In this document: in pieces, positions 1 through 64,000 of the stretch
Position numbering within the stretch: the first letter of the stretch is position 1
How the letters are laid out: each line of letters opens with the position of its first letter
Assembly (NCBI GenBank): GCA_034780895.1
Contig: JAUZTB010000033.1
Location: 49,669,173 to 49,733,172 of the forward strand
Direction: 5' to 3'
DNA length: 64,000 nt
Source of the DNA: Rhynchobatus australiae
Taxonomy: Eukaryota
Program-made: the position numbers and the translations under genes
Notes under the pieces: generated by a model
What the model was told of the DNA's origin: nothing
Database searches by the model: none
The model's input: the letters and a program-made list of their open reading frames with translations, nothing else

Positions 1-8
1 CCAAATGA

Positions 9-420
9 GTGGAGTACAAAAGGGAGGCGGTGTCCTTGTGCCTGAAACCACGGAAGGTCAGCAGGCAGCTGCACCAAGAATTTAGGATGGCAAACGGCAG
101 ATATTTTTCTTTATTTATTGCAAGGGTTTTGAGGTTAGAAATAGAGATACTGTATATTTTTGAATTTTTGGTTTTTTTAAGGACTCCCCTGCATTGGAGT
201 TTACCGTTATGTTCCACTGATTCAATGAAGGATATTGTAGTTCTGGAGACAGTCCAGCAGGCAACGACTAAGCTAATCCCAAGGATAAGCGCGTTGTACT
301 ATCGTGAACAGCTGATGATGTTAAAACCGCAGTCTTCAGAATTTAGAAGAATTAGGAGTGATCGTTTTGAAACATGTCCGGTTCTAAGTGGCTGGCAGGA
401 GGGTCGGAGAGGAATGGTCG
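9..420 (+). mobile_element. CR1-type LINE, degraded RT C-terminal fragment
   Basis: The ORF 9..467 segment KDIVVLETVQQATTKLIPRISALYYREQL...EFRRIRSDRFET matches the CR1 ORF2 tail (KDI.ALE.VQRR.T.LIPG...YEERL...RRLRGDLIE). Boundaries approximate. Confidence 0.7.
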
Positions 421-1926
421 ATGGAAAATCGACTGGATTGTCGACTCGTGTGAAATCAGCAAAATGATCGGTGCAGCTCCCACAATTAAAAACAATAATC
501 CCACCTCTACTCTGGACATAGGTTCAAATGAAGCGTAAGAACAAACACAAAAGGAGAAAGATCCGGCATTTTAGAACAGAGAGCACTCAAGTCACGCTCA
601 TTAAGACATCGGCTAATCTGCCAACTGAGCAGCACTTTCCTGAGATATTCCCCAAATCGCTGTCCTCACAAAGAAATCTACCAGCCGCTGCTTCATTTTA
701 ACTCAATAGCTGAACACTCAGGACCCCCTGAGGGACAGAACTCCAAAGACTCACCGTCCCCTCGATGAAGAAATGTGCCCTCGCATGATTCCTCGGTGGA
801 CTTTCTCCTATTCTGCAAGCGTGGGCTTGGTTCTCGAGCACTCAGCCAGCGCAGCGCCCTGTCTGCTTCTCGCACAAAGAGCTCTGCAAGAAATTTTTGA
901 CTTTCGCTGATATCTCCATACATTTGCAGAACTAACTGCAGAGTGATACCGATCGGGTACACGCAGATCACTGCAATATGCAACTCAGAATTTCTGGCGT
1001 CAAGTAAAACTTTGGTGCATCTACTTTATTAAGCTCATGTTTTGTTTCACATAGAACGAGAACCAGACGGTGCACATTAATTTTGTATCCATCTAAAATG
1101 AGGCCCTCTGCCGCAGTAACCATCCACACCCAATAATGCCCTGCAACCCTCCGTTAAGTCAGGTCAACGCGCGTTTTGCCTCCCTAACCACATATTGCAA
1201 CTATATGCTGCTTTATTGACTTCTAGAGAAGCGGAGCAACATCGATTTGAATGTCAACCTCACCCATCCACTCACAGTTCAGCACAAAGAGCAAAAGTGT
1301 TCAAATGCAGAGGAGTTAATTTTGAACCTGTGCAATATGCTGGACTGGTTACACGTGGAGAGAATTTTTTTTCTGCGCACATTGGGAAGTCCGACAACGT
1401 TCGAGAGAGGGTGCGGAAACATTCAGTGGAATGGTTCCGTGGATGATGGATTTCAGCTGACAAATTTGATCGAAGAAACGCAGCCGATGTCAAACCTCAT
1501 CCGCACAAAATGTGACGTTGCACCGACCCATATCAAGACAGTGAAATCGCTGTTTCCCATTCAGCGGTTTCAGATCAACCTATTGCACGAGACCCTCAGA
1601 CTTTCACGATAGTTTATCATTGACAGAGAGGGACCGGATCATTTACATGTAGCAGGACCTACAGGAATAGTGGAGATGTGAAGGCTAACGTTTGTGCGCT
1701 CTTTGCAGATTCCTTTAACAAATATTTGAAAATATTTCGTTACCGGGAATCTGTCACAATGTTGAGCAGAGAGCACACTCACAGAGAACCAAAATGCGGC
1801 ACATTGGTACAAGACTGGAGTCAGGATGCTTCCTCAGGACCAAACACGGGCGGTAACTGGAAGCAATCTTGCCTCGGGGATCTGAGGAGGAGTCCCAACA
1901 CGAACTGCATATCCAAAGAGCAACAG

Positions 1927-3807
1927 TGAGAGCAGGACTGATCCAGGGTTGACAACCCAAAGCAGGCAGGAGCCAAGGTAGACCCGAAGGATGACCAATA
2001 CCCGGCCAACTAGTGCTAGAGAACGCCAGGCACTTATGCTAGGCCCCTGATGGGGCTCAGGTGTGTGTCCTTCTGCAATCAGTCAAGCATGGAATGGATG
2101 TGCTATACAACAAGGCATGAAAGAAGCCAAATCGAGGGTCTGTGCTTTGAACGATGACAGAAACATTTTTTTAAATGTAGAACAGTGCAAGTGAAATTCC
2201 ACGAAGTGAGAGACGGAAAGCAAAGGGAAGGGTCAGCGATGGAGAATGTGAACTGGAAACTGGGATTCGAATTGGCAGCAAAGGGAAATAAGTTATGTGT
2301 CAGGAAGCAGCAACGTTACAGCTGCCGATGTGCTGAGAAAAGTGAAGGGTCTCTGAAACATGTTTTCGTTCTTCTACACGGTTACCTAAATTAAAATTGC
2401 AAAACTGTGGAGAAATCGTGGTGACTGGAAAAACACCTTGGTCTGGCAAAGATCCATCAGGGACATGATGGGCCGAATGTTCCCATCTGTTCTGTGACCT
2501 TTCCACTATTACGTTACGGATCAGGCAACACGCATGGATTTTGAAACTGATTCAAATATTCTTGTCAATGACCATCCATTGTGGAAGGAAATGTTTGTTG
2601 ACAATGCAACGGGACCAGAATCACCTCCCGCCCTTCATCAACATTCTCGGGTTCAGGTTGACCCAAAACATTCTGCACTTTAGTTGTGAGTTCGGAAGCG
2701 GACGCAAAAAAATATACAAAGTTGGACAACTTGCATGACGCATTAATGCACGGCAGCTGCAATACCTGGTGGATAAATGTGAAGGTCTCCATTTCAGAGA
2801 AGGATATGAAAGATCCGATCTAACGAAAATACGGCCAGGTTTGGAAGCACTGGTGTGCAAATGGCTCCTGGTATGCTCGTACTCCCGTCAGTGAAGGCCG
2901 TTGATAAGACAATGGGTATGTGGACATTCACTGAAAGAGGTTTTGTATACAGGCGCACGAATATCCGATCACAATCACAGAGCACCAGGGAAACACCGAA
3001 CTTGCTGCCATCGAGCGAATGCAACGACTGATTGAAGGGATGCTGAACCAGCACTGTGAAGAGATATCTGGTCTCCAATGAATTTATTCACGACGTTTAG
3101 AGCAACGAGAGGAGACATGGAAAGGTATAAAATTCTGGAATCTCTCGACAGACTTTCTGCAGGGAGGAGGTGTCCCGTGGCTGAGGAATCTGGAACCATG
3201 GAATGCAGATTGAGAATCAGCGGCGCTCCGCCTGCGATGGCGATGAGGAGAAATTCCTTCTCTCAAAGGGTGGTGGATATGCAGGAATCTTCACGACAGG
3301 AGGCTGTGGAAACCAAGTGGCCGAACATATTTACGTGGGAATCAGATAGATTACTGGACACAAATGTCTGAATGGTTTGGGAACAGAGCCGGAATATGCA
3401 CTGAGATCAAGTCCCCAATTACCGGTACCTGCACTGATGCTCTCGATATTGCCATCTTTCTCACTGTCTGTTCAATAAGGGGCTGCGATCACTCAGCATG
3501 GATTTCAGCTTTTTAACTCATCTCCCCTGCCCAGTGTCTGCTTCAAACCGCATATTTGCCTCATCCAGTTAATCCCTGAGTAGTGGTTTTATGTCAATCG
3601 CTCTCTCACCATCGAGTGAGAGCAAGTACAACACAAGTGTGGAGAAGCTATTATTTTTTTAAACATGATATAATCATATGGAATATTGAACTCGCAGTAT
3701 TCAGCGTGTCTTAGTTTAAGATCATGAATGATTCATAAATTGCTGAACAAATTACAAGCCTAATTTCCTGGATTTTATTGCTTCTGTTTGCAGAACAATG
3801 AACTCAG
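1927..3807 (+). repeat. Segmental duplication copy A (inverted paralog of 62065-64000)
   Basis: Colinear similarity to the reverse complement of 62065-64000. Examples: 1927 tgagagcaggactg, 2521 tcaggcaacacgcatggattttgaaactga, and 3790-3807 gcagaacaatgaactcag up to the gap. Includes a CR1 3' fragment at about 3110-3390. Confidence 0.9.
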
Positions 3808-3908
3808 NNNNNNNNNNNNNNNNNNNNNNNNNNNNNNNNNNNNNNNNNNNNNNNNNNNNNNNNNNNNNNNNNNNNNNNNNNNNNNNNNNNNNNNNNNNNN
3901 NNNNNNNA

Positions 3909-4860
3909 CCAGTCACTGCCCCGTGGAACTGAACTTTTGGGCGAGATAGAGAAGGGTGTAAGAGCAGGTGATGTTTTCGGATCAGTCAAGGCCTGCATGA
4001 CGTCGGTGTTGAAGGGTTATATCCCAGAAGGCTCCTCAAAGCCGGTTTGTCTGGGGTTGAGGAACAAAAAGAGTGACGTCACGTTTCTTAAATTGCGCTA
4101 TAGATACCGTAACGATGAAAGGAGACAGAGGAACACCTGTGTGAGGGTTTTTTAATTTCTTCAAACCGAACTTGGACCGCCTGAGTGTCGAAGGTTCGGG
4201 GGAGAAGACTGACTGAGACGTGTCCACGAGAGCTTTTTGTTGCAGTATTTTGGTGAGACCGAGGGACGGAGCACCACTGGGTCTTATCTTGGGAAATTAA
4301 GCAAGTCAGGTGGAGGTAGGATCAGCGGAAGAACATTCTGCATGCAGCAACCACGTCTCCCTAAATTTCAAAATGGTGATATCAACATAATGATGGGCCA
4401 AGAACACTGACCTTAAACTGGGGGAAGGCACAATTCATTAAAATAAGACAACAGCAGGCAAACCGAGACTGGATGGATCTATGTGTCATCAGTACAAGTA
4501 GCTGCAGCCAGCAAGGCATTAGTACTGTCGGAAGAACCCACAGGAGAAATTGCAAGAGTTCAGAGCCAACATGTTCATACAAGAGTGAAAGGGAAAGAAA
4601 CAAGTGCAGGTTGGCCTGCGGGTCTCCAGATATCCGGAGATGGTTAAAGAGTTAAAAAAAGAGAAATATCGCAGGTGTAGAGAACAAAAGACGGAGATCA
4701 CGGTCAAGAGTATAAAAAGCGCACAGAGACTTGGAAAGAGAATCATGAAGAAAAAAATGGGCGAAAGTCGTTTTCCAAATGTATCAAGGACAAAAGGATA
4801 ATTATGGAGAAAGAGGGGGGCACATTGCAGACAATGGGGCAACCTGAACGTGTAAGTCTC
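3909..4860 (+). mobile_element. CR1-type LINE, degraded endonuclease-region fragment
   Basis: Decayed CR1 ORF2 N-terminal-like phrases (LGLRNKK..VT, GKAQFI, KEKY, KRIMKKK...F..Y) with many stops. Confidence 0.5.
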
Positions 4861-5059
4861 CATATGTAAAGCGGATTTGCTTGATAATTCTGCGGACTCA
4901 AAAGTGGCGCTAACTCCTCAAGTGTAGGGTGAGATTTATACCAGGGTGCATTGATTGTCAAGGAAATAAGTTTTTTCCGGGCTTCAGCTGATNNNNNNNN
5001 NNTGATTTGTAACTCACCACTGGCCACATGTGTGAGACCAGACGGCAGATGAGCTTCCT

Positions 5060-5370
5060 CTTTGTCAACAAGGCAGCATGGAAATGGGAAGAGATGGGAA
5101 ATCCACCCAACACTTCAGCCCTTCTCAGGTACAGTCCGCATTGTGATTCCCTGGTCCACTTCCCGTTCCCAGCGGCCACCCCACTCTATCCGGCACCTCT
5201 CCTTTCAGCTACTGGTCGTGCAACACTTGGTCTTTCATCCGCTCCCTTCCGACCATCCACGTCCTGGTGTATTTTTCGGTGAATCACCGATTCCCTTTCA
5301 CTTCTTCCAGCCCAGTGTATTGCCATCGCTAATCACAATGTGGTCTGCTTTGTATCAGAATATAAACCAG
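5060..5370 (+). mobile_element. Penelope-like element fragment (GIY-YIG region)
   Basis: Translates GTSPFSYWSCNTWSFIRSLPTIH...NHRFPFTSSSPVYCHR*SQCGLLCI, matching the Penelope GTFPC...CNTC...FTCTS.N.VYCIRCS.CGLLYIGET pattern. Confidence 0.65.
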
Positions 5371-6805
5371 AACGTTATTTCTGCAGAAAATGTTGTTTTC
5401 TCCTGTAATGTCTTTCAGATCCTGAGCATTGTTCTTTTGAGTCACAGAGCTGTAAAGAACAGAAGCAGACCCTTCGGCCTACCCTGTCCGAGCCGAGAGT
5501 CAAGTAACTACTGATACTATTCTGATTTGCCAACGCAAGATCCCGAGCTTTCAACAACAAACAGCTTCATTACAAATGTGGATTTCCACTCCATGCTCAA
5601 ATCGCCATAGTTGGAGAAACGATGCAGTGAGCTTCACTGGGATTAGTTACTAAGAAGTACACTTACGTAGGAAACAGAAGAGTACAGCACTTGAATTAGC
5701 CATGCAGCCCACGATGGCTGTGCCGAGCGCGATGCAAATTTAAACTAAATCACTTTTGTCAGAAGCTGATCCATAAATCTCCATTCCCAGCTTGTACAGG
5801 TCAATCAAAAAGCCTAATGAAAGCCAATACTGTAGCTGCTTCCACCATCAATCAGGCAGTTCGTCTCAGGCACTCCCCAAGGTTCAAAACCGGTGTTCTT
5901 ATACTCAATGACCCTTATACTCAATACACCGATTTCTGAATACAAACATGCTCTACACCTTCTTTCCTGGCCTATCTCCTTGCATGGCCATGACCAGGGT
6001 CTATGGACTTTGAGCCCAAGATCCGTCTGCACATCAATGCTGTTCAGGGTCCTGAATTATTTGTAAATTTCCTCATTTTATATGCCAAAAGTACTCCTCA
6101 CTCTTACTGTGATTCAACTCTATCTGCCATTTCTCCACCGATGTCTGTAACTAATGAATTGTATATCCTTCTGTCTCACCTTCGTCACTGTCCACAACTC
6201 GACCAATCTTTGTGCCGTCTGTCAACATATTAATGCACCCATTATCATTTTCGTCGAAGACATTTATTTACACCACATACTGGGGCGTCATTCGCTGCCG
6301 TCGACTGAGCGGTGACTGACCACGATTGTGCGCTCACATCAATTTACCATTTCAGTCGCAAGAAGTTTTGTAAATGCAAGGAAACATGTGTTGAACTCTT
6401 TTATTTTTGTAAAGTTCGCTCATATACTCCAGTCCCTCGGCAACTCAATAAAGAAGAAATATAAAGAACCTATTGTACTTCAGATACTGGTCACCGGCGG
6501 CTCAATACTGCACTCATGAAAGGGAAACACCGGGATATATCTCCGACCCGAGGTTAGATATTTCTTTATAATTAATTTTATAATTGATATCACTGGGTAT
6601 TTCAGCGAGCATTTGAACTGTACTCGGAATTTGGATTGTGTCACCACAAAAATAAATGTTTTTTTTCAGGAATTTAAACTTGATAGCAAATATCCCACAT
6701 TTTGAAATATAAGTAAAGAAACATTGTCGTATTATAGCACATGAAGTCCATATGTTACGAACTAGGTTACTACTGGTGAATGTCCTTTTAAGACCTAGCA
6801 CAGTA

Positions 6806-6819
6806 GCGCGCGCGCGCGC

Positions 6820-6870
<51 letters not shown>
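6806..6870. repeat. (GC)n(GT)n compound microsatellite
   Basis: gcgcgcgcgcgcgcg followed by about 25 GT units. Confidence 0.95.
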
Positions 6871-6871
<1 letters not shown>

Positions 6872-7610
6872 TTACCATAACAGGACGTAACGAAGTTTTG
6901 GAAGCAGTCAGACGGAATCTGTCAGAGGATAGGAGAGAGAAGAGAGAGAGAGCGAGAGAGAGACCAACCTACTAGTCTCCATCGCTGGATGAAAAACAGT
7001 AACTGTGTCTCTCAATACAATCCACGTATCGATTGTTGGACTAATCCGCTGAAGTCTACTTTATCGTTAACCTGTGGAGGGAAACTGGTATTTGTGTGGA
7101 CGGCCACGTCTCGGATGCTTTTAGGGGTGGCAGATACTTCGGAACAAAGCAGGGAAGTTCACTTTGTTGTTGACCTGTGGAAGGAAACGGGTATTTGTGC
7201 GGAAGGCCACGATTCGGGTGTTTTTCGGGGTGAGGCAGATGCGGGGGAGTAGTAACTGCTGAGTAGACACCGAAGTGTCGTTTGGGTTCCAAAGTGGAGC
7301 ATTTGGATTTCGTAAATACACTGTATTTTCTCTCTGTCTTTTGTCTTCAGTTAACGGTGGTTGTTGAAGTAGCCTTTGCTCCGGTTTCACCTTATGGCTG
7401 CTAATTGAACTTTAGGAAACATTCCTGGAATTGGAATTTGGGAGTTTTCCACACACACACTTCGAGTTTAGTTTTTGGGGTTAATGTTTAAGATTCAACG
7501 TTTTTACTTCCAACAATCTAACATTTTTACTTTTATTTTTCTTATTGGCAAAAGTAGTTTTTAATAAAGTAGTTTTTCACACTTATACGTGACTCAGTGT
7601 GGTTCTTTTA
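6871..7610 (+). mobile_element. LTR-like interspersed repeat abutting the GPCR pseudogene
   Basis: Non-coding, AG-rich start, T-rich end and AATAAA at about 7563. The GPCR pseudogene homology stops abruptly at its right edge. The family is not established. Confidence 0.3.
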
Positions 7611-8258
7611 GTTTCTGGAAATGGTGCAGAGTGATATCGCAGATTTTCTTCTGGTCTCCATCCCTGGCTCACTTGTTCTGTCCCCTCATCCCCTTATGGC
7701 CCTGACTCGTCACCAAGCCGTATTTTACTGTCTGAGCATCGAGGGGTAAAAGGAAAGCGAACGTTACCAATGAAGTAAGGAATGGATCGAAACAGTCAAA
7801 TCCCACCTATCCCAGCTCAGTATGGTAGCTTGGTTTTGTTTTACATCCCACGGCAGGTTGTCGATTATCGCCGCTGGTTCATAGGCAAAGAAGACAAGGA
7901 CGTTATTTTTCACGGAAAAGAATGCCGGTGCTTCTCACAACCATAGTCGTAGTTTTAGCCGTGCAATACCTTGTTTTCAGTTTCTAACAACAGATGGCTA
8001 TAAATTGATCAAATGTGTAGGTTATGGTGTACTGGGCGTAACAGTCGGATGCAGCAAAGAGCGACACCGCGATGATATTTCAGATATGGGGAACTTCCAG
8101 GTTAGATCCCATAAAATGCAAATAACTAATACGACATAATGTGGTCTCTGTGATTACAGATAGTAGATGCGCGACCGCCATGCCAACAAGATACCGACTG
8201 GTGCAGGACGAGAGTCCTCACTTTCCCCGAGACAGAATCACAACTGATAATTAGTTAA
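7611..8258 (-). pseudogene. GPR139-like GPCR exon 2 pseudogene (TM1 to start of TM6)
   Basis: Manual translation: VN*LSVVILSRGK*GLSSCTSRYLVGMAVAHLL...YTFDQFIAICC*KLKTRYCTAKT...GCKTKPSYHTELG*VGFD...METRRKSAISLCTIS. It has several stops and frameshifts, and the acceptor is mutated AG->GG (8260-8259). Absent from the ORF track. Confidence 0.9.
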
Positions 8259-8624
8259 CCGTGAAAACAAAACTGAACGGGAACTGGTTAGAGACTAGAA
8301 ACGTCAGAAGACGAAAATGCAAAGGCTGAAGAAAATTACAAAGGGATGAAGGGGATAATATGTGAATTACTAGAAAACGGCATTGAAGCTAAGGGTGGAC
8401 AGCCAATGATAAACATTGAAGCAAACGGGACACTATTGTAAAGACAAATTGCTTTTGAAACACCGACATTAAGACGGCATTAAATGCAAGGAACAGTGTT
8501 AAATGTTTTCCTTGTTCGGTCTCCGTAATACGGAGCTTCCGTATCTGCGACCAGAAGATCTGGTGGACCTCAGACCATCAGTGAAAAGAAACAAACACGT
8601 GGCGGGAGAGGTATATTGGCGGCT

Positions 8625-8800
8625 GGGCTGATATCTCGCAGCTCAGTGACTTGCGTTCAAACCTGACCCCCGGTGCTGTCGGTGTGGAATTTGACAGTTT
8701 CCCCTGAACAACTTGGGTTCCCTCCAGGTGTCGCGCTTAACTCCCACATCCAAAGACACGAAATTGACCACAGTAATGTTACGACCCAGCAACAAAAGAA
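8625..8800 (+). mobile_element. V-SINE (HE1-like), degraded
   Basis: B-box-like gttcaaacc followed by V-domain-like gtgtggaatttg...gggttccctccaggtg...ctcccacatccaaagac. Confidence 0.6.
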
Positions 8801-8932
8801 ACACACCGACATGTATAAGTGGTAAAAACTACNNNNNNNNNNNNNNNNNNNNNNNNNNNNNNNNNNNNNNNNNNNNNNNNNNNNNNNNNNNNNNNNNNNN
8901 NNNNNNNNNNNNNNNNNNNNNNNNNNNNNNNN

Positions 8933-10480
8933 CTGTCTAATCGCGCAGATCTTTCAGCGAACTGTGCACAAGTGTTCCCACTTCCCTCTGTTTCACAACA
9001 TCCGTCTGGGCTCTGCAATTCACTGTTTAAGTCATGCCCTGGTTTGACTGTCCAAAATAATCACCTTACACTTATATACATTGAAATCCATTTGGCACTC
9101 CTCAGCTCATCTTCCGAACGGATCAAGATCCCTTTGCAAATCATTACAACCTTCCGCACTCTCAACATGACGTCCGAATTAAGTATGATCAGTAAATTTG
9201 CTAATCGTGCCATGTACGTTCACGTCCAAATCAGTTACATAGATAGTGACTGAGAGAGCTCCCAACACACACCGCTGGGGCACCCCACTGGCCACAGGCC
9301 TCCATTGGGAGAATCGAACTTCAATAATCACTCTCTGCTTTTTATCATCGAGCTTATTATGAATGCACCTCGGTAGCTGCCCCTGAATCCCATGTGACCT
9401 AACATTCCAGATCAGCCTGCTATGCGGAACCTTGTCAATGGTCTGACTAAAGTCCAGATCGATATCTTCCACTGCTCTACTTTCCTCTATCCCCTCGTTA
9501 CCTCTTCGAAAAAGTCCAAAACATTTGTCAGACGTGACCTTCCACGAAAAGTCCGTGCTGACTGTTCCTCATCGACCCTTGACTCTCCAATTGATGGAAG
9601 ACCTTGTCCCTCAGAATTCCCTCCTGTAACTTCCCTACAACAGAAGTCAAGCTCACTGGTCTGTGGTCCTCTGGCCTGACCTTGCTTCCTTTCTTAAACA
9701 ATGGAATAACTTTGGCCACCCTCCAATCTTTCGGAACTTTACCAGTGGCTAACGACGAAGTAAATATCTTCGCAAGGGCGTCTGCGATTTCCTTCCTGGC
9801 TTCCCAAACGGTCCGTCTGTGCACCTGGTCAGGCCCTGATGATCTGCCCACCCTAATGTGCTTGAAGGCTGCAAAGACCTCCTTCCTTGCAATGGGGATA
9901 TGATCCAAGAACTCACTACTAATTCCACTTATTTCTGTGGCATCCATGATATTCTCCTCTGGAAACACCGAGAAGAAACAGATATTAAAAAAATCTCAGA
10001 CACTCCCCGTGTCCCCATAATTAGGTGGCGCTGGTGTTCTTTCAGAGGACCTGTTATCTCCCTCGTCACCCTTGAACTGTTAATGTAACTGAAGATCCTC
10101 TTCGGATTATCTTTCTCCCTGCCTGCCAAATACATCTGATACCGTCTTTTTGATTTTCTTATTTCCCTCTTAAGCCCGGACATTAAATTCTTTTTTATCG
10201 GCGAAGGTTTCATTTGTACCCAGCTGCCGAAACGCGACGGCCGCTTCCGTCTCTTTTTCCTCAGCAGACCTTCCATATCCATCGTCAGCCAGGGTCCTTG
10301 AACTTGGTACACCTCCCCTTCATCCTGTCAGGAACATGCCGCCCTGGACCCTTGATACCCTTCAGAAAGCACCCTCCCCCCACTTGCCAACTGTTCCTTT
10401 TCTTTCAACTGGCGTCGCAAAGTCGATCCCAGCGAGGTCCCGCCTCATCTCCTCAAAGTTTGCCATTAGGAAGCGCTTAC
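8933..10480 (-). mobile_element. CR1-type LINE ORF2 (RT) remnant
   Basis: Frameshifted ORFs 9929..10312, 9528..9968 and 9179..9472 carry GPDQVH, VPKDWRVAKVIPLFKKG, YRPVSLTSVVGK-like, DFSQTIDKVPH, SGVPQ and ISKFTDHT motifs. Confidence 0.9.
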
Positions 10481-10499
10481 GATGCGCCTGACATCTCAA

Positions 10500-10965
10500 G
10501 AACCTAATGGTTGAAAGGAACTAACTGTTCCTGAACTTGGCGATGTGGGACTTCAGGTTTCTGTACCTCCTCCCGAGTGGAGCTGCGATAATCTGGCATG
10601 GCATGGAAGGTGGGGGATCTTTAATGACAGACTTTGCTTTATTAAGGCAGCGCCTCATGTAGATACTACTGGTAGTAGGGAGGAATGTACCCGTGATGTA
10701 TTGTGCAGAGTCCACCAGTCTCTGCAGCTTGTTACGTTCCTGCACATTCGAAATGCCGTCCCGGTCCGCGATGCAACCGGTCAGGACACGTCCAACGGGA
10801 TATTCACGGACGTGTTTGAGAGTGTTCGTTGTCAGGCCGAACCTGCTTAACCTCCTAAGAAAGTAAAGACGCTGGCGCGCCTTCCGTGTGATTCCATTGG
10901 TGCGATAGGCCCAAAACAGGTCGTCCGAGATTTTAACGCCCTGAACCTTAAAGCTACATATCCTC
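10500..10965 (-). mobile_element. Rex1/Babar-type LINE RT C-terminal fragment
   Basis: RKARQRLYFLRRLSRFG...VLTGCI...ERNKLQRLVDSAQYITG...IKDP...GRRYR in ORF 10521..11180. Confidence 0.8.
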
Positions 10966-11159
10966 TCCACCGTGGAAGATAAGACATATTGGTTCCAGAT
11001 CTGAGCTTTTGACACTGTATCTCTCCCCACAGACGCCCCACGACTGCGTCGTCTGCAACACAGTGGTGCGTTCATCGAGTTTACCAGTTTTATGTTACCC
11101 TCCCCTCCGGTGGGGTTTTGTACCCTTTTTCCCTCAGTTTCCCCGCCTCCCTCTCCGAG

Positions 11160-11650
11160 TCTGCAGGATAACTGTAACACAACTCAGCACGTTACGGAAA
11201 CAAACCCTCCCTCCACGGCATCTGCCAACACTTCCCGCTGCCTAGATAAAGCAGGCAACATAATCAAAGACCCCGCCCACCCCGGACATTATCTCTTCTC
11301 CCCCTGCCTCCGGGCAGGAGATACAAAAGCCCGAGAACGCTCATCACCACGTACAAGGACAACTTCTATCCCGCTGGGATTGGACCTCTGAACGAACATC
11401 TGATATGTTAAAGATGAACACGCGATCTCACAATCGACCTCGCCCTGCCCCTTGCACATTATTGTCTAGCAGCACTGCACCTTGCTTGGAACAGTAACAG
11501 TTTATTCTGCATTCTCTTATTGTTTTGTTACCTTTGTGCATTCTCTCAATGGGATTATGTGTGGAATGATCGGTCTGTATGGCATGCAAACCAAAAGCTT
11601 TGTACTCTATCCCGTAACATGTGACAATAAAAAAACATAATAAACCAATT
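11160..11650 (+). mobile_element. Rex1/Babar-type LINE 3' end
   Basis: SRCLDKAGNIIKDPAHPGHYLFSP followed by a 3' UTR ending in acaataaa. Confidence 0.7.
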
Positions 11651-12469
11651 ACAAATTAGGAAAAAGGCTAAAAAGCAGGAACACACGCAGGTGGTGCCTG
11701 GGTCACTTCCAGAGCCACGTGCCAGTGAGGGCAGAAACAGGAAGATGGGCCAGATCACTGTGTGGCTGAGGAGCTGGTGCAGGGGGTTCCTGAATCATTG
11801 GGATTTGTTCTGGAGCAGAAGTAACCTCTTGAAATGTCAAGGTCGAGTTTATTGTCTTATGCACAAGTAGATGAACGCAGAGCTGCCATAAAGAACTTGC
11901 TTGCAGCAGCATCACAGGAAGATAGAGCCACAGAGGCACGGTACTGCATGGTACAGGCCATCCGGCCCAACGAGTCAATACCGAACACGTTCCCAACTAA
12001 GCTGTTCCCGATATCTTGCATCATGTGAGCAGCATTCACAAGAAAAAACATAAATTCTACAAAACAGTGCACAGGAGGGACAGGTTGCACCTGAACTGGA
12101 GGGGGATCAATATCATAGGCGGGACATTTTCTGGTGCTGCTTGGGTGTGTTTACACTCTTTCGGCAAAGGCGTAGGACCCTGAGCAGGAGACAGGCCGAA
12201 GAGTGGTTGCCGGCAAATCCTGCAGTCAGGGAGAGCAATTTTTTGGATCCAGGACAGGGACATGGCAGAGGGAGAGGTGAGGCCGCTGTATTAAAACGAC
12301 TTAGTTCAATGCTAGATGCTCCACGGACTCAGCCCGTGTGTTGGCTCTGGAGACTAGAATATTATCGCCATAACAGAAACGGCTGAAGAAGAGCCGGCTG
12401 ACAGCTCAGTGTCCAGAATACAGGAGTTACAGGCGGGACAGTGGTACAGGTCGTACAGGACGGGGTGAC

Positions 12470-12900
12470 AGGTGAGTATGCAGATACTGGAAGCTCGGGA
12501 GACACACAAAGAGTGGTCGAGGAGCTCAGCCCGTCGGGCAGCATCTCTGGAGGGAAATAAACAGACGATGTTTCAGGCAGAGGCCTTTTTCAGGACTGGA
12601 GGGGAAGAGGACAGAAGGCAGAATACGAAGGTCGGGGGAGGGGGAGGAGCACAGTCTGGAAGGTGATAGAGGAGTCTACATGAGGGGGAGGTGGGTAGGC
12701 GGGTGTGTGCGAGGGGAGTGAAATGGAGTCATGAAAGCAGCTGATAGGTGATTGGTCGAAGAGGCAACTGGCTGAATATCGTATACAGAATGCGAATGCG
12801 TTTGCAGCTTTGGAAGCCGAGTGAAGGAGGTGGGCAACTCTGTGAACTGAATGGGCACATCGGCAGAAGCGAACTGTTCACGGGACAAGGGAACGGCGGC
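12470..12900 (-). mobile_element. Penelope-like element remnant
   Basis: Purine-rich terminal-repeat-like segment resembling the reverse complement of the Penelope 3' sequences at 33360-34430. Confidence 0.45.
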
Positions 12901-13246
12901 TGCGTCTGTTTAATGTGTTACGGAGATGCAGGCAGGGGAACGAAGACCTGCAGATCCGAATGAACCGGATGGGGATGGGTTCAACATATGTTTTGATTGT
13001 TGAAGTTTGTTTTTTTTTATTTCAAACCGTCATTCACCGTCAGTGGGTGCATATCTTGGACCAAAATCGTAAATGTGAAAGCTGTTGCCGCTCTGCTGAG
13101 ATGAGTGAAATTAATGATGAAGCTTCGGGATTTTTCCGGTCCCACGGGTACAGTCTCTCTGAGAGATATGAAAACTGCGCCTGTAACGCGCTGGCAGTTG
13201 GATTTCAGCACCGAGCACCGAGTTTCTCCATCACACCTCCGCCAGG

Positions 13247-13346
13247 ATGGCAGCACTTCGTCTCCTCAAACCATTTCACGCGTTGGAACCGGTTTTACAG
13301 ACAGAAGCTATTTTCTATCCCATTATCGCAGCCGTTGGAATTCCAG
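13247..13346 (+). CDS. GPR139-like GPCR exon 1 (copy B)
   Basis: gccaggATG...; 100 nt encoding MAALRLLKPFHALEPVLQTEAIFYPIIAAVGIP + G, then donor gtaagt at 13347 (phase 1). The intron position matches vertebrate GPR139 (GLP|AN). Its exon 2 is not identifiable because of the gap at 14281. Confidence 0.85.
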
Positions 13347-13670
13347 GTAAGTGGTTAAATCCAATTACGAAAGTTACGCACCGTAGTATAATGTGTTTAC
13401 ATGCTCTTGTCCCGGAAATTTCTTTTTTTTTGTTTTCCCTGTCCTCAATCGATAGAAATGAAGAGTTAGCAGTGTCTCTGTTTTCCTGAACTCTCGTTTC
13501 GCCAACGGAATAATGTTATTTTTAATGACTGGAAGCTTCGGATCGTTTTATTTATTCAACCTCTGCCTAATTTTGTTGCGTTTGACTGAAAATCCCCGGA
13601 GTCAATGAAGGTCACTTTCTTGTTTGCATGTAGCAACTGCTGACCGCCGCCTTTCGGGTTACTGTCGGTC

Positions 13671-14280
13671 AGAATATTTTTTTTCTTTCCCTAAAGTGCC
13701 CGGTTACTCCCGTTGCGGAGTACAGCTGCGGCGACCATCCGCTCGGTGCCTGCACGCACACACCTGGGATTCTGAGGAGTCAGGAGGGCGACTGCAGTGC
13801 CATTGGTTTCTGTTTTATTGTGACGTTGAAGATATTAAACCTGCTCCTCCCAAACCCTGCTGAGAGCGGATTTCAACTTCGTACAGAAATCCCGATTCCC
13901 AGCCTGACCACTTCCGATGAAGGATGAAAATCTCTTTTTCGCATTCCGCCTTCTGGGTGGTGGGAGAGAGCTGCCTTCAGCAACATCCCTTCCTGCAGAG
14001 ACAGAGAAGCTGCACGGCATCCATTGCACCGAGCGTGCGATTGAATGAAGGCAAAGCCTGCCTGAGAAACGGCCCTCACATTGTCAGTGTCTTTGAAATC
14101 ATTTTCACTCTTCAACGTGACTCCCTCCAGACATTTTCTGCTTTCAGAACCCAGTAAATGCCGAGGTTTCTCGCTTTATTGCTGACAAAGAAGTTAATTA
14201 TATGATCACGTTTGCAGACTGATTACGGTCAACCCGCGCCCTGTGAAACCACTGCTCCACGGAAATCATTTAAAAAGTCG
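13671..14280 (+). repeat. Cluster-specific intronic unit, copy 1 (others at about 14873-16075 and 17595-18800)
   Basis: Near-identical blocks such as gctcggtgcctgcacgcacacacctgggattctgag occur at 13741, about 14943 (diverged) and about 17664. Confidence 0.85.
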
Positions 14281-14440
14281 NNNNNNNNNNNNNNNNNNNN
14301 NNNNNNNNNNNNNNNNNNNNNNNNNNNNNNNNNNNNNNNNNNNNNNNNNNNNNNNNNNNNNNNNNNNNNNNNNNNNNNNNACGGGCTGGCAGTTGGATTT
14401 CAGAACCGAGCACGAGTTTTCCCATCGCTTCTCCGCCAGG

Positions 14441-14540
14441 ATGGCAGCACTTCGTCTATTCAAACCATTTCTCGCTCTGCCACCCGTTTTTCAGACAGAA
14501 GCCATTTTCTATCCCATTATCGCTGCTGTTGGAATTCCAG
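14441..14540 (+). CDS. GPR139-like GPCR exon 1 (copy C)
   Basis: 100 nt encoding MAALRLFKPFLALPPVFQTEAIFYPIIAAVGIP + G, donor gtaagt at 14541. Tandem paralog of copy B. Confidence 0.85.
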
Positions 14541-14872
14541 GTAAGTGATTTCATCCAATTCTGAAAGTTATGCATCGGAATTAAATGTGCTTTCCTTCTC
14601 TTATCCCGGCAGCATTCCGATATAGTTTTGTTTTTGCTTTCCCTGCCCTAAATGGATAGAAAGGGAGAATTATCAGTGGCTGATCATTGCTGAACTATTG
14701 TTCCGCCAACAGATTATTGTTACTTTCAATGCCAAGAAGCTTCGGATATTTTGTTCATTTAGCGTCTGCCTAGTTTATTGCGTTGAACAGAAAATCCCTG
14801 CTGTCAATAAAGGTCACTTTATTTTTTTCCATACAGCAACTCAGCCCCGGCGCCTTTCCGGTTGCTCTGGGT

Positions 14873-16075
14873 TAGAATCACCTTCATACATTCTCTAAAA
14901 TGCCGGTTTCCCCCGTTGCTGAATAAAGCCACGGAGCCAGCCGCTCGGTACCTGTACACACATACCTGAGATTCTGAGCAGTCAGGAGGGTGACTGCACT
15001 GCCATTGGTTACGGTTTTCCAGTGACGTGCACGATATTAATCCTGGTGCTCCTCAACCCTGTCGATGGCGACTTTCAACTTCGTGCCGAAATCCCTATTT
15101 CTTGCCTGATCACTTCAGATGAAGGCTGAACATCTCTTTTCGCATTCCGCCCTCCAGGCGGTGGGAGGCAGCTGCCTTCTCCAAAGTCCCTTCCTGCAGC
15201 GATACCGCTGCTGCACGGAATCTATTGCGCCGAGGGTGCGATTGAAGGAAGACGCAGTCTCCCTGTGAAACGGCCCTGACATTGTCCGGTCTCTGAAATC
15301 ATTTTCACTTTCTACCTTCGCTCCCTCCAACCATTTCTGCTCTCGGCATCCAGTAAATGCCGAGGTTTCTCGCTTGACTTCGGAGAAAGAAGTGAATTAT
15401 ATGATCACATGTTTGCAGCCTGACACTGGACCTCCGGCACCCTGTGAAACTGTTGCTCCACGTCAATCGCTTCAGCAAAACATTTCTGCTGACTTTTAGA
15501 ATTTTCCAGTCGCCATCAGAAACATAATCAGTTTCATTATCACTGTCTAATTTGACGTGAAATTTGATGTTTTCTGGCACAGTAAACTGTAAATATATAA
15601 CATTACCATAAATCACAAAACAAAAAATAGTTCAACGAAAGGAATAATGAGGTGGTGTTTAAGGGTTCATTGAAATCTGAGGAGGGAAGGGAACAAGTTG
15701 CAGCTGAAACGTTCAGTTTGGTCTCCAGGCACATCCTCCCCGATGGGAGTTACGACAAAGTTACTATGACGATATCATTCGCCGGCTTTTCCAAGTGACT
15801 CCTCATATCGTCTTCCAATACGGCTATAACAAACGACTTAGCTGATATAAATTTCGGCCATCACTGTGAACGGAAAGATTCCCTCTCCTTTCGTGATCAC
15901 ATTTCTATTGCTCTCAGATCCGCTGCCTTCTGCTCAGTCCTTTCAATGTTGGCAACAGCCGTATCTGTGGCATCCTCTTCTTCCTCTGTCTCCTGGACTT
16001 TCAGAACGTTAAACGCTCCGAATGTTCTTTGGAGTCATTGAATTGTATTGGAGCAGAGGGCGGCTTCCCCAGGGC
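14873..16075 (+). repeat. Cluster-specific intronic unit, copy 2
   Basis: Colinear with 13671-14280 and 17595-18800. Confidence 0.8.
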
Positions 16076-16250
16076 NNNNNNNNNNNNNNNNNNNNNNNNN
16101 NNNNNNNNNNNNNNNNNNNNNNNNNNNNNNNNNNNNNNNNNNNNNNNNNNNNNNNNNNNNNNNNNNNNNNNNNNNCAAATGCACACTGACAGAATCTGTG
16201 CAAGATATGTGCAAATAATCAGCATAATAACAATATGTTTCTAAAATTCT

Positions 16251-16414
16251 TCATTGGCAATTTCTCACATCACATAAAAGCTGAAATATGTCCTTCTGCA
16301 AGGACAATGGTGACTGCAACGACACACCAGATCCACCAATATTTGTCTCCCAGCAATCGTACCCAAAGTCTTTTAAAGCCCGTTTGGAAGCTTCTACCAC
16401 AGAAGGACTCGTAT
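16251..16414 (-). CDS. MVK: Mevalonate kinase, last coding exon (isolated fragment)
   Basis: Acceptor ctttgtctttcag, phase 1, reading (D)TSPSVVEASKRALKDFGYDCWETNIGGSGVSLQSPLSLQKDIFQLLCDVRNCQ*. This matches the vertebrate MVK C-terminus (human ...[30 protein letters not shown]...). No other MVK exons are visible. Confidence 0.85.
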
Positions 16415-17594
16415 CTGAAAGACAAAGTTAACTAAACACATTAGAGTAACCGAGTAGTGACACAGTAGAATCCAAAGTACATTTTCTCATTTCAGAATTT
16501 TTGTGGGAAGTTTTCAGCTACATTTGCAATAATCCAAGTAGCATAAGGATACACCAAGCAAATGTGCAAGTAGGAGCTAGGGTTGAGTGGGCAAACAAAG
16601 GACAAGTATTTCCATAAATGAAACAGGTGGTGAGATAATGTGGTGCTGAAAAAGCCAACTATTTGTCTGCAAGTATCAAAAGGCAACACAAAACTGAAAT
16701 ATTTCAGGCATGTCATATCCAGTAGAATTGGCATTTGCACATCTTTTTGTAATAGTTTAAAACAAAATCTTGCTAAAATTGGCCATACCCACTAAACTGG
16801 TCAAGACAGCTGTTTCAATTAACTTACATACTGAATTTCTGCTACTTATATCTATTTGTGAGTCTCTTAAAAATTTAACTGTTTTAATGTGGAATGGCAC
16901 TGATGGAAACTATTTAAAAAATATTTAATTTACTAAGAAAATGACCACAGAGCTCCAATGTAATGCTTCTGTATAGTCAAAAGTCAATACCAATTATTTT
17001 AGTTATTTAAAATCTGATTACCATGGTGGTGGCATTCACTAAATTCATTTCCATCTATCTTAAAGCTTGTCACTCTTAAATTTATCAATGAATATTTTTA
17101 ATGCATGACTGAAATAAATGCTTCTCAATTCCATTGGCTCGCAAGATTTTAGTTCAGGCAATATTCAAACAAGTGATTGGAAAGTTAAACTAAACTTCAC
17201 TTCAGAACACTTGCCCAATTTACACACCGAATGCCAGTTACAGCCAAAGGAGAAATTATATAACCAGATGGATGTGAAAAACACTACTGCCTTGAAGTTG
17301 CATTAGCAAAAAATCTATTTGCAAATGTCTGTGTGTAAATCGAGCACAAGAAACATGTTAAGCAAATATTTTAAACTGCTTGTTTCCATTTCCAGGAGAA
17401 GCCCACCCATTAAGAATTTGAACCTAGTACTTCCTGTCACAATACAACATGGATCCTTCTTACATGCGATTCAGATTTATTCACAAAATTAGATCAAAGT
17501 ATTCCAACCTATGTTTAACACTAGGCAAAAAATGGTCAAAGTGCAAACCATGCAGCAATTCAAGAACCATACCACAGGTTAAAAGGCTCCACTG

Positions 17595-18800
17595 GAATAT
17601 CTTTTTTTATTTCCATAAAATGCCCTGTTACTCCCATTGCTTAGTACAGCTGCGGCGACCATCCGCTCGGTGCCTGCACGCACACACCTGGGATTCTGAG
17701 CAGTCAGGAGGGCGACTGCAGTACCATTGGTTTCTGTTTTATTGTGACGTTGAAGATATTAATCCTGGTCCTCCCAAACCCTGCCGAGAGCGGATTTCAA
17801 CTTCGTGCAGAAATCCCGATTCCCAGCCTGACCACTTCAGATGAAGGATTAAAATCTCTTTTCGCATTCGGCCTTCAGGGTGGTGGGAGAGAGCTGACTT
17901 CTGCAACATCCCTTCCTGCAGAGACAGCGCAGCTGCACGGCATCCATTGCACCGAGAGTGCGATTGAAGGAAGGCACAGCCTGCCTGAGAAACGGCCCTG
18001 ACATTGTCAGTGTCTTTGAAATCATTTTCACTCTTCGACGTGACTCCCTCCAGCCTTTTTCTGCTTTCAGAATCCAGTAAATGCCGAGGTTTCTCGCTTT
18101 ATTGCAGACAAAGAAGTTAATGATATGATCACGTTTGCAGACTGATTCCGGTCAACCCGCGCCCTGTGAAACCACTGCTCCCAGGAAATCATTTAAAAAG
18201 TCGTTTTCGCCGTCTTGTAAGAATTGTCTATTCGCACTCGGAATTATAATCAGGTTCATTATCACTGTCGAATTTGACGTGAAAATTGATGCTTTGGGGA
18301 AGGATTACATTGCAAAGATATAAAATTACCATAACTTACAAAGCAAAAGATCTTCTTTTTAAAATAAGGAATAAGGAGGTGGTGTTCAAGGGTCCATCGG
18401 CTCTTGAGAAATCTGCATCTGAACCGTTGAGTTTGGTCTTAAGGCTCCTGTCCCTCCTCCTCGATGGCAGTAACGAGGAAGTTACTGCGATGGAGGTACG
18501 ATCGTATCATTCGCCGGCCTTATTCAGTGACTCCTCACCTCCTCTTCCAACACGAGTCTCTCAAATAACTTAGATCTTATCAATCGGCCATGACCGTGAA
18601 CGGTGAGATGCCCTCTCCCTTCGTGAACAGACTTCTGTCGCTCTTTGATCGACTGCATTCTTCTCAGTCCTTTCAATGTTGGCAATAGCTGTATCTGTTG
18701 CATCTTTCTCCTGGATTTTCTTAACTTTAAACGTTCCGAATGTTCTTTGAGTCATTGAATTGTTATTGGAGCCGAGAGCGGTTTCCCCAACGCGACTCCA
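17595..18800 (+). repeat. Cluster-specific intronic unit, copy 3
   Basis: Very similar to 13671-14280 and 14873-16075. It begins abruptly after AT-rich MVK intron-like sequence with no N gap. Confidence 0.85.
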
Positions 18801-21099
18801 TGTCGAGGGGACAAGAGTTAATAAATGCAGGATTGGTGTGTCATTGGTGGGTGCCGGCTTTCACCAGCGTGAATGTTTCTGTGCTGTGTTGCTCAGCTTC
18901 AGTCTCCGTTGCTGCGTCTGCATGAAGCGAGATCTGCTGTCTGGGCCATCCGCTAATCAGAACAATTTCACTCCCTTTACCTGTCCAAACCTGACATGAC
19001 CACGTGACTCAAAATATTCTTCATACCGTTTTTAGAAGGCCAGCCCATTTTGTCCCAGACTAACCTTCAGCTGAAATACGTCGTTCACGAGGACAGCCCG
19101 GTAAATATTTATTGGTGAGTTATTCAGCCACTGTTGTAGAGCATTCAATATGTTTCCCCGCATTTGATGCAACTGTCCATTTGTGACTTAATCATCGTCT
19201 CTTATACACGCGCCACAATTTCTTCAGACCACTCCGCTATTCCTCAATCCAAGGATCACCCATGTTTTGGTCCGTCCGCTCTCGATGTCATTCAGACATA
19301 TTAACCGATGTGTGAACATGTAATCCTGGCTGTATCGGCACCTGCACCCAATTTAAACTCTTGTTTAGTTTGTGTTTTCTGTCCTCAATTCACTTCCGAT
19401 AACATATTTCCGCCGTTTCTCCGCCCATTGTGATACACGCCCAGTCTGTGCGGTTGTTCCTTTCCTCAGGGTTGACCACATCTGTAAATCTCTGCCATCC
19501 GTAATGTATTATTTTTGACAGTTGCACACCTACCTCCGAAGCAGTAACGTGTGTGGAAAATATATTGTTGGAAGATCTGCCAGCTGAGGACTTTTGACAC
19601 TCCACTCCGAGGAAATAATCTCCTTGGTTACGTGGCACAACACGTCGTCTCCTTGGTCCAACCTGTGTGTCGTGTCTCTATCGTCGCTGTATCACTCAAT
19701 CCATTCCTTCAGTTTACCGAAACAATTCCGTATGTGCGCTTCAATCAAGCATTTGGTTTTAAATGCCCCAGTTGACAACCATTTCGCACCGTTCATTGGA
19801 CTTCCTCACATGAAAACGATTTACCAGGTCAGCCAGACAGGGTTTGTGGAAAGCAAATCAGCTTTCTCTTTGTAAAATCAAAGTACCCGCGCTAATTACA
19901 ATTTACTTCACTGTTAATTGCTCTCGTTCCTCCGTCCGCGAGGTCAAACTTACCAAGATTACGTTCCCAAGTGTTTCTCAACAAACCTTCATGCAGAGGG
20001 GTTCCACGTTTTACAGATTTCAGTAAATTTATAATGTCAGTTGGTCAGGTGGAAATTGAAGATTAAAATCTTACGATCATGTACACGGCAGTGCACAAAC
20101 AGCGTTGGAGGAACTGTGCAGGTCAGGCAACATCCATGGATGAAATAAACAGTCGACATTTCGAGCCGAGACAATACATAAAAGTAGTTGGTGGCCTGAC
20201 TCCACTGTGTGACGTCTGGTAGCTTCACTCTCACACATTCAGAGATTCACATTGGCCACTCATGATTTAACCTGATATATTTTTTCCTTGAACCATTTGC
20301 ATCATTTCAGCACAATGAAACCCTGCCAGATTAATTTCAAGTGAAGTATCGCAAACAGGCGCATGTATCAGTTTGTCGGCAGATTGTTATGAAGTTCGAT
20401 ACAATCACCAGAAAGTGAAATACAGAAAGAAGTGATATCACTCTGTGTCAACCTGTTTCTTCTCAATCTCATCTTCAATATTAGCTGTTAATTACGCCGA
20501 GAATTGAGCTCTTTACCAGGAAGTATTGTTTTCCGAATGTATCTTTGAGCTGCAGTTGACCTGCGCATTTGTGCAGGTGTATAAATTCAGGACCTGAGCT
20601 CCTTCACTGAGCGTACCGCAGATCCACAAACATCCAAATTGCATTCACACTTACCAACCAGTCGGGGCTAATCCTCCAGTTCCACTTTGGATCTTTTATT
20701 TCTTCGCATTTCCGGAGCGGGTGCATGTCGCACTCCGGGCCCAGTGCTTTGACTGTGATTTAGCATTTGTCCATTTCCTTGGCATGCACTGACCGTTGAA
20801 TTGAACTTCGAGATTCTCCCATCCGACGCCTCGTGTCACACTTCCAATGCGGCTGACAGATTCAAATCTGCGTTCACCTTTCTGAGCTCCAATAGACTTT
20901 CAGTGCACTTCCGTTGATTTTAAATACCTATCGTATTATTGAGCTGTATTGATCTGCAGTGACGCGGTCCACCAACCAAGGAAATCCCAAGCGGAAGCCC
21001 TTCATTTTTTTCGCTTTGATTCATTTTTTCAATGTGTTATTTGGAAGTAAGTTTAGGTATTAAATATTTGCTTCAGCAAGCGGCTCCAATGCGTCTAAC

Positions 21100-21500
21100 G
21101 TCATGGATACGGCACGAAAACGGGCCTTTGGGTCCAACTCTTCTGCGCTGACGAACTTGCCTGCCTCATATCACCCAACTTGGCTGCATATGACCATTAT
21201 CCCTCCATATCCCTCAAAAACTTTCGTATCCACACAAATGTCTAAACGTCCGATAAACGATACAGTTGTATCCGGCAGCTCATTCCAGGTACCCAACACT
21301 TTCTGTTTAAGAAACTCAGCAATCCGGTCACCTTTAAATCTTTCCCCCCTCAACTTAAATCAAGGCTCTCTTGTTTTAGAGTCCACTGCCCTGGGGAATG
21401 TACAGTGAGTATTCACTTTATCAGTGCCGCTCATGAATTTATACACCTCCACAAAGTCACCACTCAGCCTCCTGTATTTCAGGGGGAAGAAGGAGCCTCT
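21100..21500 (-). mobile_element. CR1-type LINE 3' end in GPCR intron
   Basis: RRLSGDFVEVYKFMSGTDKV and RGERFKGD...FLKQKVLGTWNELP. Confidence 0.8.
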
Positions 21501-21639
21501 CCACGTCCTGTCTCTGATCGTGTCCATACTGTGTTCCGATCTTAAACAAAAGTAAAATATCGACTCACAGACTGCGTCACTGGCTCTAGAAAGTGAACTT
21601 GAAGGTAAATCTTTGTTTCTGATTCTTTCCCTCTCACAG

Positions 21640-22542
21640 CGAACGTGCTGGCGATTGTGATCCCGTCCAGGGGAAAGTGCGGCCTCTCCAGGTGTGTCTC
21701 TCGCTACCTCGTGGCCATGGCAGCGGCAGATGTTGGTCGTGGTCATTGATGTGATTCTCTTCCGTATTAATGGGTTATATGTGACAACACGATTCTTTAA
21801 CATTACCCAAGTGTGCTCAGTCCATACGGCCATGATTCATGCAGCCACAGACATTTCCGTGTGGTTAACACTGTCTTTCACATTTGATCGATATGTAATG
21901 ATTTGTTGTCACAAGATGAGGACTAAATATTGCACCGAGAAAACTGCAGCCAGGGTTATAGGAACAGTTATCCCTCTGTTCTGTTGCAAAAACATACCCT
22001 GGTACTTTGCATTTCATCCTTTCTTTACAGTGCAGAACGTATCTTGGGGCTGTGCTGTAAAACAGGAGATTTATACTGAACCGGAATGGGTGGCATTCAC
22101 CTGGATTCACCGCTGCTTCACCCCTCTGCTTCCAATATTCCTGATATCAATGTTCAATGCGCTGACCGTGGGAAACATTTTGGCGGTCAGTAGAGTCCGG
22201 AAGATGCTAAGAGGCAGCAAACATGAGGCGACTGACAACGATGCCGAGATGGAAAACAGAAGGAAGTCCATCATCTTACTCTTTGCTATATCCGGCAATT
22301 TCATACTACTTTGGATGACGTATTTTGTATTTTTTCTCTGGGTACAAATTGCTAAGCGCTACTATGCAACCAGTTTCAGCGACCCGATGTTTATCGCGGA
22401 TCAAACCAGCTACATGCTCCTTCTTTTGAGCTGCTGCACAAACACCTGCATATATGCAGTGACTCAGTCTAAGTTCAGACAGGAGCTGAAGAATGGGATG
22501 CTGTATCCACTAGGAATATTATTTAAACGTGGAAAGGAATGA
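21640..22542 (+). pseudogene. GPR139-like GPCR exon 2 (copy D), TM1-TM7, with one 2-nt frameshift
   Basis: Acceptor ctctcacag|cg gives ANVLAIVIPSRGKCGLSRCVSRYLVAMAAAD. The sequence then reads GATGTTGGTC where the paralog at about 53205 has GATCTGTTGGTC (CT lost at 21731/21732). It continues in ORF 21694..22542 with FTFDRY, RRKSIILLFAISGNFILLW and SCCTNTCIY. Otherwise intact, so it is either a recent pseudogene or a consensus error. Confidence 0.9.
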
Positions 22543-22599
22543 ACACAATGCAGGAATTCATGGGAATAGGCTCAGCAGCTTTTCATCTTCCTTTTCACC

Positions 22600-23940
22600 T
22601 GGGGCAAGACATTTTCCCGGCTCCTTCAGACACGTCGGCAATAACCGGCATCTCATGTTATATTTTGATCCTCCTCAAAAAACCCTATCAGGCTTGTGAG
22701 CAAAGATCTCCCCCTCACAAAGCCATGTTAGTTGTTCCTAATAAGTCCATGCTTTTCGAAATGCTCATAGATCCTGTCCCTCAGATCCTTTCTAACAGTT
22801 CACCCACCACAGAGGAAAGGCTCACCGGTCTGTAAATTTCCAATACCTACTAACTTTTTTGAATTAAAAAAAGATTTATTTAATCTGACATCAGTGCGAG
22901 GGCGATGGCTGGAAAGGATGATTCAGACTCTGGTGACAGACACTTTGGGAATTATGCGGGGTCAAATGGTTTTATTTATGAAGTGGAGTTGGAACCAAAT
23001 CTATGTATGAATCCGACCAATCAGCTCCCGTTTAAAAGCCCTTCCACAACGTAATCAGATGTTTCTGACAGGCCGACATCGGAACAAATACTTTCGAGAT
23101 CAATCCTGTCTGTAACATCCTGTCTATCTCACAATCTGTTACCTTCCTTTCAGATCATCTCGTAGGGAAAACAAGCCCAACACATCCAATCTCTCGCCAT
23201 ATTCTCCAATCCAGGCAAAATACCAGCGATCCTCCTCTGCTCTCTTCCCAGCAGAATCGCATCCCTCGTGTGCAGTGGTGACCGGAATTACAAACACTGT
23301 TCTGAATACGGGTTGCACAATCACGTTCCGTCTTATATTCCATGTCCATGTCAATGAATGCTGGCATGCCGCATGCCTTCCTCACCAACCTTCATGGAGG
23401 TCTGCACTTGCACCCTAAGAACCTCCTGCACTTCAACACTGTTAGACGACTTGCCATTCACAACGTACGTTCTCTGTAAATTTTAAATCCCGAGGTACTG
23501 CACCTCACATCTGGCAGGACTCAACTCCATCAGCCATTAGTCCAACTATATCGGCAACTGATCTGTATCACGGTAGTGTAGCGGTTAGCTTAACACTATT
23601 ACGGCGCCATCGACCCGGGTTCAATTCCCGCCGCTGTCTGTGAGGAATTTTCACATTCCCCTGTGTCTCCGTGGGTTTACTCCGGGTGCTCCTGTTTCCT
23701 CCCACATTCCAAAGATGAACAGCTTCGGAACTGTGGACATATTTTCTTGGATCAGGAAGAATGGCGACACTTGCGGGCTGCCCCCAAAACTCTCTGCGCA
23801 AAAGAGGCATTGAACTGTGTGTTTCAATGTACATGCGACTAATAAAGATATATTATCTTATCTTATCTCAGGCAATCTTCTGCACTCTCCACAACAGCAA
23901 CAATCTTTGTATCTCTGTGAACTAACTGACTCGCCGATCT
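22600..23940 (-). mobile_element. CR1-type LINE fragments (interrupted by a SINE)
   Basis: Reverse-strand RT motifs (YRPVSL.SVVG.LLE, QHGFV.GRS) at 22600-22840, and RT tail fragments at 23140-23568 resuming at about 23870. Confidence 0.65.
23570..23869 (+). mobile_element. V-SINE (HE1-like tRNA-derived SINE), near full length
   Basis: A box (tagcggttagc), B box (ggttcaattcc), V domain (gtgggtttactccgggtgctcctgtttcctcccacattccaaaga) and a tail aataaag...(tctta)n. Confidence 0.85.
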
Positions 23941-24613
23941 ATTTTTTTTCTTTTTAATCTCTTTTTTTTATAATTTCAAATCAGTATTCATAACAACAGC
24001 AATTATACACATGATATAAAGAGATCTGGATTACAATGATAACAGCTAACATCTACAAACTAAAGAGGAAAATATGTAATCTGAAGCTCCCAGTCTCTTA
24101 ACAATTGAACATGAAAAAGATTTAAGAGAAATTTTATTATCTGAATGAAACAATCCAAATACAGCAACAAAACAAAATGAATGTTAATAAAAAAACTAAC
24201 CAAGAACTAAACAAAAGCTGAGCTGTCGTATTTCATCGATTAAAAAAATGTTATGTCATTAACTCCGCCCCTCTACATTCGAATGGAAAATTATTGAAAC
24301 GGATTCGGAAATGGTAAACTTACATCTTCTGAAATTTACTGGATAAATGAGCTCCAAGTTTCTTCAAAATTCACCGAAGGATCAATAGTACTACTGTTTA
24401 TTTTTTCTAAGTTTAAACATGTTATATTTTGGGGAAACAATTGTATTATAGTTGGAGGTTTAGGATCTTTCCATTTAAATAGAATAGATCTTCTGGCTAT
24501 TAATGTAACAAATGCAATCATACGACAAGTTGATGCAGATAAATGGCCAGAATCCATTATTGGTAACTGTTCCGGACTAGGACTATAAGTGAGTGAAGTG
24601 AGTGTCCCTTTTA

Positions 24614-24617
<4 letters not shown>
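23941..24617 (-). mobile_element. L1-clade LINE 3' end with A-rich tail
   Basis: IAFVTLIARRSILFKWKDPKPPTIIQ...CLNLEKI...FEETWSSFI is the typical fish L1 ORF2 C-terminus. The T-rich run at 23942-23970 is the A-rich tail. Confidence 0.8.

Positions 24618-24672
<55 letters not shown>
24618..24672. repeat. (GT)n microsatellite running into a gap
   Basis: Perfect GT repeat. Confidence 0.95.
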
Positions 24673-24772
24673 NNNNNNNNNNNNNNNNNNNNNNNNNNNN
24701 NNNNNNNNNNNNNNNNNNNNNNNNNNNNNNNNNNNNNNNNNNNNNNNNNNNNNNNNNNNNNNNNNNNNNNNN

Positions 24773-24968
24773 GCACGGCTTCGAGGATATTCCTACTACC
24801 CTGGGCTTGGCAAGCATGTTCCGACTTCTTTGCTCGCAATTCAGGAAGCCGGAACATCCGGACGAAGCCCACGCATTCACGAAGAGAACGGACAAACTCT
24901 TTGTAGACGGTGGCGGAAATTGAACCTTGATTGTTGGAGCTGTAACTGCGCTGCGCTACCGTGCCGCC
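24773..24968 (-). mobile_element. V-SINE, degraded
   Basis: Reverse complement shows the tRNA-like head and V domain seen at 23570. Confidence 0.6.
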
Positions 24969-25071
24969 TCAAACACGTCAGTGGATCAGCGGAAGGCAAT
25001 CGATTTGGCAGCAAAAGCAGATGATATTCAGCCGATCTCTTCAGTGGGAAAATTCACTTTCACCGTAAACC

Positions 25072-25153
25072 CGCTACGAGCAGGGTTCGAACCTGCGCAG
25101 GGAAACCCCATTGGATTTCGGATCGAACGCCTTAACCACTCGGCCATCGCAGC
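25072..25153 (-). tRNA. tRNA-Ser(CGA), degenerate/probable pseudogene
   Basis: GCTGCGATGGCCGAGTGGTTAAGGCGTTCGATCCGAAATCCAATGGGGTTTCCCTGCGCAGGTTCGAACCCTGCTCGTAGCG (82 nt, long variable arm). It has a C:C mismatch in the anticodon stem and loop TC-CGA instead of CT-CGA (U33 lost). Confidence 0.88.
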
Positions 25154-25877
25154 TTCCCTCTGTTGTTTTCCTCGATTTCGATCCCTCTTCTTACAGCCAC
25201 GTCCAGCTGAATTTAATTTGCTGATTACTCTGAGGTTCCCCCTCTTCCATCACTGTTCAATAGTCTGGTATCTCCATCCATTATCACGGAATGTTAGTCG
25301 CCCTTCCACACTTCATGACATTTTCTACCCATTTCCGTCATTCAGCTGGTAAATGTTGTATCAGGATTCCTGTTTCAGGAAACGATTTGAGAATGTGCAT
25401 CCATTCAAAGATCGTAAGTGGAGTTTCATTAGAAAGGGGAAACACTGCAACTCAGTCTGAGAACGGGGAACGTCAGCAGCGACACATTGTTTGTTCTTTT
25501 CTCAATATTATTTTCATCCCTGCGGGAATTGAAATGATTCCTGAATTCTGCCGTCAATGTGCAGGAGGCGGCAGTATGTTGATGAGCTCTTCCCCGAAAT
25601 CCAGCGGCGCTGGAGAAGATTGACAGTGCGGCGCCCTCTGCGGGAGGAGAAACGCACGGGAGTCTCTTCCGGCAGACTCAGAAATGCTGCTGCGTCATCG
25701 GAAATTCGTGCCGAGCAATTGTTTGCAAATGTTATCCAGGAATCCGGTGCTGCAATAGGAGGGGGACTGTGGGACTGGTTTTGTTGCTTCGTCAGTGAAC
25801 GAATGAAGGGTACGGACGCGAGTCTGCATTTGACAAAATCCGATGTTTATCTCTATGCACCAAGGCGGGCACCGGTG

Positions 25878-25968
25878 GGCTCTGTAGCGCAATGGATAGT
25901 GTGTTGGACCTCTAATAATGTGTGACCAAGTAATTCTAAGGTTGTGGGTTCGAGTCCCACCAGAGTCG
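25878..25968 (+). tRNA. tRNA-Arg(TCT) with 18-nt intron (25915-25932), degenerate
   Basis: GGCTCTGTAGCGCAATGGATAGTGTGTTGGACCTCTA[ataatgtgtgaccaagta]ATTCTAAGGTTGTGGGTTCGAGTCCCACCAGAGTCG followed by TTTT. Vertebrate Arg-TCT body and canonical 37/38 intron, but with C33 and a T:T mismatch in the anticodon stem. Confidence 0.88.
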
Positions 25969-27596
25969 GCATTTTCTCCGAATTAGTTACAACGAAGTCA
26001 GAATTCGAGCGGGGGATGACGTTACCTGACGTTAAAAAATCTGGAAATTCAGGTCATGGTTTGAAATAATCGGCGCTTTCACTTAAACACGGAAAGGTGA
26101 ATATTTTCTCGTCGGGCGTCCGAGTCTGTGAAACTGTGGGGGAAAATTGTTGTGGGTACTGAGTCTGATTATTTCAAAAGCGTGGGAAATAAATACCTGA
26201 AAAAATTTACGGAGTTGTCTGGAACGCAGAATTAAACAGACAGTCTGAGTACCCGTGGCCTCATTAAATGACAGTGCATCTAGATGCTGTTCGGTCTTTC
26301 CGATAAGAACCGATGTTTATATGTGGGTGGATGTTTTATAGATTTGGTTCACTTCAGTTGACGCACATTCTTCAATTCCATTAATGTTGCAATTTTTTTA
26401 CCACCCTTTGCATTCTGTCCGTTGTAATTGAAGCATCTTCTGAAGAAAAATCAACAAAATTGTCTTTTGTGGATCAGGAAATAATGTCACATTTTATCCG
26501 GAATCTGTCCCCTCACAACGTGCAAGTGCACAGTTTATGTGGCACCTCATCCCCGCGTAAACCCTGTTTCGAACTGGTAATCTTTATAACTTCTTCAAAT
26601 TAACAACTCGGACTCAGCAGGCAGTTTTTGGTGCGCTGCATCTGTTGATAATTGCAGAGAAGGCAACGGCGGGTACACGTTATTTAGTCTTAAAGACTTC
26701 ATGAANNNNNNNNNNNNNNNNNNNNNNNNNNNNNNNNNNNNNNNNNNNNNNNNNNNNNNNNNNNNNNNNNNNNNNNNNNNNNNNNNNNNNNNNNNNNNNN
26801 NNNNNAACGCCTTTCAGACAGCGGCGAGAGTTGAACCCGGGTCGCTGGCACTGCAATAGCGTTACGCGAACCTGCGCACGACCGTACCTTTTTTAAAGTA
26901 CATGCAATATTTTAGCAGCCACCAAAGTCAACACCATTTCAAGCTCTCACCTCTGAGGGAATGGTCGTCTCCTGTTTCGGCGCCCCGCACAAGTGTAGAA
27001 TGTCGAGGGAGGGGGGACCGGATTGAAATCTGTACCTAGGGAACCGTGAGGTCAGTGGTCTGGGTACTCTGACCCTGCAATTACACGATCCATTTACACA
27101 TCAATCCTGAGAGTAACAGCGAGCTTGTGCGATCCAAGTCAGGACATAAGGCAGTACTAGAATGTGTGCAGAATATACTTCAAGTGATTGATTGTTCTCA
27201 TGTTTGCGTGCCTTCGACTAGTGCACAACTGATTGCAAACTCTGCAATGCCACGTGGCCTGCTGATACTTCACTATCTGTCTGTCAGACTGTGTCTGTGA
27301 GAAGTCCGTGCTGACCCACTCGGATGTTGTGGGAAAGATCTGTAATTACGAAGGGGCGCGTGTAATTTATTGCACAGGAAGGGGGAGTGGTGAGCTATTG
27401 TGGTTGTCCAGTCCCTAACCAGGTGAGAGGTGAAGGGTGGCACAGAAATGTCAATGTTATTTTTCTTGGTGCCGCGCCACTTTTTAAAGAGATTCAACTT
27501 TTATTATTTTTAATTATAATGTTTAATTATTTAGTAGCACGAAGAAACGACTAAGTTCTCCAAGAAAACTGATCAAACACTGCCCTCAGTGGTGCA

Positions 27597-27636
27597 CAGA
27601 CACATTGACACACAAATACACACAAACAGAAACACG

Positions 27637-27673
<37 letters not shown>

Positions 27674-27700
27674 GCACACACGCACACACACACACACATA
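27597..27700. repeat. Imperfect (CA)n microsatellite
   Basis: CA runs with interruptions. Confidence 0.9.
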
Positions 27701-27843
27701 CATGGGGAAATTAGAAGGTACAAAAGTTGTCAATTTTTAAATAGATTTGACAGAAATACTCTGAACCTGCAGCACAGATTTCCGTGGAGACTGGAGCAGA
27801 GAGAAAGTGGAAATAAAGTTTGCTGCTGGGGAGAGTTCACTTC

Positions 27844-28735
27844 TCAAATGTGTTTAATAAATTTTGCAGTTATACGAAACGGATCTGTTACCACCGTCCT
27901 CAATTGCTCCCTGAACTTTGTCTGTGTCACAGCATAAATGCACGTGTCTGAGCAGCAAATCAGAAGCTGGAGTATGAAACCTATATCAGTTACAAAGCCG
28001 GGGAGATAAATAATATCATACCACAACTTCCACAACCTGTTCCATGTGCAATCCATCGTAAACACGGACCATAACAGGATGAAATTTCCCGAGATGACAA
28101 ACAGCAGTATTATGGATTTCCTTCTGCTCTCCATCTCTCGGTCTCTCGGAATCTCCCCACTATTATGACCCCGGAGTCTCCTGCGGGATCTGCTCGCCAT
28201 TAAAATGTGTCTGACTGTTAAAGCGTTGAAGAGCAGAATCAACACAAACGGGACACACGGGGTGAGAATATAATGAAGAAACTCAACTGTGGCCCAGGAC
28301 ATTGACATCATTACACGAACATCCATATAACAAAACCACGGGGTATTCACGAACCCGTACCAAGGTGTGTACATAAAATACCAGAACATATTCTTTATAC
28401 TGCTCAGCCCAGTCACTGTTCCGTAGCTGCCGTCTTCTCGTTGGAATATCGAGATTTCAGCTTTTGGCAACATCTGGCTACAAATCGATCAAAGGTGAAC
28501 ATGACGGTGAACCAGACCGAACTGTCCGTGACGGCCTGAAGGAGGACGGCGTGGATATTACACGCGCGGGTGGACCTCAGAAAAATCATGTGATGAGCAA
28601 TCGAAATCTGTCTCAATATTACATCAAAGAGAACGACCAGTAGATCCGCCGTCGACATGGCCACCAGGTGGATGTCGACACATCTGGAGAGACCCCAGTT
28701 TCCCACAGACAGGACGGAAATCGTCAACAGGTTAA
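27844..28735 (-). pseudogene. GPR139-like GPCR exon 2 (copy E) with frameshift
   Basis: Acceptor tctgttcatag|tt gives NLLTISVLSVGNWGLSRCVDIHLVAMSTADLLVV...FTFDRFVARCCQKLKSRYSNEKTAA. A short deletion near 28425 shifts the frame into ORF 27844..28473 (GTVTGLSSIKN...RRKSIILLFVISGNFILLW...CCSDTCIYAVTQTKFREQL). Confidence 0.9.
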
Positions 28736-30021
28736 CTATGAACAGAACGAGAGAGAAGACAAAGTAACAGGTCAGAAGGTGTGCAGTGTCAGCATTCCTG
28801 GAATAAAGATCTTGACGAAACAAACCTCCCTTTGAGAAAATTAAACTGCAGTGCTGACCCGCAACATAGTGAAGAAGATATCATGTTCGCCCTTGTCCAG
28901 TCACACATTATATTACCTGCTCTCAAATCGAAAGCAAAACCAAAGGTTAACCCGTCCGTGGCAGTGCAGTTGTACGTTCTGCAGTTGCGGTCTGAAGACT
29001 TGAACCAAATGGGATGGGAAATTTTTGGGGATCTCTTGTGGCAACCACGAGCCTGACGTTGGTCTGAACCAAGTCACGTTGACACCTGATTTTAACTGGG
29101 GAAACGAGCACACGCATACACACAAGTTACCATTGGTGACTGTTCATTGTAAAGATGATGTCAGTCTTTTGGGTACGACCATAATTTCCGACAACTGTTG
29201 GAGATGTTATTGTACCTTTGTAGGTACCAGCAGCTCTCGCCTCCTGTGGATAATATAACTCTGATTGGACGTCTGACCCAATTGACATGGTGCCCTCCTA
29301 CATTAAAATGAGACCAGGTATCCATGACATGAAGCATGTTCGTATCAAAAAAGCGATGCAAGTTTCGAATAAAAAACAAAATTGCACGGAGATGGAGCTG
29401 AGGTTGGAATGGAGCCTTTTGCTGATTCGCAGTAGATCATTTCCCAGCTCTGCCGAGTCGGCCAGGCAGCCTGATATCTTCTAACATACAATTGGAAAAC
29501 AATCCAGGAAACAATAAAGAGAAAGGCAAGTCGAAAGCATCTGTAATGAGAACTGAAATCCAGTGATAACTGCACAGGACATCAGCTGCTTTAGAGCAGG
29601 AGATACATGTTCTACTGGTGCAAGGTGTGACCGGTACGGGATCAGGGTGACCATTTCCAATCATGCACTTCCCTTCTGAACCAGTCCACGCAGTCCACTT
29701 CCCTGTTCATGTCATGGTCAATGATCCATTGCACACACAAACACACCAGTCAAATCCGAAAAACAGGTCTCCACGCAAACATGTAGCCCGCCCCAACAAT
29801 GGCTGATATCCGTCCCATAAGCTGGCAATGGGAACAGAATATCGTGTCATTTTTTTCCTGTTAATTTGCCCCATCAGGGCAAAAACCTGCGGCGTGTTAA
29901 CAGACCTGTACCACGAGTAAGTACTGGATGAATCGAATCTCCGTATAGTGGGACCAACGGGATATTACAGACGCAGAGTTGAAGGTAATTTATAGAACAA
30001 ACGGCTGATTTGCTAACTTAC

Positions 30022-30181
30022 TTGGGATCCCGAGGACATCCAGGATTGGATAGTATATCTTCTCGATATCATAAACGACATTAATGATCTCCACATGAAG
30101 GGACATCTTCCAGCTTTCGTGGAGATAATTGCAGACAATGTCGGAGGTAATTCTGTAGCGAAACATGGAAAGGTTTGCCAT
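30022..30181 (-). CDS. GPR139-like GPCR exon 1 of copy E
   Basis: 160 nt encoding MANLSMFRYRITSDIVCNYLHESWKMSLHVEIINVVYDIEKIYYPILDVLGIP + A, then gtaagt (phase 1). It joins exon 2 at 28735 across a gap-free 1.29 kb intron. The start could also be an internal Met. Confidence 0.8.
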
Positions 30182-30959
30182 ATTAATTGGAAAGGGTACC
30201 CTCAACAGTGGGACACTTAGAACTCATTAACCTGACGTCGTTCACGGTCACTGAACAAACAATTTCAAATTAATCCCTTTCAGCACGGAATATTTTTGAC
30301 ACAATCTAAAGTGACACCGGTAAACTGCCCTCTGACTTGAATAACATTGAGGTCAGCACATTGTCGAGTAATAATGTTCACGCCAACGTCTGTCTTCACC
30401 GCCTGTCATCTGGATTACCTCAAACTGTCTAACTCAATTGGCATCTCCGTTAGTATCTCGCTGCCAAATGCACGAAATTCATGATAAATCTGACACAAAT
30501 TTCTGCTCAGAAAATGTCCTTGTCAATCCACTGAAATTTCACCCGAAGTCCTAGACAACATCGTCGTTTCAAATGGGCCAATCAATGTATGAAACAATTA
30601 TCCTTTCATTTCGCTCTCACTTAATCTTTCAACTGGTTCTTTGATATTAATCTGGAAGACTCCCTTTAACATGGACAATGAGGAGAAGAATTTCTTCGTT
30701 CATGTTTCGTTAAAGATTAACGTTAAAGTGTACATGAATGGGACGGCACCACCTCACCGACTGACAAGATTCTGTCTGCTTCGATCTCTAACCCTTGTGT
30801 GGTCCATAGTAGAAACATTCGCTCTGCCGTCAAGGATGCGAAGATTGACCCAAAGTGTCACCGACCTTCCTGTCAGTCAGTCGTTGCCCTGCGACTCCTC
30901 CCTCAAAATAATCCAGGGCCCTGTACAGTTATGACAGATGGCGCAGATATGAACATTCA

Positions 30960-31390
30960 TCTCCTCCGACTTTGCGTATGACACCAGTATTCTCGATGTG
31001 GTCCCTTCTGCATCGGAAAGACCAAGCGCAGACCAGGCGACCGGCTTGACCAGCACATGCACTCCCTCCGCCATGGCCGACTGGAGCTCCCCATTGACTC
31101 CCCGTTCCCACTCCGATATGCGTGTCCTGGATCTCATGTATTGCCAAGTGGAGGCTAAATGCAAACTCGAGGAACATTTCATATGCTGCGCAGTTCGTCT
31201 ATAACCTGTTGCATCAACACTGGATTGTCCAGTCTCAGGTAACCTGCTCTCCCTTTGCCCCTTTTCTCTCTCCTCCCGATCTACCAAGTTCCTCCCACAC
31301 CTAACTCAGTCCCGATCATCCATGCTTTCCTCTCCTACCCCCACTCCATCTTCTATCACCCACGCACTCATTTGATTTGTTCGTCTCAGC
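30960..31390 (+). mobile_element. Penelope-like element fragment (GIY-YIG C-terminus)
   Basis: SHSDMRVLDLMYCQVEAKCKLEEHFI matches the Penelope SHSD.S..GLL.C..EA.RKLEEQHLIF motif. Paralogs at 32900-33533 and 33634-34430. Confidence 0.75.
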
Positions 31391-31967
31391 NNNNNNNNNN
31401 NNNNNNNNNNNNNNNNNNNNNNNNNNNNNNNNNNNNNNNNNNNNNNNNNNNNNNNNNNNNNNNNNNNNNNNNNNNNNNNNNNNNNNNNNNGTAATGAGAA
31501 CTGAAATCCGGTGATAACTGCACAGGACATCAGCTGCTTCAGAGCAAGAGATATATGTTCCACTGGTGTAAGGTATGACTGGTACTGGATCAGGGTGACC
31601 ATTTCCAATCACCCATTTCCCTAATGAACCGGTTCACGCAGTCCACTTCCCTGTCCATATCACGTTCAATGATCCAGTGCACACACAAACACACCAGTCA
31701 AACCCGAAAAACAGGTCTCCACGCAAACATGTAACCCGCCCCAACAATGGCTGATATCCGTCACTTAATCTGGCAATGGGAACAGAATATCGTGTCATTT
31801 TTTCTGTTAATTTGCCCGATCAGGGCAAGGAGCTGCAGCGTGTTAACAGACCTCGACCAAGAGTAGGTACTGAGTGAATTGAATCTCCGTATTGTGGGAC
31901 CAACGGGATATTGCAGACGCAGAGTTGAAGGTAATTTATAGAACAAGCGGCTGATTTACTAACTTCC

Positions 31968-32131
31968 ATGGGATCTCGAGGACATCCAGGATTGGATAGT
32001 ATATCTTCTATCGAGAAGATATAAATGACATCAATGATCTCCACATAAAGGGACATCTTCCAACTTTAGTGGAGATAATTGCCGTCAATGTCGGAGGTAA
32101 TTCTGCAGCGGAACATGGAAAGGTTTGCCTT
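31968..32131 (-). pseudogene. Dead duplicate of GPCR exon 1 (copy F)
   Basis: Paralog of 30022-30181 with ATG->AAG, an in-frame TAA (32068-32066), a 4-nt length change and donor GT->GG. Confidence 0.85.
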
Positions 32132-33633
32132 ATTTATTGGAAAGGGGACCCTCAACAGTGGGACACTTGGAACTCATTAACCTGACGTCGTTCATGGTCA
32201 CTGAACAAACAAATTCGAATTAATCCCTTTCAGCACGGAATATTTTTGACACAATCTAAAGTGACACCAGTAAACTGCCTTCTGACTTTAATAACATTGA
32301 GGTCATCACATGGTCGAGTAATAATGTTCAAGCCAACTTCTGTCTTCACCGCCTGTCATCTGGATTACCTCAAACTGCCGAACTCATTTGGCATCTCCGT
32401 TAGTATCTCGCTGCCAAATGCACGAAATTCATCACGAATCTGACACAAATTTCTGCTGAGAAAACGTCCTTGTCAATCCACTGAAATTTCACCCGAAGTC
32501 CCAGACAGCATCGGTGTTTCAAATGGGCGAACCAACGCATGAAGCAATTATCCTTTCATTTGGCTCTCACTTAATCTTTCAAATGCTTCTTTGATATTCA
32601 TCTGGAAGACTCCCTTTAACATGGACAATGAGGAGATTTTCTTCGTTCATGTTTCTTTGATGATTAACGTTAAAGTGTATATGAATGGGACGTCACCACC
32701 TCACTGACTGACGAGATTCTGTCTGCTTCGACCTCTAACCCTTGTGTGGTCCACAGCAGAAACTTCCGGTCTGCCGTCAAGGATGCGCAGGGCGACCCAA
32801 AGTGACACCGACTTTCCTGTCAATCAGTCGTTGCCCTGCACCTCCTCCCTCAACATAATCCAGGGCCCTGTACAGTGATGACAGCTGGCGCAGATGTGAA
32901 CATTCATCTCCTCCGACCGCATAATACACCAGCACTCTCGATGTGGTCCCTTCTGCATCGGAAAGACCAAGCGCAGACCAGGCGACCGGCTTGGCGAGCA
33001 CATGCGCTCCCTCCGCCATGGCCGACTGGAGCTCCTCATTGACTCCCCGTTCCCACTCCGATATGCGTATCCTGGGCCTCTTGTACTGCCAAGGGAGGAT
33101 GAATGAAAACGAGGAACACTTCATATTCTACGCAGGTAGTCCATAACCTGTTGCGTCAACACTGGATTGTCCAGTCTCACGTAACCTGGTCTACCTTTGC
33201 CCCTTTTCTCTCTTCTCCCGATCTACCTACTTCTTCCCACACCCAACGCAGTCCCGATCATCCATTCTTTCCTCTCCTACGCACACTCCATCTTCTATCA
33301 GCCACGCACTCATTTTATTAGCCTATAGTTCACATCAGCCTATAGTTCACATTTCTCCCTTATTTGCTCCAACTTCTCGATTCTCCAACTTCCTCTTCAA
33401 TCAGATTCCGTCATCTGCAGCCCTTTGTTTCCTCCACCTATCACATCTCAGCCTCTTTCGCTACTTCTACCTTTCCCTCCTCCATCTGTCTATCACCCCT
33501 TCACCTGGATCCACCTATCGCTTGCCCGCCCTGNNNNNNNNNNNNNNNNNNNNNNNNNNNNNNNNNNNNNNNNNNNNNNNNNNNNNNNNNNNNNNNNNNN
33601 NNNNNNNNNNNNNNNNNNNNNNNNNNNNNNNNN

Positions 33634-34430
33634 CTCCGACTTTGCGTATGACACCAGTATTCTCGATGTGGTCCCTTCTGCATCGGAAAGACCAAGCACA
33701 GACCAGGCGACCGGCTTGGCCAGCAAATGCACTCCCTTCACCATGGCCGACTGGAGCTCCCCATTGATTCCCCGTTCCCACTCCGATATGCGTGTCCTGG
33801 ACGTCATGTACTGCCAAGTGGAGGCGAAATGCAAACTCGAGGAACATTTCATATTCTGCGCAGTTCGTGTATCTCCTGTTGCATCACCACTGATTGTCCA
33901 GTCTCAGGTAACCTGCTCTCCCTTTGCCCCTTTTCTCACTCCTCCCGATCAACCCAGTTTCTCCCACACCCAAATCAGTCCCGATCATCCATTCTTTTCA
34001 CTCCTACCCCTCATTCCATCTTCCATCACCCACGCATTCATTTGATTTGTTCGCCTCAGCCTATAGTTCACATTTCTCCCTTATTTGCTTCCGATTCTCC
34101 AATTTCCCCTTCAATCACATCCCGTCATCTGCAGCCCTTTGTTTCCTCCACCTATCACATCTCAGCCTCTTTCGCTACTTCCACCTTTCCCTCCTCCATC
34201 TGTCTATCACCCCTTCACCTGGATCCACCTATCGCTTGCCTGTCTTGACACACCCCTTCCCCTCGTTATACTTACTGCCCGAGAATTCCAGTCCAGATGA
34301 AAGGTCTCAACCAGAATCGCCAACTGTTCATTTCCCGCCACACATACAGCCTGACGCGCCAAGTCTTTCCAGAAATGTGTTTGTTCTTTGCTCCAGATTC
34401 CACCATCTACCGTCTCTTGCACCTCATTTC
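33634..34430 (+). mobile_element. Penelope-like element fragment with pyrimidine-rich 3' region
   Basis: SHSDMRVLDVMYCQVEAKCKLEEHFIF followed by a C/T-rich terminal region. Confidence 0.7.
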
Positions 34431-36109
34431 TAGATGACCGGCCCCGTGTCTTTCGATTATGTCTACTCGTTGGAGGCACTCTCACAGAGAAAACTTCTAC
34501 CCTGTCATATCTCCTGTTTCTCACACGTTTCTGGAAAATCAACCCTCTTGTGAATTCCGAAGATCATGACCAGATTTATTTATCTTCTCTTTATGGGACG
34601 ACACAGACATAACAAGGCGAAGGAAAGAAGAGAGAGGAATAAGATCCCGATCATCCCACATCGTCTGTCGACGTTCGTTCCATTCCCACTCCACCAAAAC
34701 TGGTGACAAATCCTTATTGTCAACTTGTGCTCTCACAAAGCGCAAACCGGACTGGGGATTGCGCTACGGTGAGAATAGTTGACCTCTCAAACTTCCTTCA
34801 GTAAAACGTTCAATTATGCTGAAAATCGTAAGTCGAACCCGTTATCCCACGACGGGTATGGGATTCCAGCCCCTGCCTGCAACGCACACTCAAACGTCGT
34901 CTCGTTTGTGACGGCCTTTTAGTTAGTTTCCAGCTCGTGCCGTCTGCTTTAATTTTTCACCCGTTTTTTGTTTTGTGTTCCCTCTTTGCTTTCCTCTGGC
35001 AGTTTCTTGGACATCTCTTTCTGATTCCGTGCACTCTCCTAATCCNNNNNNNNNNNNNNNNNNNNNNNNNNNNNNNNNNNNNNNNNNNNNNNNNNNNNNN
35101 NNNNNNNNNNNNNNNNNNNNNNNNNNNNNNNNNNNNNNNNNNNNNNNNNNNNNNNNNNNNNNNNNNNNNNNNNNNNNNNNNNNNNNNNNNNNNNNNNNNN
35201 NNNNNNNNNNNNNNNNNNNNNNNNNNNNNNNNNNNNNNNNNNNNNNNNNNNNNNNNNNNNNNNNNNNACCACAGAGATGCCAGTCCCTCATTCGTCGTTT
35301 CATTTTGTCAAATTGATTTTCCTAGTTTCAGGCAAAACCGTATCATATCCACTTCAGAGAACCTTCGTCATTCGTTCCTGGAGAACATTTTGCAAACGGG
35401 GTATTTATTAACATTTTCCTGTTTAAACAGCGTGTTGTGGAGGTTGCTCCTCACAAACTCATCTGGAATACATCCCAGGAAGTCATTCTCTCCGTGATTG
35501 GTACTAATTTGTTTCACCCAGATATCATGTCTGTATGACCGTCAGAGAGAAAATGCGGGAAATCAACTGATTGAACGTTCGCGCCAAAGCACACTGTGAA
35601 AACTGTGTCTTCACCCTCCTTCCTGTACTTTACTGAATGTAGAGAGGCAATAATCATCAATTCAATGCTCGTTTATTTTCCTTCGTTAAAGCAGAAGTGT
35701 TTGCTTGAATAGGAGATTTGATACTGGAATAAAATAATGCAGTGTTTTAAATCAGTTGCAAGGAAAAAGAATCTTGTTCACAACCCAAAAGAGGAAGAAA
35801 CGACTGGCACCGAATCTCCTGTGTTCCAATTGGACTGCGTCAAGAGAGCGACGTTGTTCCATTCTCTTACTTGGAAAAGGTGAGATTCAGCCGCCTCCAC
35901 CTTCTTTCTTCTTTCAATGAATCTTTCAGTCACGAGGAGGTTCCGATCCCAGGTTCCAGATAAATCTTGAGCACGGAGGGGAAAGGGATCGGTTGTGTAA
36001 TTTCTTCTCCGCTTTCTGAGCACTTCGACCGAAAGGTCTTTCGGTGCATTTTTCTCGGGTGTGTCATTCTTCCGAGGCAAAGAAATTACACAAGGGAGGT
36101 CGCGTTCCA

Positions 36110-36680
36110 AACAGAGCTCCAGTATATGGAACAGTAGAGCACAAGAACAGGCACTTCGGCCCAGAATGTTGTGCTGCACTAATTAAAATAGTCATCCAAT
36201 GCCCGACTAACTTTAGCACTTCTGCTCACACAATATCCATCTCCTTCCATACCCCGCACATTCCTGTGCTCAGCTGCAAGCTCTTGAACGTCCCTGTCGT
36301 ATTTAACTGCACCATCACGCTTGGAAACTCATTTCATACCCCCATCGCTCTCTAAGAAACTTGCGCCGCAAATGTACTTTGAGCTTAACCGCTTCTCACT
36401 TTAAATACATGCCTTCCGGTATTAGACACTTCAACCCTGGAAAAGATATACTCTTTGTCTCTCCCATCTGTGCCTCTTGTAAACCGCTATCAGATCTCCT
36501 GTCGGCATCCGCCGGTCCAGTGTATACAACCCAAGTTCATCCTACCTGTCCGCACAGCACATGCTCTCTAATCCAGGCAGCAGCCTGGTAAACCTCTTCG
36601 ACACCCTCTCCAAAGCACCTAGATCCTGAGGCATTCAGAACTGAATGCAATTCTACACGTGCCGCCTACCAGAGTCCTGT
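36110..36680 (-). mobile_element. CR1-type LINE 3' end
   Basis: Reverse-strand RT tail and 3' UTR typical of the CR1 copies in this window. Confidence 0.6.
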
Positions 36681-37039
36681 CAAAATATTCCCACATTTCT
36701 GATCATGTAATTGCTAACTGAGGCGCCATATATCTCTTTCCAGGCCCGAAGCTATCCATTATGAATGTGCTTTCACATATAACTTCGCTGGCCTTCCGGA
36801 GTTCAGAGTTCTCTCCTCTTCACGTCTGTTGGTCTCCGACCTCGGGAGGTGTCCTTTCCTTCTTGTTCCCCTGGATGGAACCTTCAGTTGGACTTCACTA
36901 GCAGACTGGCTGCTGTCGAGGTAAAGCACTGCTGACCACCAGGTGGAGATATCGCTGACCACTGGACGGGATTAAAGTTGATCATCAGAAGGATTTATCG
37001 CTGATCACCAGACGAGGCTGTGGCTGACAACTCGGAGTT

Positions 37040-37525
37040 AAGATTACTGGAGAGAATGTGCTGGGAAAGTTAAATGGACTAAAAACTGATAAGTCTCCGG
37101 ACCTCATGAGGTGCATCCTCGGGTTCTGAAAAACGTGGCTTTTGAAATAGCGGAGGCATTGGTGATAATTTTCCAGGAATCGATAGACTCGGGCATAGTT
37201 CCGGAGGATTGGAGGATCGCAAACTAAGTTCCGCTATATACAAGAGGTAGAAGACAGCAGAAAGGAAATTGCAGACCTATTAGTCTGACATCGGTGGTGG
37301 GAAAGTTATTAGAATCAATCCTCAAGGATGAAACTATGGAATACCTGGAGGTGCGTGACAAGATAGGTCCAAGCAAACATGGTTTAGTGAAAGGAAGATC
37401 CTCCCTGACTAATGTGTGCGGCACCTTGTCGAATGCCTTTTGAAAGTCTGAATACACTTCTACCCCCACTCCCTTATCCACCCTGTTTTTTTTTGAAGTT
37501 TTTTGAAGAAATCTCAGACAGGGTG
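37040..37525 (+). mobile_element. CR1-type LINE RT fragment with an internal inverted piece
   Basis: VHPRVLKNVA.EI.EAL..IFQESIDSGIVPEDWRIAN...RPISLTSVVGKLLES...KHGLVKGRSSLT. Segment 37414-37486 is the inverted continuation (RVDKGVGVEVYSDFQKAFDKVPH). Confidence 0.85.
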
Positions 37526-62064: not shown

Positions 62065-64000
62065 CTGAGTTCATTGTATTGCAAACAGATGCTATAAAAT
62101 CCAGGAGATTAGATTTGTAATTTGTTCAGTAATTTATGAATGATTCAGATTCTTAAACTAATACACGCTGAATACTGTGAGTTCACTATTCCGTATGATT
62201 GTGTCATGGTTTTTAAATATTTAATAGCTTCTCCACACTTGTGTTGTACTTGCTTTCACTCGATTGTGAGAGAGCGATTGACATAAAATCACTACTCAGC
62301 GATTAACTGAATGAGGCAAATATGCGGTTTGAAACTGACACTGGGCAGGGGAGATGAGTAAAATAAACTGAAATCCATGCTGAGTGATCCCAGCCCCTTA
62401 TTGAACAGACAGTGAGAAAGGTGGCAATATTGAGAGCATCAGTGCAGGTCCCGGTAATTGGGGACTTGATCTCAGTGCATATGCCGGCTCTGTTCCCACA
62501 CCATTCAGGCATTTGCGTTCAGTAATCTATCTGATTTCCACGGAAATATGTTCAGCCATTTAGTTTCCACAGCCTCCTGTCGTGAATATTCCTGCATATG
62601 CATCGCTCTTTGAGAAAAGGAATTTCTCCTCATCGCCACCGCAGGCGGTGCACCGCTGATTCTCAATCCGCATTCTCTGGTTCCAGATTCCTCAGCCACG
62701 GTACACTTCCTCCCTGTAGAAAGTCTGTCGAGAGCTTCCAGAATTTTATACCTTTCCAATGTCTCCTCTCGTTGCTCTAAACGCCGTGAATAAATTCATT
62801 GGAGATCAGATATCTCTTCGCAGTGCTGGTTCAGTATCCCTACAATCAGTCGTTGCATTCGCTCGATGTAGCAGATCCCATTTTTCAGATAATGCAACTG
62901 AATCTGCACAAAATGCTGCAGGTTTGGTGTTTCCCTGGTGATTGTGGTCGTATATTCCTGCGCCTGTATAGAAAACCTCTTTCAGTGAATGCCCACATAC
63001 ACATTCTCTTATCGACGGCCTTCAATGACGGGTGTCCAAGAACACCATGAGCCATTTGTACACAGTGGTTCCAGCCCTGGAAACTTTTTCGTCAGATCGG
63101 ATCTTTCATATCCTCCTCGGAAATAGATTCCTTCACATTTATACACGAGATATTGACTTTGCCTTGCATTAAATGCGTCATGCAACTTGTCCAACTTTGT
63201 ATCTTTTTTTGCATCCGCTTCCGAACTCACAACTAAAGTTCTGAATGTTTTGGGTCAACCTGAACCTGTGAACCTGAGAATGTTGATGGACGGCGGGTGG
63301 TGATTCTGGTCCCGTTGCATTGCCAACAATCATTTCCTTCCTCAATGGAAGTTCATTTACATGAACATTTGATTCAGTTTCAAACTCCATGCATGTTGCC
63401 TGATCCGTTACGTAATAGTGGAAAGGTCAATGTACAGATGGGGGCCCTCGGCCCATCATGTCCCTGCTTAATCTTTGCCAGACCAACGTTCTTTTTCCAT
63501 TCACCACGATTGCTCCACAGTTTTGCAATTTTAATTCACGGAATCGTGTCGACGTACGAAGATATGTTTCAGAGACCCGTCACTTTTCTTCGCACATCGG
63601 CGGCTGTAACGTTGCTGCTTTCTGACAAAGAACTTATTTCTTTTTGCTGCTAATTCGAATCCAAATTTCCAGTTCACATTCTCCATTGCTGACCCTTCCC
63701 TTTTCTTCCGTCTGTCACTTGTTCGTGGAATTCCACTTGCTCTGTTCTACATAAAAAAAAATGATTCTGTCATGGTTCTGAGTACTGGGCCTCAATTTGG
63801 CTCCTTTGATGCTTTGTTGTACAACACATGGATTCCATGCTTGACTGGTGGCATAATGATACACACCTGAGCCCCATCAGCGGCCTAACATAAGTGTCTG
63901 GGGTCCTCCAGCACTAGTTGCCAGAGTATTGGTCAAACCTCGGGCCTAGCTTGGCTCCTGGCTGCTTTTAGATGTCAACCCGGGAGCAGTCCTGCTCTCA
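62065..64000 (-). repeat. Segmental duplication copy B (inverted paralog of 1927-3807); upstream region of the GPCR exon at 61697
   Basis: Colinear with 1927-3807, apart from an insertion of about 50 nt near 62870-62920. Confidence 0.9.

What the first reader, a model, noticed from the sequence alone, without database searches (positions are those of the whole stretch)
22258..22479. Extracellular loop 3 is hypervariable between close paralogs while TM6 and TM7 change only synonymously
Seen (manual codon alignment of copy D 22258-22479 with copy H 57083-56862): the 28 codons RRKS...FFLW and the 25 codons TSYM...SKFR are identical in protein, with 8 synonymous differences. The 21 codons between them (22342-22404 vs 56999-56937: VQIAKRYYATSFSDPMFIADQ vs MQITQRYFYISFYDPIFISDE) differ at 10 residues with no purely synonymous codon change. 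Established: the top of TM6, ECL3 and the top of TM7 line the class A ligand pocket. Inference: positive selection diversifying ligand specificity. This is the best evidence here that the family is a functional, diversified sensor array.
Basis: partly seen in the sequence, partly recalled or inferred. Interest (0 to 1): 0.75.

Follow-up and report, generated by a model that had tools for sequence, protein, structure and literature searches.

The report
Ray receptor duplicates retune binding pocket
In a large, unstudied family of cell-surface receptors of rays and sharks, the loop flagged as positively selected shows no significant sign of changing faster than neutral DNA, but that loop and the predicted ligand pocket differ more between duplicate genes than between species, so the copies likely recognise different molecules.

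Summary
The counts are exact: 8 synonymous differences in 53 flank codons and 10 residue changes in 21. Positive selection on ECL3 is not supported. For D/H, ECL3 pN is 0.26, against pS 0.29 and 3'UTR divergence 0.26; ML dN/dS is 1.1-1.6, p>=0.33. Across 20 open-frame subfamily copies ECL3 dN/dS is 0.52-0.62, significantly below 1 and close to the intracellular tail (0.63-0.67). A test with 82-100% simulated power finds no class above 1 in ECL3. Weak family-wide M8 signals map to ECL2 and position 3.29 and vanish under multi-hit models. D carries a 2-nt frameshift, H begins at an N run, and the pair is the extreme of 202 comparable pairs.

A different test partly rescues the idea. In 28 cross-species versus 47 same-species sister pairs of equal overall divergence, 17 positions aligned to the GPR139 pocket differ 2.0-fold more between duplicates (p=0.0005) and ECL3 1.4-fold (p=0.006). 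Other outer-helix positions do not (1.0), and intracellular ICL3 and helix 8 differ less. Best reading: a functional birth-and-death GPCR family whose pocket is likely released after duplication and then held, with no demonstrable dN/dS above 1. Ligands and expression are unknown.

The parts
21640..22542 (+). Copy D, main coding exon (mid-TM1 to stop) of a GPR139-like class A GPCR; splice acceptor AG ends at 21639
   Evidence: Pfam 7tm_1 E=7e-12; tblastn 72% to skate P0003; acceptor read from sequence
21729..21732 (+). 2-nt frameshifting deletion in TM2 of copy D as assembled (recent, private or an assembly error)
   Evidence: 91 vs 93 nt spacing; D tip dN/dS 0.26; a D-specific contig of run X1 matches 21731-21896 with 0 differences but its 10 upstream letters do not fit the window
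22009..22086 (+). ECL2, the fastest region of the family; Cys45.50 at 22051-22053; weak candidate sites 45.51, 45.54, 45.55
   Evidence: dN/dS 0.76-1.0 in 20 copies; M2a/M8 sites; not robust
22258..22341 (+). TM6 to position 6.57, including pocket-aligned 6.48, 6.51, 6.54, 6.55; identical in D and H
   Evidence: dN/dS 0.28-0.30
22342..22404 (+).
   Evidence: (helices 236-272 and 283-309 in the P0003 model)
22405..22479 (+). TM7 (7.37 onward) to the start of helix 8; identical in D and H
   Evidence: dN/dS 0.17
22480..22539 (+).
56793..57083 (-).
57084..57183 (.). 100-N run that cuts copy H exactly at RRKS; H's TM1-TM5 cannot be read
61598..61697 (-). Likely first coding exon of copy H (ATG to GT donor)
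   Evidence: tblastn with N-termini of P0003/P0012/P0014/P0022 and donor site in sequence; the pairing with H is inferred from strand and position
14441..14540 (+). Nearest upstream same-strand first exon, likely that of copy D (a second, similar one lies at 13247-13346)
   Evidence: the pairing is inferred

Best explanation
D and H are two copies of a large elasmobranch class A GPCR family under strong purifying selection in its helices, and their ECL3 contrast reflects a less constrained outer segment (dN/dS about 0.5-0.6, not above 1) seen in an extreme pair, while across the family the predicted ligand pocket and ECL3 diverge preferentially between duplicates, which likely shifts ligand specificity. 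Mechanism: tandem duplication makes one copy redundant (inferred). Constraint on folding and G-protein coupling persists, since the inner helices change no faster between duplicates than between orthologs (shown). Constraint on pocket-lining positions is lifted for a time, and the new pocket is then held in descendant orthologs (pattern shown, cause inferred). Many copies die by frameshift or stop (shown). Whether short bursts of positive selection drive the pocket changes cannot be told from these data; no persistent dN/dS above 1 is detectable.
For: Region dN/dS in 20 open-frame subfamily copies: TM6 0.28-0.30, TM7 0.17, ECL3 0.52-0.62 (p<=6e-4 against 1), tail 0.63-0.67, ECL2 0.76-1.0. In 54 copies: ECL3 0.43-0.55, pocket 0.43-0.52, other outer-helix 0.30-0.37, inner-helix 0.12-0.14. 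ECL3 mixture test 2dL=0.0; simulated power 40 of 40 for ten sites at 2, and 82% for three sites at 2. Sister-pair test on 259 proteins: 28 cross-species against 47 same-species pairs, mean p-distance 0.156 against 0.151. Paralog/ortholog ratios: pocket 2.01, ECL3 1.41, ECL2 1.12, other outer-helix 1.02, inner-helix 0.89, ICL3 0.71, helix 8 0.60. Pair-level p=0.0005 (pocket) and 0.006 (ECL3); position permutation p=0.0004. Pocket ratio 2.0-2.7 in all seven variants, including trees built without the tested columns. Among orthologs ECL3 (0.155) is at the gene average and well below ICL3 (0.276), so it is not a free loop. The pocket set was fixed beforehand from the GPR139 structure paper via the alignment.
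Against: The ortholog pairs all lie outside D's own subfamily, which has few cross-species members, so the result is carried over to D/H. Some cross-species pairs may be hidden paralogs, and the database clusters at 90% identity. The ECL3 effect alone is weaker (p=0.12 with only this genome's 12 pairs). On tip branches of 24 recent duplicates, pocket and ECL3 dN/dS were lower (0.31-0.39), not higher, than on the rest of the tree, so no burst is visible right after the latest duplications. Pocket positions come from a 22%-identical template. In D/H the deep pocket positions of TM6/TM7 are identical and the three pocket-aligned changes are conservative. No ligand or expression data.
Confidence: 0.62

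Rival explanations
1. Persistent positive (diversifying) selection on ECL3 and the tops of TM6/TM7.
For: D/H ML point estimate 1.1-1.6. In sets that include pseudogene segments, codon 37 reached 2.0 (uncorrected p=0.02) and codon 29 (6.58) posterior 0.77. Whole-gene M8 vs M8a 2dL=4.0 (20 copies) and 5.4 (54 copies).
Against: Pairwise p>=0.33. ECL3 is significantly below 1 in every phylogenetic set, weakest in the 52 segments (p about 0.025). The whole-gene signal maps to ECL2, 3.29 and 5.36, not ECL3, and falls to 2dL 0.1 and about 0 with multi-hit codon changes and to 0-2.5 with segment trees (0 for TM6-H8). In the segment sets most top sites are intracellular tail codons.
Confidence: 0.07
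2. Plain relaxed constraint: outer loops and helix tops tolerate change, and a redundant copy merely loses binding constraint before dying, with no new specificity gained.
For: ECL3 is as fast as the non-ligand tail within the subfamily. Many subfamily copies carry stops or frameshifts. All pocket dN/dS values are below 1.
Against: General relaxation should raise inner-helix divergence between duplicates, yet its ratio is 0.89 against 2.0 for the pocket, though both are equally conserved among orthologs (0.095 and 0.093). Interleaved non-pocket helix positions show no rise. Older paralog lineages carry different but ortholog-conserved pockets.
Confidence: 0.23
3. Patchy gene conversion or chimeric assembly homogenised TM6 and TM7 between D and H and left ECL3 divergent.
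For: Mosaicism exists in the family: L014/L015 differ at 4 of 102 against 25 of 115 synonymous-only codons across a breakpoint (p=0.004 uncorrected). Three identity runs at global p 0.03-0.05. D's 3' segment is closer to L014/L015/L053 (pS 0.22-0.28) than its middle is (0.47-0.58). Four copies break at RRKS.
Against: D/H synonymous divergence is flat: flanks 0.24, ECL3 0.29, 3'UTR 0.26, so the flanks are not homogenised. PHI p=0.51 and 0.84. 0 of 209 pairs pass Bonferroni in max-chi2. D's ECL3 with adjoining bases is present in independent runs with 1 difference (records 8 and 22). Conversion cannot separate pocket from interleaved non-pocket positions.
Confidence: 0.08

Closest known systems
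Elasmobranch 'probable G-protein coupled receptor 139' multigene family (automatic NCBI/UniRef names)
   Same: D and H are members: relatives at 72% (skate) and 60-67% (sharks) carry this name. There are 1932 and 2579 database proteins at E<=0.001, and all 150 scored genome matches pass in each of two searches, from about 2100 first-look candidates (not copy numbers).
   Different: No paper on the family or its evolution came up in my searches; the names are automatic.
Human GPR139 (PDB 7VUG/9M42) and GPR142
   Same: Best solved-structure match by profile, E=5.6e-18, ahead of the prolactin-releasing peptide receptor at 3e-13; same class A fold.
   Different: 22% identity. R6.51, stated to be peculiar to GPR139/142 (PMC8807744), is R in only 10 of 259 and Y in 181. 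The family has Cys3.25 and Cys45.50 (256 of 259 each), which are absent at the aligned GPR139 positions. Foldseek ranks 7VUG 25th, behind NTSR1 and others.
Vertebrate odorant receptor repertoires (birth-and-death families)
   Same: [quoted passage not shown]
   Different: A peptide-receptor-like branch by structure search, with the coding region split by an intron in TM1; no evidence here of olfactory expression.
GPR210A/B, GPR139/142-related orphans of coelacanth, gar and fishes (PMC6504862)
   Same: Additional non-mammalian subtypes near GPR139/142 (passage).
   Different: A few genes per species; that paper has no occurrence of 'shark'; orthology to this family was not tested.

Membership tests
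Class A (rhodopsin-like) GPCR | 7tm_1 domain above the curated cut-off | tested here: met
   45.8 bits against cut-off 30.5
Class A (rhodopsin-like) GPCR | Seven-helix fold with helix 8, DRY motif, W6.48, TM3-ECL2 cysteine pair | tested here: met
   AlphaFold2 model of the skate relative P0003, pLDDT 87.9; Foldseek TM about 0.7 to class A structures; W6.48 in 52 of 54; Cys pair 256 of 259 each
GPR139/GPR142 orthologs | Arg at 6.51 | tested here: not met
   Tyr in D and H; R in 10 of 259; feature from PMC8807744
GPR139/GPR142 orthologs | Acidic pocket wall D2.61/E3.29/E3.32 and no Cys at 3.25 | tested here: not met
   2.61, 3.29 and 3.32 vary widely and their commonest residues are not acidic; Cys3.25 present
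GPR139/GPR142 orthologs | Orthology by tree or synteny with true GPR139 | not tested
   No true GPR139 sequence was included in the trees
Positively selected ligand-binding region (dN/dS>1) | ECL3 region or sites with dN/dS significantly above 1 | tested here: not met
Positively selected ligand-binding region (dN/dS>1) | Any sites above 1 in the gene, robust to multi-hit changes and recombination | tested here: inconclusive
   ECL2/3.29 signal 2dL 4-5 (M8 vs M8a) and 11.6 (M2a vs M1a, 54 copies) under single-hit models; gone under multi-hit or segment trees
Birth-and-death receptor repertoire with specificity-determining pocket | Large clustered family with pseudogenes | tested here: met
Birth-and-death receptor repertoire with specificity-determining pocket | Pocket conserved between orthologs, variable among paralogs | tested here: met
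   ratio 2.0, p=0.0005
Chemosensory receptor family | Expression in sensory neurons and activation by external ligands | not testable with these tools
   No expression or ligand data obtained

The most novel reading that the evidence does not exclude
Sharks and rays, thought to be poor in GPCRs and odorant receptors, carry an overlooked repertoire of hundreds of GPR139-like receptors whose ligand pockets are retuned after each duplication as in odorant receptors. It would be an additional vertebrate chemosensory (or environmental/immune surveillance) receptor family, with episodic adaptive change at 3.29, ECL2 and the TM6-ECL3-TM7 lid.
Probability: 0.25. Interest if true: 0.85.

Novelty: new variant of a known kind. 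Interest (0 to 1): 0.45.

Why it matters
The specific claim (positive selection on ECL3, shown by one pair) falls. The ortholog-versus-paralog contrast, however, gives sequence evidence that this very large, automatically mislabelled elasmobranch family is a repertoire of receptors with different pockets rather than redundant or decaying copies. That sits against the view that cartilaginous fishes are relatively poor in GPCRs (PMC8455134, passage). It also names the positions to mutate and the genes to screen (conserved ortholog groups such as those of L063, L068, L088, L099, L067, L061).

Tried and rejected
No codeml, HyPhy or GENECONV was on the script machine, so I wrote GY94 M0-M8 models. 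The M0 likelihood matched IQ-TREE (-8476.58 against -8476.63). Branch lengths were fixed from M0 with one scale factor, and posteriors are naive empirical Bayes. M7/M8a/M8 failed numerically and were rerun without the ragged tail. TM5 numbering was three residues off and was corrected. The model expectation for the flanks is inflated by pseudogenes and is not used. The AU tests of segment trees are circular and are not counted as evidence of recombination. phmmer of D alone found no solved structure. No RNA holder was listed, which says nothing about expression. A stricter read check of D's deletion is not available, so that point rests. Earlier-findings look-ups by words and by sequence were empty. 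Literature searches for the family found nothing on it; subscription papers and supplements (not opened) may cover it. Dropped rows: of 59 subfamily loci (L001-L059), 20 open-frame copies formed set A (some cut by gaps) and 52 open TM6-tail segments set B; of 59 more distant loci, 25 were missed by my motif filter (not shown to be broken) and 34 used; four unlabelled database proteins and one gappy sequence were left out of the 259; 4 of 32 and 9 of 56 sister pairs fell outside the 0.05-0.32 window.

Full report
Observation. The clustering is real (p=1.3e-5). The frame of the comparison is accidental, though. Copy H begins at a 100-N run (57084-57183), and three other copies in the genome break within 5 nt of the same codon. 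The comparison also ends just before the intracellular tail, where the copies differ again. Copy D has a 2-nt deletion in TM2. It looks recent or private: D's tip branch has the lowest dN/dS of 21 tips (0.26), and in run X1 a contig identical to D over 21731-21896 carries 10 upstream letters that do not fit the deleted form (my inference from one contig).

What the genes are. Pfam 7tm_1. Nearest database proteins are skate, ray and shark 'probable GPR139'. The genome (2.23 Gb) gives 150 of 150 scored matches in two searches, from about 2100 first-look candidates (lower bounds, not copy numbers). A family profile picks human GPR139 as best solved relative (E=5.6e-18). The hallmark R6.51 is missing (10 of 259) and a Cys3.25/Cys45.50 pair is present, so these are GPR139-like, not GPR139. 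By the alignment and the pocket residues in PMC8807744 (passages), three of the ten differences fall on pocket-aligned positions (6.58 V/M, 7.31 M/I, 7.36 Q/E), all conservative. Positions 6.48, 6.51, 6.54, 6.55, 7.39 and 7.43 are identical.

Is ECL3 positively selected? For the pair, pN in ECL3 is 0.26, pS there 0.29, flank pS 0.24 and 3'UTR divergence 0.26. ML dN/dS is 1.1-1.6, p 0.33-0.84. Several differences are two separate single steps from a common state (codon 37: TCA Ser in 17 of 52 copies, Ala in D, Tyr in H). Of 202 pairs at similar synonymous distance, pooled pN/pS is 0.29 for the flanks, 0.61 for ECL3 and 0.65 for the tail, and D/H is the only pair with zero flank and ten or more ECL3 changes. 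In 20 open-frame subfamily copies ECL3 is 0.62 (0.51-0.76) with dS tied and 0.52 with dS free; the tail is 0.63-0.67 and ECL2 0.76-1.0. In 54 copies ECL3 is 0.43-0.55, in the 24 closest 0.67, and in 52 segments that include pseudogenes 0.73-0.86. A mixture test for a class above 1 gives 2dL=0 in ECL3, while simulations on the same tree detect ten sites at 2 in 40 of 40 runs and three sites at 2 in 82%, with 7% false positives.

Elsewhere in the gene. M8 against M8a gives 2dL 4.0 (20 copies) and 5.4 (54 copies); M2a against M1a gives 5.1 and 11.6. The sites are 45.51, 45.54 and 45.55 just after the ECL2 cysteine, 3.29 and 5.36, which are plausible lid positions. Allowing double and triple changes improves the fit by about 42 and 155 log units and removes the signal. 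With segment-specific trees the signal is 2.5 at most. PMC6332903 (abstract) reports that M2a/M8 false positives are very sensitive to such changes, and also that over-parameterised models can do worse, so I call this inconclusive.

Gene conversion. It is not the cause for D/H, whose synonymous distance is flat across flanks, loop and UTR. In the family, PHI is negative and no pair passes Bonferroni, but L014/L015 looks mosaic. Fourfold-site divergence is about half as high in TM2 and lower TM3 (0.17-0.19) as in most other regions (0.28-0.53), so occasional conversion is likely.

The test that separates tolerance from specificity. If ECL3 and the pocket were simply tolerant, they would vary equally between orthologs and between duplicates. 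I aligned 54 own and 206 named database proteins (259 after trimming), built a tree and took disjoint sister pairs: 28 cross-species and 47 same-species, with equal mean divergence (0.156 and 0.151). The 17 pocket positions, fixed beforehand from the GPR139 paper, differ at 0.093 between orthologs and 0.186 between duplicates. The other regions give ECL3 0.155 against 0.219, ECL2 0.221 against 0.248, other outer-helix positions 0.176 against 0.179, inner helices 0.095 against 0.084, ICL3 0.276 against 0.196, and helix 8 0.305 against 0.183. With pairs as units, p=0.0005 for the pocket and 0.006 for ECL3; against random sets of 17 outer-helix positions, p=0.0004. The pocket ratio stays at 2.0-2.7 with or without Heterodontus pairs, with own-genome pairs only, and on trees built without the tested columns; the ECL3 ratio stays at 1.3-1.6 but is not significant with own-genome pairs alone (p=0.12). 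This is the orthologs-conserved, paralogs-variable criterion used for odorant receptors (PMC3308321, passage). Against it: no ortholog pair comes from D's subfamily, and recent-duplicate tips show lower pocket and ECL3 dN/dS (0.31-0.39) than the rest of the tree, though sister tips are selected for similarity.

Mechanism. Shown: strong constraint on the inner helices, weaker constraint on the outer face, frequent gene death, and pocket-specific excess divergence between duplicates. Inferred: duplication frees ligand-contact positions while folding and coupling stay constrained, and surviving copies fix new pockets that orthologs then keep. Unknown: whether the changes were driven by selection, what the ligands are and where the genes are expressed.

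Novelty and verdict. Faster outer surfaces in duplicated GPCRs are ordinary (own knowledge). The family itself is only automatically named; my searches (listings, plus passages of PMC12294341, PMC6504862, PMC11979771 and PMC8455134) found no study of it, and supplements were not opened. Earlier AI notes from this scan describe the same family; they are leads, not support. Observation confirmed; positive selection on ECL3 rejected; pocket diversification among duplicates supported by a different test. Interest 0.45.

Noticed in passing
window 57084-57183; L002, L006, L036; L016, L017: Assembly breaks recur at the same codons in different copies (offsets 0, 0, -5, -2 from RRKS; -558 in L016 and L017), matching depth peaks of shared sequence. 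Many copies are therefore fragments, and chimeras are possible.
   Followed up: partly
L014 and L015 (G000:C2050, C81048): Mosaic pair: pS 0.07 in TM2-TM4 but 0.35 and 0.26 downstream; recent conversion or chimeric assembly.
   Followed up: partly
window 22009-22086 and 21826-21828: ECL2 after Cys45.50 and position 3.29 are the fastest sites of the family and better candidates for episodic selection than ECL3.
   Followed up: yes
window 28766-27847 (-), first exon near 30076-30014 (-): A divergent family member (43-47% to D) with a frameshift after the EKTAA motif in TM4.
   Followed up: partly
window 8283-7648 and 6716-6591 (-): Old, decayed copy with several stops, split by about 900 nt.
   Followed up: no
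window 52219-52318 and 53115-53263 (+): First exon plus the start of the main exon of another subfamily copy, cut by the N run at 53264.
   Followed up: no
window 13247-13346 and 14441-14540 (+): Two similar first exons 1.2 kb apart with an N run between them; either a lost main exon or a duplicated exon.
   Followed up: no
window 25072-25153, 47129-47201, 50879-50951, 60054-60126: Four tRNA genes or pseudogenes (Ser-CGA, Ala-GGC, Gly-GCC, Phe-GAA) interspersed with the receptor cluster.
   Followed up: no
G000:C79:184656-186561 (L018): Two near-identical partial copies 1.15 kb apart, both with a stop; among the closest relatives of D in TM3-TM5.
   Followed up: no
window 9179-9995, 38964-39671, 53708-54412: Frames that look like LINE reverse-transcriptase/ORF1 fragments by eye (label recalled, not searched).
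   Followed up: no
set A, TM2 and lower TM3: Fourfold-site divergence is about half that of most other regions (0.17-0.19 against 0.28-0.53); possibly recurrent conversion through the most conserved DNA.
   Followed up: partly
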